A DNA stretch of 64,000 bases, taken from contig MHLM01000014.1 in NCBI GenBank assembly GCA_001821395.1, positions 174,381 through 238,380 of the forward strand, in the 5' to 3' direction. The stretch comes from Candidatus Lloydbacteria bacterium RIFCSPHIGHO2_02_FULL_50_18 (GTDB taxonomy: Bacteria; Patescibacteriota; Minisyncoccia; Phycocordibacterales; UBA6899). The notes under the pieces are model-generated. The model ran no database searches. It was given only the letters and a program-made list of their open reading frames with translations, and was not told the DNA's origin. Shown here in pieces: positions 1-64,000 of the stretch. Position 1 is the first letter of the stretch, and every line of letters starts with the position of its first letter. Both the position numbers and the translations under genes were made by a program.

Positions 1-168
1 TAATTAGATCAATCGTCAATTATGAACACTGGTTGGCAATACAGCTGAAGCAGGGCGTTTTCAAAAAATGCTAGACATGTTGGATGCTTATTCCGGCATA
101 GGATGGTGGAGAAAGAAGAATCAAAAGACACACGACAGCATCATGATGTAGCGTATCTTATGACTCGC

Positions 169-1305
169 TTATTTATAGTAGATGCCGCCAAGTATGCGTT
201 TACCGCGCGCGCCCGTTGCCTTGGGAAGGTTCCCCGGTCGCCGTAGCAGCGTCTGTTCTGCAAGCCATGCGAATGCAAGCGCTTCGACGTCTTGGGTGCC
301 GACATTGAGCTCGTCCGTCACCGTGATCCTTGCCTCCGGAATGAGCTCGCGCAATCGATTGCGTAGGGCAGAGTTCTGCGCTCCACCTCCGCAGCAATAG
401 ACCTCTGTCGTACCGCGGCAATAGGCGTGGATGGCGCCGGCGATGGCGTGCGCCGTAACGGCAAGTAGCGTCGCCTGCACGTCGCATGCTGTATATTCAG
501 GCTTCAGCGCGTGTTCATACCACGCAGCATTGAACAGGTCGCGCCCGCTCGATCTTGGCGGCTTCTTCTTGAAATAGGGGTCGGCGAGGAGCCGTGAGAG
601 AAGAGCGGGGATGACCGTACCCGACGCTGCCCATTTCCCGTTCTTATCGAATGCCATCTTTTTGTTCTTCCGTATCCATGAATCCATGAGCATATTACCC
701 GGTCCGGCATCAAATCCGATGGTCGCTTTGACGGGGTTGAGATCGGTGATATTCGCTATGCCGCCGATGTTCAGGATCACACGATGAACTCTGGGGTGAC
801 GAAACATGACATCGTGGAATGCCGGCACAAGCGGCGCACCTTCCCCACCCGCGGCAATGTCACGGCTACGAAAGTCGGAGACAACGGTGATGCCTGTTAA
901 TTCAGCAAGGAGAGAGGGATTATTGAGTTGCAGTGTAAAACCAAGATTCGGGCAATGCAGTATCGTCTGCCCGTGACATCCGATCGCCGAAATATTTTTG
1001 GCGGGAAGGTTGGCATTCGCGAGCACGGCGGTGATGCTTTTTGCATACAAATGCGCCAACCGGTTTGCGGTTTTCGCGGCAAGCGTGAGCGAGCCCGCTT
1101 TGTCTTCGTGGAGGAGAAGCAGCGTTTCACGGAGTCGTTTGTCGAATCGGACGAACGCTGTCGCACGCACGGTAAACGGAGACTTGCTTAAGTCGGCGAG
1201 AACGGCGTCCGCGCCATCGAGGCTCGTGCCCGACATGATGCCGATGTAGTATGCTCGTTTTGCTCGACTCATCTCTTCAGTGTACCCGCGCCAAAAGGAG
1301 CTCAC
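169..1305 (-). CDS. anmK: anhydro-N-acetylmuramic acid kinase
   Basis: 378 aa. N-terminal 'YIGIMSGTSLDGADAV' and overall length match the AnmK family (ASKHA fold). Confidence 0.8.
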   Translation of the reverse strand: MSSFWRGYTEEMSRAKRAYYIGIMSGTSLDGADAVLADLSKSPFTVRATAFVRFDKRLRETLLLLHEDKAGSLTLAAKTANRLAHLYAKSITAVLANANLPAKNISAIGCHGQTILHCPNLGFTLQLNNPSLLAELTGITVVSDFRSRDIAAGGEGAPLVPAFHDVMFRHPRVHRVILNIGGIANITDLNPVKATIGFDAGPGNMLMDSWIRKNKKMAFDKNGKWAASGTVIPALLSRLLADPYFKKKPPRSSGRDLFNAAWYEHALKPEYTACDVQATLLAVTAHAIAGAIHAYCRGTTEVYCCGGGAQNSALRNRLRELIPEARITVTDELNVGTQDVEALAFAWLAEQTLLRRPGNLPKATGARGKRILGGIYYK

Positions 1306-1351
1306 AAGGAGGGGTATTTCCGTTTCTCGGCGTGTGGCGAGGAAATGAGTC

Positions 1352-1915
1352 GTGTATACTGAGCAGGTGAGATCAAATTTAGAAAATTTTCAGATCGAAA
1401 CGGCGCGATTACTCCTTGTTCCCATCACCATGGAATATGCCGAGGAGATCTTTCGCGTATTCGATGATGAGATAACAAGGTATATGTACCCTGCGACGCC
1501 CGGCTCGATCGAGGATACGCGAATATTCATCAGAAAAAGTATCGAAGGATTCTCAAGAGGAGAAGAGATCGTGGCGGCAATTCTCACAAAAGACGCCCGT
1601 GAATTTATCGGAAATGTGGGTATCCATGACATCAACACGAGCACGCCCGAGCTAGGGATATGGATCAAGAAGGATGCGCATGGCCACGGTTATGGAAAAG
1701 AGGCGGTGACCGGACTTAAGGAATGGGCGGATACAGCGCTTGGCTATGAATATATCAAATATCCCGTCGTTGAGGAGAATATTCCAAGTAGGGCGATCGC
1801 GGAATCGCTGAATGGGAAAGAGGTACTGCGATATCCCAAAACAAACTTAAGCGGAGTAACACACGCGATGGTCGAGTATTATATTCATCCGAATGTACCT
1901 CATGCGCATCAGTAG
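1352..1915 (+). CDS. GNAT family N-acetyltransferase
   Basis: 187 aa. 'ARLLLVP' and 'HGHGYGKEAV' acetyl-CoA-binding-like motifs are typical of RimJ/RimL-type GNAT enzymes. Confidence 0.7.
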   Translation: MYTEQVRSNLENFQIETARLLLVPITMEYAEEIFRVFDDEITRYMYPATPGSIEDTRIFIRKSIEGFSRGEEIVAAILTKDAREFIGNVGIHDINTSTPELGIWIKKDAHGHGYGKEAVTGLKEWADTALGYEYIKYPVVEENIPSRAIAESLNGKEVLRYPKTNLSGVTHAMVEYYIHPNVPHAHQ

Positions 1916-1961
1916 TGTGTTGCTCTTGCAAAACATGTGTAAAATGCAGTAATGTATAGTA

Positions 1962-2474
1962 ATGACCAGTGAATCACTACATGCCGTCGAAGATGAAAGT
2001 GTGGGCCTGCAAATTACCAGGAGAGATTTCTTGAAAGGGGTGTGCGGCGGGTTGGCGCTCTCAGCGATCGGGCTTGATTCCGAGGCAGTGGAGAGTAAGG
2101 AAAAAGATGAGTCCCCGTTTGACCATGAGGTACAGAGGAGGCTATTGGGCTTTGTGGCAAAAACAATGGACGTCGTACTCGACACCGACGTCATATCGCT
2201 TCCCACCGTGGTAGAGGCGGAAACGATATCAGATGCAGATTTTAATCAGATGATAGGATTTGACACAGAAGGGCATCGTAATAATTTATTTTTTCCGCCA
2301 AGCTGCATATTGTTATTGAAGAAAAGCAAGGCGCACAGCCTCGTGCATGAATACGTGCATTATATTCAGTACAACTATAAGGGGTACACTGATGGAACGA
2401 CTGACGAGGTTGAAAATCAAGCGGTACGTATTCAAAATATATTTAGAGAAACAGGGGAAGGAGTTGTTCGTTGA
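1962..2474 (+). CDS. hypothetical protein with twin-arginine-like signal (RRDFLKG) and HExxH motif (HEYVH)
   Basis: 170 aa. N-terminal 'TRRDFLKGVCGGLALSAIG' resembles a Tat signal; 'SLVHEYVHYIQ' is a zincin-like HExxH. Confidence 0.45.
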   Translation: MTSESLHAVEDESVGLQITRRDFLKGVCGGLALSAIGLDSEAVESKEKDESPFDHEVQRRLLGFVAKTMDVVLDTDVISLPTVVEAETISDADFNQMIGFDTEGHRNNLFFPPSCILLLKKSKAHSLVHEYVHYIQYNYKGYTDGTTDEVENQAVRIQNIFRETGEGVVR

Positions 2475-2619
2475 GGCGGTGTTTGCTCCAACATGTAAAT
2501 GATCGTTTTGTCCCGTTTTGACATAATGGTAGATGGTCTTCATCTGGATTGCATAAGAAACGTAGTCATGCGAGTATTGTGAAAGGTGTGTTTTTTGTTC
2601 AACACTGAGGAGGTCTGAC

Positions 2620-3009
2620 GTGACCAACATAACTGAACGACTCGTGCGCCCGGAGCATATGAATGCGGCGGGTGCGCTTTTTGGGGGAGTCATCCTTGCG
2701 TGGATCGACGAAGCGGCTGCTATCGCTGCACGAAAACTTTTTCATACAACGAACTTCGCTACGGTGGCGATAACGGGGGGTATCTATTTTCGGCGCCCTA
2801 TTTTTCTTGGAGACCTCGTGTCACTCCAAAGTACGCTCGTGCGCGTGGGGAGAACATCGATCGCGTTTCAGGTCGATATCAACGTTTTCGACTCGAAAGA
2901 CCCAGCGCCCGTTTGCTCGGTGCAGGAGATCGTCTTTGTGCGGAAGGATGCACAAGGCACACCTTATCCTCACGGACTCTCTCCGCTGCTCATCACTCAC
3001 ACGCCGTAA
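2620..3009 (+). CDS. acyl-CoA thioesterase (hotdog fold, YciA-like)
   Basis: 129 aa. 'RPEHMNAAGALFGGVILAWIDEAA' is the characteristic acyl-CoA thioester hydrolase core. Confidence 0.8.
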   Translation: MTNITERLVRPEHMNAAGALFGGVILAWIDEAAAIAARKLFHTTNFATVAITGGIYFRRPIFLGDLVSLQSTLVRVGRTSIAFQVDINVFDSKDPAPVCSVQEIVFVRKDAQGTPYPHGLSPLLITHTP

Positions 3010-3024
3010 TATGTCGCGAAAAGT

Positions 3025-3049
3025 ACACCGACCTGCTCGGTGTTTTTTG
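3025..3049 (+). terminator. intrinsic terminator after the thioesterase gene
   Basis: Stem acaccga/tcggtgt with loop cctgc, followed by a TTTTTT tract. Confidence 0.6.
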
Positions 3050-3156
3050 TTGAAAAAATATTTTACAAATAAAAGCACACGACGTGTTGCCTCCTCGCGT
3101 GTGAACAGTATCAATCATTATACTTTTAGGTAAAGTTAATTCTTTTGCATGTTGGG

Positions 3157-3189
3157 AACAATAATAAACCCCACGCATGATGCGTGGGG
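3157..3189 (-). terminator. intrinsic terminator for the minus-strand membrane protein gene
   Basis: 9-bp stem ccccacgca/tgcgtgggg with loop tga. On the minus strand the hairpin is followed by a T-rich tract (tttattattgtt). Confidence 0.55.
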
Positions 3190-3198
3190 TGCGATAAA

Positions 3199-3762
3199 CT
3201 ATATTTGCCTGCGGAGGATCAGGATGATCACTCCGCTTTGGATAAAAAAGAATGCGATCGGTGTGAGTGCGTATGCGATGGTCATCGAGGGGATCGCAAG
3301 TACACCGAGTGTTGCGGCAAGGAGTCCGTAGAGCCAGCCCCTAAGCGGTTCGTTGTGCGGGTCTTTCCAGAGGTTGATCAGCATCGGTATCGAACCAACG
3401 ATGTTCGCAACGACACTGATGGTGATCGCCACGTTTGCATTACCCGAGAAATACCACCCGACCAACGCCAGGATCACGAGTCCGAAGCAGAAGCTGTCGA
3501 GCTTCTTCCACTCGATCGTCACCTTTTTTACGCCGCAGAGGATGACGATGAGTCCGGTCCCTGCGAAGTAGACGTACATTTGCCGGACAATAGAGTCCTT
3601 CGCGATCATCCCTGCCAAAATGACTGCATCAACGATGAGCCATGAGAGCCACGTAGAGAGAGTTGGTCTCGACGTACCACTAAGGATGGAGCGAATGTAT
3701 GGGACGTATGCCCACACTACGGCGACTATCGCCAGTGCGGTAAAGAAAGAAACACGGTCCAT
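3199..3762 (-). CDS. hypothetical polytopic membrane protein
   Basis: Start chosen at internal ATG (MDRVSFF...) preceded by an AGGGAG-like RBS. At least five hydrophobic segments. The ORF-track upstream extension lacks an RBS. Confidence 0.5.
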   Translation of the reverse strand: MDRVSFFTALAIVAVVWAYVPYIRSILSGTSRPTLSTWLSWLIVDAVILAGMIAKDSIVRQMYVYFAGTGLIVILCGVKKVTIEWKKLDSFCFGLVILALVGWYFSGNANVAITISVVANIVGSIPMLINLWKDPHNEPLRGWLYGLLAATLGVLAIPSMTIAYALTPIAFFFIQSGVIILILRRQI

Positions 3763-3906
3763 AGAGATTCTCCCTAGGTGTTGTTGTGAAGGTGCGTTTG
3801 CTTGACAATGCATTATGTAAACGAAAAAGTCAAACATGAAAAAGTATCTGCAGGCGGACCCTGAAAGAAGAAACGCCCTGCGCATGAAGCGCAGGGCGAG
3901 GATCGA

Positions 3907-4161
3907 TCAATAAGACGTATCACCTTTTGAATTGAGAGAAACATATTCCGGGATGAGTCCCGTTTTGCGCAGCTCTCGCGAGAGTTCCTTGAGGGTGGCG
4001 CCGCTTGCGCGCGCGAGCTCCGTCTTCTTTCCGGCTTCGTCGATCTGATAGATGACGCCTTTTTTGCCGCTACTGCCCTTGCGTCCGCCGCCGATAGCGC
4101 CGTTGCCTTTGCGTTTTGCGGTGATGGTCACAATTCTACCCAACATTGCTCGTTCGCGCAT
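3907..4161 (-). CDS. small basic hypothetical protein (Gly/Lys-rich)
   Basis: 84 aa, 'KRKGNGAIGGGRKGSSGKKG', no family recognised. Compact ORF sitting between two terminated genes. Confidence 0.35.
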   Translation of the reverse strand: MRERAMLGRIVTITAKRKGNGAIGGGRKGSSGKKGVIYQIDEAGKKTELARASGATLKELSRELRKTGLIPEYVSLNSKGDTSY

Positions 4162-4304
4162 TGATTACTCCTTGGTTGTACAGACTTGCTAGCCCCCATG
4201 TTACGTATTTTTGATGATTTGTCGAGCATTTCCATCAGGTGAACGTGCAGCAGAGAAGCATGCCGAAGACATACGGCAAACATATTTTTAGATGCTCGTG
4301 AATG

Positions 4305-4868
4305 CTATTTTTGTTCGATCTTCATCTTTTCGGCAAGACGAACCGGCAGCATGCGTATGAGCGTTTCGTCATGAGTAACATAGTGATGATAGAGTGCCGC
4401 GAAGACATGCACGAGAACGAGTAATACGATGATCACACCGAGCAGGGAATGCATTGCTCCGAGCTGTGGCGCCGATATCCCGGGAATGATAAGCGGAGAA
4501 AAAGAATAGAGTCCAAAAAAACTGACGGCCAATGCCCGAGAGGATGCCCATGCCCACCCCAAAATAGGCATAGCTATTAGTGAAATATAAAGGGCGTAGT
4601 GCATCGCATTCGCGAGTGGTTCAGTATGTATGCTCACGTCAGACTTACTCGTTACGAATGGACGTAAGTGTATAATGGCCCACATCCCGCGCAACATGAT
4701 CACCCCGATAATAAGCAGCCCAAAAGAGAAGTGCAGATCGGTGAGCGTGCTCACGTCAGTTTCGCCGCGCATTTCAGGCATGGCCGCTGCGACGAGAAAT
4801 TCAATTGCTACAAGTAAAAAAACAAGCCAGTGAAACATCTTTGAAATTGGGTCGTATTTTTCTTTCAT
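4305..4868 (-). CDS. cytochrome b561 family protein (CybB-like)
   Basis: 187 aa. 'MFHWLVFLL', four TM segments with conserved His residues, C-terminal 'LIRMLP', as in Ni/Fe-hydrogenase b-type cytochrome / cytochrome b561. Confidence 0.7.
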   Translation of the reverse strand: MKEKYDPISKMFHWLVFLLVAIEFLVAAAMPEMRGETDVSTLTDLHFSFGLLIIGVIMLRGMWAIIHLRPFVTSKSDVSIHTEPLANAMHYALYISLIAMPILGWAWASSRALAVSFFGLYSFSPLIIPGISAPQLGAMHSLLGVIIVLLVLVHVFAALYHHYVTHDETLIRMLPVRLAEKMKIEQK

Positions 4869-4960
4869 ATTATTATAGTGTTACGCTTCATTATATCACT
4901 GATCTTCTCTTGAAGTCTCTCCTGTATTGTGAAAAATCTCGGTCGGTGTATTATGCATTC

Positions 4961-5401
4961 ATGAACAAAGAGATGCAGGGATCGGAGGTGGACGCGAATG
5001 AGCTACCAGAGGAAACGGCCGCAATTATTGAGCGCGAGCCGCCTTATTCGTATGAGGGGTATATCGCACTGGGCGGACGTATCGACGAAGAGAATTATCA
5101 GCGAGTGATGAAAAGGGCGAGCGAAGAGTCGAGTCATTTCAGAGTGAACCAACTGAGAGATCAAACTAGGTCTACTGCGGACGTCTCCGGAATTTCTCTT
5201 GATGTGGTCCGGGATGAGGCCGGTATTGATCCGAGGTGTATATACGAAATTTTAAGATATGACGTGAAGCCTGCTGACGTGAAAGACCATCATAGTCAAA
5301 TGTGCGACCAGCAACTCTTGGTAGAATCGCTCCGTATGTTGGAGCAAGGGAGTGCAGCACAGGCGATCATCGATAGGCACCCACACATTTCTTTTAACTG
5401 A
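4961..5401 (+). CDS. hypothetical protein
   Basis: Internal ATG (MNKEMQGSEV...) chosen, since the longer ORF overlaps the cytochrome b561 gene. Followed by a terminator at 5442-5470. Confidence 0.4.
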   Translation: MNKEMQGSEVDANELPEETAAIIEREPPYSYEGYIALGGRIDEENYQRVMKRASEESSHFRVNQLRDQTRSTADVSGISLDVVRDEAGIDPRCIYEILRYDVKPADVKDHHSQMCDQQLLVESLRMLEQGSAAQAIIDRHPHISFN

Positions 5402-5441
5402 TCGGGAATTCGCTCCGTACTTGTTTGGACGCAATGAGAAA

Positions 5442-5470
5442 CCCCGCAATATTGGCGGGGCTTTCTTTTG
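5442..5470 (+). terminator. intrinsic terminator
   Basis: Stem ccccgc/gcgggg with loop aatattg, then ctttcttttg. Confidence 0.6.
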
Positions 5471-5519
5471 TGCGAAAACGCACGGTTCACGGTGAGAGAA
5501 AATTCTTTGTGACAGGTGG

Positions 5520-5945
5520 CTACTTCCGTGCGAAGTGCTTTGTCTCATGGTACGTATCGTAATCGGCGGTCAGCTCTTCGCCTGCTTTCACGTCGCGCAT
5601 CGTGATGAAGGTTTCACCCTTGTCGAGGGTCGTCATGTTCGGCTTTTTTGAGTGATTGAGAAAATAGTTTTTTGTCAGCGCATCAATTCCGTAGTCCGGT
5701 ACGAAATAAACACCATCTTGCAGTGCGCAAAAATCGCGCACGAGTTCCTTTGCTTCCTCCGGCGCGTCAAATCGATCAAGGTCGCACTTGGGGATCTTGA
5801 GTACGTCGCCGCAAGGGTCCGCATTTTTGAAGGGGTCTGTTCCTTTAGGAATCATGCGAATGGCAACCACTCCGACACCGTGCTTGGTGATCCCGAGCCG
5901 GCAATACACATCACGGAGCGCAGTGAGGAACGACTTTTTATTCAT
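5520..5945 (-). CDS. SET domain protein (putative protein-lysine methyltransferase)
   Basis: 'GVGVVAIRMIPKGT' N-SET start, 'YFLNHSKKPNM' (NHSCxPN-like) and 'GEELTADY' (ELTxDY) are SET-domain signatures. Start set at the internal Met. Confidence 0.65.
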   Translation of the reverse strand: MNKKSFLTALRDVYCRLGITKHGVGVVAIRMIPKGTDPFKNADPCGDVLKIPKCDLDRFDAPEEAKELVRDFCALQDGVYFVPDYGIDALTKNYFLNHSKKPNMTTLDKGETFITMRDVKAGEELTADYDTYHETKHFARK

Positions 5946-6001
5946 GAGATAGAGTATACCGTAATTGAGAAAAGAGAGAACAGACATGATACAATCTTTT
6001 T

Positions 6002-6238
6002 ATGTACGAGCCATCAAAACATCCGAACAATCCGTTGCACGGAAAAACGCTGCAGATGGTACTTGAGTATCTCCTTGAACAGTACGGCTGGGAGGAACTG
6101 GGAAAACGCATCAGTATCAAGTGCTTTATGTTGAATCCGAGTATCAAATCGAGTCTGACATTCTTGCGCAAGACCCCATGGGCACGGGAAAAAGTTGAAG
6201 GACTCTATTTGGAGACGGTTAGCAGGAATTATCAATGA
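6002..6238 (+). CDS. DUF2132 (VF530-like) small conserved protein
   Basis: 78 aa. '[31 protein letters not shown]...[13 protein letters not shown]' matches the DUF2132 family as I recall it. Confidence 0.55.
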
Positions 6239-6292
6239 TCCTCCTGCGGCGTTTGTGCACGGTGCTTGCATAAATAAAAAAAGTAGGAAAGA

Positions 6293-6622
6293 ATGGAGCA
6301 TATGTCAAAGAACCCAGGTGAATCGGTACCCGAGGAAGTCCCCAAAGCAAAGCGTGATATGACGAGTAAGCTCGATATTCTTAATACGCAGATCAATGGA
6401 CAACTCACTGAGGGGAACCCTGATGCGGAGCTTGATGTTGAAGATTGCGTCAGAGCGGCGGAAGATATGCTCGATCTCCTCGAGGCTGAAAACGCTGAGG
6501 GTCGCAAACCTTATAAGGATGATGTTGATGCGATCTTGAAGAAACTGAATACCGCGATCGCTATTTCCAACGAACCCTACGCGCGTGAATTGCGCAAGAG
6601 GCTTTTGATGCGATTTGGCTAG
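6293..6622 (+). CDS. hypothetical acidic protein upstream of sufB
   Basis: 109 aa, Asp/Glu-rich, no recognisable family. Confidence 0.4.
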   Translation: MEHMSKNPGESVPEEVPKAKRDMTSKLDILNTQINGQLTEGNPDAELDVEDCVRAAEDMLDLLEAENAEGRKPYKDDVDAILKKLNTAIAISNEPYARELRKRLLMRFG

Positions 6623-6770
6623 CAAGAATGATGACGATATTGAGGGGGATGTCCCTTTTAGTCTGCCGTCATTTTTCATTGGCGGTTGCCAGGCCACGAT
6701 GTCGCAACCCACTTTTCGGGGTGATTTCGGTTGCAAAATTACATTAAATCCGTATACTGTCAAGCACAAT

Positions 6771-8135
6771 ATGCCTAAAACAAATGCGGCAAAGAACAAT
6801 ACACTGAGCGATGTCGGACCGACGGAGGCGCTTGTTCGGCAGATATCCGCGACAAAAAAAGAGCCCGATTGGATGCTCGAGCTGCGTCTTCGCGCTCTTG
6901 CGCTATGGCGTGAGACAGCGATGCCGAACTGGGGACCTGATCTTTCCGGGCTCGACCTCGACGGGATGACCTACTATGCGGATCCGAACGTGAAAGAGAC
7001 TGACGACTGGAAAGAACTGCCGAAAGAGATCACCGATACATTCGAAAAATTGGGTATCCCGAAAGCGGAGCGGGATTACTTGGGAGGGGTTGGTGCACAA
7101 TTCGACTCAGGAATCGTTTACCATCGTATCCAAGACTCGCTCGCAAAGAAGGGGGTGATTTTTGAGAACATGGATGTCGCACTACAAAAGTATCCCGAAA
7201 TGGTGAAGGAGCATTTTATGACGAAGTGTGTTCCGATCAATGACCACAAGTTCATCATGCTTCACGCTGCCGTTTGGAGCGGTGGGACATTCATCTATGT
7301 GCCGAAGGGCGTGTCAGTCGAGCTTCCGCTCCAAGCATATTTTCGCATGAACAAAGCGCGCTCGGCGCAGTTTGAGCATACGCTCATCATCGCCGACGAA
7401 GGTTCCGAGATCACGTATATCGAGGGGTGTTCCGCGCCGCAATACACCGAGTCGTCACTCCATGCCGGTTGTGTAGAGCTATGGGTGAAGAAGAATGCGA
7501 AGATCAAATACATCAGCGTCGAGAACTGGTCCAAGAACACCTATAATTTGAATACAAAAAAAGCGCTCGTATTCGAGCGGGGACTTGTGGAGTGGGTGAA
7601 CGGAAATATGGGTTCGCGTGCGACAATGCTCTATCCCTCATCGGTCCTATTGGAACGCGGTGCGCGCTGTGAATCGCTCGGCATCGTGATGGCCAATGCG
7701 GGGCAGGTGCAAGACACGGGGTCGAAGGCGACACACGTTGGGCCCGAGACGGTTTCCGTCATTCGTTCGAAATCAGTTTCGAAGGGTGGGGGAGTGTCCA
7801 ATTATCGAGGAATTGTAAAAATTTTACCCGGTGCGACGGACGCACAGTCGAGCGTCTCATGTGATGCGCTCATCCTGGACGATCTTTCTATTTCAAACAC
7901 CTATCCGTCGATGAAAAACCAGAACGAAACCGCCGACCTTTCTCATGAAGCGCGTGTTGGACGTATTGGTGAAGAGGAAGTATTTTATTTACGCTCTCGC
8001 GGTTATTCGGAAGATGAAGCCCTCCGCCTCATCGTCGGGGGGTTCATGGAGCCGATCGTCAAAGCCCTTCCGCTCGAATATGCGGTAGAACTCAATAAAT
8101 TAATAGAATTAGAAATGGATAACAGTGTCGGATAA
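6771..8135 (+). CDS. sufB: Fe-S cluster assembly protein SufB
   Basis: Strong SufB similarity from '...EPDWMLELRLRALALW...' through the C-terminus. Start uncertain: the ORF track begins at a TTG (6615); in-frame ATGs are at 6699 and 6771. 6771 was chosen by alignment with typical SufB N-termini. Confidence 0.85.
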   Translation: MPKTNAAKNNTLSDVGPTEALVRQISATKKEPDWMLELRLRALALWRETAMPNWGPDLSGLDLDGMTYYADPNVKETDDWKELPKEITDTFEKLGIPKAERDYLGGVGAQFDSGIVYHRIQDSLAKKGVIFENMDVALQKYPEMVKEHFMTKCVPINDHKFIMLHAAVWSGGTFIYVPKGVSVELPLQAYFRMNKARSAQFEHTLIIADEGSEITYIEGCSAPQYTESSLHAGCVELWVKKNAKIKYISVENWSKNTYNLNTKKALVFERGLVEWVNGNMGSRATMLYPSSVLLERGARCESLGIVMANAGQVQDTGSKATHVGPETVSVIRSKSVSKGGGVSNYRGIVKILPGATDAQSSVSCDALILDDLSISNTYPSMKNQNETADLSHEARVGRIGEEEVFYLRSRGYSEDEALRLIVGGFMEPIVKALPLEYAVELNKLIELEMDNSVG

Positions 8136-9324
8136 TATTTTACAGCTTACAAATATTTCAAGCGCACTCAAAGAACCTGAGTGGCTTTTGGCTTGGCGGA
8201 AAAAGCAGACGACACTTTCGTCAGTACTTCCGAAAGCCATTAAGCATGGCATTGGCATTTCCGCGCTATTTCCAGAGATCGAGCCCGACTTCAGTGCAGT
8301 TGCGGACTATCATGTCGATACGACGAAGGGTCTTGAGATCTATACATGGAGTGAGGCCGTGACTCAAGAGGAAGTCGAGCCGATACTCAAAGGTCTTTTG
8401 GAGAGTGCATTCTTTCCCGCACCGAAAGACTTTTTCCGCGCGAAAGGGCAGGCGCTCTTTGCGTCGGGGCTTGTGGTCTACGTCCAGCCCAATATGGCGG
8501 ATGACGGAACATTCATTACGGAAAAACTTACACTTGATACGATGCTTCCAACAGGCTCATCCTCGGATATCATCGTGGTTATCATAAAAGAAGGGGCGAA
8601 GTGCGATCTCACGCTCAATACGAGCGGAGGAGCATTCGGGAGTATGCATTCACGGACGCTTGTTGTGGTGACCGAGGCGGATAGTATCGTGCGTGTCACA
8701 AAGAATGATCGGCTGGAGTCCGGAGCGATGGCGATGCATTTTTCGCGCGGAGTGGTCGCGGGTAATTCGCATATCGTTTGGCGTGAAATCCTCGGTGGGG
8801 ATATGCTCGTGTCTTCCGTTACGAATAATCTCCTCATCGGAAGCGGGGCAAACGCAACAGTACTTCAGGCGCTCATTGCGCGTGACCACGGCGAGTTTGA
8901 CGTTGATGTCTCCGCGGAGCATTTGGCGGATGATACGCATTCAGCAATCTGTACCGCAGGAACGGGCGCTGATACATCGAAGATCCTTTACCGAGGACTT
9001 GTTTCCATGAAAGAGGGTGTACATAGGGTGGCGGGTGCACAAGAGGCAAAATTCCTCATGCTTACGCCGGGAGCGAAGATCGATGCGATACCTTCGCTCG
9101 ATGTGGCGTCGAATGACGTTGCGTGTGCCCATAAGCTTTCGATATCGCACGTACGCGAAGGGGATATGTTCTATCCGAAACTGCGCGGACTTGGTGACGA
9201 TGAGAGCCGCGCACTCTTTTTGGAAGCGCATTTTGCGCATGTATTCTCAGGGGAAGAAAATGCGGATATACTGAATATCATCACACCACTCTTTTTGGGA
9301 GGATCATCATCACATGCCGCTTGA
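8125..9324 (+). CDS. sufD: Fe-S cluster assembly protein SufD
   Basis: 399 aa beta-helix SufBD-family protein. Overlaps the sufB stop by 11 nt (translational coupling). Confidence 0.8.
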   Translation: MSDNILQLTNISSALKEPEWLLAWRKKQTTLSSVLPKAIKHGIGISALFPEIEPDFSAVADYHVDTTKGLEIYTWSEAVTQEEVEPILKGLLESAFFPAPKDFFRAKGQALFASGLVVYVQPNMADDGTFITEKLTLDTMLPTGSSSDIIVVIIKEGAKCDLTLNTSGGAFGSMHSRTLVVVTEADSIVRVTKNDRLESGAMAMHFSRGVVAGNSHIVWREILGGDMLVSSVTNNLLIGSGANATVLQALIARDHGEFDVDVSAEHLADDTHSAICTAGTGADTSKILYRGLVSMKEGVHRVAGAQEAKFLMLTPGAKIDAIPSLDVASNDVACAHKLSISHVREGDMFYPKLRGLGDDESRALFLEAHFAHVFSGEENADILNIITPLFLGGSSSHAA

Positions 9325-10525
9325 TACGTTGAAAATTAAAAAAGAATTTCCCCCGATACCGGACGGGGTCTATCTTGATAGTGCGGCGACATCGCTCACA
9401 CCGCTAGCGGTTATGGACGCCGAGCTCGAGTACTACACCGATTTTCGTGCCAATGTGCATCGTGGATTCTTTAAAGAAGCGGTGCGTGCTACCGAGCGGT
9501 ACGAGGAAGTACGAAAGCGAGTCGCCGCATTCATTCATGCGGATCCTGAGGAGATCATATTCACGTCCGGCGCGACCGAGTCCTCCAATATGTTCGTGCG
9601 CATGATCGATGAATCCGCCGTCGTTGCCGGTGAACGGATGGAAATCTTGAGTACGGTGATGGAGCATCATGCCGGTCTTGTGCCCCTCCAGCAATTCGCA
9701 CGGCGACGAGGACTTCCGCTCCGCCTTATCCCGATGAAGGGAGTAGCGCTCGACTATGAAGAGGGCGCGCAAATGATCACCAAGAAGACCGCACTCCTCT
9801 CCGTTATGCTCGCGTCAAACGTGTCCGGTGCCATCAATGATGTGCATCTCCTTGCCGGCCTTGCGCATCGTGAGGGAGCGATCGTGGTCGTTGATGCGAC
9901 CGCGGCGGCGGGACATATTCCCATCGATGTGCAGCAACTTGGGTGCGATGCACTTTATTTTTCCGGTCACAAGATGTTCGCACCGACCGGAGTGGGCGTG
10001 CTTTTTGTGAAGCGGGAACTTCTCGAAAAACTTTCACCATCAGTGTTCGGAGGACATATGATATCGCACGTAGGGGAACAGGTATCGGAATGGGCCGAAA
10101 TTCCATCCCGTTTTGAAGCGGGAACCAAGAACATCGCCGGAGTAATCGGGCTTGGTGCCGCGATCGACTTTCTCGAAAGGCACGATGTGAATGAGATCCA
10201 TGGGCATGTAAAAGAATTGGTTACCTATGCCGTAATCGAGCTGGAAAAGATCCCCGGTGTCACGGTGATAGCGGAGAAGGATCCTGAGAAGAATATCGGT
10301 ATCGTGAGTTTTGTATGTGCATGGGCACATCCGCACGATGTCGCTGAGATCCTTGCGCGCGACAACGTCGCAGTACGTCCCGGCCACCACTGTGCGATAT
10401 TGCTTCATGCGGCACTCCGAATTCCCGCAAGCACGCGTGCAAGTTTTCATCTTTATAATTCGAAGAACGATGTCGATATGCTTGTCGAGAGTGTAAAGAA
10501 AGCATGCGCGATATTTACTCAATGA
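9314..10525 (+). CDS. sufS: cysteine desulfurase SufS (class V aminotransferase)
   Basis: 403 aa. PLP-lysine motif 'SGHKMFAPTGVGVLF'. Start overlaps the sufD stop. Confidence 0.85.
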   Translation: MPLDTLKIKKEFPPIPDGVYLDSAATSLTPLAVMDAELEYYTDFRANVHRGFFKEAVRATERYEEVRKRVAAFIHADPEEIIFTSGATESSNMFVRMIDESAVVAGERMEILSTVMEHHAGLVPLQQFARRRGLPLRLIPMKGVALDYEEGAQMITKKTALLSVMLASNVSGAINDVHLLAGLAHREGAIVVVDATAAAGHIPIDVQQLGCDALYFSGHKMFAPTGVGVLFVKRELLEKLSPSVFGGHMISHVGEQVSEWAEIPSRFEAGTKNIAGVIGLGAAIDFLERHDVNEIHGHVKELVTYAVIELEKIPGVTVIAEKDPEKNIGIVSFVCAWAHPHDVAEILARDNVAVRPGHHCAILLHAALRIPASTRASFHLYNSKNDVDMLVESVKKACAIFTQ

Positions 10526-10535
10526 TGTTGCTTAT

Positions 10536-10829
10536 ATGAAATTCCTTTTACATGCGGTAGTGCGAATGGTCGTCCTGGGTAGTTTCATCATCTTGGTTGC
10601 TTTCGGTCTTTTTCAACATCCGACGTTCGCTCAAAAGATCGGAGCTGCAGGAGTTATTTTTGTCTTCAATAGCTTTGCGGTCTATTTAAGTATAAAGGAA
10701 GTCGATTGGAAGAATGTTCGACTTACGTCATCGTTGCCGCCCATCATTGTCATTGCAATCGTGCCGTTTTGCGTCATGATCGTATCCGGTCTCGGGTTGA
10801 TCTTTATTATCTGGAAGAATTATTTTTAA
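10536..10829 (+). CDS. small hypothetical membrane protein
   Basis: 97 aa with three hydrophobic helices, packed between sufS and sufU. Confidence 0.45.
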   Translation: MKFLLHAVVRMVVLGSFIILVAFGLFQHPTFAQKIGAAGVIFVFNSFAVYLSIKEVDWKNVRLTSSLPPIIVIAIVPFCVMIVSGLGLIFIIWKNYF

Positions 10830-10832
10830 GCT

Positions 10833-11207
10833 ATGGATCCGCTTTACCAAGAACATATTCTCGAACATTACAAACATCCGCACAACAGGGGTTTGATGGA
10901 GGGTTTTGATGTGAAGAAAAAAGGAGAGAACATTTCGTGCGGCGACGATCTTACGCTGTATCTGAAATGGAACCTGGCTGCGCAGGCAGGCGGAGATACG
11001 CTTTTAGATATTTCCTTTGAGGGTTTCGGTTGTGCGATATCGCAATCGGGCGCATCGATGCTTACGGATAAGGTGAAGGGGATGATGCGGGCTGATATCG
11101 CGAAACTCACGGAAAAGGATATGTATGAGCTCTACGGCACAGTCATTTCCCCGCAGCGTGAAAAGTGCGCACTGCTCGCTCTGTCTACGCTTCATTCGGC
11201 GCTTTAG
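10833..11207 (+). CDS. sufU: Fe-S cluster scaffold SufU (NifU N-terminal-like)
   Basis: 'LYQEHILEHYKHPHNRG', 'ISCGDD' and 'GCAISQSGASM' are IscU/SufU signatures. Confidence 0.85.
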   Translation: MDPLYQEHILEHYKHPHNRGLMEGFDVKKKGENISCGDDLTLYLKWNLAAQAGGDTLLDISFEGFGCAISQSGASMLTDKVKGMMRADIAKLTEKDMYELYGTVISPQREKCALLALSTLHSAL

Positions 11208-11210
11208 TAA

Positions 11211-11240
11211 TAAAAACCCGCCTTATGCGGCGGGTATGTG
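11211..11240. terminator. bidirectional terminator between the convergent sufU and minus-strand genes
   Basis: Stem cccgcc/ggcggg with loop ttatgc. Confidence 0.5.
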
Positions 11241-11867
11241 TCGTTGCTCAATGCGTTTGAGGAGTTGCTGGAGCACGCGCATTTCCTCGGTAATCGCACA
11301 ACCTTTTGGCCATCCGGTGAGTGTGTATGCTTGTATCTCGTCGAGAAGTACTGTTTTTGAATAGCGCTCCAATATCCATGATCGTAATTCAGCAATAGGG
11401 AAACATGCGATGATCTCGATCATGGCATTGTGATACTCTCTGTTGAGTGCAAACAACGCATGTCGGTACTCATGTTCAAAGTATGCTTTCGCGCCACGTT
11501 TGTTTCCGATGAGGTAAAATTGATCCTCATGAAATGCTCCCTGTTTTGTTAATTCATCAAAGAGCCACAACTCTTTCGCTGAGTGTCCGGTAAAGGTTTC
11601 GCAGACCGCGCGTACCGCCACCTCTGGAACATTGAATGCCGACCAATCAGATGCATAGGTGAATGCGCCGTAGGGCTTTTTTGTTTTTGAATATTCCCGC
11701 ACATACCAGTCCATATACGTTTCAAGAGAAAAGACTTTTCCTTGAAATAGCGGATTCGGACTTTCGTAATATTCTTCGATCCGCAGGAACGTCATCGCCA
11801 GATCCCATCGGTCATCAGATTCGACATGCCAAATGGGGTAGTTGGGAAGTTTTCGTATAGTGAGCAT
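11223..11867 (-). CDS. hypothetical protein with HExxH motif (HEYRH)
   Basis: Start at internal ATG (MLTIRKLPNYP...) preceded by an AGGGA RBS. 'YFEHEYRHALF' is a possible zincin-like motif. No family recognised. Confidence 0.5.
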   Translation of the reverse strand: MLTIRKLPNYPIWHVESDDRWDLAMTFLRIEEYYESPNPLFQGKVFSLETYMDWYVREYSKTKKPYGAFTYASDWSAFNVPEVAVRAVCETFTGHSAKELWLFDELTKQGAFHEDQFYLIGNKRGAKAYFEHEYRHALFALNREYHNAMIEIIACFPIAELRSWILERYSKTVLLDEIQAYTLTGWPKGCAITEEMRVLQQLLKRIEQRHIPAA

Positions 11868-12036
11868 CAGTATCCCTAAGGAAAGGAATCTGTGTCCAAT
11901 ATTGCATGGAGCAGCCGCTTCTGCAAGGAGACGATCTTTGTTTCCAGTGCGCTTCTTTTGCGTACAAAAACTCATTGTTTTTCTCGGGTTCCTGTGCTAA
12001 ACCGAAGGGAGATTCTTTGAGTATTGGAGGACAATT

Positions 12037-13650
12037 ATGGATCAAAAAAATATCGTGGTCATTGGTGGCGGGCATAACGGACTCGTCGCGGCGGCATATC
12101 TGGCGAAAGCAGGACACAACGTGACCGTGCTTGAGTCTCGACGGGTGGTCGGGGGTGCGGCATCAACAGATACAACAACATTTCCGGGATATAAAATATC
12201 GACCGCATCATATCTGAATAGTCTGTTTTTGCCGGAGGTCATCGCAGACCTTGAGCTTGAGCGCTTTGGGTACGAGATGCTTCCCCGAGAACCTTCTTCG
12301 TTCACACCTCTTCCGTGTGGTACGAAGTCGCTGCTCATGGGTAGCGACATGGAGTACAACCAGATGCAGATCGAGCAATTCTCAGCGCATGATGCGGTAG
12401 CGTATCAGCGTTACGAGCATGAGCTTGGTGAGATCGCCGCATGGATGTCACAGATGATGACGATGACCCCGCCGAATATTCCGCCGCGCAATATGCGTGA
12501 TGTGAAAAATATTCTGAAGGTCGCGCGTCATGGACTGCGTTTAACGCCCGTGCAAATGTATCGAATGGGAAAATTGCTTTTGAGCGATCCCGTCGAATAT
12601 TTGAACGAATGGTTCGAGTCGGATGTATTGAAGGCGACCTTGCTCACCGATGCCTTGATCGGTGCGACAGCATTGAACGGTTACGTTCTTTTGCATCATG
12701 TGATGGGTGAAGCCGGCAGTGCACGCGGAGTATGGGGATATATGCGTGGAGGCATGGGCGGCATATCGGAAGCGCTCGCCAAGGCCTGTACTGAATTTGG
12801 AGCGGAGGTCATACTCAATGCTGAGGCAGACCGAATAATTGCTCGGAATGGCCGTGTGATCGCTGTGTTGGCGATGGCAAAAGATCTCGAAGGACGCCAC
12901 GCCCCGATGTGGAAATACGTTTATGCGGACATTGTCATTTCCGCGGTTGATCCGACGATCACATTTGCGAAACTATTGAGGTCATCACACCTCGTGGATG
13001 GTGTCCGCAAAAAAGTCGTTGCACGTGATACAAAAAGTGCTTCGATGAAGATCAATCTGACGCTCTCCGGTCTTCCTGATTTTCGTGCGAAACCGGGCGT
13101 CACTCCCGGACCGCAGCATAAGGGGACGGTGCATATTGCTCCCTCGGTGGCGCATATCCTTGATGCATTAGAGGACCTGAAGAAGGGCTGCCCATCCTCT
13201 CGTCCGATTCTTGAGCTCACGATACCAAGTGTGGTCGATGACACATTGGCGCCACCAGGATGCCATGTGATGAACATCTTCCTGCAGTTCGTTCCATACA
13301 AACATCCGTTCGGAGACTGGCAAAAAGAGAAGGATGGATACTTTCAAAATGTCGTCCTTCCGCTCCTGCGCGAGTACATCACGAACATTGATGCGATCGT
13401 CACAGGGGTCCAGATATTCACTCCGGAGGATATCGAGCGCGAGTTCGGTATGGTTGGAGGAAATATCTTCAGCGGCGGCATGGGGCTTTCGCAATTGTTC
13501 TCCGGTCGGCCCATCAGGGGTATGGCGGATTATCGGACTCCGATCAAGGGTCTCTATCTCTCCGGTGCGGGAACGCATCCGGGTGGGGGAGTGACCGGCG
13601 CTTGCGGGTACAATGCCGCACGTGAAGTCCTTGCTGATATTGGCTTGTAG
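12037..13650 (+). CDS. FAD-dependent oxidoreductase, phytoene desaturase (CrtI)-like family
   Basis: 537 aa. N-terminal Rossmann 'IVVIGGGHNGLVAAAYLAKAGHNVTVLESRRVVGG' and a C-terminal amine-oxidase-like domain. Confidence 0.8.
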   Translation: MDQKNIVVIGGGHNGLVAAAYLAKAGHNVTVLESRRVVGGAASTDTTTFPGYKISTASYLNSLFLPEVIADLELERFGYEMLPREPSSFTPLPCGTKSLLMGSDMEYNQMQIEQFSAHDAVAYQRYEHELGEIAAWMSQMMTMTPPNIPPRNMRDVKNILKVARHGLRLTPVQMYRMGKLLLSDPVEYLNEWFESDVLKATLLTDALIGATALNGYVLLHHVMGEAGSARGVWGYMRGGMGGISEALAKACTEFGAEVILNAEADRIIARNGRVIAVLAMAKDLEGRHAPMWKYVYADIVISAVDPTITFAKLLRSSHLVDGVRKKVVARDTKSASMKINLTLSGLPDFRAKPGVTPGPQHKGTVHIAPSVAHILDALEDLKKGCPSSRPILELTIPSVVDDTLAPPGCHVMNIFLQFVPYKHPFGDWQKEKDGYFQNVVLPLLREYITNIDAIVTGVQIFTPEDIEREFGMVGGNIFSGGMGLSQLFSGRPIRGMADYRTPIKGLYLSGAGTHPGGGVTGACGYNAAREVLADIGL

Positions 13651-13658
13651 GTTTGATA

Positions 13659-13686
13659 AGATGCATCTTCCGATGCATCTTTTTTG
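13659..13686 (+). terminator. intrinsic terminator
   Basis: Perfect 9-bp stem agatgcatc/gatgcatct with loop ttcc, then TTTTTTG. Confidence 0.7.
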
Positions 13687-13729
13687 TTGCCTTTTTTCGG
13701 ATTTTAGTGTCTAATACACAAACAAATAT

Positions 13730-14464
13730 ATGAGCGAACTGACCATCAACAATGTCACGGTGCGAACGAGCGATAAGATCGTCGTTGACGGTGCATCGCT
13801 TACGATCAAAAGCGGAGAGATCCATGTGCTGATGGGGCCGAACGGATCGGGGAAATCGTCTCTCCTCAACGCCATCATGGGACATCCGAAATATGAAATT
13901 AGGGGCGGCTCGGTGATGCTCGACGGAGAAGATATCACGACACTTGCCACGGAAAAGAAGGCGCGTGCGGGGATATTCCTTTCGCTCCAGCATTTGCCCG
14001 AGATTGCGGGTGTGACGCTCACGAATTTTCTTTTCCGCGCACACAAAAGCATGAAGCCAGAAAGCGAGGTCACGCCGCTTGAATTTTTTAAACTGATGGA
14101 GGCAAAGGCAAAAGAGTTTGGGATCGATCCGTCGTATCTGCGCAAACATTTGAATGCCGGACTTTCGGGAGGTGAGAAGAAACAATCCGAAGTGCTCCAA
14201 CTCCTTGCGCTCGAACCCAAATTCGCACTCTTGGATGAGATCGACTCCGGGGTTGATATTGATGCCTTGAAGCGAGTCTTTGCGGTCATTAGCGCGCTCC
14301 GTGATCGTGGGATGGGATTTCTGCTCGTGACCCACTACAGCAAGCTTTTGGAACACATTACTCCTGATGCGGTCACCGTCATCAAGGAGGGAAGAGTTGT
14401 CGCATCGGGTAAGGGTGAGCTTGTCGAGAAGATCGCGAAAGAGGGATTTGAATCCCTCATCTGA
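13730..14464 (+). CDS. sufC: Fe-S cluster assembly ATPase SufC
   Basis: Walker A 'GPNGSGKSSL'. 'HPKYEIRGGSVMLDGEDI' and 'LSGGEKKQSEVLQL' are typical SufC. Confidence 0.9.
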   Translation: MSELTINNVTVRTSDKIVVDGASLTIKSGEIHVLMGPNGSGKSSLLNAIMGHPKYEIRGGSVMLDGEDITTLATEKKARAGIFLSLQHLPEIAGVTLTNFLFRAHKSMKPESEVTPLEFFKLMEAKAKEFGIDPSYLRKHLNAGLSGGEKKQSEVLQLLALEPKFALLDEIDSGVDIDALKRVFAVISALRDRGMGFLLVTHYSKLLEHITPDAVTVIKEGRVVASGKGELVEKIAKEGFESLI

Positions 14465-14466
14465 CC

Positions 14467-14748
14467 ATGCTTACGAAAGATGACATCATTAAGGCGCTCA
14501 AGACCGTCGAAGATCCCGAAATACATATTGATGTGTATACACTTGGACTTATCTACAATATCGACATCAATGATGCGGGGATAGACATCTTGATGACGCT
14601 CACGACGCCTTTTTGTCCGTATGGCAATCAGATCGTGCAGGCCGTCGAGAAAGCACTCAAGCCATTCGGACTTGAGGTACGCGTTGAGATCACGTTTGAG
14701 CCCGAGTGGGTTCCACCTGAGGATGTAAGAATAGCCCTGGGGATATAA
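14467..14748 (+). CDS. DUF59/MIP18-family Fe-S assembly protein (SufT-like)
   Basis: 93 aa. 'VEDPEIHIDVYTLGLIY' and 'TLTTPFCPY' are hallmarks of PF01883. Confidence 0.8.
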   Translation: MLTKDDIIKALKTVEDPEIHIDVYTLGLIYNIDINDAGIDILMTLTTPFCPYGNQIVQAVEKALKPFGLEVRVEITFEPEWVPPEDVRIALGI

Positions 14749-14821
14749 TAATTTGACAAAAGCATAAAAAGAAGTCTAACTAGTACTAGAAGTTGTACTC
14801 GTTGACGATGATGTGAATTTG

Positions 14822-14864
14822 CCATAGCCAAAAGTCCTTTGATGAGCTCAGGATTTCTGGCTGT
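14822..14864 (+). repeat. 43-nt conserved hairpin element, copy A (upstream of the 14921 gene)
   Basis: 'catagccaaaagtcctttgatgagctcaggatttctggctgtg' is identical to 15706-15748. It folds as a roughly 17-bp stem with a 13-nt loop. Confidence 0.8.
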
Positions 14865-14920
14865 GGCAAATCTCAATTCCGAGAAACCAGAGCAGTGCGA
14901 CCTCATTTGAGGGAGCAATT

Positions 14921-15529
14921 TTGAAAAGGAGACCCATCATGGGGAAACTTATCACAGAGACACCGTACTCGGAGATTACTGCAACGATGGAGTTGCTCGA
15001 TTCTTTTGGTGTGTCACGGGAAGATCTGACTCGGTTCAGGAAGGCTTCGTGGGAATTGAAGACGAGGGTGGCTGGCCTCATCATCCATGGCGTCTCTCAC
15101 AGCGCCACAATATCCGTCGACTACAATATGCCTCTCAAGGCAATGATTGTCTCCGGGCTTTACGATTGGGTGAACAAGAATATCACTGAAGAACACTTCC
15201 CGATTGCGGAAAGTGGAGTGGCAAATATCACGGTTGAGCTGGTGCAGTTTGGTCGAAAGATTTTATTCGATGATGCCGTCGCCGAATTGCGTCGTCGCGA
15301 TTTACGCCCCGCAACCCTGGCCGAGCTCCTTGCGTTCGGTAATGCGTTCCCCATGGAGCAGTGTAGGTACCCTATTGTGGCGCTTGGCTCCGATGCGATC
15401 GTCGACCGCCTTCGGTACGTCGCATTTATCAGCAAAGAGGGTTCGGATCGGGTTCTCGACCTCGAGTCTACGTTCGGTTATTTTTTTGGCAACGCTCGTT
15501 TTCTTGCCGTGTGCAACAAAGATCTATGA
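14921..15529 (+). CDS. hypothetical protein, paralog A of the tandem cassette pair
   Basis: 202 aa. Shares faint motifs with the 15820 protein ('YDWVNK' vs 'YPDWVKQ'; C-terminal 'VLDLES...ARF' vs 'RLDLHW...AARF'). Confidence 0.5.
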   Translation: MKRRPIMGKLITETPYSEITATMELLDSFGVSREDLTRFRKASWELKTRVAGLIIHGVSHSATISVDYNMPLKAMIVSGLYDWVNKNITEEHFPIAESGVANITVELVQFGRKILFDDAVAELRRRDLRPATLAELLAFGNAFPMEQCRYPIVALGSDAIVDRLRYVAFISKEGSDRVLDLESTFGYFFGNARFLAVCNKDL

Positions 15530-15569
15530 TCCTCGTTTCTCGGGTCTACTTTGTAACCTATTGACCGTC

Positions 15570-15612
15570 AATATCGTCCCGCGCATGTATGCAAATACAG
15601 CGCGGGACTTTT
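15570..15612 (+). terminator. conserved GNRA-tetraloop terminator, copy 1
   Basis: 'cccgcgc a tgtat GCAA ataca gcgcggg' then acttttaaatt; about 40 nt nearly identical to 16468-16511. Confidence 0.65.
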
Positions 15613-15705
15613 AAATTGACAAAAGTGCCACTTGGATTAGGTTGAAGGTATTGTTCTTGGTTTTTTAATGCAGGCGTGCATTCCTGTATGGGGTAGGTCG
15701 GTGGT

Positions 15706-15748
15706 CATAGCCAAAAGTCCTTTGATGAGCTCAGGATTTCTGGCTGTG
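15706..15748 (+). repeat. 43-nt conserved hairpin element, copy B (upstream of the 15820 gene)
   Basis: Identical 43-mer. Flanking bases extend the stem with a compensatory change relative to copy A (C-G in A, T-A in B). Confidence 0.8.
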
Positions 15749-15819
15749 ACCAACGTAGGCCACAGCTCCACCTCGGATGAGAGGAAAATCTACGCACAAT
15801 TGAGTGCAAGGAGAATGAT

Positions 15820-16419
15820 ATGATTAGAGAAAGATTGGCGATCGCTGATGTCACTGGTGGGCAATTGAATGCCATCGTCAAAAAGATCAAAAAAGCTGGC
15901 GGAGTTGATGGCGTCCAACGCTTCTTGTCCGACGAACTCATCGTCACCGCAAAGGAAGACACCATCATCCGCATCACGCGTCCGGTCAAACCGACCTACC
16001 CCGACTGGGTGAAACAGGTGATGCACCCAGAACTAGAAGACGTGGGTCCAGGCGAGTACGATCTCGCTTCCATCGACCTATGGCTCGATGAGCGACAGAT
16101 GAAGAGTAGTGACTACATGAGACAGATGGGGCGGGTCTACGGAAGCGTTATCTACGAAGATTTCAAACACAACGACAGACTTAAAACCTGTCTCGGCCTC
16201 CGAGATGCCGAGGAGATCCAAAAGAAGGGCCCCGCCGTTTTCCGCCGATGCTTCGGCAAGAAAGCGTTGTGCTTTTGGAAGTCGGTTGTCTGCAGCACGG
16301 ATCTTAATCTCCACGTCCCGTGTATCTACGTGTTAAATGATGATGTGGTGATAAGTTGGTACCGGCTCGACCTTCACTGGTCGAGCGACGACAACCTTGC
16401 GGCGCGTTTCACAAGTTAG
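15820..16419 (+). CDS. hypothetical protein, paralog B of the tandem cassette pair
   Basis: 199 aa. Good RBS (AAGGAGAAtgat-ATG). Confidence 0.5.
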   Translation: MIRERLAIADVTGGQLNAIVKKIKKAGGVDGVQRFLSDELIVTAKEDTIIRITRPVKPTYPDWVKQVMHPELEDVGPGEYDLASIDLWLDERQMKSSDYMRQMGRVYGSVIYEDFKHNDRLKTCLGLRDAEEIQKKGPAVFRRCFGKKALCFWKSVVCSTDLNLHVPCIYVLNDDVVISWYRLDLHWSSDDNLAARFTS

Positions 16420-16467
16420 TTCTTTGGGTTCGGTCACTATGTCTTTGTGATATTCTGACCCTCGATA

Positions 16468-16511
16468 TCGCCCCGCGCATGTATGCAAATACACCGCGGG
16501 GCTTTTTGTTT
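16468..16511 (+). terminator. conserved GNRA-tetraloop terminator, copy 2
   Basis: 'ccccgcgc a tgtat GCAA ataca ccgcgggg' then ctttttgttttt. Confidence 0.65.
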
Positions 16512-16537
16512 TTACCCCCCATGATTCATTTTTGGGA

Positions 16538-16572
16538 TAAAAAATCTCCGCGATCGCGGAGATATTTTAATT
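16538..16572. terminator. bidirectional terminator
   Basis: Perfect palindrome atctccgcg-atc-gcggagat, flanked by A-runs and T-runs on both strands. Confidence 0.6.
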
Positions 16573-16586
16573 TATAGAATTCCTTG

Positions 16587-17369
16587 CTACTTCGCCGAAG
16601 GGGCGGCGATAATACCATCAAGCAAAGATTTCACATTTTCGAACGGATAGGCTCCGTTCATTGATACCTGCTTTCCGGTCTTCCTGTTCCAGATGATCGA
16701 GTAGGGGGTTCCGCGAACGCCGACGCTCGCGCCGTTCTCAAAATCACGCTGTACGCGAGGAGCATATTTCCCGCTACTCAAACAGGTGGTGAACTTTGCA
16801 ACATCGACTCCGACCATGCCGGCGATCTGTGGAAGCATTGTAGCGTCAAGTCCATTGTTACCAGGGGTGATCTCGAATATCTTATCAGCGTATTTCCAGA
16901 ATGCATCATTACCGCCGAGTTCATTTGCGCATTCAAGCGCCTCAGCTTCTTTGCGAGCTTTCGGATGCATATCGAGCGGGAAGTGACGATACACCCATGC
17001 GACCTGTCCTGATGTACCATATTCCCCGGCGACGAGAAGCATCGTCTCATGGAGTCGCTTGCAGAATGGGCATTCGGTATCCGAATATTCGATGACCACA
17101 ACATCAGCATCGGGGTTTCCAAGAATGTGGTCGTCGTTCGTGAGCTTAAGCAGGTTGACGTCGACATTGGCGACCGGGGCGTCTGCTGCGGGTGGGGGTA
17201 CCCCGCCGGCGGCTAGTGTTGGTGTTCCTACTGCGGTCTTATTCGAAAAAATGATCGAACCCGCAATGAGTATTCCGGCAAAAACGATCGCGATAGGTAT
17301 GTTGAGACTGTCATCTCTCTTGGTGTGGGTAACATGATGCGTGGCCGGCGTTTGATTTTCTTTTTCCAT
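16587..17369 (-). CDS. DsbA-family thiol:disulfide oxidoreductase, membrane-anchored
   Basis: 260 aa with N-terminal TM, 'CPFC' active site and 'GVRGTPYSII' cis-Pro region. Confidence 0.8.
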   Translation of the reverse strand: MEKENQTPATHHVTHTKRDDSLNIPIAIVFAGILIAGSIIFSNKTAVGTPTLAAGGVPPPAADAPVANVDVNLLKLTNDDHILGNPDADVVVIEYSDTECPFCKRLHETMLLVAGEYGTSGQVAWVYRHFPLDMHPKARKEAEALECANELGGNDAFWKYADKIFEITPGNNGLDATMLPQIAGMVGVDVAKFTTCLSSGKYAPRVQRDFENGASVGVRGTPYSIIWNRKTGKQVSMNGAYPFENVKSLLDGIIAAPSAK

Positions 17370-17499
17370 AAATTTGGCGTATGTGAATAAGCGCTTAAGG
17401 TTTGTATTGCGAGTATAACATGACAGGGTTATTCACATGAGTTGACAAAAGTGTCTTATCGTGAATAATTATTGCAGGTCTACCAAAAGGAGCATCGTT

Positions 17500-17709
17500 G
17501 TGAGCATTCTTACGTTCATCGAAGAGGCTGTCCGTCGTATGGAGCAAACGGGAGAAGAGTTTTGCGTATCATGCGGGCGTGGCATGGGATTTTCCGCAAT
17601 GAATACACATGTCGACCATCCCGTACGATATGAGAATGGCGCCCGCTATGTTGAGGGTAGTGGCCAAGTTTGTGGCGATTGCGCTGCAAAAGAAGACGCA
17701 AAGAAGTAA
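17500..17709 (+). CDS. small zinc-ribbon protein (two CxxC pairs)
   Basis: GTG start 7 nt after an AAAGGAG RBS. 'CVSCGRG...CGDC'. Followed by a terminator. Confidence 0.45.
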   Translation: MSILTFIEEAVRRMEQTGEEFCVSCGRGMGFSAMNTHVDHPVRYENGARYVEGSGQVCGDCAAKEDAKK

Positions 17710-17721
17710 TCGGCTCGAGAA

Positions 17722-17746
17722 AACCGCATTGATGCGGTTTTTTTAT
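17722..17746 (+). terminator. intrinsic terminator
   Basis: Stem aaccgcat/atgcggtt then TTTTTTT. Confidence 0.7.
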
Positions 17747-17834
17747 ACGGAAGTATTGCCGTTGGGCTGTCCAGTAAAATGTGTTCAGTCGACGAGTAGT
17801 TGATTTTATGTCGTAATGGTATTAGTATGCAGGA

Positions 17835-18503
17835 ATGCAACGCAACTCAAAACCAAAGAAAAAGCCGTCAGCCAAGCTGCTGCTTCCGCCGAAGACGACG
17901 AAGCACTTTAAACCCCAGACGGCCTCCGGTGTGCAGGTAAAGTTCAGCCGCGGGATAAGGGGCACGGATAGCATTCTCTTGGACTCAAAGCCTCAGATCG
18001 CTTTTGTCGGACGCTCAAATGTGGGGAAATCCTCCACTATCAATGCGATATTAGGAGCGGTCGTCGCACGCACGAGTTCGACCCCGGGGAAGACGCAAGA
18101 GATCAATTTCTTTGAGGTAGGAGGAAAGGGGTATTTTGTCGATCTTCCGGGCTACGGCTACGCACGGATGACCGATGACGCTAAGGATAAGATCAGGAAG
18201 CACATCGCGTGGTATATCACGAGTGGCGAGGCAAAGCCGAAGCTCCTCGTGCTTATTTTGGATGCGCGCGTCGGCGCGACCGAACACGACTATGAGCTTG
18301 TTTCACTTGCGCGGCAGGAAGGACACCCATTGCTCATTATTGCCAACAAGATTGATAAACTTTCCGGTAACGATCGTCCGAAGGTCATGGCAAAGCTCGT
18401 CGAAGAATTTCCCGATGCCGACATCATCCAATTCTCGGCATCAAAGAAAGAGAATGTCACACTCGTGCGTAAAATACTTTTTGGTCTCCTTGGGATCAAG
18501 TGA
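17835..18503 (+). CDS. engB: ribosome biogenesis GTPase EngB (YsxC/YihA)
   Basis: 'IAFVGRSNVGKSSTINAIL' (G1), 'DLPGYGYA' (G3), 'NKIDKL' (G4), with a basic N-terminal extension. Confidence 0.85.
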   Translation: MQRNSKPKKKPSAKLLLPPKTTKHFKPQTASGVQVKFSRGIRGTDSILLDSKPQIAFVGRSNVGKSSTINAILGAVVARTSSTPGKTQEINFFEVGGKGYFVDLPGYGYARMTDDAKDKIRKHIAWYITSGEAKPKLLVLILDARVGATEHDYELVSLARQEGHPLLIIANKIDKLSGNDRPKVMAKLVEEFPDADIIQFSASKKENVTLVRKILFGLLGIK

Positions 18504-18677
18504 GCACTTGCTCCCTTCGCCCTACGTCGTTCGCGTCGAAAACTTTTTGCTATTTTCTGACAAATAGCTCAATAGGGTTTCTTTTTGCGAAGCTGTCAAG
18601 CTAGGCATTTATCCAATCGCGCTTAGAATGGGGGGAGTTATAGTTCATTGAGAACAACTCTCTAAAGGAGAAATGGT

Positions 18678-20318
18678 ATGAGCACGAAAAAAACTGATGC
18701 TCCGCACACTGATGCGAAGCCTGAGTCAAGTGGTCATGGTTTTTGCCCGAAGTGTGGGAATGGCTGGCTCGTAAAGGACGGTCAGACCACGAACACTGGT
18801 AGTGAAAAACAGCGCTACCGATGCAGTGCATGTGCGCATAAGACAACTGCACCTTCCGCAGAACATCCTGCCGACGTAGTGACGATGCGCAGTAGTTTGC
18901 CGACGGCAAAACGCTACATCATCACCGCTGCACAAAATGCGACGCCAATTCATAGGCCGACGTGGCTATCACTTCTTTGTGCGGCAAAGTATTACGATGC
19001 CGAACTCGTTGTGATCCCCGGTCGGTATAAGAATCCGACCAGTCAGTGGACGCAAAACAATAAGGACCATGAATGGTGGGATGAGGCGGTTGTGCCATAT
19101 TTGTGCAACGGATGGATCGCGCTCAATGACCGACTGTTGATCCTTGGTGACGTGAAGGTACAGTGGGCGGCACGTCAGCCGCTTGTTGGACTGGACGCAC
19201 TCACCAAAGACAAGAGCGGCATTGTTGGCCACGGCTCTCGCGGAATGCGATCCGTTGCAACTCCGCAACACAAGCATCCCAAGATCATGATGACGACGGG
19301 AGCATGTACGGTGCGCAATTACACCGATACGAAGCAAGGCAAGCTCGGAAAGTTCGCTCACTGCCTCGGTGCTTTGATCGTTGAAGTGGACATCGATGAT
19401 GTATTTCACATCCGTCAGTTGAATGCGACCAAGCAGGGGAGTTTCATTGATCTTGATATGGAATTCACTCCCGAAGGAGCCCGTCCCGCGAAGCCCGCCC
19501 TGTCGATCTCGATGGGTGATATTCACCAGCGATGGATCTTACCTGATGTGGTCAAGGCAACCTTTACTGCACCGGATAGTCTGGTGAAGATGATCAATCC
19601 GCGTTATCTCTTTTGGCATGACACGGTTGATTTTCATTCGCGCAACCATCATCATCAAGATGATTGGATCACCAAATTCGCAAAGTGGAAATATGGGATC
19701 GAGTGTGTGCGCACTGAGGTTGAGGATGCGATACGTTTTGTGAATAAGCACACGACGCAAGGGCGCAAGTCGGTTGTCGTATCGAGCAATCATGATCGTG
19801 CGATCGCGCGGTGGTTGAAGGATGCTGATTTCCGAAATGATCCGGTGAATGCGCAGTTCTATCTCGAATGTGCGTATCGCGCAACGGAGAGTGCGCGACT
19901 GACCGAGGGCGGCGTCGCGTTTGATGACCCCTATGTGTCCTATGCACAAATGTTTGCGAAACCAAACGTGCAGTTCTTAAAGCCCGGGGAAAGCAAGGTG
20001 CTTGCTCAGGTCGAGTATGGATTCCACGGTGACATTGGTCCCAATGGTTCGCGCGGGACGACCAAGAATCTCTCCAAGCTTGGAGTGAAGGTCACGAAGG
20101 GGCACAGCCACACGGCCGAGATCATCGACGGATGCTACAGTGCCGGCAAATCGACCGGCATGCTCGAGTATGAGCATGGCGGACCGAGTAGCCACACCAA
20201 CTCCCACGTTGTGCAGTATGCCAACGGTAAGCGAGCAATTATCATCATCATCAATGGACGGTATTGCTTGAAGCGTCCAAAGAGGGTAATGGTGAAATTA
20301 TCTACGAAGCCTGTTTGA
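18678..20318 (+). CDS. zinc-ribbon / calcineurin-like metallophosphoesterase fusion protein
   Basis: 546 aa. N-terminal 'CPKCGNG...RYRCSACAHK' is a transposase-type (IS1/IS1595-like) Zn ribbon. The C-terminal roughly 270 aa carry ordered MPE motifs: 'GDIH', 'HDTVDFH', 'SNHD' (GNHD), 'GFHGD', 'GHSH' (GHxH). Strong RBS AAAGGAG. Confidence 0.6.
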   Translation: MSTKKTDAPHTDAKPESSGHGFCPKCGNGWLVKDGQTTNTGSEKQRYRCSACAHKTTAPSAEHPADVVTMRSSLPTAKRYIITAAQNATPIHRPTWLSLLCAAKYYDAELVVIPGRYKNPTSQWTQNNKDHEWWDEAVVPYLCNGWIALNDRLLILGDVKVQWAARQPLVGLDALTKDKSGIVGHGSRGMRSVATPQHKHPKIMMTTGACTVRNYTDTKQGKLGKFAHCLGALIVEVDIDDVFHIRQLNATKQGSFIDLDMEFTPEGARPAKPALSISMGDIHQRWILPDVVKATFTAPDSLVKMINPRYLFWHDTVDFHSRNHHHQDDWITKFAKWKYGIECVRTEVEDAIRFVNKHTTQGRKSVVVSSNHDRAIARWLKDADFRNDPVNAQFYLECAYRATESARLTEGGVAFDDPYVSYAQMFAKPNVQFLKPGESKVLAQVEYGFHGDIGPNGSRGTTKNLSKLGVKVTKGHSHTAEIIDGCYSAGKSTGMLEYEHGGPSSHTNSHVVQYANGKRAIIIIINGRYCLKRPKRVMVKLSTKPV

Positions 20319-20325
20319 AAGTAAT

Positions 20326-20354
20326 CCCGCGTCAATGACGCGGGGTTTTTGTTT
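20326..20354 (+). terminator. intrinsic terminator
   Basis: Stem cccgcgt/acgcggg with loop caatg, then gtttttgttt. Confidence 0.65.
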
Positions 20355-20385
20355 CACGGTGTTTAAAAACATGATATTGGGAAAT

Positions 20386-20415
20386 TTTGTAAAAAAACAC
20401 CCGCACGGGGGTGTT
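20386..20415 (-). terminator. intrinsic terminator for the ClpP-like gene
   Basis: Stem aacaccc/gggtgtt; on the minus strand it is followed by TTTTTTT. Confidence 0.6.
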
Positions 20416-21083
20416 TATTGGTATTGCGCGACTTCGTCAGCGAGTCCGATCTCAACCGCTTCTTCCGGGGTGATGAACCAGTCGAACTTCATTTTTTCTT
20501 TGAGTCGGCTACGTGACCATGGTTTTTTCCCGAGGGCTTTAGCTTTCTCATTGATCTTATAAAGGTAGATGTCCTCCATGCTCGTGTTGATACGGTCAGA
20601 TTCCTGTGCGTGTTTCTGAAAATCTTTTGAGTGTCCGTAGAAGCCGTCGTTTCCATAGTGGAGGAGCATCGTCGTGTTCGGTGCGATCACGCGCTTGTCC
20701 CCAGCTTGATAAATGACGGTTGCCGCACTCATGAGGTAGCCGTACGCTTCGATGGTGATGTGGTGTCCAGATCGTCTGATGCGGTCATAAATACCAAACA
20801 TGTGATATGCATCACCTCCCGGATTGTTGATCTCAATGGTGATGCCAGGGTCCTGTCCTTCTAGGACCGGCCATCGTTCAAGTACCGAGAGTCCGGTTGC
20901 GAGTCGTTTCCACATGTCCGCATCGACGCCGGATTCACCGGAGTCAATGTCTACGGTGGCGCTTGCGAGAATGATCCGCCTTGTCGCGGGATTCACTCCA
21001 TATTCAAAAAAGAGTTTCAGCTCATCATCTTTTGTGAGCGGCTTATTAAGAGACTTAGCGAGCGGTTTGCGTCGTTCTGTCAT
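20415..21083 (-). CDS. ClpP-family serine protease (S14), stand-alone
   Basis: 222 aa. 'INNPGGD', 'GYLMSAATVIY' (catalytic Ser), 'MLLHYGN' (His), C-terminal 'ITPEEAVEIGLADEV'. N-terminal extension is atypical. No clpX adjacent. Confidence 0.7.
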   Translation of the reverse strand: MTERRKPLAKSLNKPLTKDDELKLFFEYGVNPATRRIILASATVDIDSGESGVDADMWKRLATGLSVLERWPVLEGQDPGITIEINNPGGDAYHMFGIYDRIRRSGHHITIEAYGYLMSAATVIYQAGDKRVIAPNTTMLLHYGNDGFYGHSKDFQKHAQESDRINTSMEDIYLYKINEKAKALGKKPWSRSRLKEKMKFDWFITPEEAVEIGLADEVAQYQ

Positions 21084-21221
21084 TTTTTGCTCCCGTTATT
21101 TCAGTTATTACATCTCATATCACTATACGTACCTTTGTGTAGTTTGCAAACGAATCTGTTGTTCACATGATCAGGGGATACACATTCGTTCGAACGCGCA
21201 TTGGGCTATATAATGGTGGGA

Positions 21222-21485
21222 ATGAAGCAGGTTACACTTGAAGTCCTCACCTCACCCGGCTGCGCGCCCTGTCATGATTTTTTGGACTATTGGAAAACAA
21301 TTGCCGGCGAGTGGACGAATGTCAGCATGGAAGAGTGCTCACTCTCGACATCAGAAGGAATGACGCTCGCAGCGAAGCATCGGGTCTTTGCGGTACCGGC
21401 GGTCATTCTGAACGGAACACTCTTTGCGTCGGGAGCGATTGACACGAGATCGTTCGTCGCTTCACTCAGCGATCTCTCCGAGTAA
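21222..21485 (+). CDS. thioredoxin/glutaredoxin-like small protein (CxxC)
   Basis: 'LTSPGCAPCHDF' active site and a cis-Pro-like 'VPAV'. Start uncertain (TTG 21201, ATG 21213 or 21222). A TATAAT at 21209-21214 suggests a short or absent leader. Confidence 0.6.
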   Translation: MKQVTLEVLTSPGCAPCHDFLDYWKTIAGEWTNVSMEECSLSTSEGMTLAAKHRVFAVPAVILNGTLFASGAIDTRSFVASLSDLSE

Positions 21486-21500
21486 AATAATTATTAGGTA

Positions 21501-22862
21501 TTGAGCACACATATGGCACAACGATCAACGGGGCTTTTAAGAAAGATCATTATTTTATCGGTTGCAGCCGTCACCATGGTGATCGCGGTCGACGTGCTGC
21601 GTGCACTCTTCCCACTACCCCAATCGTTCGCATCGGGAAGTCTCGGGTGGTATCTTTTCTCGTTCATATCGGGACTCTCTATGATCGTGCTTCCGTGCTC
21701 GCTTCCGCTCTTGTTCATCATCTTGCCGCTCTCCCAGGGGAAGAGGCCAATGGCGGGTCTTTCGCTCGCACTTGCTTTCGGACTCGGTGTTGCGGTCATG
21801 CTCTCTTTGTATGGTGTGTTCGTCGCACTCTTGGGTGAAACGATCTTTTCGTTCGCGCACATTGAGGCCGATGATATCAAGAATGGTGTCTATTTTATTT
21901 CGGGATTTTTTGCGTACCTGTTTGCGCTCGGAGAGATCGGTCTCATCAACTTTCGCATGCCCTCCTACGTCGGTGTGACGCCCCGCGCTTTTCAAAAACA
22001 CAACGGCCTCGCACGTGCATTTTTTCTCGGTTTATTCCTTGGAAATATCGGTATCGGAAGTCCGCATCCCGCAATGCCGCTCCTCTTGATCGAGAGTGCG
22101 TCCTCCGCCGACCTGTTCTACGGATGGTCTCTTTTTCTTACTCATGCGATTGGGCGTGTTCTCCCGCTCGTCTTACTCTCTCTTCTCGCGATGTACGGGA
22201 TGAATAGTGCAGAATGGCTCCTCACTCGCAAGGAGAGGATCGTGAGCGCAAGCGGGTGGGCAATGGTCTTTGTTGCGGGATTCATTCTCACGCTTGGTCT
22301 TTTTTCGCATGATTGGTTCACGAACTCAGGGCAGCCGTACGTACTTGAACGAATCACCGGCGGGGAGGTTTCCGGGCTCTCCCTGCATGGTGAGGTTGGG
22401 CTGCAGACCATAGGGCGACCGAATGCCGTTGCGAATGCGGTAGGAATTTTTGGGCAGCCTGCCGCGTGGGGGAACTGGTTCCTTGTTTTTCTTTGGATCA
22501 TGCCGCTCGTCGCATATTATCGTCGTGAAAAACTTCGGGTTTTCCGAACTCCCGCATTTCAAATACAAAAACTCGAACGAGAACTACTTCGCATTGAAGA
22601 AGAGCGAAGAGGGATCGAAGCGGTACTCCATATTCCTCATGGTGTGCAGGGCGCGCGGGTAAAGGAGCTTGAACATCAAATGGATGGTCTCATGAAAGAA
22701 CGAACCGTGCTTGAGGAAGCGATGCGCTTCGGAACAAAAAGCGGGATCCGCGATACGGCGTCACAGCGTTATGAAGAGCAGCTCCTTCGTATGCGCCGTA
22801 ACTGGTACATCACGCTCGCACTCTTGCTTGTTCTTACCTTCGCAATATTCTTGCCGCTTTGA
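21501..22862 (+). CDS. CcdA/DsbD-family thiol-disulfide transporter with C-terminal coiled-coil extension
   Basis: 453 aa. 'IVLPCSLPLLFIIL' matches the CcdA 'PC(V/I)LPL' TM motif. Multiple TM segments. C-terminal roughly 120 aa is charged coiled-coil plus a final TM. Confidence 0.65.
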   Translation: MSTHMAQRSTGLLRKIIILSVAAVTMVIAVDVLRALFPLPQSFASGSLGWYLFSFISGLSMIVLPCSLPLLFIILPLSQGKRPMAGLSLALAFGLGVAVMLSLYGVFVALLGETIFSFAHIEADDIKNGVYFISGFFAYLFALGEIGLINFRMPSYVGVTPRAFQKHNGLARAFFLGLFLGNIGIGSPHPAMPLLLIESASSADLFYGWSLFLTHAIGRVLPLVLLSLLAMYGMNSAEWLLTRKERIVSASGWAMVFVAGFILTLGLFSHDWFTNSGQPYVLERITGGEVSGLSLHGEVGLQTIGRPNAVANAVGIFGQPAAWGNWFLVFLWIMPLVAYYRREKLRVFRTPAFQIQKLERELLRIEEERRGIEAVLHIPHGVQGARVKELEHQMDGLMKERTVLEEAMRFGTKSGIRDTASQRYEEQLLRMRRNWYITLALLLVLTFAIFLPL

Positions 22863-22950
22863 TCCACAAAGAGGGTGTTTCGGTAAGTGATAAAAAAACC
22901 ACCCAAGTCATCCGCTCATACGGATCACTCGGGTGGTATTTTGCCTTGCA

Positions 22951-23307
22951 TTAAATTTGCCCTCGCGTTTGTTTCCAATTCGACCATTCGTGGATGAGAC
23001 TGATGTCATTCTGTGCATCTCCGTCACTCGCGGCAGTTCGCCAGGCCACCAACTTGTGCGCATCATCCCGTTTGATCTGCTCGAAAAAAAGGTCAAATTG
23101 TTTTCCATTCTTTTCTATCCAGTCGAAAATGGCCTCATCCGGGAATGCCGGTTGGTCCTCGTTTTCTTTTTGGCAGAGAAATGTCTGGAGGTCATTTTTC
23201 AGACTCACCCATTTCTCTCGCTCTTCTGCACTGGGGATCTCTTCCTCTCCGGTGGGTGTTGCTCTCACCTCCACCTGGTCGGTGTCGTAGACAGTCTCAG
23301 CATTCAT
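22951..23307 (-). CDS. hypothetical acidic protein
   Basis: 118 aa. An overlapping plus-strand ORF (22933-23328) is equally unproven. Chosen by co-orientation with the downstream NUDIX gene. Confidence 0.3.
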   Translation of the reverse strand: MNAETVYDTDQVEVRATPTGEEEIPSAEEREKWVSLKNDLQTFLCQKENEDQPAFPDEAIFDWIEKNGKQFDLFFEQIKRDDAHKLVAWRTAASDGDAQNDISLIHEWSNWKQTRGQI

Positions 23308-23324
23308 GATGTTTGCCCTATAGC

Positions 23325-23744
23325 TTAGCGGTTAAAAACTCCCGTAGCTATGATACGCCCAAATTCTTTTTTATCAATGACATTTGTGAGAAGGTCGGGG
23401 ACAGCGTCGGGAGGGATCCAGAGCGCTTCAGGATTCATCGGGTCTTCCGGTTGGAGATTGTCCCATTCCGTCGCAAAAAGGTATAGCGTAATATCGCGGA
23501 CCTCATCGGTGTCCCACTCGCGGACCTTGATGCGCTGGCGGGTGTAGTGTGCGATCTCGCCAACAAGCTTGAGCGACGTCTCAGGAATACCCGATTCTTC
23601 GCGTATCTCTCGCATCGCGGCGGGGAGTGTTTTTTCTCCCTCTTCAACGTGTCCTTTTGGCAGCGACCAAGAGTTGTGGTTCTGGTTGACCACGACAACC
23701 CCTTTATTCCTGTTCCAAACGACTCCTCCTGCGATCTGGATCAT
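23325..23744 (-). CDS. NUDIX hydrolase
   Basis: Nudix box 'GHVEEGEKTLPAAMREIREESGI'. Confidence 0.8.
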   Translation of the reverse strand: MIQIAGGVVWNRNKGVVVVNQNHNSWSLPKGHVEEGEKTLPAAMREIREESGIPETSLKLVGEIAHYTRQRIKVREWDTDEVRDITLYLFATEWDNLQPEDPMNPEALWIPPDAVPDLLTNVIDKKEFGRIIATGVFNR

Positions 23745-24066
23745 GTGTACATTATATCAGTGACATGTTCTTATTCGCGTGGTGCCCTTTATGCAACTGA
23801 GGATTCAGGGTGGATAACTTTCTTCGAAAGCAGAAAACACTGTAAACAAAAGACCTTTCGAACATCGTTGTCCACAGGGGTATTGTCATCTGTACCGATG
23901 TCTCGTACAATACATGTAGTTCATCGTTCTTGTTGGTTTTGTTTCCGTTTCTTGGGCATAAAAGAAGACGACCCGTGGTACTAGCTTGCGCTATACCATG
24001 GGTTTATTCATTTACCGTTTTCTTACGGTGTGCAAATTGAGCGCATTGCATTGTCGCCATCGGGAA

Positions 24067-24092
24067 ACAAAGCAAATGGAGTTATTTTGCAG
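24067..24092 (+). repeat. 26-nt direct repeat copy 1 (acaaagcaaatggagttattttgcag)
   Basis: Identical copy at 24249-24274, 182 bp away, within a 520-bp noncoding gap. Confidence 0.7.
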
Positions 24093-24152
24093 ATATTCAT
24101 TCCTGCCAGAAATAGCTCCAGTTGCGCGGCGTGGAGAAAGCAACGAGCGACT

Positions 24153-24207
24153 AATTTTTCTTAACGGTAACCCGTTTTAGAAAAATGAAGTACTCTCTGT
24201 GGTGGAA
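24153..24207 (+). repeat. roughly 55-nt intergenic repeat, copy 1 (aatttttctt...tttagaaaaatgaagtactc...gtggtg)
   Basis: About 80% identical to 61479-61531, including an exact 20-mer 'tttagaaaaatgaagtactc'. Confidence 0.6.
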
Positions 24208-24248
24208 AGCATATTCCCATATGTTGACTGAGTTGCAGAGGCTCCACA

Positions 24249-24274
24249 ACAAAGCAAATGGAGTTATTTTGCAG
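24249..24274 (+). repeat. 26-nt direct repeat copy 2
   Basis: Overlaps the stop codon of the 24264-24653 response regulator gene. Confidence 0.7.
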
Positions 24275-24653
24275 GAATGAGTTTTTCGCGGATGCGGGCG
24301 ACTAGTGCCTCAAGGCTCCACTCAGCCTTGATAAGAAAATCCGTATCTCCAAAACTCGAAACACGAGCGATAGTTTGTGCGTCGGTTGAATTCGTGAGCA
24401 CGATGACATGCACGTGCTTGCCCCATGCGTCCTCGCTGCGCAGTTTAGAAAGCATGGTAATGCCATCCATGCGCGGCATAAAGATATCGAGCAGAATGAT
24501 CGCCGGATGTTTCTCCAGTGCGACCTTGAGTCCCTCCAGTCCATCGACTGCCTCAAGAGCGACGAATCCCTCGTCAGTGAGTTTGTCGACGAGCACCTTG
24601 CGAAGGGCGATGTCGTCTTCAACGATAAGAACAGATTTATTTTCTATATCCAT
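24264..24653 (-). CDS. response regulator receiver domain protein (CheY-like, stand-alone)
   Basis: 129 aa. 'VLIVEDD', a phospho-acceptor Asp in 'ILLDIFMP', and a conserved Thr/Lys downstream. Confidence 0.85.
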   Translation of the reverse strand: MDIENKSVLIVEDDIALRKVLVDKLTDEGFVALEAVDGLEGLKVALEKHPAIILLDIFMPRMDGITMLSKLRSEDAWGKHVHVIVLTNSTDAQTIARVSSFGDTDFLIKAEWSLEALVARIREKLIPAK

Positions 24654-24662
24654 ATTTTTTGA

Positions 24663-25046
24663 TTATTTCTTTTTTTTGAGTACTTCCTTAACGCGCGTGA
24701 CGACGTCATTGAGTCCTGTCTCGGCCTTCACGAGATATGCGGTGAGGTTGAGATCATTGAGTCGCCCTTCTTCCTCGTTGCTGTTCTGGTTGGTAAGCGC
24801 AATGATGTTGACCTTTTCACCCCATTCACCGGATTGGCGGATCTGTTTTGCCATTTCGAGGCCGTCGACAGGGAACATCACGATGTCCGTGATGATCATG
24901 TCGGGTTTTTGATCGAGGGCGATCTTCGCGCCTTCTCCTCCTCCGTTCGCTTCAAGGACGGTGAATTTTTCATTGCGCAGCATTTCTGCAAGGACTTTTC
25001 TGAGCGGCTCGCTGTCTTCGACCACGAGTATCTTGTGTTCTGTCAT
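24663..25046 (-). CDS. response regulator receiver domain protein (CheY-like, stand-alone)
   Basis: Start at MTEHKILVVED. 'IITDIVMF' acceptor Asp. Tandem with the previous gene. Confidence 0.85.
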   Translation of the reverse strand: MTEHKILVVEDSEPLRKVLAEMLRNEKFTVLEANGGGEGAKIALDQKPDMIITDIVMFPVDGLEMAKQIRQSGEWGEKVNIIALTNQNSNEEEGRLNDLNLTAYLVKAETGLNDVVTRVKEVLKKKK

Positions 25047-25163
25047 ATGGGAAAAGTATAACATGTTCCTGTTTTTTGTGTACGGGTACAATATCGTCCA
25101 TTTTTGTTCCTTACGTTATGCCGTATTTTTGACCGACATCCTCCTTTGGTATACGATGGGGAC

Positions 25164-26210
25164 ATGGCCAAAGTCATTATTTGTACGGGGATTTCGGGAT
25201 CTCGTCGAAAAGAATATCTCGATCGATTTGTGGAATATTCGATGAGACTTGGGAAGAGGGTCAAGGTCTATCATGTGGGGCAGCTCATGCTCGAGCGCGC
25301 AAAACGCGACGGATTGAACATCTCGTCGAAGAATATTTTAAATACGAATAAACACACGATGCAGGCGCTCCGCGGCGGAGTGTACGAGAGTATCTTGCGC
25401 AGTTTCAAGGAAGACCATAAGAATTATGACGTGATCATCGTTTCGATCCACGGATTTTTCTATTGGAAGAAGACGTTCCATCACTCATTTGACCATCATT
25501 ACATCAGCCGATTCAAGCCGGAGATGTTCATCACGATCATGCGCGACCCGGTAGATATCACTGAAACGCTGAAGGAGCGCGAGCAGTGGAAGAGGGAACG
25601 CCTGAACGAACAGGAAATATCGCTGTGGCAGAATGTCGAGACGGAAGTGATCGCAACGTGGGCGGAATTGCTTAAGTGCCCCTACTTTGCGTTCTATGAC
25701 CTGCAGCGCATGTGTACGCTCTATAAGCTGGCGTTCATCCCGGAAATGGAGACAACGTATATTTCGATGCCCATGACGCACGTGATGGATGGACCCAATC
25801 GCAGGAAGATCGATAATTTCATCAAAAAGCTCGAGGAGTATTTCGTCGTATTTGTGCCGATGATCACCAAAGGAAAATTGCCGGAGGTCAGTCAGGCACT
25901 TTCCAAGAAAAATCACACCGAATACACTAACTCCTATCAGCTCGTGAAGATCGATCTTGATATCCTCCTGCACCAGTCGAAACGCATCATCGTCTTTTTC
26001 CCCAAGCCTGCAGCAAGTCCCGGCGTGGTCAATGAACTTCGCGAGGCGCACGAAACGAATAAAGAGGCGTGGCTCATTTACCCCTCAAAGCTTGCGAGCC
26101 CTTTCCTTATCTATTACTATGACCGTTCATTCTTAAATGAAAAACAGTTCTTCGCATTTCTTGCGAACGAAAAGAAGGGAACGCCACGGTTCACACAAAA
26201 ACTGGATTAA
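25164..26210 (+). CDS. hypothetical protein (possible degenerate P-loop 'CTGISGSRRKE')
   Basis: Start at MAKVIICTG. No family confidently recognised. Divergent from the CheY operon. Confidence 0.45.
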   Translation: MAKVIICTGISGSRRKEYLDRFVEYSMRLGKRVKVYHVGQLMLERAKRDGLNISSKNILNTNKHTMQALRGGVYESILRSFKEDHKNYDVIIVSIHGFFYWKKTFHHSFDHHYISRFKPEMFITIMRDPVDITETLKEREQWKRERLNEQEISLWQNVETEVIATWAELLKCPYFAFYDLQRMCTLYKLAFIPEMETTYISMPMTHVMDGPNRRKIDNFIKKLEEYFVVFVPMITKGKLPEVSQALSKKNHTEYTNSYQLVKIDLDILLHQSKRIIVFFPKPAASPGVVNELREAHETNKEAWLIYPSKLASPFLIYYYDRSFLNEKQFFAFLANEKKGTPRFTQKLD

Positions 26211-26225
26211 CAACTATTTATTTCT

Positions 26226-26714
26226 ATGAACGACAAAAGTATCATCGGCGGGGTCATCATTATCATTTTGGCGGTCGGAGGAATTCTCTTTGCCACGAGT
26301 AAAGGGGGGGATAGTGGAAGCAGTACGGTGACCACACCCGGGGGAGAGGTCGTGTTGGGCGATGCCCCCAAGGGTGCGCTTGAGTTGGCGCAATGTCTGA
26401 GTGCGAAAGGCGCCACCTTTTACGGTGCTTTTTGGTGTTCTCATTGTCGAACACAAAAGGCACTTTTCGGCACGGCTGCTTCGGCGTTGCCGTATGTCGA
26501 GTGTTCGACTCCGGATGGCAACAATCAAACACCTGCATGTAAAGACAAAAAGATCATCAGCTATCCGACTTGGGTATTTGAGGGAGGGGATGAGCTGACC
26601 GGCGAACAGTCATTCACCGTTCTTGCGAATAAGACCGGCTGTATCGATCCTACGCTTGGTGAGACCAAGGTATCGGGGACGGAGGCTACTGCGACAACCC
26701 AACTTCCCAAGTGA
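26226..26714 (+). CDS. membrane-anchored thioredoxin-like protein (BdbA / VKOR-associated Trx-like)
   Basis: N-terminal TM then 'GATFYGAFWCSHCRTQKALFG' CxxC thioredoxin fold. Confidence 0.7.
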   Translation: MNDKSIIGGVIIIILAVGGILFATSKGGDSGSSTVTTPGGEVVLGDAPKGALELAQCLSAKGATFYGAFWCSHCRTQKALFGTAASALPYVECSTPDGNNQTPACKDKKIISYPTWVFEGGDELTGEQSFTVLANKTGCIDPTLGETKVSGTEATATTQLPK

Positions 26715-26736
26715 TCAATTAGCGAAAAATATTTTT

Positions 26737-27288
26737 ATGGACCTCGGAACACTTTTCACCAAAGCGATCGCACTCTGCACGCTATTCGGTAACGCATTCA
26801 TTCTTGCGCTTTTGCTCGCATTTATCATCGCGAGGCCGATACAGGTGCTCATCATGCGGTTTGCGGCTCGCAATGCACTCTGCCTTGGACTTCTTGTTTC
26901 CGCCGCCTCGACAATCGGCAGTCTGCTCTATTCGGAAGTCGTGGGTTTTCCCGCCTGCATCCTTTGCTGGACGCAGCGCATCTTCATGTACCCGCTGATG
27001 TTCCTGTTCGCCTTGGCGCTTGTGCGAAAAGAAAAACACATCATTCCTTACGCGTTCATGCTCTCGGTCATTGGTGCTCTTGTTGCCGCCTATCAATGGG
27101 TGAAGGACATGCTGCTCGTCTATAGTCACGTGACCATCCCGTGTCCTGCGGTCACCTCGCTTCCGTCATGTGACAAGATCTACGTGCTCGAGTACGGGTA
27201 CATCACCATCCCGATGTTCTCATTGAACGCGTTTGTCCTGATCGCAATCCTCACATACGCAGCAATGCGCATACAGAAAGAAGCATAG
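26737..27288 (+). CDS. disulfide bond formation protein B (DsbB/BdbC family)
   Basis: 'FPACILCWTQRIFMYP' matches the BdbC 'CxLCWYQRIxMYP' motif. Four TM segments. Second Cys pair 'PCPAV...SCD'. Confidence 0.75.
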   Translation: MDLGTLFTKAIALCTLFGNAFILALLLAFIIARPIQVLIMRFAARNALCLGLLVSAASTIGSLLYSEVVGFPACILCWTQRIFMYPLMFLFALALVRKEKHIIPYAFMLSVIGALVAAYQWVKDMLLVYSHVTIPCPAVTSLPSCDKIYVLEYGYITIPMFSLNAFVLIAILTYAAMRIQKEA

Positions 27289-27408
27289 TCGCGCAATAAG
27301 AATAACAATCGAAGAACTCTAATGCGGAGAGGTGATTTAATGATCACTTGCATTTTGTGTAGTTGCTGATAGTTTGAAAATATTACCAAGTATTTTTGAA
27401 ACTACTTT

Positions 27409-30183
27409 ATGCGCCCACTCTCCGCAATCGCGCTACTTCTCTTCATGTTCGTATTTGTTCCCACCACCTCCTCAGCGATGATGATCTTCTATTTCCCTGT
27501 CCTGACGCCAAGTGAAGAGCTTGGATATGCGGGTGATGTGGTGAGTGATGGTGTCGAACCGAATACGAGTTCTGGCACACCATTCACATTTAAAATCATT
27601 TCTACCTCACATTACAATACGGCAAATGAGGTTGACCTCCTCGTCAGTGACGGAACGACAACTACTACATACATCATGCAGCGTGATCTCACCACCGCAT
27701 CAACGACACTTATCGATGGTGACTACATAAATGGGGAACAGTATTTCTATACCGGCACATTTCCCACAGGAAACTATACCTATCACTTCGAAACATTCGG
27801 TACCCAGTATCCTGAGATGGGGGAGGAGACATTTAGTGTGAGTGCCGGACCAGTGGATATTTGCGCGGGAGTCGAGAATTGCAACTCCAATGTGCTGTTT
27901 CTCCCCGGAATCATGGGCTCACGCCTGTTTGAAAATTCATTCGTCTGCGGAATACTTACCAATGAAAAAGAACGATGGGTTTCAACTTTGGATTGTGACC
28001 AGGCGCGCCTTGCACTTCGCGTAAATGGAACAAGTGTAAACCAAATATATACGAAAGAAGGGGAGGTTGGAGTCATCAATGAGGCCTATTCGTTCAACCT
28101 CTATAAATCATTTATGAGTGATTTGAAAAAGTGGAAGGAGACAGACAAGATCATCGCAGACTACGCCCTTATCCCCTATGACTGGCGCCTTTCACTTGAG
28201 GATGTTCTTCAAAATGGTGCGACTTCAACCGACGGAACATTTTCCTATGGCGCAAGCCAAGGATTTGCCAATTCCCATATCTACAGAAAGCTGACTGAGA
28301 TGGTCGCGTCGTCACGGACAAAGAAAGTTACCATTATCGCACACTCCAATGGCGGACTGGTGACCAAGGCTTTAATTCAGAAACTCAAAGAAACCCATGA
28401 CCCGCTTTATGACAAAATAGACAAGATCATATTCGTTGCAGTCCCTCAGACAGGAACACCTGAGGCAATAAGTAATATCCTCCATGGCGATCAGATCGGC
28501 CCCATGGGTTCGATTATGAGTGCCAATCGCCTTCGTGACCTTACACAAAACATGCCGGGAGCATACCACCTCCTACCCTCCGCAGCATATTTCGCAGGAG
28601 AAGGCGCAACTGTCCCTACGCCCATTGTCACGTTTGAGGATGGTACTGCAACGCAGCCGTTCATCAATCTGTATGGACATTCAATCGCGAATGCGTCTGA
28701 CTTGAAACGCTTCTTGCTTGGTGAAGATGGGAGACCAACTCCGACATATGATGATCTCGAAGATCCCACAAAGCTTAATTTCGCCCTTCTTTCCTACGCC
28801 GAAAATCTGCATCAGCAACTCGACGATAACTGGGAAGTATCTTCGTCAACCAATATATATCAGATCGCGGGATGGGGTGTGGGAACACTCGCGAATATCA
28901 ACTATCGCACAGTGCCGCACTGTGACCGCGTGGATTCAGTGATTATTCAAGGTGCACGAAATATCTATTGTGGTCTCTGGGGGAGTCGTCTCACCTTTGA
29001 CCCCAACAAAGTGATTGATGGAGATGGTACCGTGGTGATGCCAAGTGCGCTTGCGATGAGTACGAGTTCGGATAAGGTGACGAGGTATTGGGTGGATTTG
29101 GATAGGTATGGGAAAAGTGGACTTTTTAACTCAACAATCAATCGTGTTCATAAAGATATTCTTGAGGTTCCACAGCTGTGTGATTTTATTCATAATATCA
29201 TTTCGTTTTCTCTGGACACACTTCCTGTATATATTTCAACCTCAACACCACCATCAACCAACTACACAGATCGCCTCACCTTCACGCTCCACTCCCCGCT
29301 CACCCTCGAATTCACCGACACCGAAGGTCGCCATGTTGGACCATCAACGAGCACTCCGGACACATTCGACTCAAATGTCCCAGGAGCAACATATGAGCGC
29401 TATGGAGAAGTGCGGCTTCTCTCAATCCCAAAGACTGCCACAGGTACCCTTACGCTTCATGGTGTTGCGTCCGGCTCCTTCACGCTCGATCTCGCAGAAG
29501 AGAACGGAAACATCACCATTGCAACAACATCATTTGAAGGAATCACCTCTGCGACAAGTACGGTGGTGACGATGACCATTGATCCCATATCATCTCCAAT
29601 CACAAACGGCATACTTACGGTAGACACGAATGGTGATGGTACCACCATCGAAATCCTCCACGCGCACGAAGGTGAAACAGTGTTTTCTGACACCACTCCT
29701 CCCGAGGCACGGATTGGCTTCAGTACCTCTACCCAGCAACTGCGAACAATTGGTCTCGATGTATCGCCGACCAATGCGTATAAAACCGCCACCACAACCA
29801 CGGTCATCGATAGTGTGGGAAATGTCACCATCATTCATTTTTCCTCATACAAAGCAGGAAATCACAGTATTAAGGCAAAAATAGACTCCATCAGTTATAA
29901 TGGGGTAGCAACCGTAGTGAGTGCTGAGCTTTCCTATAAGTGGAGCATGAACAAGAAGGGGGAATATACGATGTTTGCCGCATATATAAAAACAGCAACA
30001 GGAATAGTCGAATCTCATTACCGCCCCAAGAAGAATCAAACGATCATCATGACAAAGGCACAGGACTTCGACGATGAGGATAATGATGACGAGTGCGACA
30101 AAAGAGCGACAAGCTCAAAAGTATCTGGTATGGTCATCCCTGGATTGGTGACCAATCAGGGGAAGATTAACGTTAATTATTAG
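27409..30183 (+). CDS. large secreted LCAT/PGAP1-like alpha/beta-hydrolase (lipase/acyltransferase) with long Thr-rich C-terminal region
   Basis: 924 aa. Signal peptide 'MRPLSAIALLLFMFVFVPTTSSA', 'IPYDWRLS' (LCAT-family motif), 'IIAHSNGG' (GxSxG nucleophile). The C-terminal roughly 450 aa are Thr/Ser-rich beta-like repeats. Confidence 0.7.
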   Translation: MRPLSAIALLLFMFVFVPTTSSAMMIFYFPVLTPSEELGYAGDVVSDGVEPNTSSGTPFTFKIISTSHYNTANEVDLLVSDGTTTTTYIMQRDLTTASTTLIDGDYINGEQYFYTGTFPTGNYTYHFETFGTQYPEMGEETFSVSAGPVDICAGVENCNSNVLFLPGIMGSRLFENSFVCGILTNEKERWVSTLDCDQARLALRVNGTSVNQIYTKEGEVGVINEAYSFNLYKSFMSDLKKWKETDKIIADYALIPYDWRLSLEDVLQNGATSTDGTFSYGASQGFANSHIYRKLTEMVASSRTKKVTIIAHSNGGLVTKALIQKLKETHDPLYDKIDKIIFVAVPQTGTPEAISNILHGDQIGPMGSIMSANRLRDLTQNMPGAYHLLPSAAYFAGEGATVPTPIVTFEDGTATQPFINLYGHSIANASDLKRFLLGEDGRPTPTYDDLEDPTKLNFALLSYAENLHQQLDDNWEVSSSTNIYQIAGWGVGTLANINYRTVPHCDRVDSVIIQGARNIYCGLWGSRLTFDPNKVIDGDGTVVMPSALAMSTSSDKVTRYWVDLDRYGKSGLFNSTINRVHKDILEVPQLCDFIHNIISFSLDTLPVYISTSTPPSTNYTDRLTFTLHSPLTLEFTDTEGRHVGPSTSTPDTFDSNVPGATYERYGEVRLLSIPKTATGTLTLHGVASGSFTLDLAEENGNITIATTSFEGITSATSTVVTMTIDPISSPITNGILTVDTNGDGTTIEILHAHEGETVFSDTTPPEARIGFSTSTQQLRTIGLDVSPTNAYKTATTTTVIDSVGNVTIIHFSSYKAGNHSIKAKIDSISYNGVATVVSAELSYKWSMNKKGEYTMFAAYIKTATGIVESHYRPKKNQTIIMTKAQDFDDEDNDDECDKRATSSKVSGMVIPGLVTNQGKINVNY

Positions 30184-30201
30184 TTCTTTAATTTAGGGAA
30201 T

Positions 30202-30639
30202 ATGGGGACAAAAAAAAACATTATCATTGTTTCAGCCCTAGCTCTCGTTGCGGTGTTTGTCGTGACAAATCCTCTCATTTTTGGTTTTTGTCGTGGCGTG
30301 TCGTCATGGAGTGATGGCACAAAATATTGTTATTCTAGCATTACAGATGACATTCCAGAGACATTCATATTATCAACAGGATTGATCGCGACCTTACTAC
30401 TGATATTTACATTTCTCACCTACCGCATGCGCGACGAAGTCTTCCGTGCATGGTGGAACTTCGCAAGATGGATGGTGCCGGTCATTATTCTTGCCACCCT
30501 CGCGGTCAACGCCATACCCTCCAATGGTGGATTCTTCAACATGGATGCCCTCGCATACCCCTTATTCCTCGGACCCCTATATATTATCCTTATTTTCGCT
30601 TCACTCTGGAAAATTGTGCGAGCGTATAGGAAGAAGTAA
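30202..30639 (+). CDS. hypothetical membrane protein
   Basis: 145 aa, four hydrophobic segments. Confidence 0.45.
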   Translation: MGTKKNIIIVSALALVAVFVVTNPLIFGFCRGVSSWSDGTKYCYSSITDDIPETFILSTGLIATLLLIFTFLTYRMRDEVFRAWWNFARWMVPVIILATLAVNAIPSNGGFFNMDALAYPLFLGPLYIILIFASLWKIVRAYRKK

Positions 30640-31022
30640 TTTGTATTCCCACTGCAAAGGTCTGAACTTTGTAGTCTACGAGTGGAGCATCAACAAGAGA
30701 TTCGTAGCGGTTGCGATGTCCATCCTTTTTGCAATCCTGAGCACGGTAATCATTCTCACGGCATTCGTTGCGTTGAGGAAGAAAAAATAGACTCCATCAA
30801 GTTATAGTGGGCTACCTGTCAATTACGTAGTGGGTCACTCGTTCCTATCGACAAGAGTCGTGTCTCACTCTTTATGAACAGCCTCTTCCTTATTGTTTCC
30901 CTGATAATCGTCGCTTGGAAATGGTTTTCGCTGCGGGAGAAGAAATAAGTTGTATCGTTCTGGTTCATAAGTAGCTTCGAATGATATGCTTGATATCAAG
31001 TATAAATATACAATTAACGATC

Positions 31023-31796
31023 ATGCAAAAAAGACTTATTCAATCAGGGCGGACGCGTTTTGCCAACGATATCATCGCGGAGTTTTGGATGCCGAAAAAA
31101 GCATCGGGGCGGGCGATCATCCTGTGTGACGGGTGTCCGACGGTTCCATCGAAGCGGAGACTGGGAGAATTTCTGGCGCGAAAGGGCTATTGGGTCTTCC
31201 ATCTGCGCTATCGCGGGTCCTGGGAGTCAGGCGGTGAGTTCTTGAAGTACGCTCCACGGGAGGACGTGCTGCTTGTTGCCGAAGGACTGAATAAGGGATT
31301 CATTGAAATATGGAGCGGGGTGACATATTTTCTTGATATATCGGATATCACCGTTGTCGGGGCGTCATTCGGAGGGGCAGCCGCACTGCTCTCATCGCTC
31401 GACCCGCGCATCTCGCGCGCTGTCACACTTGCCCCTGCCGTAGATTTTTGCTACGGGAAAAGCGGCGAGTCATTTGCTGAATTCGAGCGTCAGGTGAAGG
31501 AAGGATTCGCCGGCGCATACCGCGGACCAACAAAGAATTATGCCAAATTGAAGACCGGAAAATTCTACAATCCTATCGCGCACGCCAAGGCATTTGATCC
31601 GACAAAGATATTCATTGTGCATGCGAAGGATGACAAGGTGGTCCCGCTTGCTTCCGTGCGTATGTTTGCCGGAGCTACGAAACTTCCTAAGAAAAATTTT
31701 CAGGTCTTGAAAGAAGGCGGGCATTTGTCGACAAATATCGCTACAGAGCAGAATGTCTGGAAAAATATCGCACGATTCATCGCAACGAGTAAGTAG
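31023..31796 (+). CDS. alpha/beta-hydrolase (dienelactone hydrolase / S9-like)
   Basis: 'VVGASFGGAAAL' GxSxG nucleophile elbow, 'VHAKDDKVVP' and 'GGH' catalytic region. Confidence 0.65.
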   Translation: MQKRLIQSGRTRFANDIIAEFWMPKKASGRAIILCDGCPTVPSKRRLGEFLARKGYWVFHLRYRGSWESGGEFLKYAPREDVLLVAEGLNKGFIEIWSGVTYFLDISDITVVGASFGGAAALLSSLDPRISRAVTLAPAVDFCYGKSGESFAEFERQVKEGFAGAYRGPTKNYAKLKTGKFYNPIAHAKAFDPTKIFIVHAKDDKVVPLASVRMFAGATKLPKKNFQVLKEGGHLSTNIATEQNVWKNIARFIATSK

Positions 31797-31866
31797 ATGG
31801 AAGAGGGAACAGATAAGCGGTCACTATTCACAGCACCGCTTTTTTGTTGTCTTGAAACGTGAGATA

Positions 31867-33420
31867 ATGTCCGCAATGACCACTCTTCTTCAATACACGA
31901 AAGCGCATAAGTTTTTGATGATCTTGCTCGTACTTGCCATCGCCGGTGTTGGGTATTATTTTACGCGTCCTCCTGCCGCGCCGAATTACGAGACAACCCT
32001 TGTAAAAAAAGGGAACGTGATACAGGAAGTTTCGATCACAGGAAAAGTAGAGTCCGATAGCGTCGTCTCGCTGGCATTTGAGCGCGGCGGGCGTGTGGTG
32101 AGCGAGCCTATTCCCGTCGGTGCGCACGTAAGGCGCGGGGATCCATTGGTTCGGCTGGATACAAAAGAATTGGATGCACTTCGTTTGCAGGCACAAGCGA
32201 ACCTCGATGTCGAGCTGGCAAATCTGGCACAACTCAAAAGCGGGACCAGAAGCGAAGATATTGCGGTATCCGAAGCACAAGTGAGAAGCGCGCAGTCCGC
32301 CGTCACCGATGCGCACGCCTCATTGCAAGACAAGCTTGCCTCTGCAGGTACGACCGCTGATGATGCTATCTTTAACAAGACTGATTATCTCTTTGAGAAT
32401 CCCCGTACGGCAAATCCGCGTTCAATCTTCCCGGTCGCTGATCAACAGCTGGTGGCCAGAATTGAGCAGGAGCGCGAGCAGCTGACGCAAGCATTGAAGC
32501 AGCTAACGCCCTCGGGTGGTGATTTTGAGGCGGATCTCTCTCTGCATAAGACCTATTTCAATGATGTGAAGGTCTATCTTGATGACCTTGCCTCGGCGAT
32601 CAACGCGGTCACCCCTTCCTCACTGTTTTCTCAGACAACCATCGACGGATGGAAGGCGAATGTATCGATCGCTCGGACAAATATGAATACGGTGATGTCC
32701 GCATTGCTTTCCTCCGAACAGGCTTATCGCGCAGCAGACGCGGCGCTTGTCATCGCGAACAATCAGCTGGCGCTTAAAAAAGCGGGAGCGACACCGGAGG
32801 CAGTGAGTGCGGAAGAGGCAAAGATAAGGTCGGTCAGTGCAACGATCGCAAACTACGATGCACAGATGACAAAGTCGGTCATCAGCGCACCGTTCTCGGG
32901 GACGGTGACGACTCAGAATGCAAAGCTTGGGGAAACTGTCGCGCCAAATGTTCCTGTCGTTGCGCTCATGAGTGACGGCGTATTCAAGATCACTGCGAAC
33001 ATTCCCGAAGTGGATGTTGCGAAGCTTACGGTGGGTGATAGTGCGAGGGTCACACTCGATGCATACGGTGCGGACGTGCTTTTTAAGGCAACGGTTTCAA
33101 GTATCGACCCAGCGGAGACGGTCATTGAGGGCGTCTCAACCTATAAGGCGACATTACGATTTGAAGGCAGAGACGCGCGTATTCGCTCGGGCATGACGGC
33201 CAATATCGACATCTCAACCGACAAACGTGAAAATGTACTCTATGTTCCGGCGCGATCTGTTTTTAACAAGGATGGTAAAAAATACGTGAGAGTTCCCGAT
33301 GGTCAGACGCTTACTGTCGATACGGAGGTCACAACCGGTCTTCGGGGTTCTGATGGGTCGATCGAGGTCCTCAGTGGGCTTAGCGAGGGGCAGACCATCG
33401 TGACATTCCAGGCGAAATAG
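31867..33420 (+). CDS. HlyD-family periplasmic adaptor (membrane fusion protein, MacA-like)
   Basis: N-terminal TM, long coiled-coil (LDAL...ANLD...), C-terminal beta-barrel. Start at MSAMTT; the upstream extension overlaps the previous gene. Confidence 0.8.
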   Translation: MSAMTTLLQYTKAHKFLMILLVLAIAGVGYYFTRPPAAPNYETTLVKKGNVIQEVSITGKVESDSVVSLAFERGGRVVSEPIPVGAHVRRGDPLVRLDTKELDALRLQAQANLDVELANLAQLKSGTRSEDIAVSEAQVRSAQSAVTDAHASLQDKLASAGTTADDAIFNKTDYLFENPRTANPRSIFPVADQQLVARIEQEREQLTQALKQLTPSGGDFEADLSLHKTYFNDVKVYLDDLASAINAVTPSSLFSQTTIDGWKANVSIARTNMNTVMSALLSSEQAYRAADAALVIANNQLALKKAGATPEAVSAEEAKIRSVSATIANYDAQMTKSVISAPFSGTVTTQNAKLGETVAPNVPVVALMSDGVFKITANIPEVDVAKLTVGDSARVTLDAYGADVLFKATVSSIDPAETVIEGVSTYKATLRFEGRDARIRSGMTANIDISTDKRENVLYVPARSVFNKDGKKYVRVPDGQTLTVDTEVTTGLRGSDGSIEVLSGLSEGQTIVTFQAK

Positions 33421-33427
33421 ACGGAGA

Positions 33428-34135
33428 TTGATCGTCATGGCACTTATCGAAACAAAGGGTATTGAGAAGGTCTTCGGGGGAGAAACGCCCACGGTGGCAT
33501 TGCGTAACATAAATTTTATCGTTGATCGGGGTGAATTTGTTTCGATCGTCGGGCCGTCCGGTTCGGGTAAGTCAACCTTGCTGCAGATCCTCGGGCTTCT
33601 TGATTCTCCGACGGCCGGAAGTTATTTTCTTGATGGGAAAGATACTTCAACGCTCTCTGATGAAGAGTTGGCAAAGTTGCGCAATCGCACACTTGGTTTT
33701 GTGTTTCAATCATTCAACCTACTGGCGCGGACGTCGGTGCTTGAGAACGTGAAACTTCCGCTTGCTTACTCAAATTTTCCCTCACGTTCGTGGGATAAAA
33801 TGGCAATGGCGCAGATCGAGGCGGTTGGGTTGTTGAAGCGTGTGTATCATGAACCATCGCAGCTTTCCGGAGGAGAGCGTCAGCGTGTGGCAATAGCGCG
33901 CGCGCTTGTTACAAACCCTGAGATCATCTTTGCTGATGAGCCGACGGGGAACCTTGATTCTGCGTCCGGCAAGGTAGTGATGGACACATTGACACGACTG
34001 CATCACGAAGGGAAAACCGTTATCCTCATCACACATGATCGCAATGTTGCGCGACGTGCCCACCGTGCAGTTTTGTGCAGAGATGGTGCGATCGTATGGG
34101 AAGGAGACGTTAATGATATTCCGGAAATTTCATAA
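33428..34135 (+). CDS. ABC transporter ATP-binding protein (MacB/LolD-like)
   Basis: Walker A 'GPSGSGKST', 'LSGGERQRVAIARAL', Walker B 'IFADEPTGNLD'. Confidence 0.9.
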   Translation: MIVMALIETKGIEKVFGGETPTVALRNINFIVDRGEFVSIVGPSGSGKSTLLQILGLLDSPTAGSYFLDGKDTSTLSDEELAKLRNRTLGFVFQSFNLLARTSVLENVKLPLAYSNFPSRSWDKMAMAQIEAVGLLKRVYHEPSQLSGGERQRVAIARALVTNPEIIFADEPTGNLDSASGKVVMDTLTRLHHEGKTVILITHDRNVARRAHRAVLCRDGAIVWEGDVNDIPEIS

Positions 34136-34137
34136 TT

Positions 34138-35382
34138 ATGTCTTCATTTTTTTACACAGCAAGATCAGCAAGTCGCGCCGTCGGTGCCAACCGGGTCCGT
34201 TCCGGTCTTACGGTCCTCGGTATCGTGATCGGTGTCACGTCGATCATCCTTATCGTCTCGATCGGTGAGGGTGCGCAGTCGCTCATCCTGGGGCAAATTC
34301 AAGGCTTGGGAGCTGAGACCATCGTGATACGCCCGGGGAGAAAGCCGTCCGGTCCGACGGATATGGCGCAGACATTATTTGCGGACTCCATCAAGCAGCG
34401 AGAGGTTGACGCATTGAAACGTAAGGAAAACGTACCCGACTATGTCTCCTCAGCACCGCTGCTCATGGTGTCGGATTCAGTGACCTACGGTTCCAACATT
34501 GAGCATCCTACGATCTACGGTTGGTCTGCAGAGTTCATGGTAAGCATGATAAAAGCAAAGATAAGAGTCGGAACTATTTTTGATGAGGAGGATATAAAAC
34601 AGGAAGCGGCGGTTGCGGTGCTTGGGAGTCAGATTTCCGATGATCTGTTCGCGGGTGATGATCCTATCGGGAAGTCTATTCGCATTGGGACGAAAAATTT
34701 TCGCGTTGTCGCAGTGCTTCAAGGGGGTGGGGGAGGGCTTTTGAACACAGACAAGATGGTGGTGATCCCGTACTCTACTGCGCTTACGTACCTCTCGTCA
34801 GGGAAACATTACAATGAGGTCATGTTGAAGGTCTCTTCGCCGGAAGCTGTGGCGCGTTCCGTTGAGGACATCAAAGCGACGCTTCGGGAACTGCACAGCA
34901 TTACCGATCCTGCGAAAGATGATTTTTATGTCGAGACACAGCAGGCGGCGATAGATCAGATCGGTACCATACTTTCGGTGCTCACTGCATTTCTTTCCGC
35001 GGTGGTCGCGATATCGCTCGTCGTCGGCGGCATCGGCGTGATGAATGTCATGCTCGTATCGGTCACCGAGCGTACAAAAGAGATTGGTCTGCGAAAGGCG
35101 CTCGGTGCGACCAATAGTGATATTTTGACGCAATTCTTGCTCGAGGCGGTGCTCCTCACTATGGTGGGAGGTGCGATCGGCATTGTCCTCGGGGTCCTGT
35201 TCGGTTATGGCGCATCTATTGCCTTATCGCAAAATCTTAATGTCGATTGGGCGTTCGCATTCCCATGGAGAGCGGCGCTCATCGGTCTTGGTGTTTCCGG
35301 CGGCGTGGGTATCGTCTTTGGGATCTATCCTGCACGGCAGGCTTCACAGAAGAGTCCGATCGAGGCGCTCCGTTACGAGTAA
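34138..35382 (+). CDS. ABC transporter permease (FtsX/MacB-like)
   Basis: 414 aa with an N-terminal TM, a periplasmic MacB_PCD-like domain and C-terminal 4-TM FtsX domain. Confidence 0.85.
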   Translation: MSSFFYTARSASRAVGANRVRSGLTVLGIVIGVTSIILIVSIGEGAQSLILGQIQGLGAETIVIRPGRKPSGPTDMAQTLFADSIKQREVDALKRKENVPDYVSSAPLLMVSDSVTYGSNIEHPTIYGWSAEFMVSMIKAKIRVGTIFDEEDIKQEAAVAVLGSQISDDLFAGDDPIGKSIRIGTKNFRVVAVLQGGGGGLLNTDKMVVIPYSTALTYLSSGKHYNEVMLKVSSPEAVARSVEDIKATLRELHSITDPAKDDFYVETQQAAIDQIGTILSVLTAFLSAVVAISLVVGGIGVMNVMLVSVTERTKEIGLRKALGATNSDILTQFLLEAVLLTMVGGAIGIVLGVLFGYGASIALSQNLNVDWAFAFPWRAALIGLGVSGGVGIVFGIYPARQASQKSPIEALRYE

Positions 35383-35392
35383 GTCCCGCTCG

Positions 35393-35522
35393 GGTTTTCT
35401 TCTTTTGAAAGGCACACAGTCGGCCCCTCCTGCGGGGGCCGCTGTCACTCTCGGCCAATTGCCCCATCAGAATGGGGACCAAGCCAATTGTCCTCCGAGA
35501 GGCCTTTCAAAAGAAGAAAACC
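35393..35522. repeat. 130-nt element with perfect 21-bp terminal inverted repeats (MITE-like or structured RNA)
   Basis: ggttttcttcttttgaaaggc (35393-35413) and its exact reverse complement (35502-35522). The interior has three GC hairpins (ggcccc/ggggcc; cccca/tgggg; ctcgg/ccgag). 'ctcg' flanks both ends. Confidence 0.7.
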
Positions 35523-35765
35523 CTCGCCTCAGAGGAGCGGCGTTTGAGTTTGGTGCCCGCAGGTGGAGAAGAAACACTTGGCAGAATAGCTAGTTAGTGC
35601 GAGTATGTTTAGTAACTCGTGACCGAGTTCTCGGGAGGAAACGAGCGAAATTAGAATACGCAAAACATGAATATAGTGTATTTATCCCCATTCTCAGAGA
35701 CTTGGGTTGCAAAGGGCTTGCAGGCTGAGTATTTTCAACTCCTAAACGAGTTTAAAAAATAAAAT

Positions 35766-36125
35766 ATGAATATAAATATAAAAGCATTACATTTTTTGGG
35801 ATTACCGATTAAAAGAGAAATCTATACAAAAGCAATTTGCTCACTCTTCGGAATACTCATTTTATTTTTTGTTGTACTGGTCGTCGTGCCTTCGGTGGTT
35901 TGGCAGGCAGTACCATATTTGCTTTGGGCAATTATAATTATGTATGTTTTCTATATCGGAATTGCTCTCATTGTCTCTTTTTATCTCATAAGTCGAAGAC
36001 TTAAAACCTTGGGATATTCCACGCTGTGGATGATACTGATGTTCTTTCCAATCTTTTTTGTTTTTGTGGTGCTCGGTCTTATGGCACCAAGTGATGAAAA
36101 AATAGTTTACAAAATTTCAGCCTAG
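35766..36125 (+). CDS. DUF805-family small inner-membrane protein
   Basis: 119 aa. 'ISRRLKTLGYSTLWMIL' resembles the DUF805 'RRLHDxGxSGWW' motif. AT-rich coding region. Confidence 0.55.
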   Translation: MNINIKALHFLGLPIKREIYTKAICSLFGILILFFVVLVVVPSVVWQAVPYLLWAIIIMYVFYIGIALIVSFYLISRRLKTLGYSTLWMILMFFPIFFVFVVLGLMAPSDEKIVYKISA

Positions 36126-36166
36126 TTTGGGGCAATCACACTGACCCCAGTGGACCAAAGTTGGGA

Positions 36167-36838
36167 ATGTGGATTATTGCATTATTTGGAGGAAACAAAA
36201 TCCTCACCCATATGAAATCAAAGAAGAAGCCCGTAATAGAGCACAAAAGAAAGATACGAAACATAAGTGACTATGTTTATGACTGCCTCAACCGCCTGCG
36301 TGACCACGCTGACCTCATTTTATATCTTGGTAAACACAAGGACGACTTTGCCGGGGGTACACCAAAACAAAGCCTCTCTATAATTATTTCAATGATCGAC
36401 GTCTATTCAAGGGATGCCATTGTTATTTTCGGCACAATTTTTGATAAGAATAGGCAGACATCATCACTTTATACGATGGTTGACCACATAAAAGATGAGA
36501 AGAAGCGGAAGCGTTATCAGAAGAGGCTAGATAATATAAAAACATCTATAAATCAAATAGTCCGTGCCAGAGGAAATCAGGTTGGTCATTTCAATACAAA
36601 ACTGAATATCCACGACAACCACGACAATGGCTTTATTCATATCAACGGTGTTTTTCAGGTGGACCCACGCTTTACAAAAAAGATAGCAAATAGAATAGAG
36701 CGATTTTACTGGGATATTAGAGAAGAGCTTGGGGTTGAAGGAACTTTTGTTTTTCACAAAGGAGAACCAACCGCAAAGTCATTTGCCAGATTGGTCGGCA
36801 AGGCACCCAAGCGCTTGAGTGGTGGTATAAAAACTTAA
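36167..36838 (+). CDS. hypothetical protein, possible HEPN-like (Rx4-6H 'RGNQVGH')
   Basis: Start ambiguous (TTG 36161, ATG 36167 or ATG 36212). Low-GC. Helical, Lys-rich. Confidence 0.4.
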   Translation: MWIIALFGGNKILTHMKSKKKPVIEHKRKIRNISDYVYDCLNRLRDHADLILYLGKHKDDFAGGTPKQSLSIIISMIDVYSRDAIVIFGTIFDKNRQTSSLYTMVDHIKDEKKRKRYQKRLDNIKTSINQIVRARGNQVGHFNTKLNIHDNHDNGFIHINGVFQVDPRFTKKIANRIERFYWDIREELGVEGTFVFHKGEPTAKSFARLVGKAPKRLSGGIKT

Positions 36839-37015
36839 ACCTTGATACCCAATGTAGTGGGGTAGGGTGTGGGAATATAGATTGTCGCATCATTTAATCG
36901 TTCAAACACAGTTCTAACGTCCTCTACGACGCGACGGCTGGTCTTGGGCGAGTAAATAGACAGACGATATGCAAATTGCTAGGGTGGAGGCAGTTGTTCA
37001 ATACAAGGAGTTTTT

Positions 37016-37789
37016 ATGAGGCCATATATTGGTATTTGCGACTTTACCGCACCGGAACAAGCGCATCGCCTGCTCCAGTTGATCCCTCACGGATTTTCTC
37101 ATGACCTTATGGTCGGCGTGATGATGAGCTATAAAACGCTCAATAATCTTCCGACAAAATGGGCAAGGGTGTTTCCTGCGAAAAAGAATATTCGATCGAT
37201 CTTCGTCGATGATCCGCGCGTCTTGAATACCATTCATTATGCCGATTATGCCACAGGGGTTGATGCCGATCGACAGCTCGCGTATACGCTGGCCAAGGTG
37301 GAGATCTACGGCGGAGCGTGTCTTGGGGCGATCCAGCTCGATATGATCTGGCCGGATCCGGATGAGCTCAAGAAGTTTCGCGAGCACTGTAATATCCCCA
37401 TCATCCTGCAGGTTGGTGCGAATGCGATGCGCGAATGCGGCGATGACCCCATTGCAACCTGTGAGCGATTGAAGACGTATGGCACTACGATCAATGCCGT
37501 ACTTTTTGATAAAAGCATGGGTCGCGGGGTGGGGATGGATGCCGCGCTCTTGGCGAAGTATGCGGGAGTGCTTTCGTTCGACTGCCCGCATCTTGCACCC
37601 GCAGTGGCCGGGGGGCTTGGTCCGTCATCAATGGACCTCGTGGCACCGCTCATTCGAGCGTTTCCCGATCTTTCGATCGACGCACAGGGGCGGCTGCGTA
37701 AGAGCGGCAACATGAAAGACCCGATCGATTGGTCGATGGCGGAAGATTATTTCACGCAAGCGGTGGCACTGTTTTCCAAACAACCGTAA
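37016..37789 (+). CDS. TIM-barrel protein, phosphoribosylanthranilate isomerase (TrpF)-like
   Basis: 257 aa. 'GICDFT', 'IQLDM', 'VAGGLGPSS' resemble PRAI motifs. Good RBS (AAGGAG) and a downstream terminator. The overlapping minus-strand ORF was rejected. Confidence 0.5.
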   Translation: MRPYIGICDFTAPEQAHRLLQLIPHGFSHDLMVGVMMSYKTLNNLPTKWARVFPAKKNIRSIFVDDPRVLNTIHYADYATGVDADRQLAYTLAKVEIYGGACLGAIQLDMIWPDPDELKKFREHCNIPIILQVGANAMRECGDDPIATCERLKTYGTTINAVLFDKSMGRGVGMDAALLAKYAGVLSFDCPHLAPAVAGGLGPSSMDLVAPLIRAFPDLSIDAQGRLRKSGNMKDPIDWSMAEDYFTQAVALFSKQP

Positions 37790-37797
37790 TGACCCGA

Positions 37798-37828
37798 GGC
37801 CCCGCAGAAGCGGGGCCTTTCTTTTTTG
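37798..37828 (+). terminator. intrinsic terminator
   Basis: Stem ggccccgc/gcggggcc with loop agaa, then tttcttttttg. Confidence 0.7.
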
Positions 37829-37885
37829 AATAATGATCGATGAATGGTATACTCTTTCCGTATTATTGACGGTAATTTTTTAATC

Positions 37886-38599
37886 ATGAATCAAACAACG
37901 TGGATCATTGGGGGTGGAGTTGTCATCGTGGCAATCGCCGCATTGCTCTATTTATCAAGCGGAAGCGGTACACCAAAGACTGAGCCGACAACCATTCCCG
38001 CAGCGGAAATAACGGTAGACGATAAACCTATCGCAACCTCAACTTCGGTTGAAGCCCCAACGGATATTACTCGAACATCACAAGGAAATATGGAACAAAA
38101 AACAAATGAATCAAGCAGTGCGACACTGCACACAAGCATGGGCGACATCACGCTTAAATTTTACGCGAGTGATGCGCCAAAGACGGTCGAAAACTTTCTC
38201 AAACTTGCACAGTCGGGTTTTTATGACGGCGTGAAGTTTCACCGCGTGATTAAAGGATTCATGATCCAGACCGGTGACCCGCTTTCAAAGGATGACACGA
38301 TGATGTCACGATGGGGCACCGGTGGACCGGGGTACCAGTTTGCCGATGAAATCGTGCCCGCGAGTGCGCTCTATCAGAAAGGGTACAAGCATGGTGTTCT
38401 TGCCATGGCGAACTCCGGAGCAAATACGAACGGAAGCCAGTTCTTCATTATGGCTGCCGATTATCCGCTTCCACCGCTCTACACGATCTTCGGGGAGGTG
38501 ACGAGTGGGCTACCCGTTGTTGATGCGATAGACGCGGTGCCGACGTCACAGGACCGACCGCTTACTTCCGTGGTTATCAAGTCAGTCGAAGTCAAATAG
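37886..38599 (+). CDS. peptidyl-prolyl cis-trans isomerase, cyclophilin type, membrane-anchored
   Basis: N-terminal TM and linker, then 'FHRVIKGFMIQTGDP', 'GTGGPGYQFADE', 'LAMANSGANTNGSQFFI'. Confidence 0.85.
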   Translation: MNQTTWIIGGGVVIVAIAALLYLSSGSGTPKTEPTTIPAAEITVDDKPIATSTSVEAPTDITRTSQGNMEQKTNESSSATLHTSMGDITLKFYASDAPKTVENFLKLAQSGFYDGVKFHRVIKGFMIQTGDPLSKDDTMMSRWGTGGPGYQFADEIVPASALYQKGYKHGVLAMANSGANTNGSQFFIMAADYPLPPLYTIFGEVTSGLPVVDAIDAVPTSQDRPLTSVVIKSVEVK

Positions 38600-38729
38600 T
38601 TGGATTCCACGCAAATGGTGAACTTCTTTGTTGCGGGGCCCCTATGATTCGGTCACCATATAAGAATATGCCTTCCTCGTCACTTTCCCCGCGTCTCGAA
38701 TTTCATCCATTTGTATGAAATCCAGTCGA

Positions 38730-38761
38730 TAAAAAAAGACCCTGCAAAGGGTCTTTTTTTA
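38730..38761. terminator. bidirectional terminator
   Basis: Stem agaccct/agggtct with GCAA loop, A-run before and T-run after. Confidence 0.65.
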
Positions 38762-38768
38762 TATGATG

Positions 38769-38957
38769 TTATCGTTTCTTTGAAATGAGAAAGTGTGCCG
38801 CAAAATAGAGCAAGAGTCCCGGGAGTATCCCCGTAAGGACCATAAGGACGATGTAGCCGACACGGAGTATGCCGGGGCTGACTTCCATCCATTCACCTAA
38901 ACCTCCGAATATGCCGCTGGCAACCTTGGAGTCATCACTTTTATGCAGTTTTTTCAT
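38769..38957 (-). CDS. PspC-domain small membrane protein
   Basis: 'KVASGIFGGLGEWMEVSPGILRVGYIVL' matches PspC domain consensus. Confidence 0.7.
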   Translation of the reverse strand: MKKLHKSDDSKVASGIFGGLGEWMEVSPGILRVGYIVLMVLTGILPGLLLYFAAHFLISKKR

Positions 38958-38980
38958 ATGAGCTATTGTATCGCAGACGA

Positions 38981-39814
38981 TCAGCGAAATGCAAACTTCT
39001 TTTGCAGGCTTTTGAGAAAATAATTATCTTCAAACTCCGCAAAAGTGATGATATGTTTTGACTTCGTGACCTCGACGCGGTCTTTTTCGTGAAGAGGGAA
39101 GAGGTCCATATCATCGGCGGTAAGCACCGCATCAATGGGTTCATTGGTTTGTGTGATTGCGAGAATTCCTCTTTTGCGCACTTCGGTGATGTCGATGTAC
39201 ACGGTCTTTGTGTTTTTGAGGACAAGAGACGGTGTCGGAATATTGTGATCAAGCAACTCCGTGACAATCATGCAGTGCATGTCCGGAGTGACGATCGGCC
39301 CGTGCGCCGAGAGATTGTATGCGGTAGAACCGGTCGGAGTCGCGATGATCACCCCCGAGCCGTGTACATATTGGAGCGGATGCCCATCAACGGATATCGT
39401 CATTCTGATCGTACCCATGATGCCTTGCGCGGTGACTTCATTCAGGCAGTCGGTGGTGTGGACGAGGGCTCCGCCGCGAAATACTTTTGCGGTAAGCATC
39501 ATGCGATGTGTCGTGACGAACGATCCTGAAAGGAGGGCGTCAACTGCACCGATGAATTGATCCGGTCTTCGAGCGGATGCTAAAAAACCGACATGACCAA
39601 GATTAAGACCGAGGAATATCGGTGCGTTTTTTTGAAAGTATCGTGCGCTTTCCAGTATCGTTCCGTCACCGCCGAGGGTGATCACAAAATTGGGTTTTTC
39701 CGTTACGATCAGAACACGCGGATGGTGTGCGGCGATGTGTGCGATGATCTTCTTTTTCCAGTTCAGTGCGCGCCGGTTGTCGGCTCGGCAAAATAGTGCG
39801 ACTCGTGTTTTCAT
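38981..39814 (-). CDS. nadK: NAD(+) kinase
   Basis: 'FVITLGGDGTILESARYF' GGDG motif, 'DGHPLQYVHGSGVIIATPTGSTAY' NADK motif. Confidence 0.85.
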   Translation of the reverse strand: MKTRVALFCRADNRRALNWKKKIIAHIAAHHPRVLIVTEKPNFVITLGGDGTILESARYFQKNAPIFLGLNLGHVGFLASARRPDQFIGAVDALLSGSFVTTHRMMLTAKVFRGGALVHTTDCLNEVTAQGIMGTIRMTISVDGHPLQYVHGSGVIIATPTGSTAYNLSAHGPIVTPDMHCMIVTELLDHNIPTPSLVLKNTKTVYIDITEVRKRGILAITQTNEPIDAVLTADDMDLFPLHEKDRVEVTKSKHIITFAEFEDNYFLKSLQKKFAFR

Positions 39815-39911
39815 GGTCTGGTCATTTTTGTTGCAAGAATAATGTTGAAGAGCGACATGAAGCGATCATGTGGTCTTAGACGGATCGCATCAAACGATAA
39901 TGGATACAGGA

Positions 39912-41204
39912 TTAGTCGCCACGGTCAGTATCTGCGTCATGTTCGTTTTCCAGTACGTACGCAGTGATGGGCTTCTTGCCTCTTTCACTCAACTGTTCAT
40001 GATGTGTGTTGCTACGCAGTGCGGAATAGATCCCGCCGGTCAGTCGTTGAAAATCGATCGCCAGTGCCTGCAGCTGTTGCGCAGCTGCAGCGACCTGTTG
40101 ATTCGCGGCACTTTGTTGTTGTGCCGATGCGGAAAGCTGCTCGGAGCTTTCGGAATTTTGGACGGCAACGCTCGCGATCGCGTCCATGCTTTCCGCAATA
40201 TGCTTCACAAGCGTCGTTTGCTTCTCTGTTCGCTCGGAGATCTCTTTGATGCGCGCAGAGAGTTTCTGGATCGCGCCGGACATGTTTTGCAGATCGACGA
40301 GCGATTCGTTCACTACTTTTGCATTTTCGTCGGCGTGTTCGAGCCCCTTTTCTGCTGCGAGCACGGTGTCGCCTATTTGCAGTAGCATGATCTCAACTTG
40401 CCCCTTTATTTCTTCTGCTGCGCCGGCTGATTGCTCTGCAAGCTTTCGGATCTCGTCAGCGACGACGGAGAAACCTCGTCCCGCGTCTCCTGCACGTGCC
40501 GCTTCGATCGCGGCATTCAATGAAAGAAGGTTTGTTTGCTCGGCGATCTTTGTGATCGTATCAACAATGGTACGGATCTCACGAGAGCGGTTGCCTGTCG
40601 TACGTGCGATCACCGCGGTGTCGGTGGTCATTTTTCTGATCTGGTCGAGACTTTTTTGCGATTGCTCTCCCTTCGCACCTGCTTGTTGTGTGACCTGAGA
40701 GACTTCTTTCGCCATGAGTGATGCCTCCTCTGCGGTAACGAGCATTTCATGCGCTCCACCCGCCAGCTCAGCGATCGAGCGTGCGATAGACTCCGCTTGG
40801 GTCGATTGGGTCACGGCCCCTTGGGCAACTTGTTCTGCAATACCCGCATTGTTTTGCGCTGCTGCGGCGACCTGCTGGGATGTTGCGGCGAGCGATGATC
40901 CCGCTTGAGATATCTGGTCGCCTGCATTACGAAGCGGAATAAAAAGCCAGCGGAGGTTCATCGTTGCCAAAAAAAGCGAGAATGCCATGAGTCCGAGGAA
41001 AAGAATGAGCGCAATGCCAAAATTGAGTGCATGAGTGCCGTAGAGGTATCCTGTGAATGCGACCAAGATGATCGGCACAACGATGCCGAATAGGAGTTGT
41101 ATCGTCACCTTGCGCGCACCGGTTGCACTGGTGAAAAATGAGCTTACTGTTGCCATTTGTTCATCATAGCAGATAGCGCGATTGTCTGCTTTCTGTTTAT
41201 GCAC
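39912..41204 (-). CDS. methyl-accepting chemotaxis protein (short, 2 TM)
   Basis: Highly conserved MCP signalling region '[34 protein letters not shown]'. Start ambiguous (GTG at 41204 or ATG at 41156). Confidence 0.8.
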
Positions 41205-41245
41205 AAAAAACCCGCCGGAAGTGGCGGGGTGAGCTGTTGCTTTTC

Positions 41246-41806
41246 TTATGCGTTTGACGCTCTCCAGACGTCGATATGGTGCACGATCTTTTCCAGAGTA
41301 TTCGCGAGATCGATGTTTTGCACATAGAGTGCAAATTCATGCCGAAGGCGAATTTCCGAATTTCGCGTTTTCATGCGTTTGGCGATCATCATCTTATCAT
41401 CACCTCGTGCAACGAGCCGCCGCAACAGCTCCTTTTTCGGTGCATCGACGAAAATCGTTCGTGCGTCCGGGTATTGCTGAAGGATTGCATGTGCGCCGAA
41501 CGGGTCCATGATGGAAATGACGAGATCGTGGCGGTTTCGTGCGTCGGCGAGGTCGAGATGTCGCGTGCCGTAAAGAAATCCATGCACGTTCATGTGTTCG
41601 ATGAATTCGCCAAGCGCGAGTCGTTGTTCGAATTCTTCCGTTGAGAAAAAATGATAGGCGATACCGTCCACCTCACCCGGCCGCGGTGGTCGGGTCGTTG
41701 AGGTCACGACCTTTCCTGAATCGGGAAAATGCGCGCGTATGCCTTTTGTCAGAACATCTTTTCCGGCACCCGATGCACCGGTGATGATCACCCATGTATG
41801 GAACAT
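41246..41806 (-). CDS. gmk: guanylate kinase
   Basis: '[10 protein letters not shown]' P-loop and '[17 protein letters not shown]' GMP-binding signature. RBS AGGAGG. Confidence 0.8.
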
Positions 41807-42075
41807 TTTTGACCTCCTAGGGTACAGATACTTCTGCCTCCGTTATAGCGTGAGGGCACACTGGCCGCTACTTGCAAAGTTGCGCTTAGTGTTCCATAAT
41901 TATGTCAGTAGGCAATAAGGAACAGTCGTTCATTGCCAGTCCGAGAAATAACAGACTTCAGCCTCCCCGCATGCGTGAGAGCGGTTCTTTCATATCCGGG
42001 GAGGGTCGGGATACGCTTAGTGATCCCAGGTCTTGTTGTCGAACAAGATATCTCTCCCTTAAACGAACAAAAGCT

Positions 42076-42231
42076 ATGGGTATCTTTCGCGCAATAGGCT
42101 TGGGTCTCACGATCGTCATTCTGAAGCTTCTTCTCCCGGACGTGATGTCCGGATTTGAGGGAACCCTCGCTCAGTTCTTTGGACTCACCGAGACGATATT
42201 GTCGAACGTGCAGTCGAACATCGCCGGGTGA
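42076..42231 (+). CDS. possible small hydrophobic protein (51 aa)
   Basis: ORF MGIFRAIGLGLTIVILKLLLPD..., followed by a hairpin terminator at 42253-42289. Weak RBS. Antisense to flanking genes. Confidence 0.2.
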   Translation: MGIFRAIGLGLTIVILKLLLPDVMSGFEGTLAQFFGLTETILSNVQSNIAG

Positions 42232-42252
42232 GCAGCAGTTCTTTCTCAATTC

Positions 42253-42289
42253 AAAACCCGCCACTCTTAGGAGTATGGCGGGTTTTTTG
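42253..42289. terminator. terminator hairpin (bidirectional)
   Basis: Stem aacccgcca/tggcgggtt with 12-nt loop, TTTTTTG after. On the minus strand it lies just downstream of the 42314-42844 gene. Confidence 0.55.
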
Positions 42290-42313
42290 CTCCCGCTTAC
42301 GCATTCCCGCGCA

Positions 42314-42844
42314 TCAGAATTCAAAGATATGCTTTGAAGCCGGAACGATGTTTGCCCCGATGACGTTGTTGGGGTAGAGGTCATAGAGAATACGGATCAC
42401 TCCGCGATGGGTGACGAGCATGACGCTGGACTCTTTCTTTGTTTTGAGCGATTCGACGAATTCCCGCACCCGCTTCGTGACCTCCTCGACCGATTCACCC
42501 CCGTAGGGTCGGTAATCGTAGTGACCCTCAAGGTCGTCCAAGATGATCTGCTGGTCAACCTCACAGCGTGGTTTATCAGACAATGTACCGAAGTTGCGCT
42601 CCCGAATTTCCGGAACAGTGACGATGGGTACCTGAAAACGCTTATTTAATATTTGTGCTGTTTCCTGTGTACGTACGAGGGGGGATGCATAGATGACCTC
42701 AGGAGATATCAATAGGTCCTTGCTGAGTTGCTCTACCATCGTTTGCCCCGCAGCGTTCAGCGGGAGGTTCACGCCCTCCGACCCCTGCAGCCTGTTCTCT
42801 TTATTGAGATCGGTCTCTCCGTGACGTATGACGATGAGTTTCAT
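42314..42844 (-). CDS. histidine phosphatase family protein (phosphoglycerate mutase-like)
   Basis: 'KLIVIRHGETDLN' RHG motif and a C-terminal His region 'LVTHRGVIR'. Confidence 0.8.
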   Translation of the reverse strand: MKLIVIRHGETDLNKENRLQGSEGVNLPLNAAGQTMVEQLSKDLLISPEVIYASPLVRTQETAQILNKRFQVPIVTVPEIRERNFGTLSDKPRCEVDQQIILDDLEGHYDYRPYGGESVEEVTKRVREFVESLKTKKESSVMLVTHRGVIRILYDLYPNNVIGANIVPASKHIFEF

Positions 42845-42910
42845 GAGATCAGTATAGCATCTTGAAAAACAAAAAACGCGGGGCTAGCCGCGCTTAGTTC
42901 ATTCGGGTTT

Positions 42911-43063
42911 TTAGTCCCAAATTGCTCCCGTGACAAGAAGTGCGCCAATAACCATCCCTCCAGCGCCTCCTCCGCTCAGTATGTCGAACGAATGAAACAT
43001 GTAGCAGAGTACTACGGTTCCCGCCCAAATCGCTACGGTAGCCAGCCCCTTCCCATTGCTCAT
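42911..43063 (-). CDS. tiny 2-TM membrane protein (50 aa), not in the ORF track
   Basis: MSNGKGLATVAIWAGTVVLCYMFHSFDILSGGGAGGMVIGALLVTGAIWD. GAGGG RBS 8 nt upstream. Below the 60-aa track cutoff. Confidence 0.35.
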   Translation of the reverse strand: MSNGKGLATVAIWAGTVVLCYMFHSFDILSGGGAGGMVIGALLVTGAIWD

Positions 43064-43142
43064 TGTAATCGCCCTCGAAGAAGAATCCGAATATTATTCT
43101 CTATCTATTTGCAAAAATGTCAAGTTCGCGTAGTCTTACTGC

Positions 43143-44435
43143 ATGCAAAAAGTATTCACGATGAAGGCGGAACGGATCGCGCACGACGGCGCGGCAGAAG
43201 GACTCTATGAAGGTGGTGCAGTGCGCGTGCACGGTATGCTTCCCGGCGAAGAGGCGATCATTGAGGCGACAAAGAAACATGGCATATACATTGGGGTCAT
43301 AAAGGAGATCATTTCGGGCTCACCGTCCCGCAAGAATCCCGAGGAGACGCATTATCTTTCCTGCAGTCCGTGGCAGATCGCAGACTATGCGCTGCAGATC
43401 GCGCTCAAGCATGAGATACTCGTATCGCTGTGGGGCTATTATGACAATGCGCCAAAGCCGACATTCGTTCCCGCGGATAAATTTTACGGTTACCGCACCA
43501 AAGTTGAGTTCAGTTTTACCGACAGGGACGGGGACAGAGAACTCCCTCTTTCGTTAGCTTTCCATGAGCGTGGAGGGGGAAGCAGGAGACTTGCCCTCGA
43601 GAAGGGTTGTGCGCTCGTATCCGACGGAATGAATCGTGTCGCTCTTGCTCTCTGTGAAAAGTTGAGAGCAGAGGAGTATACGACAAAAGAGCTAAAGACG
43701 CTCGTGGTGCGCGAAAGTAAGTCAACCGGAAAACTCCTCGCGATACTCTATGCCAAGGCTGAGAAGCTCCCGAAATTTCCCGTGGACGATATACCGGGGC
43801 TCACCGGATTCCTTGTTTTTCATTCGACGGAAAAATCTCCCGCATCGGTGCCGACCAAAGAGTTGTGGCGAACGGGAGAGGACTTTCTGCATGAATCGAT
43901 CCTAGGAACGGAGATCACATATTCGTGGGACTCTTTTTTTCAAAATAATATCCCGGTTTTTGAGACTGCAATGAAAGTAATGCAGGATGCCATACCTCCG
44001 AATGCGAATATTCTCGAACTGTATTCGGGTGTCGGGACGATCGGACTGTTGCTGGCTAAAGTGGCGAAGCACGTGCACGGAGTGGAAATCGTCCAAGGTG
44101 CGGTGGATTCGGCAGGGCGCAATGCGGAGCGGGCGAAGCTTGCGAATTATGTCGCTGAATGTATCCCCGCAGAGAAGATGGATGCGCGTCTCCTTGATAA
44201 GCGCGACGTGCTCGTACTTGATCCGCCACGTTCCGGACTTCATCCGAAGGTGATCGGTATGATCATTGAAAAGAGGCCGCCAACGATCGTCTATTTGTCC
44301 TGTAATCCCGAGACGCAGGCGCGTGATTATTCGTCCCTTAAAGAGTACTACACCGTAGAGCGGATTACGGGTTTTGACTTTTATCCTGAAACGCCACACT
44401 TGGAAGCGTTGGCGATATTGAAATTAAGAGCGTAA
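43143..44435 (+). CDS. 23S rRNA (uracil-5-)-methyltransferase RumA/RlmD family (TRAM plus class I SAM MTase)
   Basis: N-terminal TRAM-like region. 'LELYSGVGTIGL' SAM motif I, 'VLDPPRSGLHP', 'VYLSCNPETQARD' catalytic Cys region. Confidence 0.85.
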   Translation: MQKVFTMKAERIAHDGAAEGLYEGGAVRVHGMLPGEEAIIEATKKHGIYIGVIKEIISGSPSRKNPEETHYLSCSPWQIADYALQIALKHEILVSLWGYYDNAPKPTFVPADKFYGYRTKVEFSFTDRDGDRELPLSLAFHERGGGSRRLALEKGCALVSDGMNRVALALCEKLRAEEYTTKELKTLVVRESKSTGKLLAILYAKAEKLPKFPVDDIPGLTGFLVFHSTEKSPASVPTKELWRTGEDFLHESILGTEITYSWDSFFQNNIPVFETAMKVMQDAIPPNANILELYSGVGTIGLLLAKVAKHVHGVEIVQGAVDSAGRNAERAKLANYVAECIPAEKMDARLLDKRDVLVLDPPRSGLHPKVIGMIIEKRPPTIVYLSCNPETQARDYSSLKEYYTVERITGFDFYPETPHLEALAILKLRA

Positions 44436-44452
44436 TAAGGTAGATTGTCCCC

Positions 44453-44533
44453 ATGGCAAATAAAAAAGAAAAAGCATCTCAGCGCAAGAAGTCACATCGC
44501 GCAGGGAAGGAGGTCAGCGCCCGACATCGCTAA
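44453..44533 (+). CDS. possible small basic peptide (26 aa)
   Basis: MANKKEKASQRKKSHRAGKEVSARHR, between the methyltransferase stop and a strong terminator. Could be noise. Confidence 0.15.
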   Translation: MANKKEKASQRKKSHRAGKEVSARHR

Positions 44534-44542
44534 GCATCAGAC

Positions 44543-44576
44543 TAAAAAAAGACCCGCTTAGGCGGGTCTTTTTTGT
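44543..44576. terminator. bidirectional terminator
   Basis: Stem agacccgc/gcgggtct with loop ttag, A-run before and T-run after. Confidence 0.7.
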
Positions 44577-44582
44577 TTTGGT

Positions 44583-45182
44583 CTATTCGAGTACTTGATC
44601 CGGCTTGCGCTCTTTTTTGAATACGATCGGTGCGTCAAGAAATCGCTCCCATTCTTTTATTGCGTAGACAAGCTCGAGATTCTTGAAAGCGAGGAGTGAA
44701 AGGGCCTCCCACAGGAAGACCCAGCCGCCAATGAAGAGGCCCTGGCCAAAAATACCAAAAAGCACGTTAGCTTCGAGTGCGCGTTCGAACGTTACTGCAA
44801 TCGCGAGGAAGGCTGCGCCGAACATGAAGTATTTTAATGCGCTCTTACGTGAGGCTTTGAGTTCTTTCTCCGCAAGGTAGTGGTTGAATTGAAAAAAATT
44901 GCGCAAACCCTCCTCGCATTTTAGCTGTTTCTCCGGATCGATCTCCGCTTTGGGGATGAAAAAAGCGATCGCGATCTTGTGTCGGATCGATATCTCCTCG
45001 GAGCATTCTTCGAGAAATGTGCGCAGGTCCGGATCGATCGCACGACGCTTGAATGGAGCGGGGTCCCATTCACTGAACATATCCTCATAGTTATCGAGAG
45101 CAACCTCTATCATGAGTCTGTTTGTGTCTTCGAATTTACGATATATTTGAGCGGTTTTCGTCTTTTTTGTATTGCCTGCCAT
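44583..45182 (-). CDS. hypothetical protein with C-terminal hydrophobic region
   Basis: 199 aa, no family recognised. Confidence 0.45.
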   Translation of the reverse strand: MAGNTKKTKTAQIYRKFEDTNRLMIEVALDNYEDMFSEWDPAPFKRRAIDPDLRTFLEECSEEISIRHKIAIAFFIPKAEIDPEKQLKCEEGLRNFFQFNHYLAEKELKASRKSALKYFMFGAAFLAIAVTFERALEANVLFGIFGQGLFIGGWVFLWEALSLLAFKNLELVYAIKEWERFLDAPIVFKKERKPDQVLE

Positions 45183-45234
45183 TCGCGCATTTTACCACAC
45201 GTGCGGTGATTGGCGACAGGTTTCAGAAGCCCCG

Positions 45235-45993
45235 CTATTTTCTGAGTATGAGAAATCGGATCTGATCGTATTGGTCGAGCCAGAACTCATGTTTCCAGGG
45301 GGTGCCCACCAGGAGCTCTTCGATCCATTCGCGCTGGTGCGCGTCGCATTCGACGTAGAATGTACCGCCCTCGTTCAGGAATTTCCTGCCTTCATTGATG
45401 ATGATCTTGACATAGTCGAGACCGCGGTCGCCGGCAAAGAGCGAGAGGTGGGGTTCGAAGTTGATGACGCTTTCGTCCATTTCAGGAATCGCCTTCGGGT
45501 CGATGTACGGGGGATTCGCGAAAATGGCGTCGTAGGTACCCGTGAGCCCCTCCAGAGCATTTCCGGCCCAGCATTTCGCGCGCGATTCATCGATGCCGTT
45601 CAGTCGGACGTTGATGCGCAGTTGCTCCGTCAATTTCGGATCGAATTCACTGATGTCGACCGTGGCATTCGGGAGGTGCTTCAGGAGCGCGACGCCGATG
45701 CATCCGGAGCCGGAAAAGGTGTCTGCGAGGCGAAGCATCGGCTTTCCGAGCGCCGTGAGTTCCGCGACCGCGCGTTCGACCCAGAATTCCGTTTCCGGGC
45801 GGGGGATCATGGGATGCAGCGAGACGTCAATCTTGCAGTCGTAAAAAGGTATCCAGCCGATGACGTAAGCAAGCGGTTCGCCCTTCTTGAGACGCAGGAC
45901 ATCCGCCTCGAATTCAGGGGTTTCTTTGCCGTTGTATTTTTCCCTGAGCAGCCATTCAACTTCCTTTGAATCAAGCGGTGGTATCATCGCCAC
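45235..45993 (-). CDS. prmC: release factor glutamine N5-methyltransferase PrmC (HemK)
   Basis: 'FANPPYI' NPPY motif, 'VLDLFSGSGCIG'-like SAM motif ('ADTFSGSGCIGV'). Confidence 0.85.
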   Translation of the reverse strand: MAMIPPLDSKEVEWLLREKYNGKETPEFEADVLRLKKGEPLAYVIGWIPFYDCKIDVSLHPMIPRPETEFWVERAVAELTALGKPMLRLADTFSGSGCIGVALLKHLPNATVDISEFDPKLTEQLRINVRLNGIDESRAKCWAGNALEGLTGTYDAIFANPPYIDPKAIPEMDESVINFEPHLSLFAGDRGLDYVKIIINEGRKFLNEGGTFYVECDAHQREWIEELLVGTPWKHEFWLDQYDQIRFLILRK

Positions 45994-46052
45994 AGTCTAG
46001 CGATTTATCACACTTTTGCAAACGCGCGGCGTATGGCTATACTGCTGTGTAC

Positions 46053-46124
46053 GTCCTTGTCGTTCAATGGATAGGATATCTCCCTCCGAAGGAGATGATG
46101 CTGGTTCGATTCCAGCCAAGGGCA
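46053..46124 (+). tRNA. tRNA-Arg (anticodon CCG)
   Basis: Manual cloverleaf: acceptor gtccttg/caagggc (one G-U), D-arm gttc-aatggata-ggat, anticodon stem tctcc/ggaga with loop cTCCGaa (U33, CCG, A37), T-arm gctgg-ttcgatt-ccagc, discriminator A. CCA not encoded. Confidence 0.85.
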
Positions 46125-46201
46125 CTATTGTTGCGTTGCATTTTTGTATAGCTTCGCTTAGTATCGGGTAAGCTTGTACAAAGAACACTCAGGAGTGGGA
46201 C

Positions 46202-46807
46202 GTGAAAAGAACGAAACCGGTATTTGGAGTTGACGTTGATGACACGCTCATCCATTGCGCTGCGGCGATGTGTGCCTATTTGAACAGGGTGCATGGCTAT
46301 ACGATCGAGAAGAGTGACATGACAACTTTTTATTTCGGTGACCTACTTGGATTAAGCCGTCAGGAAGCACGCGCCATGATCTACCCGTTCCACTTTTCGA
46401 AAGAGCACGAGAACATCAGTCCGATCAGCGGCGCACATGAGGCGCTCTCCACGTTGTCGTTGCGTTACACGCCAATTGCGATCACTGCGCGATCCCCAAC
46501 TACGCGTATTCCGACCGTTACGCTTGTCGAGCGGCACTTTCCCGGGATCTTCAAAGAAGTGCTTTTTACCGGCTATGTTCCGGGGCAACCGTATCGCTCA
46601 AAGGGTGATGTCTGTGCAGATCTCGGGGTAGCATTCATGGTTGAAGACGCCTTGCACAATGCCGTGTCTGTCGGCGAAAGGGGAATCACTGTTTATCTTC
46701 TTGATACCCCGTGGAATCAGGGGGCACTTCCTCCGAATACGATCCGCGTCGCTTGCTGGGATGATATCGTGAGGCATGTGACGGACGGTGCTCTGTGCAG
46801 AAAATAA
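46202..46807 (+). CDS. HAD-superfamily hydrolase (5'(3')-deoxyribonucleotidase-like)
   Basis: GTG start after a GGAGTGGG RBS. 'FGVDVDDTL' DxDxT motif. Confidence 0.6.
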   Translation: MKRTKPVFGVDVDDTLIHCAAAMCAYLNRVHGYTIEKSDMTTFYFGDLLGLSRQEARAMIYPFHFSKEHENISPISGAHEALSTLSLRYTPIAITARSPTTRIPTVTLVERHFPGIFKEVLFTGYVPGQPYRSKGDVCADLGVAFMVEDALHNAVSVGERGITVYLLDTPWNQGALPPNTIRVACWDDIVRHVTDGALCRK

Positions 46808-46847
46808 AAAAGAAATAGCCGCGTGAGACACGCGGCTTTTTATTTCT
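46808..46847. terminator. bidirectional terminator
   Basis: Stem agccgcgtg/cacgcggct with loop aga, A-run before and T-run after. Confidence 0.7.
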
Positions 46848-46867
46848 TGTTCTCTTTCGGGTGAGCA

Positions 46868-47332
46868 TCACCGCGTCTGTTCGGTGACGTATTTCCACAT
46901 CACGATGTCTCCGGGTTTGAGGTAGTACTTACTCGCAATGCGCGGCTCGTAGGTATTATTGATCCAGTACTGCCATCGTACGGTCGAGGTGCCCTTGGTC
47001 GTATTTGCAAAGCCGTCGATCGATGCGACGTAACGATCGTTGTTCATATTATTCTTTGTGAGCAGGACGATCTCTTTTGCCGATGCAACTGTCTCGAGAA
47101 GATTTAATACGGACATCGATTCATGCCACGAGATCGTGTTCCACGTTCTGATGGTACCGTCGCCATGGTCAATCATCAGGTTGACCGAGCTCATTGCCGC
47201 GGGCGTATCTGGGGTGCCTTCACGGACGACGACTGTTTCTTTGTGAAAAAATGCTCCAATCAAGACACCGGAAAGTATCGAGAGGATCGTAACGGCAATG
47301 ATCAATTTTGAACGGAGTAATCGCTGTTTCAT
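46868..47332 (-). CDS. DUF4430-domain protein (transcobalamin-like fold), membrane-anchored
   Basis: Start at MKQRLLRSKLII (TM). C-terminal 'WQYWINNTYEPRIASKYYLKPGDIVMWKY' resembles the DUF4430 signature. Confidence 0.55.
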   Translation of the reverse strand: MKQRLLRSKLIIAVTILSILSGVLIGAFFHKETVVVREGTPDTPAAMSSVNLMIDHGDGTIRTWNTISWHESMSVLNLLETVASAKEIVLLTKNNMNNDRYVASIDGFANTTKGTSTVRWQYWINNTYEPRIASKYYLKPGDIVMWKYVTEQTR

Positions 47333-47406
47333 ATATGTCGGTAAGTTGATTCTATCCCGTACACAAGTAGTGATGCAAGGAGTATAATATCGGAAACGAC
47401 AGCACC

Positions 47407-48114
47407 ATGAGACGTATTGAACGAAATGATGAACGCGGAACAAGTGACCTCGGATGGCTGCTTTCGCGCTTCTCCTATAGTTTTGCGGAGTACGAAAATT
47501 CCTCTCGTATGGGTTTCGGAGCATTGCGCGTGGTGAATGATGACACGATAGCGCCGCAAAAAGGTTTTCCATTGCATCATCATGAACAGATGGAGATCGT
47601 GACGATCATGCTTGAGGGAACCCTCACGCATCACGATACATTAGGGAATACTAAAGACCTGAAAGAGGGAGAAGTGCAAACCATGACTGCCGGTACCGGG
47701 GTAAGCCATGGTGAATGGAATAATGACAAAACAACTCCGGCAAAGTTGCTTCAGGTGTGGATATACCCCAAAGAGCGCTCTTTGGTGCCCCGCTATACGC
47801 AGATGAAATTTGATGAGACTGGTCGACATAATATTTTTCAAATATTGGCGTGTGGAGAACACCGGGATGGGATGCTTTTTGTGCATCAAGACGTGACCTT
47901 AGCTCGTGTGCTCATCGAGGGTGGGAGGTCGGCTTCCTATACGCTTGCAAACCCCATGCACGGAGTATTTGTCTTTGTCGTCAGTGGAAAGGTGGAGGTC
48001 GGTACCGATATGCTTTCGAGCAGGGATTCAATGGAGGTCACCCAAGAAGAAAAACTGACCTTCAATGCACAAGAACGATCTGACGTCATCGTGATCGAGG
48101 TCTCAATGGGGTGA
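47407..48114 (+). CDS. pirin family protein (cupin)
   Basis: 'GFPLHHHEQMEIVTIMLEGTLTHHD' metal-binding His cluster typical of pirin. Confidence 0.85.
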   Translation: MRRIERNDERGTSDLGWLLSRFSYSFAEYENSSRMGFGALRVVNDDTIAPQKGFPLHHHEQMEIVTIMLEGTLTHHDTLGNTKDLKEGEVQTMTAGTGVSHGEWNNDKTTPAKLLQVWIYPKERSLVPRYTQMKFDETGRHNIFQILACGEHRDGMLFVHQDVTLARVLIEGGRSASYTLANPMHGVFVFVVSGKVEVGTDMLSSRDSMEVTQEEKLTFNAQERSDVIVIEVSMG

Positions 48115-48160
48115 TCTAAAAAAGAACCCCCGCATTACTGCGAGGGTGTCAATTGTTGAT

Positions 48161-48613
48161 CTATAGATGTGTTGCGACTTGCGCTACGAGAGTTCTTTTT
48201 TGATCAAAAAAATATTTGAATACGTCCACGAGGCCGACAAGATCCTCGTTGACGCTTATGGCTCGGCGCAATTCCTGGAATTCCGTGTCGCTTAAGGAGT
48301 GCTGTCCGATCTGTGCAACGCAGGCGCGAAACACGAATGTTTCGACGAGGCCCTTGTCGAACAATTTCTTGAGGAGCAGATAACGTTCATGCTGAGTCTT
48401 TGCGTGCAAGAGCGCGTCGTTATATTCATGGCGATATCCCAGTGCTTCTGCGCGCTCGATGTACTGCAATTCACTAAACCCTAGGACCGCGCAATTGTGG
48501 CGTACGCTTGCGAGGGATTTTTCCTTTTTGCAGTAGCGCGTCGGGTCAAAATGATGCGCTGCATCTACAGAGGCAAGAAATGAAGGTCGCTTTACAGCGA
48601 GCGTGGTTTGCAT
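48161..48613 (-). CDS. hypothetical protein
   Basis: 150 aa, no confident family. Confidence 0.4.
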   Translation of the reverse strand: MQTTLAVKRPSFLASVDAAHHFDPTRYCKKEKSLASVRHNCAVLGFSELQYIERAEALGYRHEYNDALLHAKTQHERYLLLKKLFDKGLVETFVFRACVAQIGQHSLSDTEFQELRRAISVNEDLVGLVDVFKYFFDQKRTLVAQVATHL

Positions 48614-48689
48614 ATTTTCTCCTTGATTGGAACAGTTTTTCCTTCTGCAAACTACACTATATTTTTATTTTGTCAAAGGCAGCTCCGGC

Positions 48690-49205
48690 CTATTGGAGTA
48701 AAACGGGGATTGCGATCGAGTCGTCATACTCTGGTAGACCGGAGGGATTGTCGCGTTTCAGGATGAGTACTCCGCTTGTTGCGACGGTGCTCGTGCTCGA
48801 CCAAGTGAGGATAGTGTTGAAGGGAACGAAGTCGTCGGTCATCCAGTCTCCTTGTGCTTGTGCGGGGACCTGTGCAAGCGTGACACCATTCGCATCAACA
48901 AGCATGATTGGAAATGATGCTTCAAAATACCAATTGCCGCGCGCATTACCCGAGACAGTCAGCGGACTTCGTGCGATAGTTTCCGGAAGCGGAGTATCGA
49001 CAGTGATCCGCGTCGCAGCAGTTTCCGACGTGACGGGCAAAACGGGTGCGACGGAAGCCACCTCGGTCGTCGTTGTAAGCGGTATATCACTTATGGTCGG
49101 TGCCAATACGATCGGAGCATTCACGGTCGTATAAAGTAGATATCCTAGTGCGGAGAGTACCAGTGTGAGTATTATTCCGCTAAAGATGTATATGCGGTTA
49201 TTCAT
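48690..49205 (-). CDS. Gmad2 immunoglobulin-like domain protein, membrane-anchored
   Basis: Start at MNNRIYIFSGIIL (TM). 'SGNARGNWYFEASFPIMLVDANG...KRDNPSGLPEYDDS' matches the Gmad2/GerM-like Ig domain. Confidence 0.6.
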   Translation of the reverse strand: MNNRIYIFSGIILTLVLSALGYLLYTTVNAPIVLAPTISDIPLTTTTEVASVAPVLPVTSETAATRITVDTPLPETIARSPLTVSGNARGNWYFEASFPIMLVDANGVTLAQVPAQAQGDWMTDDFVPFNTILTWSSTSTVATSGVLILKRDNPSGLPEYDDSIAIPVLLQ

Positions 49206-49309
49206 AGTGGAAGTATAGCAGACAGTCGACCGATAAAAAAATAGGGGAATAGAGATGTTTGTACGGGAATAAAAAGCACCCTCCATGGGAAGGCGCATTT
49301 ATCGAATGA

Positions 49310-49804
49310 TCAGTTTGGTTGGATCTCCCAATCCCCAGTGCGGGGATTTCTACACGCAACACCGCGAGTTGTCGCAACTTCAGAGCGTCCGTCCATCTTC
49401 ACAATAACTTCTTGCGTGAATGACTTGCAGTTTCGATCGTACCCCCTTGGCGCGGGTGCTGGATACACGTTGCTTTCGTATTGTCGCGCATCGTGCTCCC
49501 ATTGGTGCGATTGATAGCCGTTGGTCGGACCATTGAGTCCAGAGCGCAGCGTTTCCTCGGTTTGACGATGGTCTTCTGCATCCATCGATCTCCCGACGGA
49601 CGATCCTGCCCATGCGCCCGCAAGCGCGCCCGCAATAGTGAAGATCGTTTTACCGTTTCCACCGCCGAATTGACTACCGACAACTCCACCGACGACCGCA
49701 CCAAGGACGGTGCCAACATCCTGTTTAGAGGGATTGGTGACGCAACCGGTAGTTGCAAATAGCAGTGCCGATACGGAAAGTGCGGCGCACAAAGTCTTTT
49801 TCAT
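49310..49804 (-). CDS. lipoprotein with glycine-zipper (17-kDa-antigen/SlyB-like) domain
   Basis: Lipobox 'LFATTGC', 'GAVVGGVVGSQFGGGNG...AGALAGAWAGSSVG' glycine zipper, and a C-terminal Cys-containing domain. Confidence 0.6.
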   Translation of the reverse strand: MKKTLCAALSVSALLFATTGCVTNPSKQDVGTVLGAVVGGVVGSQFGGGNGKTIFTIAGALAGAWAGSSVGRSMDAEDHRQTEETLRSGLNGPTNGYQSHQWEHDARQYESNVYPAPAPRGYDRNCKSFTQEVIVKMDGRSEVATTRGVACRNPRTGDWEIQPN

Positions 49805-49959
49805 GAGTTCTCCTTTTGGTGATGCAAGGTATTTTCCGAAGATACTATATCATTTTTTTGCGTGGAGGCAAGCTTTTATCATTAGTATGTTTTTGTGTTT
49901 GTGGGGCGTCAGTATTATCGGTATACTTGGAGTATTACTTTGAGTAATTAATTTTTTTT

Positions 49960-50322
49960 ATGAGATATACCATCAAAGCGACGAACATCGAGCACACTAA
50001 CGCCATCGATTCTTATATTGGGAAAAGCATGCTTGAACTCGAGCGAACCCTTGAACCAAAAGAAAAGAGTGAGATCGCTCGCCTTGATGTTGGCATGACG
50101 TCAAAGCATCACAAAGAGGGAAAAGAAATTTATTACGCGGAGATAACTTTTCACGTCAAGAAAAAGGATTTTCGCGCCGAGGCAAAGGCGGGAAATCTTT
50201 ATGCTGCGATTGATAAGATAAAAACAATGATCATTCGCGACGTGAAGCGCCACCATACGCAAATGCGTGCCTTACAGAAAAAAGGTGCACGTGAATATAA
50301 GAGCCGTATCAGTAAGGTATAG
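49960..50322 (+). CDS. hpf: ribosome hibernation promoting factor (HPF/RaiA family)
   Basis: 120 aa. 'IKATNIEHTNAIDSYI' and the beta-alpha-beta-beta-beta-alpha pattern are typical of the sigma-54 modulation protein family. Confidence 0.7.
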   Translation: MRYTIKATNIEHTNAIDSYIGKSMLELERTLEPKEKSEIARLDVGMTSKHHKEGKEIYYAEITFHVKKKDFRAEAKAGNLYAAIDKIKTMIIRDVKRHHTQMRALQKKGAREYKSRISKV

Positions 50323-50328
50323 ACTGCC

Positions 50329-50961
50329 ATGTTCATCCGAAAGCTTACGCTCGATGAGGTTGTGTATTGGGGTATACTCTTTTTCGCCTCTATCGCGGCA
50401 GGGTACACGCTCATTACGCTCATTCATATATCCTTGCGCGAGGAAACTGCTTTTTCGCAAACGACATACATGAAAAGTATGGCAAAGTTCGTGATCGTTG
50501 AAACATCATTCGGGGAGATCCGCATTGCACTGCTTCGTTCGCAGGCACCGGTCACATCGAATAATTTCGTTTCCTTAGTACAGGCGGGGTTCTATGACAA
50601 CATAAAGTTTCACCGCGTCGTGAAAGGAATGCTTGTACAGGGTGGAGATCCGCTTTCTCGCGAAAATGACCGCGATCTTTACGGCACCGGAGGACCGGGT
50701 TATGTTTTTGATGACGAGATACGTGGTCAACAAATGGAGCGTGGTGTCGTGGCGATGGCGAATCTCGGAAGGCCAAAAACGAACGGAAGCCAGTTCTTTA
50801 TTCTTGTCGCGCCCGATGCTCCGCTTATGGCCGGCAAGTATACGATTTTTGGGAAAGTCGTTTCAGGTATGGATGTTGTTGATCGTATCAATAGTGTTAC
50901 CGTCGACGCACGCAATATTCCCATTGACCCGGTAGTCATCCATTCAATGGATGCCGAATAA
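50329..50961 (+). CDS. peptidyl-prolyl cis-trans isomerase, cyclophilin type (second copy), membrane-anchored
   Basis: 'FHRVVKGMLVQGGDP', 'GTGGPGYVFDDE', 'VAMANLGRPKTNGSQFFI'. Confidence 0.85.
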   Translation: MFIRKLTLDEVVYWGILFFASIAAGYTLITLIHISLREETAFSQTTYMKSMAKFVIVETSFGEIRIALLRSQAPVTSNNFVSLVQAGFYDNIKFHRVVKGMLVQGGDPLSRENDRDLYGTGGPGYVFDDEIRGQQMERGVVAMANLGRPKTNGSQFFILVAPDAPLMAGKYTIFGKVVSGMDVVDRINSVTVDARNIPIDPVVIHSMDAE

Positions 50962-51002
50962 AAGTGTTGAGGGTCCCGCATACTTCATTACATCAGGGTC
51001 GT

Positions 51003-51908
51003 TCAGTGAATGCGAGATATTTTTTGTTGGTCACCCCTCCGAAAATCTTCGTATGACATTTCTTTTTTACCCTCCGGTGTGACGCGTGTGATCGTGAGCA
51101 CTCCGTTCTCGATGGTGGCGTCATTGATACGGACGCGAATATTCTTTCCGTTCCGGACGGTAGTGAAAAAGGCGCCCGGCCATTCATCAAAGGCGCGGAT
51201 CTTTTTATAATTCTTGAGCGGATCTTCAGTAAGATCGATAAGGCCGTCTTCTTTTTTTATCTTCGCGGTGAATGTTGCTTGCGCATGGTCCTGCTCGTGC
51301 GCCCTAGGTTCATTCATCCATTCGGGGATGGTTTTCGCGAGGAGTGCCCCGCCAAAATGGGCGAGGTCGCGCGTGAGCATACTTCCTCTTGGCGGCCAAT
51401 CTGTGACGATCCGTTCTCGTTGCGCCACGATCGGGCCGTGGTCCATTTCGGGGTCGAGTTGCATGATCGTGACTCCGGTGTGCCCACCTGAATGCGTACA
51501 CGCGTGGGCAGGAGTTTCATCGGAGAGGATGACAGACTCGATCGGGGATGGTCCGCGAAATTTCGGCAGGAGCGACGGGTGGACATTGAGCACGCCATGG
51601 GCGGGGATGTCGAGGATCGTCTTTGGGATCAATTTTCCGTATGCCGCAACAATAAAAAGGTCAGAGTGATACCACTCCATGATCTCCTTGAATGCCTCGT
51701 CGCGTAATGTTTTTGGTGTGAGTACTGGAATTTCGCGTGTTTCTCCCCATACTTTTGCTTCGCTTGACGTAAGAATCAGCTTGCGGCCCCTGGGTGCATC
51801 GGGAGAGGTGACGATCACGGTCGGTAAAAAACCCTTCTCGGCGAGTTCCTCGAGAATGATCACTGCAAACTCTGGCGTTCCAAAGAATGCAAAGCGCGGT
51901 TTCATCAT
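51003..51908 (-). CDS. fmt: methionyl-tRNA formyltransferase
   Basis: 'FFGTPEFAV', 'NVHPSLLPKFRGPSPI' SLLP motif, C-terminal Fmt domain. Confidence 0.9.
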   Translation of the reverse strand: MMKPRFAFFGTPEFAVIILEELAEKGFLPTVIVTSPDAPRGRKLILTSSEAKVWGETREIPVLTPKTLRDEAFKEIMEWYHSDLFIVAAYGKLIPKTILDIPAHGVLNVHPSLLPKFRGPSPIESVILSDETPAHACTHSGGHTGVTIMQLDPEMDHGPIVAQRERIVTDWPPRGSMLTRDLAHFGGALLAKTIPEWMNEPRAHEQDHAQATFTAKIKKEDGLIDLTEDPLKNYKKIRAFDEWPGAFFTTVRNGKNIRVRINDATIENGVLTITRVTPEGKKEMSYEDFRRGDQQKISRIH

Positions 51909-51909
51909 G

Positions 51910-52512
51910 TTATCGCTTACCGCTTTTTGCTTGTATCTCGGCGATCTCTTTTGGGGTCAGCTCTTCGATCTCGGTGGCATGGTCGACAAAGAGGGTACCA
52001 TTGAGGTGGTCCGTCTCATGCTGGAATATTTGCGCGACCAGTCCGGAGCCTCCATAGGTAAAGACCTTGCCGTATTCATCGTACGCGCGGATCATCGCTT
52101 TTTCATGACGTAGCGTGTTGCCATAATACCAACGCACCGAAAGGCATCCCTCAGGGACTTTTACTTTTTTACGGGATACTTTGATGATCTCCGGATTGAT
52201 GCAGACCATGTTCTTTTCCGGCATCACGGGTGCATCCACTTCCGTATCTTCCGCCTTTATCTTTCCATCTTCGTTTATCGCAAAGGCTTTTCGTGAAACG
52301 ATGAAAATGCGCAGCGACACCCCGATCTGTGGGGCAGCAATGGCAACACCGTCAAATTCCGCCTCAAGCGCGGAATTCATCGCATCAAGAATGTTGTTTA
52401 GCTGTTTCGTTCCGAATTCACTCTTCGCGACAGACGCCGCATGTGCACGAAGCACGGGGTCTCCCTGCTGAACGATATCACTTGCAACATTTTTATTGTT
52501 ACTTTCTTTCAT
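51910..52512 (-). CDS. def: peptide deformylase
   Basis: 'GVAIAAPQIG' (motif 1), 'EGCLS' (motif 2), 'HETDHLNG' (motif 3). Stop abuts the fmt start. Confidence 0.9.
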   Translation of the reverse strand: MKESNNKNVASDIVQQGDPVLRAHAASVAKSEFGTKQLNNILDAMNSALEAEFDGVAIAAPQIGVSLRIFIVSRKAFAINEDGKIKAEDTEVDAPVMPEKNMVCINPEIIKVSRKKVKVPEGCLSVRWYYGNTLRHEKAMIRAYDEYGKVFTYGGSGLVAQIFQHETDHLNGTLFVDHATEIEELTPKEIAEIQAKSGKR

Positions 52513-52708
52513 GGCCTTATTTTACTCGTTTTTTACTCTTCCGCCAGCACCATTTTGGCATATCTCGGCTTTAGGAAAATTGGATACAGCGTGAGGCCGC
52601 AGACTTTGCAATGCCCAGAAGGCGTACATGCAGTACGTTGAAGAGGGCTTGCAGGGTCGAGAACGAAGCGATGTGCCAAATTTACAAAGCCCGTTAAGGT
52701 CACGGCTC

Positions 52709-54640
52709 CTAAATCACTGATTCGGGATTGACCCTAACCTCGATCTCGGTCGGAAGCGCTCGAATGAGACCGAGCAGTTCTTCATCAGGCCATCCGCCTG
52801 CCTGCCCTGGCAGGCCTCGCGGGATCTTAAGGAGCGCATTCATTCGGAACTTGCCTTTTACGCGCGCGATGAAAGAAGGAAAAGTGACCGGGTGGTACGC
52901 ACCGAATATTTTTTCGATCTCCTGCATAGCCACTTCCCCCTCACCCTTTTTGCCTTCATGGGTAAATTTGATCAGGGTCGAAAATGGCGGATAGTGCAAT
53001 TGGTTGCGCGCATCGAGCTCTGTGCGAAGAAATTCACCGATATTTCCCGATGTCGCAAGTTCGAACAGCGGCACATCGGTATCGCGTGTTTGAATGAGAA
53101 AATGCTCGCTCGCTTTTTCGCGCAGAAGGAGGAGTAATCTGAAGACGCGTTCGCCCATGCGAAAGTCGGGAATAGTGAGCAGGGAATTGACCGAGAGAAC
53201 GGCGACGGTCGCGACGGGTTCCGTAAGATAGGGGATAGCCATCTCAGTGCCGATGAGAATACTCCCCGGAGTTTGGTAGAACTCGCGCATGATGCGTAGT
53301 GCATCAGCGTGTTTTTTGACGACGTCTTTGTCTATGCGAAAGATGTGCGCATCGGGGAATCGGTTGCGAATGGATTCCTCCGCTTGTGCAACGCCGATGC
53401 CGAGCGGCGTGAGTCTCCACCCGCCGCAGTGCGTACACACACGATCCGTATCTCGTTCGTATCCACAGCGATGGCAGAGAAAGATATTGTGTTCGCCATC
53501 GCCGTCTTTTTGAGAACCGTTCTTTTTATGGAGCACCATCGGTGCCGAGCAGCGTTCACAGGAAACCACCGTCGCACAATCGCCGCATACGGTCATCGGC
53601 GCGAATCCGCGTCGCACACCCATGACGAAACAGTGCTTACCCTTCTTCTGCACGTCTTCAATGAGATCGACGAGTTCCGGAGAGGCGATAGCGATGCGAC
53701 CGGTCGCGGGCTGCTCACCGAGCGTGCGCATGTCGACGATGTGCTGCGCGGCGGTCGATGGGAGTCGATATTTGGGACGCACGAATTCCTCGAGCTCGCC
53801 CCGTTCCTTCCTATAGAGCGTTTCCGTGCGCAGAAAGAGGTCGCCATAGATAATATCCGCTCCGATCGCCTTTGCGAATTCCTCGGCAAACACACGTAAG
53901 TCGAGAAATGGTCTCGACTGAAGCGTATATGCGCCCGCACTTTCCCGGTCAAGGATGATGCTTTCGATATCATAACGCGGTATCGACAGAAAAAGCGGTG
54001 TCCCTATGATGAGCACGGGGTGGGTCATCGTGGTGATCTTTTCCCATCGTGACTCGAGCTCTTTCTTTGTCAGTCCTCCGTGCAGGATGAATGTATATTC
54101 TTTGATGCCTTTTTCGAGTGAGGCATAGGTGTGTTCAATGTCCTGAATTGACGGTAGCACAAAATAACATGATGCTCCGCGCGCGAACACTTCGCGGATA
54201 TGACTTTTGTATGTGGTGTACCGTTCATGTTCGTCCGCCTGAAAGATCATTCGTTCGCTTCTGCGTTTTGGTCTCTCTGTTGCTGGAACGTTCGCACCTG
54301 CTTTTTTTGAAAGGACCAGCGCGCTCGGGAACGCCGAGTGGATCACGGCGCCTGTCGATGCGGCGAAATATCTTCCGGTCTTCTCGCACGCCTCGATGAA
54401 CTCCTTGCGAAAGAAATTCTTGGCATGCACGCTGTCGAGTTTTTTGATGGCGAATTGTGCGCGCTTGATGTCGGCCTTCATCTCATGTGCGGGGGCACAG
54501 CGGATCACGAGTGCCGGAGTGAGTCTGCCGCGCATCGGCACCGTGACGAGTGCACCTGGCAACACTTCATCTTTTGTGAAGTAGGAAAGCTCATCAATGG
54601 GTATTCCTCGCTTTATTGGTGCAACCGTAATGATATACAT
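52709..54640 (-). CDS. priA: primosomal protein N' (PriA) homolog lacking canonical Walker A/B
   Basis: N-terminal 3'-DNA-binding and winged-helix region, and the Cys-rich Zn-binding region (CGDC...CERC...CHRCG...CTHCGG), are conserved. The position expected for GxGKT reads 'QADEHERYTTY', and the DExH position reads 'ILDRES'. Confidence 0.8.
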   Translation of the reverse strand: MYIITVAPIKRGIPIDELSYFTKDEVLPGALVTVPMRGRLTPALVIRCAPAHEMKADIKRAQFAIKKLDSVHAKNFFRKEFIEACEKTGRYFAASTGAVIHSAFPSALVLSKKAGANVPATERPKRRSERMIFQADEHERYTTYKSHIREVFARGASCYFVLPSIQDIEHTYASLEKGIKEYTFILHGGLTKKELESRWEKITTMTHPVLIIGTPLFLSIPRYDIESIILDRESAGAYTLQSRPFLDLRVFAEEFAKAIGADIIYGDLFLRTETLYRKERGELEEFVRPKYRLPSTAAQHIVDMRTLGEQPATGRIAIASPELVDLIEDVQKKGKHCFVMGVRRGFAPMTVCGDCATVVSCERCSAPMVLHKKNGSQKDGDGEHNIFLCHRCGYERDTDRVCTHCGGWRLTPLGIGVAQAEESIRNRFPDAHIFRIDKDVVKKHADALRIMREFYQTPGSILIGTEMAIPYLTEPVATVAVLSVNSLLTIPDFRMGERVFRLLLLLREKASEHFLIQTRDTDVPLFELATSGNIGEFLRTELDARNQLHYPPFSTLIKFTHEGKKGEGEVAMQEIEKIFGAYHPVTFPSFIARVKGKFRMNALLKIPRGLPGQAGGWPDEELLGLIRALPTEIEVRVNPESVI

Positions 54641-54778
54641 TCCATTATTCTAACACGGATGTCGCAGGCTACCCCTGCAATAACTTGCAAAAACCTTCTA
54701 AGCGTGTTATGGTGCGACGGGTTATACAGCCAAGTCCCCGGGCTTCATTACGGGAATATTCTTTGAAAGGAACAGATC

Positions 54779-55519
54779 ATGCAAACGCATGAGACAGACC
54801 ATACTCCGGCTACACCGGAACAGCTTGCGATCCTCACGGGTGAGATCGCTCTTGCAGTTGCGAAAGCAAAGCCATCATTTGCTCGCATTCAGAAACTGCT
54901 TGGGAGTAAGAGTGCAACGCGGAAGAGTATTTCCACTGCCGTACTTTCCGCGCTCGAGATTGACAGTGCCCCAGACCCTCGCCTTGTGAAGAGCCAAAGG
55001 CTTTGGGCGAAGCTTGGGTTACCACTTGATTGCCTCGACGACCTCGTTATGCCGGACATTCCGACCGATTGGGATGGTGTCGCCATCATTCCGGAGGTTT
55101 CGTGCGAAAGGCTCTTCGCTCTTTGCGTGAAGCACTTCCCATCGTGGAAGTACGGCAACAACCTCGATAACTTCAAGGAAGAGCAGAATCGCCCGAGTCG
55201 CGCCTACGCCCTCGGTCATCGTGGTGGCGTCGAGCCTGACGTCCTGCATCGCGGCAAGAGCTACAACCAATGCATCGAGGAAGGACTCATCTTCCTGACG
55301 CAGAAGGAGCGCATCTGTATCGAGCTCCTCCGCTTTGCCGAAACGGGAGAGCATCTCGATGTGGTGGGTCTCACCATCACGTCTTCGCTTGCGGAGGTCG
55401 GCCATGCGTATTACGCGCACTTGGACTCGAGCTTTCGGACGCAAGTGTTTCGCATGGGCTTTTGCCGTCGCATGTGCGCCGATTCGGCGGGCGGACCTCG
55501 TCAAGCAGTTTTTGCTTAA
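54779..55519 (+). CDS. hypothetical protein
   Basis: 246 aa, followed by a strong plus-strand terminator; the overlapping minus-strand ORF was rejected. Confidence 0.45.
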   Translation: MQTHETDHTPATPEQLAILTGEIALAVAKAKPSFARIQKLLGSKSATRKSISTAVLSALEIDSAPDPRLVKSQRLWAKLGLPLDCLDDLVMPDIPTDWDGVAIIPEVSCERLFALCVKHFPSWKYGNNLDNFKEEQNRPSRAYALGHRGGVEPDVLHRGKSYNQCIEEGLIFLTQKERICIELLRFAETGEHLDVVGLTITSSLAEVGHAYYAHLDSSFRTQVFRMGFCRRMCADSAGGPRQAVFA

Positions 55520-55537
55520 GCCTTCTTCCTTTTTTTC

Positions 55538-55568
55538 ACCAGAACAGTCCGCTGTTCTGGTTTTTTTG
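55538..55568 (+). terminator. intrinsic terminator
   Basis: 10-bp stem accagaacag/ctgttctggt with loop tccg, then TTTTTTTG. Confidence 0.75.
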
Positions 55569-55629
55569 TTATACGGCAAACAGGAGTTAGCAATGTGTCT
55601 TTTTCTTCTTTTTATATTAAGATACTCGC

Positions 55630-56913
55630 ATGTCATATCTTTCTATCAAAGGCCTTTCGGGAAAGGCGACCATTGGAGGCACAGTAAAAATAGTCGGAGC
55701 AAAGAATGCTGCGCTGAAAGCGATTGCGGCGAGCATCCTTTTTCGTTCACCGCTTTTGCTTGATAACGTTCCCGATATCGAGGATGTGTCACGCATGCTT
55801 GAGATCATTCGCACGATGGGCGGAAGTGTGTCGGTTGCATCGCATAAGGCGACGATCGATGCGAGCACGCTCTCCTCGACGACGCTCACTCCAGAGATAT
55901 CCAAACGCCTCCGTTCGTCAATCGTACTGACCGGCCCGATGCTCGCGCGACACGGACTCGTCCGTTTTCCTCATCCCGGAGGATGCGTCATTGGTGAGCG
56001 ACCGATAGACCTTTTTGTCGAAGGTTTCATCAAGATGGGAGCGAAGGTCAAAAAGGTCGGAAAATTCTACCATGTCGCGGCTCCGAAGGGGGGACTCCGT
56101 GGCGGCGAACTTTTCTTTCGCACGCAAAGCGTGACGGGTACTGAGACATTCATGATGGCCGCAGTGCTTTCAAGGGGTGTAACGACGATCAAGAATGCCG
56201 CCATGGAGCCGGAGATCGTATGGCTCGCGGATCTATTGAATGCGAGTGGGGCAAAAATTGCGGGTGCCGGAACTCCGACGGTCACAATCACCGGTGTGCA
56301 GCTTCTTGATGCAAAGAAAAAAGTATTTACCGTAATACCCGATCGTATCGAAGCCGGAAGCTTTCTTATTTTAGGTGCACTTGCAGCAAAAAAACTTACC
56401 GTAACAAATGTTATTCCCGAGCATCTTGAATCGCTCACAGAGCTGTTGACCTATACCGGAACAAAAATTTCTACAACAAAGAATAGTATTACCGTTTCGG
56501 CCAATAAGAAGAAGGGGGGACTTTGCGCGGTCAATATTCGTACGCACGAATATCCGGGATTCCCGACTGACCTTCAGGCGCCAATGGTCGTGTATCTTAC
56601 TCAGGCGGAGGGGGAGAGCTTGATGTTCGAAACGATCTTTGAAGGAAGATTGAATTTCACCGAGTCATTGAATCGCATGGGCGCAAATATCTCCATGATG
56701 GATCCGCATCGCGTTATTATCCGCGGAAGTACGACCATAAAGGGTTCTCATCTTGAAAGCCCTGACCTGCGCGCCGGACTCGCGTTCGTGATTGCGGCAA
56801 TCATCGCAAAAGGTGAATCGAAGATCTACAACGTGTACAATATTGACCGCGGTTATGAGCGTATTGAAGAGCGCCTCCGAAGCATCGGCGTTTGTATCGA
56901 GCGCAAGGAATAA
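55630..56913 (+). CDS. murA: UDP-N-acetylglucosamine 1-carboxyvinyltransferase
   Basis: 427 aa EPSP-synthase fold. 'KIVGAKNAALKAIAA' and 'PGFPTDLQAPM' are typical MurA. Confidence 0.9.
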   Translation: MSYLSIKGLSGKATIGGTVKIVGAKNAALKAIAASILFRSPLLLDNVPDIEDVSRMLEIIRTMGGSVSVASHKATIDASTLSSTTLTPEISKRLRSSIVLTGPMLARHGLVRFPHPGGCVIGERPIDLFVEGFIKMGAKVKKVGKFYHVAAPKGGLRGGELFFRTQSVTGTETFMMAAVLSRGVTTIKNAAMEPEIVWLADLLNASGAKIAGAGTPTVTITGVQLLDAKKKVFTVIPDRIEAGSFLILGALAAKKLTVTNVIPEHLESLTELLTYTGTKISTTKNSITVSANKKKGGLCAVNIRTHEYPGFPTDLQAPMVVYLTQAEGESLMFETIFEGRLNFTESLNRMGANISMMDPHRVIIRGSTTIKGSHLESPDLRAGLAFVIAAIIAKGESKIYNVYNIDRGYERIEERLRSIGVCIERKE

Positions 56914-56923
56914 TGTGCCAATA

Positions 56924-56960
56924 CAAAAAACCACCCGAATGATTTCGGGTGGTGCTGTCA
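56924..56960. terminator. bidirectional terminator
   Basis: Stem ccacccgaa/ttcgggtgg with loop tgat, A-run before; on the minus strand followed by TTTTTTG. Confidence 0.65.
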
Positions 56961-57365
56961 TTTGTCTTCTTTTTTGACTTTCTTTTTGACACCAAGTTTG
57001 TTGAACATCATATTGGTATGAACAATCGCCTCGATACGGGAGGGGAGAAATGTATCCATCTCGGGGTCTTCCATGAGTATCGTTGCTACCTGCCTTGCTC
57101 CTCCTTCAACCGCCGCGAGCTCCAGCAGTCGGAATGCCAATAGACATGTGTCGGTGATGAGCTTCTCCAGCTCCTCGGCTCCGATCGTCCCCTTTTTTGC
57201 TAGTCGCGCCTTACTGTTCCTTGAGATCGTATTGATGAGCAGGGCGTAGAGCGGGTCTTCCGTGCGTACACGTGCAAGGAGTTTTTTGAAGTACTCACGC
57301 TGGTCGCCAATCGATTCCTGTTTGAGTCGATCAATGTTCTTTGGTGTGACCGGATTGAGAAACAT
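56958..57365 (-). CDS. hypothetical helical protein
   Basis: 135 aa, no family recognised. Confidence 0.4.
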   Translation of the reverse strand: MFLNPVTPKNIDRLKQESIGDQREYFKKLLARVRTEDPLYALLINTISRNSKARLAKKGTIGAEELEKLITDTCLLAFRLLELAAVEGGARQVATILMEDPEMDTFLPSRIEAIVHTNMMFNKLGVKKKVKKEDK

Positions 57366-57450
57366 GATGATTTCCCATAAGCAAATTCTTTCCTTACGTT
57401 ACTCATCTTGGCCCCCTTCGTCAAACCGCGTTCTTATACACTGAACATCA

Positions 57451-57479
57451 TTGTCAAAAGTGCCAATGCTTCATACAAT
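57451..57479 (+). promoter_or_regulatory. sigma-70-like promoter TTGTCA-17-TACAAT, apparently leaderless
   Basis: The -10 ends 3 nt before ATG 57483 (second ATG at 57489), so the predicted TSS is at or next to the start codon. Confidence 0.5.
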
Positions 57480-57482
57480 GAT

Positions 57483-60272
57483 ATGCATATGCTCACCCCA
57501 GAACTTTTGGAATTCATTCGCGCGCAACAGGAAGCAGGAATGTCGAGAGAAGAGGTCGAACGGTTACTTCTTACAGAGGGGGGGTGGACAAAATCAGACG
57601 TAGATCAGGCCTTTCGCTCACTTGCTCAGGCTAAAGAGCCACCCGCTTTATCCTCAGTCGCTCTGCCCGAAGAGCCTGTGATGTCTCAGCCTTCGTCGGT
57701 CACTATCACACCGCTCATCGAAGGAGTGACGCCGACTTCGGCTGTTAGCGTGGAAGCTTTTCCTGCTATGGCCCCAGTGATTCAGACTCCCGCAGTCCCG
57801 GTCGAAGCGACGGTGGCACTCGCCAAACAAGAGGAGTTTACACCTTTTGTTCCCGTGATGATCACCACCCCCACGCCCGGCATTCCTCAAGAAGCTCCCG
57901 CAGTGGTTACGATCGAGCAGCAAGTCCCGTCTCTTCTCGTCGTGCAAGAACCATTCCTTGCTTCACCGATAATAGCGAAAGAGGAACCTTATATATTTGT
58001 TGGATCGGAAAATCCTACCCCTGCTCCTCTGGTGTCGGCAGTGTCTCCGGTAGAGGAGGCTCCGATCACCGTCGATGATGAAAGTCACGTTGTTTCTGTT
58101 CCTCCGGCAGATGATTTTCTTGGGTTATTCGGTTCGCTCAAGTCGTCATCCTGGCAGAATCATTCAGCAGAACATGCGCCGGTCATCTCTCCTTCGCCAT
58201 TGCCCTTCCGAGAGGTTGAGACTCCTGCATCAAAGCCGCAGGGGAGTTCGATCAGCGACATTCTTCTCGGTGGTGTTGCCCCCAAAGTTGAGAGTGCTGA
58301 AGTCCAACCCACTTCACCTTTTGTGCTTGCACCCGTTGTGCCGAGCGTTCCCTCGGAGCCCGACGTTCTTCGGAATGCGCCGTCCCCGTTTGCACCGCTG
58401 TATCAGACAAAAGCGGGAGAGGAGCCCGCCTCGGTGTTCAAATTTGATTTTGCAAAGATGCGGAGTGTTCCCCTCGAGCAAACGGGGACTCCGGCCGCGG
58501 CGGGACTGACGACGGAAGCTAGTCCGCTCGATGTTTCTCAGTTGTTAAAGACTGAGTCTAAGGACGAGTCTATGAGCATGCCAATCCCCGGAACCCCGAG
58601 CGCTCACGAGACCGGCAGTGAACTGAGTGCACCAGCCGGACGGCGTACGATGGCGGGTGATCTTCTTTTGCAGGGACTTGTTCCTCCATCACCGTCCGGA
58701 TCAACGCCGGTCATTCCATCGCCCATCACCCCTGTTTCCGTTCCTGCGGTACCGTCTATTGAGGGTCATGAGGAAAAGTCTCAAATAACAAGCATGCCGG
58801 TCAATGTTTTTGGTGCTCCGCTCGCGGAAGAGATTAAAAGAAAGAATACCGTCAAGCGCTTGCTCGGGCTTGCGATCGGCGGCATCGTGTTACTCACGGT
58901 GATCGGTGGTGCAATCTTCTTGGTGCTCAAGTTTCGCGCTCCCGATATTCAGATGATTGCATCGGGCGCGTTTGGGAAGTTCTTTGATGCAACGTCTTTT
59001 TCCTATAAAGGGAAAGGATCGGCTGACCTGCTCTTATCAACTGCAACCGGTGGAGCAGAGCAGACTGGTATTGTTAAGTTTGATATCGATTATGAAGGAT
59101 CACTCGACAATGGCCCCTTAGGATATGGTAATGGTGCACACCGCATCAAGCTCGCCGGCGGACTTCAGTCCGGTGATTTTTCATGGCCGGCATACCTCGA
59201 TGCAGATATGCGTATCTTTGATTCATCACTCTATTTCCATCTTCTCTCTTTGCCTCCCGACACAAATCTTGATCCGGAATTGGTCAGGTCATACTGGATA
59301 AAGGTCAATCTTTCCGAGATCGCAAAGGAGCTTGCGTTGTCAGGCATGGCGGCTGCACAGGAAGGATACGGTGATTTTGGCGGACAGATCAAAGACAACA
59401 ATTTTAATGCCATGTTAAAAAAACATGCCCCGTTTGAGGTATCCGAGCAGTTACCTGACGATGTGATCAATGGGGTTGCAGTTGAACACTTTAAAATGAA
59501 AGCGAACGGAGAAGCGATGTTGCAGTTCACTACGGATGTGTACAAAAGATCCTTCGGTAAAGACCTCGTGCTCACTGACGACAAACATATTCGCCTCCGA
59601 GACGGATTGGCGAAGATGGTTGGGGAAATATGGACCAATAAAGATACCGGGGAGCTCATTCAAGTGAGTATCTCAGGAGATCTTGATGATGATATGTTCG
59701 ATGTCCACGTGAGGGGAAGAGTGAGCCTATTCTTCGGATTTTTCGATCTCAATAAACCGGTCGCAGTTGATGTTCCGTCACCTACGCTTACGCTCGAAGA
59801 ACTTAAAGCGCAGATGGATCAGTATCAACGATTGAAAGAAGTTCGCTCGCGCGATGCGGAGAAGGTCGCTCGACTGAGTGGGATCCTGCGTTCACTCGAC
59901 GCCTATAAGGAAGCAAAGGGGAGATTCCCGACTGCATTAAATGAAATGTACGGAGCAGGGATAATTGCCTCTTCATCAATACCAACACAGATATTAAGTC
60001 AGTATGAGTATGAGTCCTATGTCGGCAAGTCTGTTTTACTAAAGGCGAATCGTTGTTCACTAAAGGGAAAAGTCTGTGCGTTTTATCATATCGGAACAAA
60101 CCTCGAAGAAGTGGAGAACGCGTTGCTCTCGACCGACGCCGATATCATTGGCGACGTGCGGGGTGCCGATACTGCAGGCTGTATCGGTGAAAAAGGTTTT
60201 GCGTGTTATGACGTGGTCACACCCGTTACCGGAACGTCCACTCCAGAGACCCCCGTTAGCCAGATCAAGTAG
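57483..60272 (+). CDS. large Pro/Thr/Ser-rich single-pass membrane protein with extracytoplasmic C-terminal domain
   Basis: About 930 aa: small N-terminal helical domain, roughly 450 aa low-complexity P/S/T/V-rich linker, TM 'LLGLAIGGIVLLTVIGGAIFLVL', roughly 450 aa C-terminal domain with Cys pairs. Start per the leaderless promoter; the ORF-track start at 57408 lies upstream of the promoter. Confidence 0.6.
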   Translation: MHMLTPELLEFIRAQQEAGMSREEVERLLLTEGGWTKSDVDQAFRSLAQAKEPPALSSVALPEEPVMSQPSSVTITPLIEGVTPTSAVSVEAFPAMAPVIQTPAVPVEATVALAKQEEFTPFVPVMITTPTPGIPQEAPAVVTIEQQVPSLLVVQEPFLASPIIAKEEPYIFVGSENPTPAPLVSAVSPVEEAPITVDDESHVVSVPPADDFLGLFGSLKSSSWQNHSAEHAPVISPSPLPFREVETPASKPQGSSISDILLGGVAPKVESAEVQPTSPFVLAPVVPSVPSEPDVLRNAPSPFAPLYQTKAGEEPASVFKFDFAKMRSVPLEQTGTPAAAGLTTEASPLDVSQLLKTESKDESMSMPIPGTPSAHETGSELSAPAGRRTMAGDLLLQGLVPPSPSGSTPVIPSPITPVSVPAVPSIEGHEEKSQITSMPVNVFGAPLAEEIKRKNTVKRLLGLAIGGIVLLTVIGGAIFLVLKFRAPDIQMIASGAFGKFFDATSFSYKGKGSADLLLSTATGGAEQTGIVKFDIDYEGSLDNGPLGYGNGAHRIKLAGGLQSGDFSWPAYLDADMRIFDSSLYFHLLSLPPDTNLDPELVRSYWIKVNLSEIAKELALSGMAAAQEGYGDFGGQIKDNNFNAMLKKHAPFEVSEQLPDDVINGVAVEHFKMKANGEAMLQFTTDVYKRSFGKDLVLTDDKHIRLRDGLAKMVGEIWTNKDTGELIQVSISGDLDDDMFDVHVRGRVSLFFGFFDLNKPVAVDVPSPTLTLEELKAQMDQYQRLKEVRSRDAEKVARLSGILRSLDAYKEAKGRFPTALNEMYGAGIIASSSIPTQILSQYEYESYVGKSVLLKANRCSLKGKVCAFYHIGTNLEEVENALLSTDADIIGDVRGADTAGCIGEKGFACYDVVTPVTGTSTPETPVSQIK

Positions 60273-60364
60273 TTATCGCAATTCCGTTGTCTTTAATATT
60301 GGATTGGAAAGAAAGATTTTTTCCTATTTGCACTCCCACTCACTTTCGTGTTAAATGAGCGTCA

Positions 60365-61378
60365 ATGGGATTATTTTCTGCAAAACTGGGAATCGACCTT
60401 GGGACCGCAAATACACTCGTATACGTACCGGGCCGCGGCATTGTGCTCAATGAGCCTTCAGTAGTTGCGGTTTCGGAGCGGGATAACCGTATCCTTGCCG
60501 TCGGTATTGAAGCAAAAGAAATGATCGGCCGCACGCCGGACGATATCATTGCATACCGACCGATGCGCGACGGGGTCATCGCCGACTATCGTGTGACCGA
60601 AGCAATGCTTCGCTATTTCATCGGCAAAGCAATGGGGCGTTGGAATCTTCTCAAGCCAGAAGTCATGGTCTCCGTTCCTGCGGGCGTCACCTCGACCGAA
60701 CGACGCGCGGTGATCGAAGCCGCGATGCGTGCCGGAGCCAAGAATGCGTTCGTCGTGAAGGAGCCGATCCTCGCCGCTATCGGTGCAGGCATCCCTATCT
60801 ATGAAGCGCGCGGACACATGGTCGTCGACATCGGAGGAGGAACGACCGACGTCGCGGTGATCTCACTCGGAGGCATCGTTGCGTCCACGTCGGTGAAGTG
60901 TGCGGGCAACCGTATCGATCAGGCGATCGCGGACTACATCAAAAAAACCTTCAATCTTGCGATCGGTGACAAGACTGCGGAAGACATCAAGATCAAGATC
61001 GGCTCAGCGGTGCCGCTTGAGGAAGAACTCACACTTGTCATCAAGGGCCGTGACTTTATCGCGGGACTCCCACGCTCCGTGACCGTCTCTTCGAACGAAG
61101 TAGTAAAGGCGATCGATAAGGAGCTGCGCGAAATGGTGAAAGCCATAAAGGACGTGCTTCAGGAGACTCCGCCGGAGCTTTCCGCGGATATCATCGACCA
61201 GGGGATCATCATGACCGGCGGCTCATCAATGCTGCGCAATCTCCCCGAGCTCGTTTTTCGCCGTACTGGCGTCAAGGCCATTCTCGCGGAGGATGCACTG
61301 TATTGTGTGGTGAAGGGGACCGGAGTTGCCCTCGAACATCTCGACACCTACAAGCGCTCGATAATCGCGAAGCGTTAA
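60365..61378 (+). CDS. mreB: rod shape-determining protein MreB
   Basis: 'LGIDLGTANTLVYV', 'VVDIGGGTTDVAVISLGGIV', actin-fold phosphate motifs. Confidence 0.9.
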   Translation: MGLFSAKLGIDLGTANTLVYVPGRGIVLNEPSVVAVSERDNRILAVGIEAKEMIGRTPDDIIAYRPMRDGVIADYRVTEAMLRYFIGKAMGRWNLLKPEVMVSVPAGVTSTERRAVIEAAMRAGAKNAFVVKEPILAAIGAGIPIYEARGHMVVDIGGGTTDVAVISLGGIVASTSVKCAGNRIDQAIADYIKKTFNLAIGDKTAEDIKIKIGSAVPLEEELTLVIKGRDFIAGLPRSVTVSSNEVVKAIDKELREMVKAIKDVLQETPPELSADIIDQGIIMTGGSSMLRNLPELVFRRTGVKAILAEDALYCVVKGTGVALEHLDTYKRSIIAKR

Positions 61379-61478
61379 ATTGGCGCCCTACTTGTCCTTC
61401 CTTCGTCGGGTTCGAAGGACGTATGAGGAATACGCCCTCTCGAACACCGACTCAGTCCAAGACTTTGTATTGCGACCA

Positions 61479-61531
61479 ATTTTTCTTGGCCGTATTCAGC
61501 TTTAGAAAAATGAAGTACTCCCGTGGTGCAT
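61479..61531 (+). repeat. roughly 55-nt intergenic repeat, copy 2
   Basis: Matches 24153-24207 (exact 20-mer tttagaaaaatgaagtactc plus flanking similarity). Confidence 0.6.
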
Positions 61532-61699
61532 CCAATTGTAAACGCTTCTTTCTGCAGACTTTTCACCATGTCGTATTATTGTCACGCTTGAACTTCATCC
61601 AAATTTCCTCCACGCCGTGAAGTTTTACGCATTTTGGTGCATCTCAATTAACAATATTACCTTATTGCGTCCTCATGCGTTCTTTTTTGCAATTATTAA

Positions 61700-61736
61700 C
61701 TAAAAATGAAATGAAAGGGACCGCCATTGGCGGTCC
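61700..61736 (-). terminator. intrinsic terminator for the small minus-strand gene
   Basis: Stem ggaccgcc/ggcggtcc; on the minus strand followed by ctttcatttcattttt. Confidence 0.6.
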
Positions 61737-61755
61737 GATTTTGAAAGAACGTTGG

Positions 61756-61968
61756 TTAGAAAATTTTGTTCAACGTGAGTAGTAATCCAACGAACCCGAT
61801 AATAATAAGCAAGAACCCCATTTTTACTCGGAATCTTGGTTTTACTGTATCACCAGTGTCCCAGCCAAGGTTATCAGTCTCGCATAGGTCCAAATACCAA
61901 AAGACAGTTGCAATGCCGCTCGAAAAACATAGTACAAAGATCAAGGCAAGAATCATGTTAATATCCAT
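61756..61968 (-). CDS. small 2-TM membrane protein
   Basis: 70 aa. AGGAG RBS. Has its own TTGACA promoter element copy upstream. Confidence 0.45.
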   Translation of the reverse strand: MDINMILALIFVLCFSSGIATVFWYLDLCETDNLGWDTGDTVKPRFRVKMGFLLIIIGFVGLLLTLNKIF

Positions 61969-61989
61969 TTCGGAGCTCCTGTAGTGTGT

Positions 61990-62035
61990 GATGAATTCCC
62001 AAAATCATGCTCACACGGTTAATTACTTTTGTCAA
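61990..62035 (-). promoter_or_regulatory. conserved promoter/operator element copy 1 (TTGACA...gattttgggaat)
   Basis: On the minus strand: TTGACAaaagtaattaaccgtgtgagcatgattttgggaat; about 85% identical to the copy at 62385-62430. Confidence 0.5.
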
Positions 62036-62037
62036 GA

Positions 62038-62066
62038 ATAAAAAAGCGCCAAATGGCGCTTTTTGG
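62038..62066. terminator. bidirectional terminator
   Basis: Stem agcgcc/ggcgct with loop aaat, flanked by A-run and T-run. Confidence 0.6.
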
Positions 62067-62080
62067 GTATGGTGTGAGCG

Positions 62081-62362
62081 CTAGCTCAATCCCATTTTCT
62101 CGTATATCTCGGCAATAACACGGTCCCGTTTCTCCTCATCATTTTTGCAAGAGTAGTACTCCGGGTCGCGAATGTTTTTGTAGCACACCCTAATAAAATA
62201 CTCGAAACTCTCAGGGTCCGGTTTTTTTCCGCCATTCTTGCGTTGTTCGTCAAGATCCTTTTGGTTGAAAATGGGTTCCGGTGCCATGGCGATGATTTCG
62301 CGTATCTCCGAGACATTAATTACGATGCTTGGTCCTAGTTTTACAAAGACGTTTTCCATCAA
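62081..62362 (-). CDS. hypothetical small soluble protein
   Basis: 93 aa. AAGGAGAAG RBS. Confidence 0.45.
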   Translation of the reverse strand: MMENVFVKLGPSIVINVSEIREIIAMAPEPIFNQKDLDEQRKNGGKKPDPESFEYFIRVCYKNIRDPEYYSCKNDEEKRDRVIAEIYEKMGLS

Positions 62363-62384
62363 ACTTCTCCTTCGTGGGTGGGGG

Positions 62385-62430
62385 GATTCCCAAAATCATA
62401 TTTACACAGTGAATCGCTTTTGTCAACTTT
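62385..62430 (-). promoter_or_regulatory. conserved promoter/operator element copy 2
   Basis: On the minus strand: TTGACAaaagcgattcactgtgtaaatatgattttgggaat, i.e. TTGACA-17-AAATAT followed by the shared 'gattttgggaat'. Confidence 0.5.
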
Positions 62431-62473
62431 TTTGAAAGATCTGAGAGAGAAAAAACCACACATGTCGTGTGGC

Positions 62474-62908
62474 TTATTGTTTTGTTTCGCTGGCGCGTGT
62501 TGATGCGCGGATGTCCTGAAGCACTGACAATATCTCGGTCACTTCCTCGAGGTCCCGACGGAGCTCAGTGAGGCTGTCGTATGATCGCGTAAATTCACGT
62601 CTATTGCGTAGTCCAAAATAGATACAATCTCCTAGCTGCGGAGTCTTTCTTTGTTCTACGGTCTCAAGACTCTCTGCGCGAAACATGACGCTGTGGTAGC
62701 GGACAAAATCCTCATTTGGCAGTGCTGCTTCAATTGCTGCCCACATGGCATCACACTCAGCATCCGTTCCCGAAACGCTGAGCACTGTTCCACCGTCTTT
62801 AAGTAAAAAAAGAATACCCGGTTCATCCGCCTCATGCGGACGCAGGAGGAGCGCATCAATTGAATCGACCGGAACTTGTACTAATTCACTATCACCGATC
62901 GTACACAT
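62474..62908 (-). CDS. hypothetical protein
   Basis: 144 aa, acidic, no family recognised. Confidence 0.4.
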   Translation of the reverse strand: MCTIGDSELVQVPVDSIDALLLRPHEADEPGILFLLKDGGTVLSVSGTDAECDAMWAAIEAALPNEDFVRYHSVMFRAESLETVEQRKTPQLGDCIYFGLRNRREFTRSYDSLTELRRDLEEVTEILSVLQDIRASTRASETKQ

Positions 62909-63006
62909 ATCGTCTCCAGTTCATTTTTATCCTTCTCATTACAGACTGCCACGTACGAAATATCTGTCAAACTGCAGGGTCCACGAAATGACGCTATACT
63001 ACGCTT

Positions 63007-63702
63007 ATGGACCTCCGCCCACACATCGCCCTCTCGAGTCTATCCCATGCATACGTCATTGAAGGTGCTCGTGCATCGGGGCTTTCCGCACTTCGTGACC
63101 TCATGGAGTCTTTTGGTATCGCGATCAAAGCAAATCCCGACTACCACGAGTATCAATACGAGACATTGCTCATCGAGCATGCACGAGAACTTCGCCGCGA
63201 GCAGGGGATGCGCGGAGCCGAAGGCGCAAAGAAGATATTCGTCGTTGCATTCAATGCCATCCACCATGAGTCTCAGAATGCGCTCCTGAAGACCCTTGAA
63301 GAGCCGACCGACAACACACATTTTTTCTTTCTCGTGCGCACGAGTGAGATCCTCCTTCCGACCGTGCGTTCACGCATGCAAGTAGTAAGAGGAGAAGAAT
63401 CGAAAGGGGATGCGCTTCCGCTCGCCGCAGAATTTTTGAAAAGCAGCATCTCCGCCCGCATGAAAATGATCGAACCGATGACCAAAGCAAAGACTGACGA
63501 TAAGCCGAGGGCAAAAGAAGAAGCGCGCCTCTTTGTCGAAGCACTCGAGCCGCTGCTGTATGAAAAGATCACTCAGGAAGAGCCGCGCATTACCCGTGCG
63601 CTCGAGGATGTGCTCATTGCAAAACGTGAGCTCTCAGGTCGTTCGCCCTCAGTGAAGCTGCTGCTTGAGCATTTGGTGCTTACGGTGCCACGTGGTAGCT
63701 AG
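63007..63702 (+). CDS. holB: DNA polymerase III delta' subunit-like clamp-loader protein
   Basis: 'QNALLKTLEEP' and 'ILLPTVRSRMQ' (SRC-like) are clamp-loader box motifs. There is no intact Walker A, consistent with delta-prime. Confidence 0.65.
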   Translation: MDLRPHIALSSLSHAYVIEGARASGLSALRDLMESFGIAIKANPDYHEYQYETLLIEHARELRREQGMRGAEGAKKIFVVAFNAIHHESQNALLKTLEEPTDNTHFFFLVRTSEILLPTVRSRMQVVRGEESKGDALPLAAEFLKSSISARMKMIEPMTKAKTDDKPRAKEEARLFVEALEPLLYEKITQEEPRITRALEDVLIAKRELSGRSPSVKLLLEHLVLTVPRGS

Positions 63703-63734
63703 GAATAAGCCACACCACGCTCATTTGTTAAAAA

Positions 63735-63763
63735 CTTGCGTACTATTGAAAAATATGATATAA
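63735..63763 (+). promoter_or_regulatory. sigma-70-like promoter TTGCGT-17-TATAAT
   Basis: Good consensus hexamers and spacing. Drives the structured leader at 63771-63957. Confidence 0.55.
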
Positions 63764-63795
63764 TGTCGTTATAAGTTCGTTGAACGTTTTAACGT

Positions 63796-63912
63796 TCGCC
63801 AGAGCAGAAAGTGCCCCATCTAAAGACGGATTAAGGTCTCTCCTTGGCTTTGAAAGGTGAGAACTTAGAGAGGTTGTCCGTCTTTTGTGGATGAGATCTT
63901 TTCTGCTCTGGC
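63796..63912 (+). ncRNA. structured 5' leader or small RNA candidate (15-bp closing stem enclosing roughly 85 nt)
   Basis: cgccagagcagaaag pairs with cttttctgctctggcg. There is an inner 8-bp stem aaagacgg/ccgtcttt and a preceding small hairpin gaacgt-ttta-acgttc. It lies between the promoter and the RBS (AAAGGA) of the gene starting at 63958. Confidence 0.4.
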
Positions 63913-63957
63913 GTAACCATTTCGGTAAGGCTCGGGCAAATTTGAAAGGAATTGTCA

Positions 63958-64000
63958 TGACACAACGTGTCGCCGACAGTGAAATCGATCGCGCGATGAA
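63958..64000 (+). CDS. 5' end of an unidentified gene (MTQRVADSEIDRAM...)
   Basis: ATG after an AAAGGAATTGTC spacer. Truncated by the window edge. Confidence 0.3.

Follow-up and report, generated by a model that had tools for sequence, protein, structure and literature searches.

REP and BIME palindromes form stable, co-transcribed hairpins in the 3' UTR, past the stop codon, where they protect the mRNA from 3'-5' decay; REPs, which are associated with a RAYT transposase, are 20-40 nt long and present in many copies. Integron attC sites are imperfect palindromes of 57-141 nt, conserved in structure, which act as folded single strands beside small variable genes. The element analyzed here, a self-complementary module of 132 bases at positions 35392-35523 of a 64-kb window (the whole stretch of DNA under analysis), lies directly 3' of a macB-like ABC-transporter gene. 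It shares with REP/BIME sequences the character of an intergenic palindrome just past a stop codon, but differs from them in its length of 132 nt, its branching, and its single-copy state. From attC it departs by having no R-box cores, no integrase and no site per cassette, for which an assignment to attC was rejected, and by persisting where the cassette is absent.

With the CREE/NEMIS and ERIC/IRU families, as outlined in the cited accounts, the element shares a length of ~100-150 bp, the absence of coding capacity, terminal inverted repeats of 20-odd bp, and a position beside or within transcription units (PMC2649163; PMC2229807). According to the same accounts, transcripts of these families form long hairpins bound by RNase III, altering the expression of adjacent genes (PMC2649163; review PMC2229807), and Correia elements of Neisseria are described as binding RNase III and as being cleaved or protected by it (PMC2649163). 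CREE and ERIC families comprise tens to hundreds of copies per genome with conserved ends and a TA duplication, whereas of the present element one copy was seen, flanked by CTCG; unlike theirs, its ends are not conserved between species, and its interior forms a three-way junction whose loops are conserved. As in RNA motifs of the Rfam type, compensatory changes occur in the helices, while the nucleotides of loops and junction are retained, as is a fixed genomic context; atypical of such motifs are the perfect closing helix of 22 bp, the near absence of G-U pairs, and the equal foldability of both strands. A further likeness is to quasipalindromes, inverted repeats which, in the account cited, are maintained or perfected by copying one arm from the other (PMC7202029). 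Template switching is, however, a mutational mechanism and not a class of element, and leaves the conserved loops, the helix lengths and the position unexplained.

The macB-like gene (34138-35382, plus strand) encodes an ABC transporter permease of 414 aa with the Pfam domains MacB_PCD and FtsX, and its TAA stop codon is located 3 nt before the outermost helix of the structure, P0. It is the last gene of an adaptor/ATPase/permease operon, with ABC_tran and RND-adaptor genes upstream (Pfam). The genes of adaptor, ABC ATPase and MacB-type permease are followed, in this order, by the element, two small low-GC ORFs, a conserved gene for a 257-aa protein, and PPIase, beyond which PspC and NAD kinase are encoded on the opposite strand. 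The permease is identical to a protein of a Candidatus Lloydbacteria MAG (GCA_001818945.1, contig MHLI01000022.1), where it is annotated as hypothetical, and the same protein was found on 14 further contigs from several samples. The 257-aa gene (37016-37789, plus strand), which belongs to no Pfam or NCBIfam family, directly follows macB in relatives that are without the element. Homologues of its product are spread across Patescibacteria (687 at E <= 1e-20).

The module is closed by the helix P1, formed by a 5' arm of 22 nt (35392-35413, plus strand, GGGTTTTCTTCTTTTGAAAGGC) with 100% complementarity to the 3' arm (35502-35523, 22 nt, plus strand), the two being separated by 88 nt. A preliminary description of this DNA had reported a perfect 21-bp terminal inverted repeat, which is present and extends by one further base; it had also correctly placed the start of the 21-nt arm 10 nt past the macB-like stop (ORF end 35382) and its partner 109 nt further on. 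In the fold of the window sequence, P1 closes a three-way junction with the two arms P2 and P3, all on the plus strand. P2 (35416-35445) is a hairpin of 11 bp with a one-base bulge and a 7-nt loop, TCCTGCG (35428-35434). P3 (35448-35501) is a composite arm in which three helices are stacked; in the window these pair 35448-54/35495-501, 35456-61/35485-90 and 35462-67/35472-77, with ACCAAGC (35478-84) as an internal loop. Among species, P3 varies in length and in its interior. The interior had been described as multi-branched with three separate hairpins, of which the branching stands, but in the window it is made up of two arms, P2 and the composite P3. Outside P1, the folds pair CCGCTC (P0 5' strand, 35386-35391, plus strand) with GAGCGG (P0 3' strand, 35535-35540, plus strand). 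The latter belongs to a conserved 3' part (35524-35553, plus strand), in which a one-sided internal loop of 11 nt, TCGCCTCAGAG, is followed by the P0 3' strand and the U-rich tail CGTTTGAGTTTGG. The direct repeat CTCG, noted before outside both ends as a possible target-site duplication, was located at 35389-35392 (left copy) and 35523-35526 (right copy), each copy sharing one base with the 22-nt inverted repeat.

Folded as RNA, a stretch of 146 nt yielded -81.4 kcal/mol on the plus strand (z = -10.5, with 0/200 shuffles as low) and -83.2 kcal/mol on the minus strand; folded as DNA, the window element yielded -50 kcal/mol (z = -9.9). All stem pairs of the window element (52/52) are perfect. 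At up to 3 mismatches the P1 arm was found in the window only at its own two sites, against 0.01 expected, and the 22-nt arm pair is the longest spaced inverted repeat of the 64 kb. Taken together, arm rarity, repeat length and the extreme fold energy exclude a chance origin.

Orthologous loci were collected by way of MacB homologues and homologues of the 257-aa protein. Two further complete elements were obtained: in L026 (GCA_043719805.1; MacB 85% and 257-aa protein 64% identical to those of the window), where the element spans 6922-7088, and in L047 (257-aa protein 82% identical), where the 257-aa gene follows the element directly, with no islet of low GC between them. Two loci carry part of it: L022 (MacB 89% identical) contains the left arm only, after which the contig ends, and L050 (257-aa protein 71% identical) starts inside P3 and contains the right arm and the tail, likewise without the islet. 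Among more distant relatives, L025 and L048 have an empty site, with 60-90 nt between macB and the 257-aa gene, and in L023, L024, L028 and L029 another gene is located directly after macB. The homologues on record included no further MacB grouping with the element-bearing clade, and the recorded homologues of the 257-aa protein included no close relative of L022 that could supply its right arm. In L026, the macB orthologue was called as two overlapping ORFs (5675-6918; 114 aa and 305 aa), as might result from a frameshift, pseudogene formation or a sequencing error beside the element in GCA_043719805.1.

The perfect terminal inverted repeats, the 4-bp direct repeat, the size of ~130 bp without coding capacity, and the empty sites found in L025 and L048 when relatives were inspected, a difference at the between-species level, are what would be expected of an active MITE, mobilized in trans by a transposase recognizing the 21-22-bp ends. 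A MITE candidate was one of the two readings of the preliminary description, which had proposed a search for additional copies. In the 64-kb window, no second copy was found by arm, by 11-mers, by the conserved motifs or by spaced inverted repeats, and in the window together with 335 kb of related loci (399 kb) no further copy was found by sequence, motif or covariance model; within these sequences, the element is single-copy with the same flanks in relatives, the outcome that the preliminary description had named as speaking against a MITE. No transposase was present among the called genes within 10 kb. A 20-mer of the arm, searched against genome_contigs and metagenome_contigs, matched 15 times, each time singly and in an unrelated organism, without a partner arm or similarity in the interior; as these collections do not contain the source locus, the scans are uninformative on other copies in the source genome, and the arm 20-mer, being the least conserved part of the element, is a poor probe. 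The element had no blastn match in phages and plasmids, and of 17 matches of the conserved-motif patterns in viral contigs, 0 were confirmed by the covariance model, with 0 for the tail. A six-frame pseudo-protein of the element, searched against the protein database for spurious ORFs on other copies, returned nothing, which is uninformative. The comparison of relatives also opposes an active MITE. Orthologues at the identical site have unrelated arms and conserved interior motifs, and MITE families show the reverse; low arm identity with retained complementarity is the opposite of what transposase-recognized ends should display. We regard an active MITE as highly improbable. The terminal inverted repeats, CTCG, the empty sites and a small terminator-like hairpin restored on excision speak for a transposon-like origin, but with a single copy found and no sequence conservation in the arms, the element does not behave as a member of a MITE family.

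Six contigs from different samples and assemblers (L003, L004, L005, L006, L022, L027) end inside the element, and L050 starts inside it. Independent assemblies that break here would accord with an active MITE, as they also break at repeats, but the break points lie at differing internal positions beside strong hairpins, and the end of L006 consists of degenerate, homopolymer-like sequence of low quality. This suggests loss of coverage caused by the hairpins, and probably not a repeat. The practical effect is that short-read assemblies of these organisms are broken at the element locus.

In the window, L026 and L047, the same architecture occurs at the same site, with 2-3 nt between the stop codon and P0. 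In 3/3 complete elements, P1 is exactly 22 bp long and without indels, P2 is 11 bp long, and P3 starts with CUCGG, followed by an interior that is variable (52-68 nt); CCAAGC of P3 is confined to the window and L026. P0 has 6 bp in all three, CCGCUC/GAGCGG in the window and with G-U pairs in L026 and L047, and each of the three has an internal loop of 11 nt, UCGCNUNAGAG, confined to the 3' side. The P2 loop, UCCWGCG, reads UCCUGCG in the window and L026 (7/7) and UCCAGCG in L047 (6/7). The tail GGCGUU(U)G is common to the three complete elements, and the equivalent of the 3' part 35524-35553 is conserved in L026, L047 and L050; the conserved parts of the element are CCGCTCGGG, CTCCTGCGG and CCCTCGCNTNAGAGGAGNGGCGTT. 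The CTCG repeat flanks the element in the window and L026, and as CTCA/CTCG in L047. Most of the conservation falls on P0, the P2 loop, the base of P3 and the tail, and the stems have drifted: the sequence of the element ends is GGGTTTTCT ... AGAAAACCC in the window, compared to GGGTGATAT ... ATATCTCCC in L026, and P1 arms of orthologous elements are 34-50% identical, the arms of each still being complementary.

Between the window and L026, 19/43 predicted pairs were changed on both sides and are still paired, and a covariance model built from these two alone retrieved L047 with 69 bits (E = 6e-15). When the three complete sequences are aligned under guidance of the model, standard pairs occupy 96.9% of 129 pair cells, compared to 48-65% when the partners are slid by 1-3 columns; both-side changes are found in 24/43 pairs, and 0/500 shuffles reach any of the measures. 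These counts refer to three complete sequences only, in an alignment fitted to the covariance model. As a measure of neutral divergence, four-fold sites of macB are 37-54% identical within the element-bearing lineages and 22-45% identical to outgroups, so that saturation of neutral sites within the clade is heavy but incomplete, with ~0.8 substitutions per site. Leaving the P3 interior aside, unpaired positions are 43-67% identical, only modestly above the four-fold sites (37-54%). Within the reach of the data, the element is single-copy and vertically inherited, and it is conserved in shape, not in sequence.

The left arm of L022 (L022:7249-7281; GGGTTTATCAACTTTTGAAAGGC, 23 nt) is closely similar to the window arm, to which the L026 arm is unrelated. 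Four-fold-site identity of macB is about equal among the lineages of the window, L022 and L026 (47-49%), and the likeness of the L022 arm despite this equal divergence indicates either uneven turnover of the arms or exchange of the element between lineages.

The preliminary description had offered a highly structured RNA as its other reading, and the strong covariation supports this; the restriction of the stems to Watson-Crick pairs, however, would also permit an explanation at the level of DNA. Over the three sequences, 111/117 pairs of P0, P1 and P2 are Watson-Crick pairs and three are G-U pairs, all in P0; in the 99 pair cells of P1 and P2 there are 0 G-U pairs, and P1 of L047 has two A-C mismatches. 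Of the 129 cells of the model, 125 are standard on the plus strand vs 118 on the minus strand, with 9 G-U vs 2 A-C cells, a weak preference in the pair counts for an RNA of the plus strand. By minimum free energy, the two strands are about equal in the window and L026, and in L047 the minus strand is favored. With Watson-Crick-only stems, drift at about the synonymous rate and strand-symmetric folding, maintenance at the RNA level and maintenance at the DNA level are not separable.

Template-switch mutation at imperfect inverted repeats, in which one arm is copied from the other, is an established mechanism in the account cited (PMC7202029). Arm-to-arm templated correction of a DNA palindrome fits the Watson-Crick-only, neutrally drifting stems at least as well as RNA-level selection does. 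In its extreme form, this reading takes the element as a functionless, self-perpetuating DNA palindrome, an old foldback insertion whose arms are corrected by template switching or hairpin-templated repair under no selection. It would account for the complete lack of G-U pairs in P1 and P2 and the perfect stems of the window, for the equal folding of both strands, and for a P3 interior that is free in length and sequence yet palindromic; near-neutral evolution of the arms is to be expected if mutations are reverted or copied across, and is unusually fast for selected RNA stems. It accounts poorly for helix lengths held strictly at 22 and 11 bp in three sequences with an indel-free P1, for a P2 loop that is 7/7 and 6/7 identical beside conserved junction and tail motifs, and for G-U pairs that all fall on the plus strand, in P0, at the closure of the P2 loop and at the base of P3. 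A neutral palindrome of 130 bp would moreover be expected to be lost from a reduced CPR genome, but this one persists in five lineages with four-fold sites ~50% diverged. As far as sequence comparison can tell, helices of constant length, loops that are conserved and an unchanging position speak for selection on shape, and we consider a palindrome devoid of function rather unlikely.

Covariation, conserved loop motifs and fixed helix lengths are also the pattern of a functional RNA, and could reflect a trans-acting or protein-binding ncRNA, released from the macB 3' UTR, with the P2 loop and junction bound by protein and the 22-bp stem serving as ruler or handle. Such an RNA would constitute a new family, as no known one matches: the Rfam scan suggested earlier, performed with the covariance models of Rfam 15 at E <= 10 over 35000-36000 and at gathering score over the window, returned no family for the element. 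Confinement to one small clade and one locus, tied to the macB stop codon, speaks against a role in trans, as do the lack of a conserved partner gene adjacent to the element and downstream genes that vary by lineage; Watson-Crick-only stems and strand symmetry are a problem here, too. We judge this explanation to be improbable.

Several more specific candidates were rejected. The segment CCCGCAGGTGG (35556-35566), 16-26 nt downstream of the P0 end, could pair at 10/11 positions with 35426-36, in the 5' strand and loop of P2, but a pseudoknot of the P2 loop with it has no equivalent in L026 and L047. A small ORF following the Shine-Dalgarno-like AGAGGAG would yield UUG-initiated peptides of 4-21 codons that are unrelated between species. 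On the minus strand, the loop that contains a hammerhead-like CUGAUGG is not conserved. A retron msr-msd was dismissed as there is no adjacent RT gene in the window or relatives, where no reverse transcriptase family occurred among the neighboring genes, and a Y-RNA-like reading as its defining features are missing.

Downstream of the element tail, a low-GC accessory islet (35600-36840, plus strand) contains ORFs of 119 aa (35766-36125) and 225 aa (36161-36838). That the element borders such an islet had been noted before and was confirmed, with a GC content of 0.36-0.42 over 35600-36800 and 0.50-0.58 around it. The islet is located between the tail and a conserved block of ~60 nt upstream of the 257-aa gene; this block (36950-37015) is kept in the window, L047 and L026, and weakly in L025. 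The 119-aa ORF has sub-threshold matches to DUF805 and ABC2_membrane_2, and the 225-aa ORF a weak match to HEPN_AbiU2 (E = 0.0055); neither search, PADLOC or NCBIfam, gave a convincing match for the islet ORFs. In L026, a single ORF of 95 aa (7292-7579) takes this place, and in L047 and L050 the islet is absent. Because these two loci carry the element without it, the islet, by this comparison of loci, is a separate, lineage-variable insertion outside the element.

The low-GC cargo that immediately follows the element in the window and, with different content, in L026, but is lacking in L047 and L050, might also be taken to indicate a folded-DNA recombination site, attC-like or for attachment, that directs the insertion of downstream accessory genes. 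Conserved structure with variable sequence and Watson-Crick-only stems, as in attC, would suit it, as would a same-species contig, L051, that ceases to match the window at 150 nt past the element on its downstream side. Against it, the ends are without RYYYAAC/GTTRRRY core sites, there is one element and not one per cassette, with no second structured site past the cargo ORFs, the genes called over 10 kb to each side included no integrase or recombinase, and the cargo-free lineages retain the element. The probability that the element is such a site is, in our assessment, very small.

L051, a contig from ENA, is 99.95% identical to the window over 35673-39458, and leftward of this continues into 139 nt of unrelated AT-rich sequence (L051:1-139). 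The difference is either a structural variant at the strain level or an assembly chimera.

Excision of the module together with one CTCG leaves, in each lineage, a hairpin of the form CCGCUC-loop-GAGCGG with a U-rich tail (-8.5 to -10.6 kcal/mol), and outgroups have comparable small hairpins shortly past the macB stop. The sequence after P0 (CGUUUGAGUUUGG, CGUUGGAUUUUUG or CGUUUGUGCUCGG) is U-rich without a clean U tract, and a consensus terminator scan made no call there. The empty sites in L025 and L048, the CTCG repeat and the hairpin left on excision fit a single insertion into the loop of a terminal hairpin; a 4-nt repeat is weak evidence by itself, and its copies in the window, L026 and L047 stem from one ancestral event. 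The element is probably a transcript-end structure derived from one old insertion and not an active jumping element. A foldback module of MITE-like origin would thus have entered the loop of the small hairpin ending a macB-type efflux operon, presumably in the ancestor shared by a small clade of Candidatus Lloydbacteria, and would since have been retained for shape, not sequence.

Tentatively, we favor a cis-acting RNA structure at the 3' end of the macB operon. Since the element starts 3 nt past the stop codon and the flanking genes are co-oriented, it would be transcribed by read-through from macB. The plus-strand RNA is predicted to fold into a three-way junction with a P0 of 6 bp, a P1 of 22 bp, a P2 of 11 bp with UCCWGCG loop, and a variable P3, by which the operon transcript would gain an extremely stable 3'-terminal structure, acting as a reinforced terminator or as a block to 3'-exonucleases. 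A perfect duplex of two turns is also the type of substrate used by double-strand-specific RNases, and could set the lifetime of the mRNA in a manner comparable to transcribed Correia elements. The plus strand as the functional one and the consequences for the mRNA are proposals within this favored reading.

No new kind of system is required by the data. It is doubtful, but conceivable, that a three-way junction with helices of exactly two turns (22 bp) and one turn (11 bp), whose stems keep to Watson-Crick pairs under neutral turnover of their sequence, represents an undescribed class of element in one Lloydbacteria clade. If so, the class would be either an RNA recognized by a protein or RNase, with duplex length as the ruler, or a nested palindrome which arm-to-arm templated conversion upholds and which an efflux operon has co-opted at its end; if the element is a relic insertion only, the finding is ordinary. 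CPR/Patescibacteria have small genomes and are not amenable to study in pure culture, and their non-coding elements and transcript-end signals are almost unknown. The locus provides a natural series of empty site, element alone, and element with differing accessory genes, in which a structure has been retained over ~0.8 substitutions per neutral site. For RNA motif discovery, it offers a test case of whether DNA-level palindrome correction can mimic compensatory changes in long perfect hairpins.

Elsewhere in the window, the sole match at Rfam gathering score is a tRNA gene (46053-46124). The octamer GCGATCGC occurs in 9 copies in the 64 kb, with ~1 expected, and one of these copies (16550-16557) lies within a 20-nt palindrome at 16538-16569. 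Other short palindromes are located at 20069-20088 and 63326-63349.

What the first reader, a model, noticed from the sequence alone, without database searches (positions are those of the whole stretch)
35760..36840. Low-GC islet with a DUF805 membrane protein and a possible HEPN-motif protein
Roughly 1.1 kb is visibly AT-rich compared with its surroundings (runs like 'aaatatgaatataaatataaaagcattacatttttt'). It is bounded on one side by the inverted-repeat element and wedged between an efflux operon and a trpF-like gene. It encodes a 119-aa polytopic protein with an 'RRLKTLGYSTLW' motif (DUF805-like 'RRLHDxGxSGWW') and a roughly 220-aa Lys-rich helical protein with an Rx5H motif ('RGNQVGH') reminiscent of HEPN RNase active sites (as in Abi/toxin families). 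A membrane protein plus putative HEPN effector in a horizontally acquired islet is the typical layout of small abortive-infection or toxin modules.
Basis: partly seen in the sequence, partly recalled or inferred. Interest (0 to 1): 0.5.

Follow-up and report, generated by a model that had tools for sequence, protein, structure and literature searches.

The report
Solo HEPN defence-gene cassette in hot spot
A 1.25-kb foreign, AT-rich insert in a groundwater Candidatus Lloydbacteria genome carries a stand-alone HEPN (AbiU2-like) predicted RNase gene that moves between genomes as a 0.7-kb single-gene cassette; this is an ordinary kind of phage-defence gene, but it ends in an odd, unexplained repeat.

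Summary
Window 35689-36942 has 38% GC against 49.8% for the window (z -4.3, the lowest in 64 kb). It is missing from the same macB|p257 slot in relatives: the slot is empty in one, holds a 95-aa ORF in another, and holds an AriA/OLD-like defence ATPase in the closest.

The 208-aa protein (36212-36838) is a divergent HEPN_AbiU2 relative. R120 and H126 are invariant and sit at the end of helix 3 of a predicted four-helix bundle. Distant family members pass the Pfam threshold. UniRef already names the protein "HEPN AbiU2-like".

The proposed "membrane protein plus HEPN" module is not supported. The 119-aa membrane ORF has no homolog in 5.8 billion proteins, and its DUF805 match is below threshold. 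In 13 other contexts the HEPN gene has different neighbours, mostly restriction, helicase, PARIS or reverse-transcriptase genes.

The HEPN gene travels as a ~700-nt unit. That unit ends in a ~70-nt block with protein-coding-type conservation on the opposite strand but no start codon. The window has one full and one degenerate block flanking the gene. Elsewhere, four such blocks delimit three unrelated cassettes. The block is unexplained.

Most likely function: a single-gene abortive-infection RNase. This is inferred, not shown.

The parts
35689..36942 (.). Foreign low-GC segment (the islet proper) in the variable slot between macB and the conserved 257-aa gene
   Evidence: DNA homology to the closest relative L014 stops at 35688 and resumes at 36943. 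GC is 0.38 against 0.50 for the window. The same slot is empty in L017 (63-nt spacer), holds about 800 nt in L015, and holds an AriA/OLD-like ATPase gene in L014.
35766..36125 (+). 119-aa ORF with about three predicted membrane spans. It is found in no other genome. Its DUF805-like motif RRLKTLGYSTLW follows the second span.
   Evidence: ORF listed. Hydropathy segments. Pfam DUF805 E 2.9e-4, 21.7 bits, below the 25.7 threshold; ABC2_membrane_2 scores 23 bits, also below threshold. The only match in 5.8e9 proteins is itself, P0034, named by NCBI as a hypothetical protein of Candidatus Lloydbacteria. No PADLOC, NCBIfam or PHROGs hit.
36139..36201 (-). Degenerate partial copy of the type-2 block. 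The minus strand reads 'ILFPPNNAIIHIPNFGPLGSV*'. It contains the left copy of direct repeat D1 (36162-36187).
   Evidence: 26-nt direct repeat, 81% identical, spacing 708 nt. nhmmer match to the second half of the block model, E 0.3. Alignment and translation.
36192..36211 (+). Conserved 5' leader of the HEPN cassette. It is the last about 7 codons (KQNPHPY) of a small upstream ORF that is intact in other loci but truncated here.
   Evidence: Homology to other cassettes begins at -20. The upstream ORF '..W[ST]EEERxRIVGAFEILLKxDKKQNPHLY..' is intact in L005, L028, L033 and L034-36.
36212..36838 (+). HEPN_AbiU2-like gene, 208 aa. It is a predicted metal-independent RNase and is intact.
   Evidence: 33 homologs at 53-100% identity, about 198 aa long. 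24 of 26 family members hit PF18734. Distant members P0045 and P0048 pass the Pfam threshold. hhalign of A1 against P0048: 95.7% probability, E 8.7e-9. AF2 pLDDT 79.9, four-helix bundle. UniRef name 'HEPN AbiU2-like domain-containing protein'.
36569..36589 (+). Codons for R120-G-N-Q-V-G-H126, the Rx5H motif and predicted catalytic site
   Evidence: R120 and H126 are two of only four residues invariant across 36 sequences down to 20% identity. [quoted passage not shown] That is the position described for Rx4-6H in PMC3710099.
36865..36938 (-). Full type-2 block, the conserved ~70-nt 3' end of the cassette. It contains the right copy of direct repeat D1 (36870-36895). The minus strand reads '..RRVVEDVRTVFERLNDATIYIPTPYP..*' with no start codon.
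   Evidence: nhmmer E 1.8e-21. Also present 3' of the HEPN gene in L009, L010 and L023, with homology ending at its far edge. dN/dS 0.14 in this frame only. 20 protein clusters end in this motif with unrelated N-termini. Four direct copies delimit cassettes in L179. No conserved hairpin and no Rfam hit.

Best explanation
The islet is horizontally acquired cargo in a variable defence hot spot between macB and a conserved 257-aa gene of a Candidatus Lloydbacteria (Patescibacteria/CPR) genome. Its functional gene is a stand-alone 208-aa HEPN-domain protein from a small, divergent branch of the AbiU2 family.

By analogy with characterised HEPN RNases, it should act as a metal-independent endoribonuclease, probably as a dimer. 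The active site would be built from R120 and H126 at the end of helix 3, assisted by the D63x3R67 motif in helix 2. The likely role is to cut host or phage RNA on infection, as abortive infection or growth arrest.

The gene moves between genomes as a single-gene unit of about 700 nt: about 20-40 nt of leader, the ORF, and a ~70-95-nt conserved 3' block. The 119-aa membrane ORF beside it is an unrelated passenger, or possibly a spurious ORF, and not a partner.

Shown: foreign composition; absence from relatives; HEPN family membership by sequence, motif and predicted fold; cassette-like mobility; defence-island contexts.

Inferred: RNase activity, dimerisation, phage trigger and defence phenotype.
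For: Composition and hot spot:
- GC z = -4.25 and low GC3.
- The slot is empty or differently filled in L017, L015 and L014, and in L014 it holds an AriA/OLD-like ATPase.

HEPN identity:
- 24 of 26 family members hit PF18734.
- Profile-linked members P0045 and P0048 exceed the gathering threshold.
- hhalign gives 95.7% probability, with R and H aligned.
- R120 and H126 are invariant across 36 sequences.
- UniRef already names it HEPN AbiU2-like.

Cassette behaviour:
- L034 and L011 are 97% identical from -36 to +74 of the ORF, in unrelated flanks.
- The right junction always falls at +75 to +97.

Defence contexts: HpaII restriction-modification, UvrD/ResIII/NucS-like genes, HEPN_AbiV plus SNase, PARIS AriAB, SocA_Panacea plus a reverse transcriptase, and a DGR.

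Precedent: AbiU2 HEPN genes occur in restriction-modification operons (PMC3710099). A single-gene HEPN-AbiU2 integron cassette is reported to protect against T4 and T7 (bioRxiv 10.64898/2026.03.17.712381).
Against: - The window protein itself scores only 16.8 bits against PF18734, below the threshold of 26.8.
- It has no PADLOC hit apart from a weak, irrelevant one and no PHROGs hit.
- There is no match in phage or plasmid collections or in IMG/VR.
- Fold searches are topped by generic or designed four-helix bundles, and Foldseek found nothing significant. The fold is therefore compatible with HEPN but not diagnostic of it.
- The residue after R120 is Gly in the close family, not the usual polar N, D or H.
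- The loop after H126 is modelled with low confidence and carries a 9-nt tandem duplication here.
- No activity, expression or phage data exist for any member of this family.
- About half the loci have a small overlapping upstream ORF that is truncated here, so this copy could be a decaying remnant.
Confidence: 0.6

Rival explanations
1. The 119-aa membrane protein and the HEPN protein form a two-gene abortive-infection or toxin module, with the membrane protein acting as sensor, effector or antitoxin alongside the HEPN nuclease.
For: The two ORFs are adjacent, on the same strand, 86 nt apart, and share the low GC. In one other lineage (L006-L008) a different membrane protein, PrsW-like and 161 aa, sits 28 nt upstream of the HEPN gene.
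Against: The 119-aa ORF has no homolog anywhere else. None of the other HEPN loci carries a relative of it. The upstream neighbours are unrelated to one another: a soluble 160-aa protein, a PrsW-like protein, RE_HpaII, a 152-aa protein, a divergently oriented DUF6804 gene and small ORFs. A degenerate block copy separates the two ORFs, which suggests separate acquisition.
Confidence: 0.08
2. The HEPN protein is the toxin of a toxin-antitoxin pair whose antitoxin is the small upstream ORF (53-77 aa, overlapping the HEPN start) seen in about half the loci. The window copy has lost that antitoxin, so it is an orphan: either inactive and decaying, or neutralised in trans.
For: Small ORFs overlap the HEPN start in L005, L028, L032, L033 and L034-36 and are conserved at the peptide level ('..EERxRIVGAFEILLKxDKKQNPHLY'). 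The window retains only the last about 7 codons. Overlapping small upstream genes are typical of toxin-antitoxin operons (established knowledge).
Against: At least six distinct lineages lack the small ORF (window, L011, L013, L006/8/27, L029, L030) yet keep an intact HEPN ORF with every invariant residue. The small ORF has no family match. No MNT-type nucleotidyltransferase is adjacent in any locus.
Confidence: 0.15
3. The protein has a HEPN-like four-helix fold but is not a defence nuclease. It could be, for example, a nucleic-acid- or ligand-binding accessory protein of the mobile unit, involved in the unit's own maintenance or mobility through the 3' block.
For: Fold searches are non-specific. 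The gene is always linked to a conserved 3' block of unknown function. The family is tiny, with 15 representatives among 1.84e9 proteins.
Against: The invariant R and H sit at the canonical catalytic position. The block also occurs without the HEPN gene in L179 and L182, so the block does not depend on it. HEPN domains that retain Rx4-6H are predicted RNases (PMC3710099).
Confidence: 0.1

Closest known systems
HEPN_AbiU2 family (Pfam PF18734; AbiU2 of the Lactococcus lactis AbiU system; Anantharaman et al. 2013, PMC3710099)
   Same: Rx4-6H motif at the end of helix 3, four-helix bundle, stand-alone small protein, occurrence next to restriction-modification and other defence genes. There is a profile-level sequence link.
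   Different: The window protein is below the Pfam threshold. R is followed by Gly-Asn rather than directly by a polar residue. The subfamily is confined, as far as sampled, to small-genome Patescibacteria-like contigs. No AbiU1-like or Sel1-repeat partner is present.
Single-gene HEPN-AbiU2 integron cassette of Vibrio mimicus MB461 (HNPBCG_15845; bioRxiv 10.64898/2026.03.17.712381), and the 'integron cassette HEPN' Vpc_cass2 (PDB 3jrt)
   Different: No attC-type hairpin, no R''/R' core pairing and no integron integrase were seen here. The 3' block instead shows protein-coding-type conservation. Sequence identity to 3jrt is about 7%.
HEPN-MNT (HepT-MntA) type II/VII toxin-antitoxin systems
   Same: A small HEPN RNase toxin with an Rx4-6H active site.
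   Different: No adjacent minimal nucleotidyltransferase gene in any of the loci. HepT (6m6u_D) matched only at Foldseek E 2.4.
Defence islands and hot spots with swappable cargo between conserved core genes
   Same: The same pair of core genes (macB and the 257-aa gene) flanks different cargo in related genomes: nothing, a 95-aa ORF, an AriA/OLD-like ATPase, or TM119 plus HEPN.
   Different: The scale is very small (0-2.3 kb, one or two genes), and no integrase or tRNA is at the site.

Membership tests
HEPN superfamily | [quoted passage not shown] | tested here: met
HEPN superfamily | [quoted passage not shown] | tested here: met
   R120x5H126 is invariant in 36 sequences. Its position in the model matches the description in PMC3710099.
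HEPN superfamily | Conserved acidic residue in helix 2, typically in an Ex3[KR] motif | tested here: met
   D63-V-Y-S-R67 (Dx3R) is nearly invariant and lies in helix 53-76. It has Asp in place of Glu. Spatial proximity to the motif was not measured.
HEPN superfamily | Polar residue (N, D or H) immediately after the conserved Arg | tested here: inconclusive
   The close family has R-G-N. Distant members have R-N, R-S, R-H or R-Y.
HEPN superfamily | Metal-independent RNase activity | not testable with these tools
   Needs biochemistry.
Pfam PF18734 HEPN_AbiU2 | Score at or above the gathering threshold (26.8 bits) | tested here: not met
   The window protein scores 16.8 bits, E 0.0048. However, 24 of 26 relatives hit this family, members P0045 (29.5 bits) and P0048 (33.1 bits) pass, and hhalign of A1 against P0048 gives 95.7%.
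DUF805 (PF05656), for the 119-aa ORF | Score at or above the gathering threshold (25.7 bits) | tested here: not met
   21.7 bits, E 2.9e-4. ABC2_membrane_2 scores 23 bits, also below its threshold.
   RRLKTLGYSTLW lies after the second hydrophobic segment. There are no homologs with which to test conservation.
Two-gene abortive-infection or toxin module (membrane protein plus HEPN) | Conserved co-occurrence of the two genes across genomes | tested here: not met
   The 119-aa ORF is unique to this genome. HEPN neighbours differ in every lineage.
HEPN-MNT toxin-antitoxin | Adjacent minimal nucleotidyltransferase antitoxin gene | tested here: not met
   No nucleotidyltransferase domain appears among the called neighbours in any locus.
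Horizontally acquired islet | Deviant composition, and absence from the same site in relatives | tested here: met
Integron gene cassette with attC | 3' site that folds as an imperfect hairpin (R''-L''/L'-R', with RYYYAAC...GTTRRRY) | tested here: not met
   No consensus structure or covariation on either strand. Single-sequence folds are no better than shuffles, apart from a window-specific stem with z -2.1.
Integron gene cassette with attC | Arrays of same-orientation sites that delimit single- or few-gene cassettes | tested here: met
   L179 has four direct copies of the type-2 block at 6083, 7094, 8246 and 10072, delimiting three cassettes. The window has one full and one degenerate copy flanking the HEPN gene.
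Integron gene cassette with attC | Integron integrase (IntI) and attI next to the array | not tested
   No recombinase appears among the called genes within about 6 kb in L001 or L179. The rest of the window and of those contigs was not screened.

The most novel reading that the evidence does not exclude
The ~70-nt blocks at the 3' end of the HEPN cassette come in two types. Type 2 reads 'G[AD]VVEDVRTVFExxNDATIYIP' and type 1 reads 'DPxAWLSELxxxRxYI'. They may be the junction or attachment sites of a previously undescribed gene-cassette system in Patescibacteria.

They mark the exact point where homology between cassette copies ends. They occur as same-orientation arrays that delimit unrelated cassettes. 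Unlike attC, they have no hairpin. Instead they evolve like the last about 25 codons of a protein (dN/dS 0.14), around a nucleotide-invariant core (GTTnGAACTGTGTTTGA), yet they lack a start codon and no full-length host gene ends in them.

One reading is that integrating cassettes carry a replacement 3' end for a target gene. Another is that a recombinase exchanges C-terminal gene segments. On either reading, the islet in the window would be a two-cassette array of such a system.
Probability: 0.25. Interest if true: 0.65.

Novelty: new member of a known kind. Interest (0 to 1): 0.35.

Why it matters
The gene itself adds a divergent, CPR-restricted branch to the AbiU2-type HEPN defence genes. 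It also shows that very small Patescibacteria genomes keep a swappable defence slot, holding HEPN here and an AriA/OLD-like ATPase in the nearest relative. That is useful for cataloguing CPR immunity, but it is not surprising.

The more interesting by-product is the cassette architecture. A single-gene unit ends in a repeat with coding-type conservation, and that repeat also delimits unrelated cassettes in another genome. If the repeat is a recombination site, it would point to a way of shuffling genes in CPR bacteria that does not use integron-type hairpins.

Tried and rejected
1. Known defence or phage families. PADLOC, NCBIfam and PHROGs gave nothing meaningful for either ORF.

2. Phage, plasmid and IMG/VR searches. 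The HEPN protein had no match.

3. Short 14-16-mers from the blocks, scanned in IMG/VR. They gave 120+ and 21 hits, but none matched the full element by tblastn, so they are chance k-mers. Longer degenerate block patterns gave 0 hits.

4. Structured RNA or attC-like site. There was no Rfam hit, no fold better than shuffles except one window-specific stem, and no consensus structure or covariation. Rejected.

5. tRNA or tmRNA-like target. ARAGORN finds only tRNA-Arg at 46053.

6. The block as the 3' end of a full-length host or recombinase gene. No protein longer than 121 aa ends in the motif. The longest, P0058, has no Pfam, PHROGs or PDB match, so my recollection that it resembles a serine-recombinase C-terminus is unsupported.

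8. A weak C-type-lectin match to residues 149-191 of the profile (E 0.076) is treated as chance, because the model is helical there.

9. Alignment A2 was too diverse for the search for related loci, so A1 was used instead.

10. The sigma-70 promoter and terminator scan found nothing on the + strand inside the islet. This is uninformative for CPR promoters.
Full report
**Observation**

The region is real and unusual for this window. Positions 35760-36840 have GC 0.381. The window mean is 0.498 with sd 0.0275 for windows of equal length, so z = -4.25, and the minimum over the whole 64 kb overlaps the islet (profiles). GC3 is 0.35 for the first ORF and 0.42 for the second, against 0.50-0.60 in six neighbouring genes.

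Both ORFs exist. The first is 35766-36125, 119 aa. The second belongs to a family about 198 aa long, and its start is the ATG at 36212, giving 208 aa and ending at 36838. Upstream lie HlyD, an ABC ATPase and a MacB/FtsX permease. The downstream 257-aa gene has no Pfam, NCBIfam or PDB match, so 'trpF-like' could not be confirmed. NCBI names the source organism as Candidatus Lloydbacteria bacterium RIFCSPHIGHO2_01_FULL.

**Is it an acquired islet?**

I used the 257-aa protein to fetch the same locus from nine other genomes and mapped the window's proteins onto them.

| Locus | 257-aa identity to window | Content between macB and the 257-aa gene |
|---|---|---|
| L017 | 63% | Nothing: macB is followed after 63 nt by the 257-aa gene |
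| L015 | 64% | About 800 nt with a 95-aa ORF |
| L014 (closest) | 91% | About 2.3 kb with a 568-aa AAA_15/AAA_21 ATPase; best PADLOC matches AriA (3.7e-30) and Old (8.6e-23); GC 0.356 |

DNA homology between the window and L014 stops at 35688 and resumes at 36943. The foreign segment is therefore about 35689-36942. The slot is a small hot spot with swappable cargo that is defence-like in at least one case.

The large inverted repeat at 35385-35530 folds at -81.4 kcal/mol with z -10.5. It lies in the part shared with L014, so it is not part of the islet.

**The 208-aa protein**

A search of 5.8 billion proteins found 33 relatives at 53-100% identity, all unnamed and about 198 aa long. A profile search of 1.84 billion representatives found only 15 hits, so the family is small.

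Against Pfam, the window protein matches only HEPN_AbiU2 (PF18734), and weakly: 16.8 bits against a threshold of 26.8. The link to that family is nevertheless well supported:
- 24 of 26 relatives hit the same family.
- Two distant members recovered by the profile, P0045 (E 4.6e-14) and P0048 (E 3.4e-6), exceed the threshold at 29.5 and 33.1 bits.
- hhalign of the family alignment against P0048 gives 95.7% probability and E 8.7e-9, with RARGNQVGH aligned to RRNERIAH.

In a 36-sequence alignment reaching down to 20% identity, only S66, D78, R120 and H126 are invariant. R16, D20, R28, D63, Y65, R67 and D68 are among the nearly invariant positions.

With this deeper alignment, AlphaFold2 gives pLDDT 79.9 and pTM 0.75, and all five models agree. 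The helices are 11-41, 53-76, 96-124 and 152-173, with an insert at 77-95. R120 is at the end of the third helix and H126 is at the start of the following loop. Anantharaman et al. 2013 place the Rx4-6H motif exactly there, and they also describe a conserved acidic residue in helix 2 within an Ex3[KR] motif (PMC3710099). Here the counterpart is D63x3R67.

UniRef already names this exact protein 'HEPN AbiU2-like domain-containing protein'.

**The 119-aa ORF**

It has about three hydrophobic spans. Its match to DUF805 is below threshold at 21.7 bits against 25.7, and ABC2_membrane_2 scores slightly better. Its only match among 5.8 billion proteins is itself. It cannot be shown to be a DUF805 protein, or even to be under selection.

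**Is there a two-gene module?**

I read 13 further distinct contexts of the HEPN gene. The gene immediately upstream differs in each:
- a soluble 160-aa protein (L005);
- a PrsW-like membrane protein (L006-8);
- RE_HpaII of a restriction-modification system (L011);
- a 152-aa protein following SocA_Panacea and a reverse transcriptase (L009);
- a divergently oriented DUF6804 gene (L013);
- UvrD plus small ORFs (L034-36);
- a HEPN_AbiV-containing cluster (L033);
- a cluster with a PLD-SNF2 helicase (L032).

Downstream neighbours include a fused PARIS AriAB (E 1.9e-115) and a PDC-S02 candidate. None of these loci has a relative of the 119-aa ORF. The 'membrane protein plus HEPN' module is therefore not supported, while the defence-island association is.

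**The HEPN gene as a cassette**

Pairwise DNA comparison shows that homology between copies is confined to the gene and short flanks. L034 and L011 are 97% identical from -36 to +74 relative to the ORF, in otherwise unrelated surroundings. The right-hand junction always falls at +75 to +97. The left-hand junction varies: -20 in the window, -36 in L011, and -73 to -82 in L005, L034 and L033.

The left flank is the end of a small ORF ('..W[ST]EEERxRIVGAFEILLKxDKKQNPHLY..', 53-77 aa). This ORF overlaps the HEPN start and is intact in about half the lineages. The window keeps only KQNPHPY, at 36192-36211. Six lineages lack this ORF but keep an intact HEPN gene, so it is not an obligatory antitoxin. 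That possibility is kept as a rival.

**The 3' block (unexplained)**

Directly after the stop codon, most loci carry a conserved element of about 70-95 nt, and it comes in two types. The window (36865-36938), L009, L010 and L023 have type 2.

*Coding-type conservation.* On the minus strand, type 2 reads G[AD]VVEDVRTVFExxNDATIYIP, followed by 2-16 variable residues and a stop. Across eight copies:
- 15 of 21 codons vary at the third position;
- dN/dS is 0.14 in this frame;
- the two other frames that could be computed give about 0.5 (from a single sequence pair) and about 1, and the remaining frames yielded no usable pairs, because stop codons interrupt them.

Type 1 reads DPxAWLSELxxxRxYI.. 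and gives dN/dS 0.43. Arg is kept through AGA-to-CGT changes.

*No sign that it is expressed as an ORF of its own.* There is no conserved start codon, and one copy has a stop codon immediately upstream. Twenty protein clusters in the large database end in the type-2 motif, with unrelated N-termini, and none is longer than 121 aa. The central GTTnGAACTGTGTTTGA is invariant even at synonymous positions.

*No sign that it is a structured site.* There is no conserved hairpin, no covariation and no Rfam match.

*It delimits cassettes.* In L179, four same-orientation copies delimit three unrelated cassettes next to htrA. The cassettes are a 255-aa protein; a glyoxalase plus an OmdA-like protein; and two DUF6326 proteins plus HTH_3 plus a 147-aa protein. 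In the window, a degenerate half-copy at 36139-36201 precedes the HEPN gene. That explains the 26-nt direct repeat 36162-36187 / 36870-36895 found.

The blocks behave like cassette junctions, but they are not attC-like. I cannot say what recombines them.

**Mechanism**

The most likely reading (confidence about 0.6) is a single-gene HEPN RNase that works in phage defence by abortive infection. This rests on three things:
- the catalytic motif and the predicted fold;
- the defence contexts;
- published precedent: AbiU2-type HEPN genes in restriction-modification operons (PMC3710099), and a single-gene HEPN-AbiU2 integron cassette reported to protect against T4 and T7 (bioRxiv 10.64898/2026.03.17.712381).

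RNase activity, dimerisation and the trigger are inferred, not shown.

**Verdict**

The HEPN interpretation is supported, but it is already annotated. The two-gene module and the DUF805 and trpF labels are not supported. The finding is a new, divergent member of a known kind and is of modest interest. The block and cassette architecture is the part worth following up.

Noticed in passing
window 36865-36938 and 36139-36201; L179 6083-6157, 7094-7162, 8246-8318, 10072-10139; L182 6160-6235; L009 5618-5692: A ~70-nt 'type-2 block' shows protein-coding-type conservation (dN/dS 0.14; 'G[AD]VVEDVRTVFExxNDATIYIP') but has no start codon, no hairpin and no full-length host gene. It marks cassette junctions and forms a four-copy array that delimits three unrelated cassettes in L179.
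   Followed up: partly
L005 6676-6760, L011 5598-5680, L013 5598-5680, L033 4595-4685, L006 6592-6680, L029, L030, L034: A second 'type-1 block' lies 3' of the HEPN gene in most other loci. Its minus strand reads '..DPxAWLSELxxxRxYIxxx[IV][EQ]xL..*', with dN/dS 0.43. Homology between copies ends exactly at its far edge ('..GGGTCAC|'), often just before a terminator hairpin.
   Followed up: partly
L034 3307-3468, L033 3723-4056, L032 3771-4004, L005 about 5990-6130, L028; window 36192-36211 (remnant): A small upstream ORF family ('..EERxRIVGAFEILLKxDKKQNPHLY..', and a second family '..EKFKEL..ALITLxxAVYKPIxKxEYD') overlaps the HEPN start in about half the loci. It has no family match. It could be a regulator or an antitoxin. 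It is truncated in the window.
   Followed up: partly
window 35385-35530: Perfect 22-nt inverted repeats (35392-35413 and 35502-35523) enclose two inner hairpins. The fold is -81.4 kcal/mol with z -10.5. The element lies right after the macB stop, outside the islet, is about 69% conserved in L014, and has no other copy in the window.
   Followed up: partly
L014 4191-5897: In the closest relative, the same macB|257-aa slot carries a 568-aa AAA_15/AAA_21 ATPase (PADLOC AriA 3.7e-30, Old 8.6e-23) with GC 0.356. This makes the slot a defence hot spot.
   Followed up: yes
window 37016-37789: This 257-aa protein is conserved in Patescibacteria (43-91% identity in nine genomes) but has no Pfam, NCBIfam or PDB sequence match. 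The 'trpF-like' label is unsupported, and its function is unknown.
   Followed up: partly
window 36611-36628: A 9-nt tandem duplication (cacgacaac cacgacaat) adds 'HDN' to the loop just after the catalytic His, compared with all other family members.
   Followed up: no
L006 2274-3931, L007, L008; L009 2643-3704: A diversity-generating-retroelement-like pair (RVT_1 plus bAvd) lies 2-3 kb upstream of the HEPN gene in one lineage. Another RVT_1 gene, next to SocA_Panacea, lies upstream in L009.
   Followed up: no
window about 29950-31000 and about 61350-62400: Two further stretches of lower GC (about 0.42-0.43 over 1.08 kb). They are the only other places in the window that fall below 0.43.
   Followed up: no
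HEPN family profile positions 149-191 (window protein about residues 152-194): A weak sequence match to the 'WIGL..EG.W.W.DG' region of C-type lectin domains (DC-SIGNR, E 0.076). The model is helical there, so it is probably chance.
   Followed up: no

Follow-up and report, generated by a model that had tools for sequence, protein, structure and literature searches.

The gene described here lies on the minus strand of a 64,000-nt stretch of contig MHLM01000014.1 of Candidatus Lloydbacteria bacterium RIFCSPHIGHO2_02_FULL_50_18, referred to below as the window. It occupies positions 52709..54640, begins with ATG and specifies a protein of 643 aa that was recognised as a homologue of PriA by the NCBIfam model TIGR00595 (priA), by comparison with PriA entries of the PDB, and by AF2 modelling with Foldseek. 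The TIGR00595 match (219.7 bits, E 6e-65) was below the equivalog cutoff of that model (230.35), and every one of the NF0040xx equivalogs scored far under its own cutoff. HMMER matched the protein to the PriA sequences of 4nl4 and 6dgd at E 9e-37, and its identity to E. coli PriA was about 24%. Downstream, on the same strand, are def (peptide deformylase, 51910..52512; Pfam PF01327, E 8e-40) and then fmt (methionyl-tRNA formyltransferase, 51003..51908; PF00551 and PF02911), so that the classic position of priA upstream of def-fmt, pointed out in the initial annotation, is indeed retained. Among 80 related loci, 57 had def following the priA-like gene and 56 kept the fmt arrangement. The conserved neighbours were murA and mreB on the upstream side, and def, fmt, a cyclophilin gene and hpf on the downstream side, with no helicase among them. 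A helicase that might compensate for the changes described below was also looked for within the 64-kb window, and none was found. An upstream ORF of 246 aa (54779-55519) was considered as a partner and rejected, as it had neither a Pfam match nor a counterpart in the 80 related loci, and a scan for promoters and terminators gave nothing exceeding shuffled expectation.

The protein has lost the sequence motifs on which the ATPase and helicase activities of PriA depend (all features given here and below are on the minus strand). The former motif I (Walker A) reads QADEHERYTTY (residues 134-144, 54209..54241) and stands in gapless register with GVTGSGKTEVY of the E. coli protein, Q134 being opposite G224 and R140 opposite K230; all three P-loop glycines are replaced, and the segment has become acidic (D136, E137, E139). 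The register was obtained by counting back from the conserved end of the following helix and from the next strand (E. coli G245 and P253, equivalent to G155 and P163), and a four-residue gap introduced at Walker A by MAFFT --auto was dismissed as an alignment artefact on the same count. The former motif II (Walker B) is DRES (residues 231-234, 53939..53950) in place of the DEEH of PriA; the HMMER alignment to Klebsiella PriA starts directly past the Walker A box and sets IILDRES opposite VVIDEEHD, and across the family the catalytic Glu of DExH is replaced by Arg, Lys or His. By alignment, the former motif III is GDLFLR (residues 266-271, 53828..53845) rather than GSATPA, and the former motif VI is FRLLLLLREKAS, replacing YTQVAGRAGRAGKQG (residues 500-511, 53108..53143), with a deletion of five residues and a change of the core from GRAGR to LREKA, such that the arginine finger region is deleted or replaced. 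The Pfam models DEAD, ResIII and Helicase_C found no match in the 643-aa protein, while the E. coli PriA control matched all three. The initial annotation had reported the absence of Walker A and the change of DExH to DRES from a manual alignment, and that alignment was correct: re-alignment against PriA returned the same Walker A register, and the motifs are truly missing instead of lying at shifted positions. The loss of motifs III and VI, and the absence of the winged helix described below, go beyond what it recorded.

Missing motifs could, in principle, result from a sequencing or assembly error, or mark a pseudogene in decay. Apart from the absence of the motifs itself, the one observation in favour of this was a relative (L020) in which the gene is split into two ORFs. 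A frameshift cannot restore the motifs, since neither GxGK[ST] nor DExH occurs in any of the three minus-strand frames across the gene and 300 nt on each side, which disposes of the frameshift alternative raised in the initial annotation. The identical protein was recovered from 14 independently assembled contigs (NCBI, ENA and Logan assemblies), and the ORF was unbroken in 79 of 80 species genomes, and full-length in 77. Against the closest relative, pN was 0.039 and pS 0.67, and dN/dS was 0.023 overall, in a comparison where synonymous sites are saturated; the most constrained region was lobe 1, the one carrying the former motifs I to III, at 0.011 (against L007). The frame scan, dN/dS and the 14 contigs have thus already refuted error or decay, for which the remaining chance is negligible. 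The gene is intact, strongly conserved and under strong purifying selection, including its dead lobe.

The predicted fold is that of PriA throughout. The AF2 model, built from a 70-sequence alignment, had a pLDDT of 89.4 and a pTM of 0.89 (a single-sequence run, with a pLDDT of 33, was discarded), and its best Foldseek matches were the PriA structures 8fak, 6dcr, 6dgd and 4nl4 (E 1e-38 to 1e-33, TM 0.73-0.76), the next family, Mfd, reaching only E 3e-8. The 3' DNA-binding domain (3'BD; residues 1-105, 54326..54640) scored 23.7 bits with Pfam PF17764 (cutoff 22.7), was modelled with a pLDDT of about 83-96, and lay within the PriA structural matches. Its residue Y20, equivalent to Tyr18 of the 3'-end pocket of E. 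coli PriA, is conserved in 100% of the family, and L18 (99%), G29 (99%), R37 (94%) and K55 (93%) are nearly so; Asp17 of the E. coli pocket is Ser or Thr in the Parcubacteria family. A short linker (residues 106-129, 54254..54325) occupies the place of the winged-helix (WH) domain, leaving a gap opposite E. coli residues ~109-181, and the WH model PF21213 found no match in the 643-aa protein, while matching the E. coli PriA control; 6dcr, a WH-deletion protein of E. coli PriA, was among the top TM-scores. As the WH domain is missing from canonical PriAs of Patescibacteria too, its presence does not define PriA universally.

The rest of the protein comprises two RecA-like lobes and a C-terminal domain. 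Lobe 1 (residues 130-300, 53741..54253) was delimited with AF2 and Foldseek and, judging from its motifs, would be ATPase-dead. Lobe 2 (residues 301-545, 53006..53740), delimited in the same way, keeps the PriA-typical stretches RRGFAP and PDFRMGER, as well as motif V (ILIGTEM, residues 461-467, 53240..53260, aligned with ILIGTQM of E. coli). Inserted in it is the cysteine-rich region (CRR; residues 346-412, 53405..53605), with four CxxC pairs and a partial match to Pfam PF18319. Its eight cysteines (C352, C355, C361, C364, C389, C392, C402 and C405) show no substitution in any of the 70 aligned sequences, and its internal loop (371-387) varies between 7 and 82 aa across the family and has low pLDDT at 375-382. 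The C-terminal, S10-like domain (CTD; residues 546-643, 52712..53005) was confidently modelled and lay inside the PriA structural matches; its match to PF18074 was weak (13.6 bits, below cutoff). The PriA-like N-terminal region, Cys4-Cys4 zinc region and C-terminal domain proposed from sequence inspection in the initial annotation were, therefore, all recovered, the last of them by structure with little help from the HMM.

Loss of the motifs is clade-wide and not a peculiarity of one genome, as it was common to all 272 relatives examined (29-88% identity). When 266 of the family proteins were scanned with patterns for the four motifs, 246 matched none and 20 matched one only; GR[AS]GR (motif VI) occurred in none of the 266. 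When the Walker-A-like or DExH-like strings of those 20 were compared with the alignment, all but one were located away from the motif columns, as with FARGKS, found where helix 1 ends. Only P0201 still has DEEH at motif II, and its motifs I, III and VI are dead. The dead form is encoded by at least 541 GTDB species genomes of tiny, uncultured Parcubacteria, Lloydbacteria and Taylorbacteria among them. The labels 'uncultured Candidatus Saccharibacteria' and 'Candidatus Paceibacterota' were not accepted as a sign of wider taxonomic breadth, being unreliable lineage names. A generic-labelled contig (L010) specifies a protein 68% identical to that of Lloydbacteria, and Paceibacterota is now a synonym for the whole phylum.

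What stands at the former ATP site is itself conserved. In a 273-sequence alignment, the motif I segment retains Q134 (96%), [ED]139 (96%), R140 (100%) and Y144 (97%); motif II has the family consensus [DE]-[RKH]-E-[SN], with E233 at 97%; and the former motif III retains D267 (93%), L270 (92%) and R271 (88%). In the rebuilt cleft, basic residues (R140, [RKH]232, R271, R507) would be set against acidic ones ([ED]139, [DE]231, E233, D267). The ATP site has not decayed but has been replaced by differently conserved charged residues under purifying selection. Such conservation could also be read as the mark of an enzyme that is still active, binding or hydrolysing nucleotide via non-canonical residues such as R140 or R507, given the invariant Arg at the position of the Walker A lysine, the conserved acidic residues at positions 1 and 3 of motif II, and the discussion of a second, weaker nucleotide site in the E. 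coli protein (PMC5778457). This appears very improbable: the P-loop glycines are gone from a segment now acidic and predicted to be largely helical, strand 130-134 and helix 137-153 of the AF2 model being joined by only two loop residues, the catalytic Glu has become a basic residue, the arginine finger region is no longer there, and K230R by itself is enough to abolish the ATPase of E. coli PriA (PMC4504706, PMC5778457). From its sequence, the dead-form protein is predicted to have neither ATPase nor helicase activity.

Canonical PriAs do exist within the phylum. They were sought by a metagenome scan in which canonical motifs were put into the query alignment, together with random rows, and the best canonical match then seeded one homologue search. 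Proteins with GSGKT, DEEH, GSAT and GRxGR kept were found in MAGs of Torokbacteria and of the 'Parcubacteria/Patescibacteria group', and these proteins (such as P0284 of Torokbacteria CG_4_10_14_0_2_um_filter_35_8, and P0286 of the 'Parcubacteria group') are the nearest canonical neighbours of the dead family in the tree. They resemble it in their length (~650-670 aa), in the lack of a WH domain, and in having (def-)fmt downstream (loci L087 and L096), but differ in owning all four motifs and in being matched by the Pfam models DEAD, ResIII and Helicase_C. Their identity is 41-53% to PriAs of Firmicutes and only 19-26% to the dead family; overall, the dead family shares 18-26% identity with canonical PriAs, compared with 34-48% among canonical PriAs of different phyla. 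In an NJ tree the dead family was monophyletic (100/100), on a long stem, and adjoined the canonical CPR PriAs, which means that the loss happened once. On this phylogenetic evidence, it is a single-origin loss inside Patescibacteria, from a canonical Patescibacteria PriA.

The dead gene might instead be an extra paralogue, a degenerate duplicate with some accessory role in genomes that carry a canonical PriA elsewhere, and the search for a second PriA covered the 64-kb window and the flanks of 80 related loci. Within that scope (918 kb for the related loci), no second PriA-like ORF was found. PriA is usually present in one copy per genome, the dead gene sits in the canonical priA-def-fmt slot and is under strong purifying selection, and in the tree its family is one clade that replaces, and does not accompany, the canonical CPR PriAs. 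An accessory duplicate is, for these reasons, very unlikely.

The gene is probably, then, the organism's PriA orthologue turned pseudohelicase, which would serve as an ATP-independent scaffold for fork recognition and helicase loading. In the 3'BD, RecA-like lobes, CRR and CTD the protein has retained those parts with which PriA recognises D-loops and abandoned forks; branched DNA would be bound without ATP, possibly together with SSB, and the bound protein would be a platform that recruits and reloads the replicative helicase DnaB, without itself unwinding the lagging-strand arm. Fork binding is presumably retained, to judge from the DNA-binding domains that have been kept, and loading of DnaB could be direct or via an adaptor. 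The rebuilt, charged cleft would fix both lobes in one nucleotide-independent conformation. Some types of fork may be unusable for such a protein, because the PriA-PriC pathway of E. coli needs helicase activity (PMC5778457). The initial annotation had put forward a restart scaffold or loader as one way in which an ATPase- and helicase-dead PriA could act, and this explanation has the most support, although it is not new in kind (PMC4504706).

The precedent is PriA of Deinococcus radiodurans, which is without ATPase and helicase activity, yet binds ssDNA, forks and DnaB (Lopper, Boone & Morrow 2015, PMC4504706). Like it, the dead-family proteins are PriA orthologues in which Walker A and B have degenerated; in both the Walker A Lys is changed to Arg (R140 in the dead family, 100%), and both are retained as functional proteins. 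Judged from the text of that paper, degeneration has gone further in the dead family, which has none of the P-loop glycines left and has other residues at motifs III and VI, with five residues deleted. Its proteins also lack the winged helix and are much shorter (643 aa). The dead family belongs to an unrelated lineage and adjoins canonical Patescibacteria PriAs, so its loss would be independent of that in Deinococcus, and the tree, which holds no Deinococcus-Thermus sequences, argues for an origin independent of the PriA of that group. A pseudohelicase PriA as such is not new, but literature searches combining PriA with Patescibacteria, CPR or Parcubacteria turned up no pertinent work, and no report of one for the Parcubacteria clade.

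The PriAs of E. coli and K. pneumoniae (4NL4, 6DGD, 6DCR, 8FAK) have the same order of 3'BD, lobe 1, lobe 2 with CRR, and CTD, and share with the dead family the eight-Cys zinc region, motif V, RRGFAP, DFRxxER and the priA-def-fmt context, but differ in possessing motifs I, II, III and VI and the WH domain. Mutants of the E. coli protein are the functional model for the proposed role, as priA300 (K230R) is nearly wild-type and DnaB can be loaded in vitro with the K230A protein (PMC5778457, PMC10175261), so that a PriA dead in ATPase and helicase assembles primosomes and loads DnaB via PriA-PriB. Unlike the dead family, these mutants were made by engineering one substitution into a protein that is canonical in every other respect, and they depend on PriB and DnaT.

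Divergence of function in the dead family is possible, because of the change of Asp17 to Ser or Thr and the identity of only 18-26% to canonical PriAs. Carried further, the PriA scaffold might have been neofunctionalised, with the fold, and perhaps the binding of branched DNA, kept, the restart role lost, and the cleft free to bind another ligand or partner. The very long stem, the new set of invariant residues at the old ATP site, and the missing WH domain with the altered 3'-end pocket would all fit. It is nonetheless unlikely, as the gene occupies the orthologous priA-def-fmt slot, used also by canonical Patescibacteria PriA, all DNA-binding modules and the eight-Cys CRR are kept and conserved, no other PriA was found in the window or in the 918 kb of related loci, and small genomes seldom keep a protein of 640 aa that has no core function. 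With the pseudohelicase scaffold as the preferred reading, a bolder extension can be offered tentatively, and as rather doubtful: that, in the very large group of ultrasmall bacteria with the dead form (541 or more species-level genomes, Lloydbacteria and Taylorbacteria among them), replication restart has done without PriA ATPase ever since one ancestral event, the cleft having been rebuilt as a network of opposite charges that either locks the lobes in a fork-bound, loader-recruiting conformation or creates a new site for a partner or ligand, and that DnaB is reloaded by PriA alone, independently of ATP, without PriB, DnaT, PriC or DnaD-type adaptors.

Members of the family are variously annotated, some as "hypothetical protein" and others as "primosomal protein N' (superfamily II helicase)", because they score just below the TIGR00595 equivalog cutoff; neither label is accurate for dead-form PriA. 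The family would represent a second, independent and far more species-rich pseudohelicase PriA, of a kind earlier known only from Deinococcus, and one in which the ATP site has been rebuilt and conserved, not merely mutated. It supports a view of PriA in which the essential task is to recognise forks by their structure and to load the helicase, and in which unwinding can be dispensed with. The hundreds of dead-form sequences, together with canonical sister lineages, form a natural experiment that may be used to find the surfaces needed by the scaffold role, and to understand replication restart in minimal genomes.

The priA-like gene (window 52709..54640, minus strand) is an open reading frame with a 643-aa product, and the initial annotation had taken it for a PriA homolog with degenerate helicase motifs. 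The assignment to PriA was borne out by comparisons of both sequence and structure. NCBIfam TIGR00595 matched with an E-value of 6e-65 (219.7 bits, slightly under the equivalog cutoff of 230.35), and a sequence search of PDB recovered the PriA chains 4nl4, 6dgd, 6dcr, and 8fak (E 9e-37 to 6e-34). An AlphaFold2 model, based on a 70-sequence alignment, was confident (pLDDT 89.4, pTM 0.89), and its top structural matches in PDB were all PriA (E 2e-38 to 1e-26, TM 0.66-0.76), with 6dcr, a winged-helix deletion protein of E. coli PriA, among the best TM-scores; the next family, Mfd, reached only E 3e-8. In Pfam scans, only the 3' DNA-binding domain (3'BD) scored above threshold, matches to the cysteine-rich region (CRR) and the C-terminal domain (CTD) were weak, and no DEAD, ResIII, Helicase_C, or winged-helix domain was found, while the control, E. 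coli PriA, matched every domain. By these sequence, Pfam, model, and structural matches, the PriA architecture (3'BD, lobe 1, lobe 2 with CRR, and CTD) is kept except for the winged helix. All eight CRR cysteines and the PriA-typical stretches RRGFAP and DFRxxER are retained, and Y20 of the 3'BD, at the position of E. coli Tyr18, is invariant in the family (the window protein and relatives with the same motif loss).

In the HMMER alignment to Klebsiella PriA, the match begins directly past the Walker A box, and IILDRES stands opposite VVIDEEHD. The Walker A register, obtained by counting backward from the conserved helix 1 terminus and the strand after it (E. coli G245/P253, here G155/P163), is gapless, with Q134-A-D-E-H-E-R140-Y-T-T-Y opposite E. 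coli G224-V-T-G-S-G-K230-T-E-V-Y; a 4-residue gap set there by MAFFT is an artefact by the same count. The earlier manual alignment of Walker A and Walker B, with this register and the IILDRES pairing, was correct. Motif I (Walker A) reads QADEHERYTTY where the canonical sequence is GVTGSGKTEVY, motif II (Walker B) DRES for DEEH, motif III GDLFL for GSATP, and motif VI LLLREKAS, with a 5-residue deletion, for QVAGRAGRAGKQG; motif V is kept (LIGTEM, canonical LIGTQM). P-loop NTPases carry a glycine-rich loop between the corresponding strand and helix; in the model, strand 130-134 is followed by two loop residues only and then by helix 137-153. A frameshift concealing the motifs had been raised as a possible error, but no Walker A or DExH string occurs in the three frames of the gene's strand, across the gene and 300 nt on each side, and a frameshift is therefore unable to restore them.

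The loss is common to the relatives of this protein. The best 120 relatives listed in a first homologue search were 41-92% identical to it, and an exhaustive search of 50%-identity representatives listed 150 matches (35-75% identity, all E < 1e-125). Four canonical-motif patterns were compared with 266 family proteins: 246 matched none, the other 20 matched one only, and GR[AS]GR was absent from all. One member, P0201, retains DEEH at motif II while I, III, and VI are replaced (QAGDDDR, GSFLLR, no GRAGR), which hints that it is perhaps a relic of stepwise loss. Across 273 aligned sequences (the window protein and 272 relatives), the former motif I has Q134 (96%), [ED]139 (96%), R140 (100%), and Y144 (97%), motif II has become [DE]-[RKH]-E-[SN] (E233, 97%), motif III G/A-D-x-x-L-R (D267, 93%), and the motif VI region is mostly LREKA. 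In SF2 helicases, motifs I, II, III, and VI are all found along the cleft between the lobes, and the conserved opposite charges now at these positions suggest that a salt-bridge network may have replaced the nucleotide. The CRR loop that runs from the second CxxC pair to the third (window 53489-53539, residues 368-384) is hypervariable, with 7-82 residues in the family and 16 in the window protein (pLDDT <50 at residues 375-382), and some relatives (P0078, P0080, P0081, P0087, P0094) carry Pro/Thr/Glu-rich insertions, about 60 residues in total.

A scan of GTDB with family-specific peptide patterns, one genome per species, found a relative in at least 541 species genomes, the informative record names being Candidatus Lloydbacteria, Candidatus Taylorbacteria, and Parcubacteria group. 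The labels of public records cannot be relied on here (L010, L017, L025, and many further loci from the scan): NCBI taxonomy now treats the generic label 'Candidatus Paceibacterota' as a synonym for the phylum Minisyncoccota as a whole, and PriAs on contigs with the title 'uncultured Candidatus Saccharibacteria' share 64-68% identity with the Lloydbacteria protein.

The priA-like gene is a real gene and is not decaying. Independently made assemblies (NCBI GCA_001818945.1, ENA ERZ4903055, Logan SRR3989338/SRR2090153) include 14 contigs that encode exactly this 643-aa protein. Relative to L007, its nearest relative at species level (92% amino acid identity), pS was 0.67, near saturation, pN 0.039, and dN/dS about 0.023, and the dead ATPase lobe, lobe 1, was the most constrained region (dN/dS 0.011). 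The reading frame is uninterrupted in 79 of 80 related species genomes and full-length in 77 of those 79. The exception, L020 (Patescibacteria group bacterium UBA6023, 6001-7906), has the gene split into two ORFs that overlap (6001-7302 and 7136-7906), either an erroneous frameshift of the MAG or a genuine break in this one species.

The position upstream of def-fmt was likewise upheld, with def and then fmt downstream in the window, on the strand of the priA-like gene, and def in 57 and fmt in 56 of 80 related loci; murA and mreB are conserved upstream in these loci. Between the priA-like gene and murA lies a 246-aa ORF (54779-55519, plus strand) that lacks a Pfam match, is overlapped by a 205-aa antisense ORF, has no counterpart in the 80 related loci of the genome scan, and was found only on contigs with the identical PriA (L082, L083). 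In a 954-aa protein (57408-60272, plus strand), also without a Pfam match, a long N-terminal half rich in Pro, Val, Ser, and Ala is accompanied by a hydrophobic segment and a C-terminal domain; in 16 of the 80 loci, a relative of it is found between murA and mreB, upstream of the priA-like gene. Elsewhere in the window, a 430-aa protein (39912-41204, minus strand) matches the MCPsignal domain of methyl-accepting chemotaxis proteins (E 8e-36), which is unexpected because Parcubacteria-type genomes are generally described as without motility and chemotaxis systems; the window ORFs that were scanned included no further chemotaxis gene. A candidate secreted lipase, which might matter in an epibiotic way of life, is a 924-aa protein (27409-30183, plus strand) whose matches are limited to LCAT-like lipase/acyltransferase (PF02450) and DUF7379. 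The window also has two cyclophilin-type peptidyl-prolyl isomerase paralogues within 13 kb of one another (50329-50961 and 37844-38599, both plus strand); each has an N-terminal extension, and the former has a hydrophobic, signal-like segment.

No canonical PriA was among the matches listed in searches seeded from within the family. The boundary was searched with a synthetic alignment (the window protein given canonical motifs, plus random rows) and a metagenome scan for G[VI]TGSGKTE and [IV]DEEH[DE]x[ST][YF], which family members are unable to match, ranked by similarity to the window protein. The canonical PriAs nearest to the family HMM (L087, L111, L096, L090) have 655-665 aa, lack the winged helix, and come from low-GC contigs. 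The L087 protein is the same as the NCBI entry 'primosomal protein N' of bacterium (Candidatus Torokbacteria) CG_4_10_14_0_2_um_filter_35_8, and its nearest relatives include ones labelled Patescibacteria group and Parcubacteria group. All of these proteins have matches to the Pfam domains DEAD, ResIII, and Helicase_C, and the canonical motifs can be recognised in them, so that canonical PriA persists elsewhere in Patescibacteria. One homologue, P0286, carries the full set GSGKT, DEEH, GSAT, and GRxGR. In the L087 protein itself (P0284, 3671-5668), the first Walker A glycine is Glu (EVTGSGKT), GSGKT, DEEH, GSAT, and GRTGR being otherwise intact, and fmt follows priA directly with no def between.

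Over 615 well-aligned columns, family members shared a mean of 38% identity with each other and 18-26% with any canonical PriA, while canonical Patescibacteria PriAs were 34-48% identical to those of Clostridia, Omnitrophica, NPL-UPA2, and E. coli. In a neighbour-joining tree of these columns, the family came out as a single clade (100/100 bootstraps) whose long stem adjoins the canonical Patescibacteria PriAs, although on so long a branch the exact sister group is to be read cautiously. Given that the canonical loci share the downstream synteny (L087 priA-fmt, L096 priA-def-fmt), the dead gene appears to be the positional orthologue of canonical priA, not an added paralogue. A second PriA or a compensating helicase may be encoded elsewhere in the clade genomes, but neither was found in the 64-kb window, and 918 kb of related loci held no second PriA-like ORF. 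The simplest history would be that a winged-helix-less canonical PriA lost its ATPase once, in an ancestor of some of the Parcubacteria, then changed fast, and has been under strong constraint since. This origin would be independent of Deinococcus-Thermus, judging by the place of the family beside Patescibacteria PriAs in a tree without Deinococcus-Thermus sequences.

[quoted passage not shown] D. radiodurans PriA is without ATPase or helicase activity, yet binds ssDNA, forks, and DnaB (PMC4504706). From these analogies and the kept, conserved DNA-binding modules (3'BD with invariant Y20, CRR, CTD), we infer that the PriA-like protein probably serves, independently of ATP, as a platform on which forks are recognised and the helicase is loaded: the motif loss would have abolished ATPase activity, and the protein would still bind forks and recruit DnaB. 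The PriA pseudohelicase is a kind already known from Deinococcus-Thermus (PMC4504706), and a full-text literature search found no report that links Patescibacteria, CPR, or Parcubacteria with a loss of motifs from PriA; the single paper in which both terms occur is on an unrelated subject. What is new here is an apparently independent origin, a degeneration that by the text of that paper goes further than in Deinococcus PriA, with motifs I, II, III, and VI all gone and the former ATP site rebuilt and conserved, and a radiation far larger than that of Deinococcus-Thermus.
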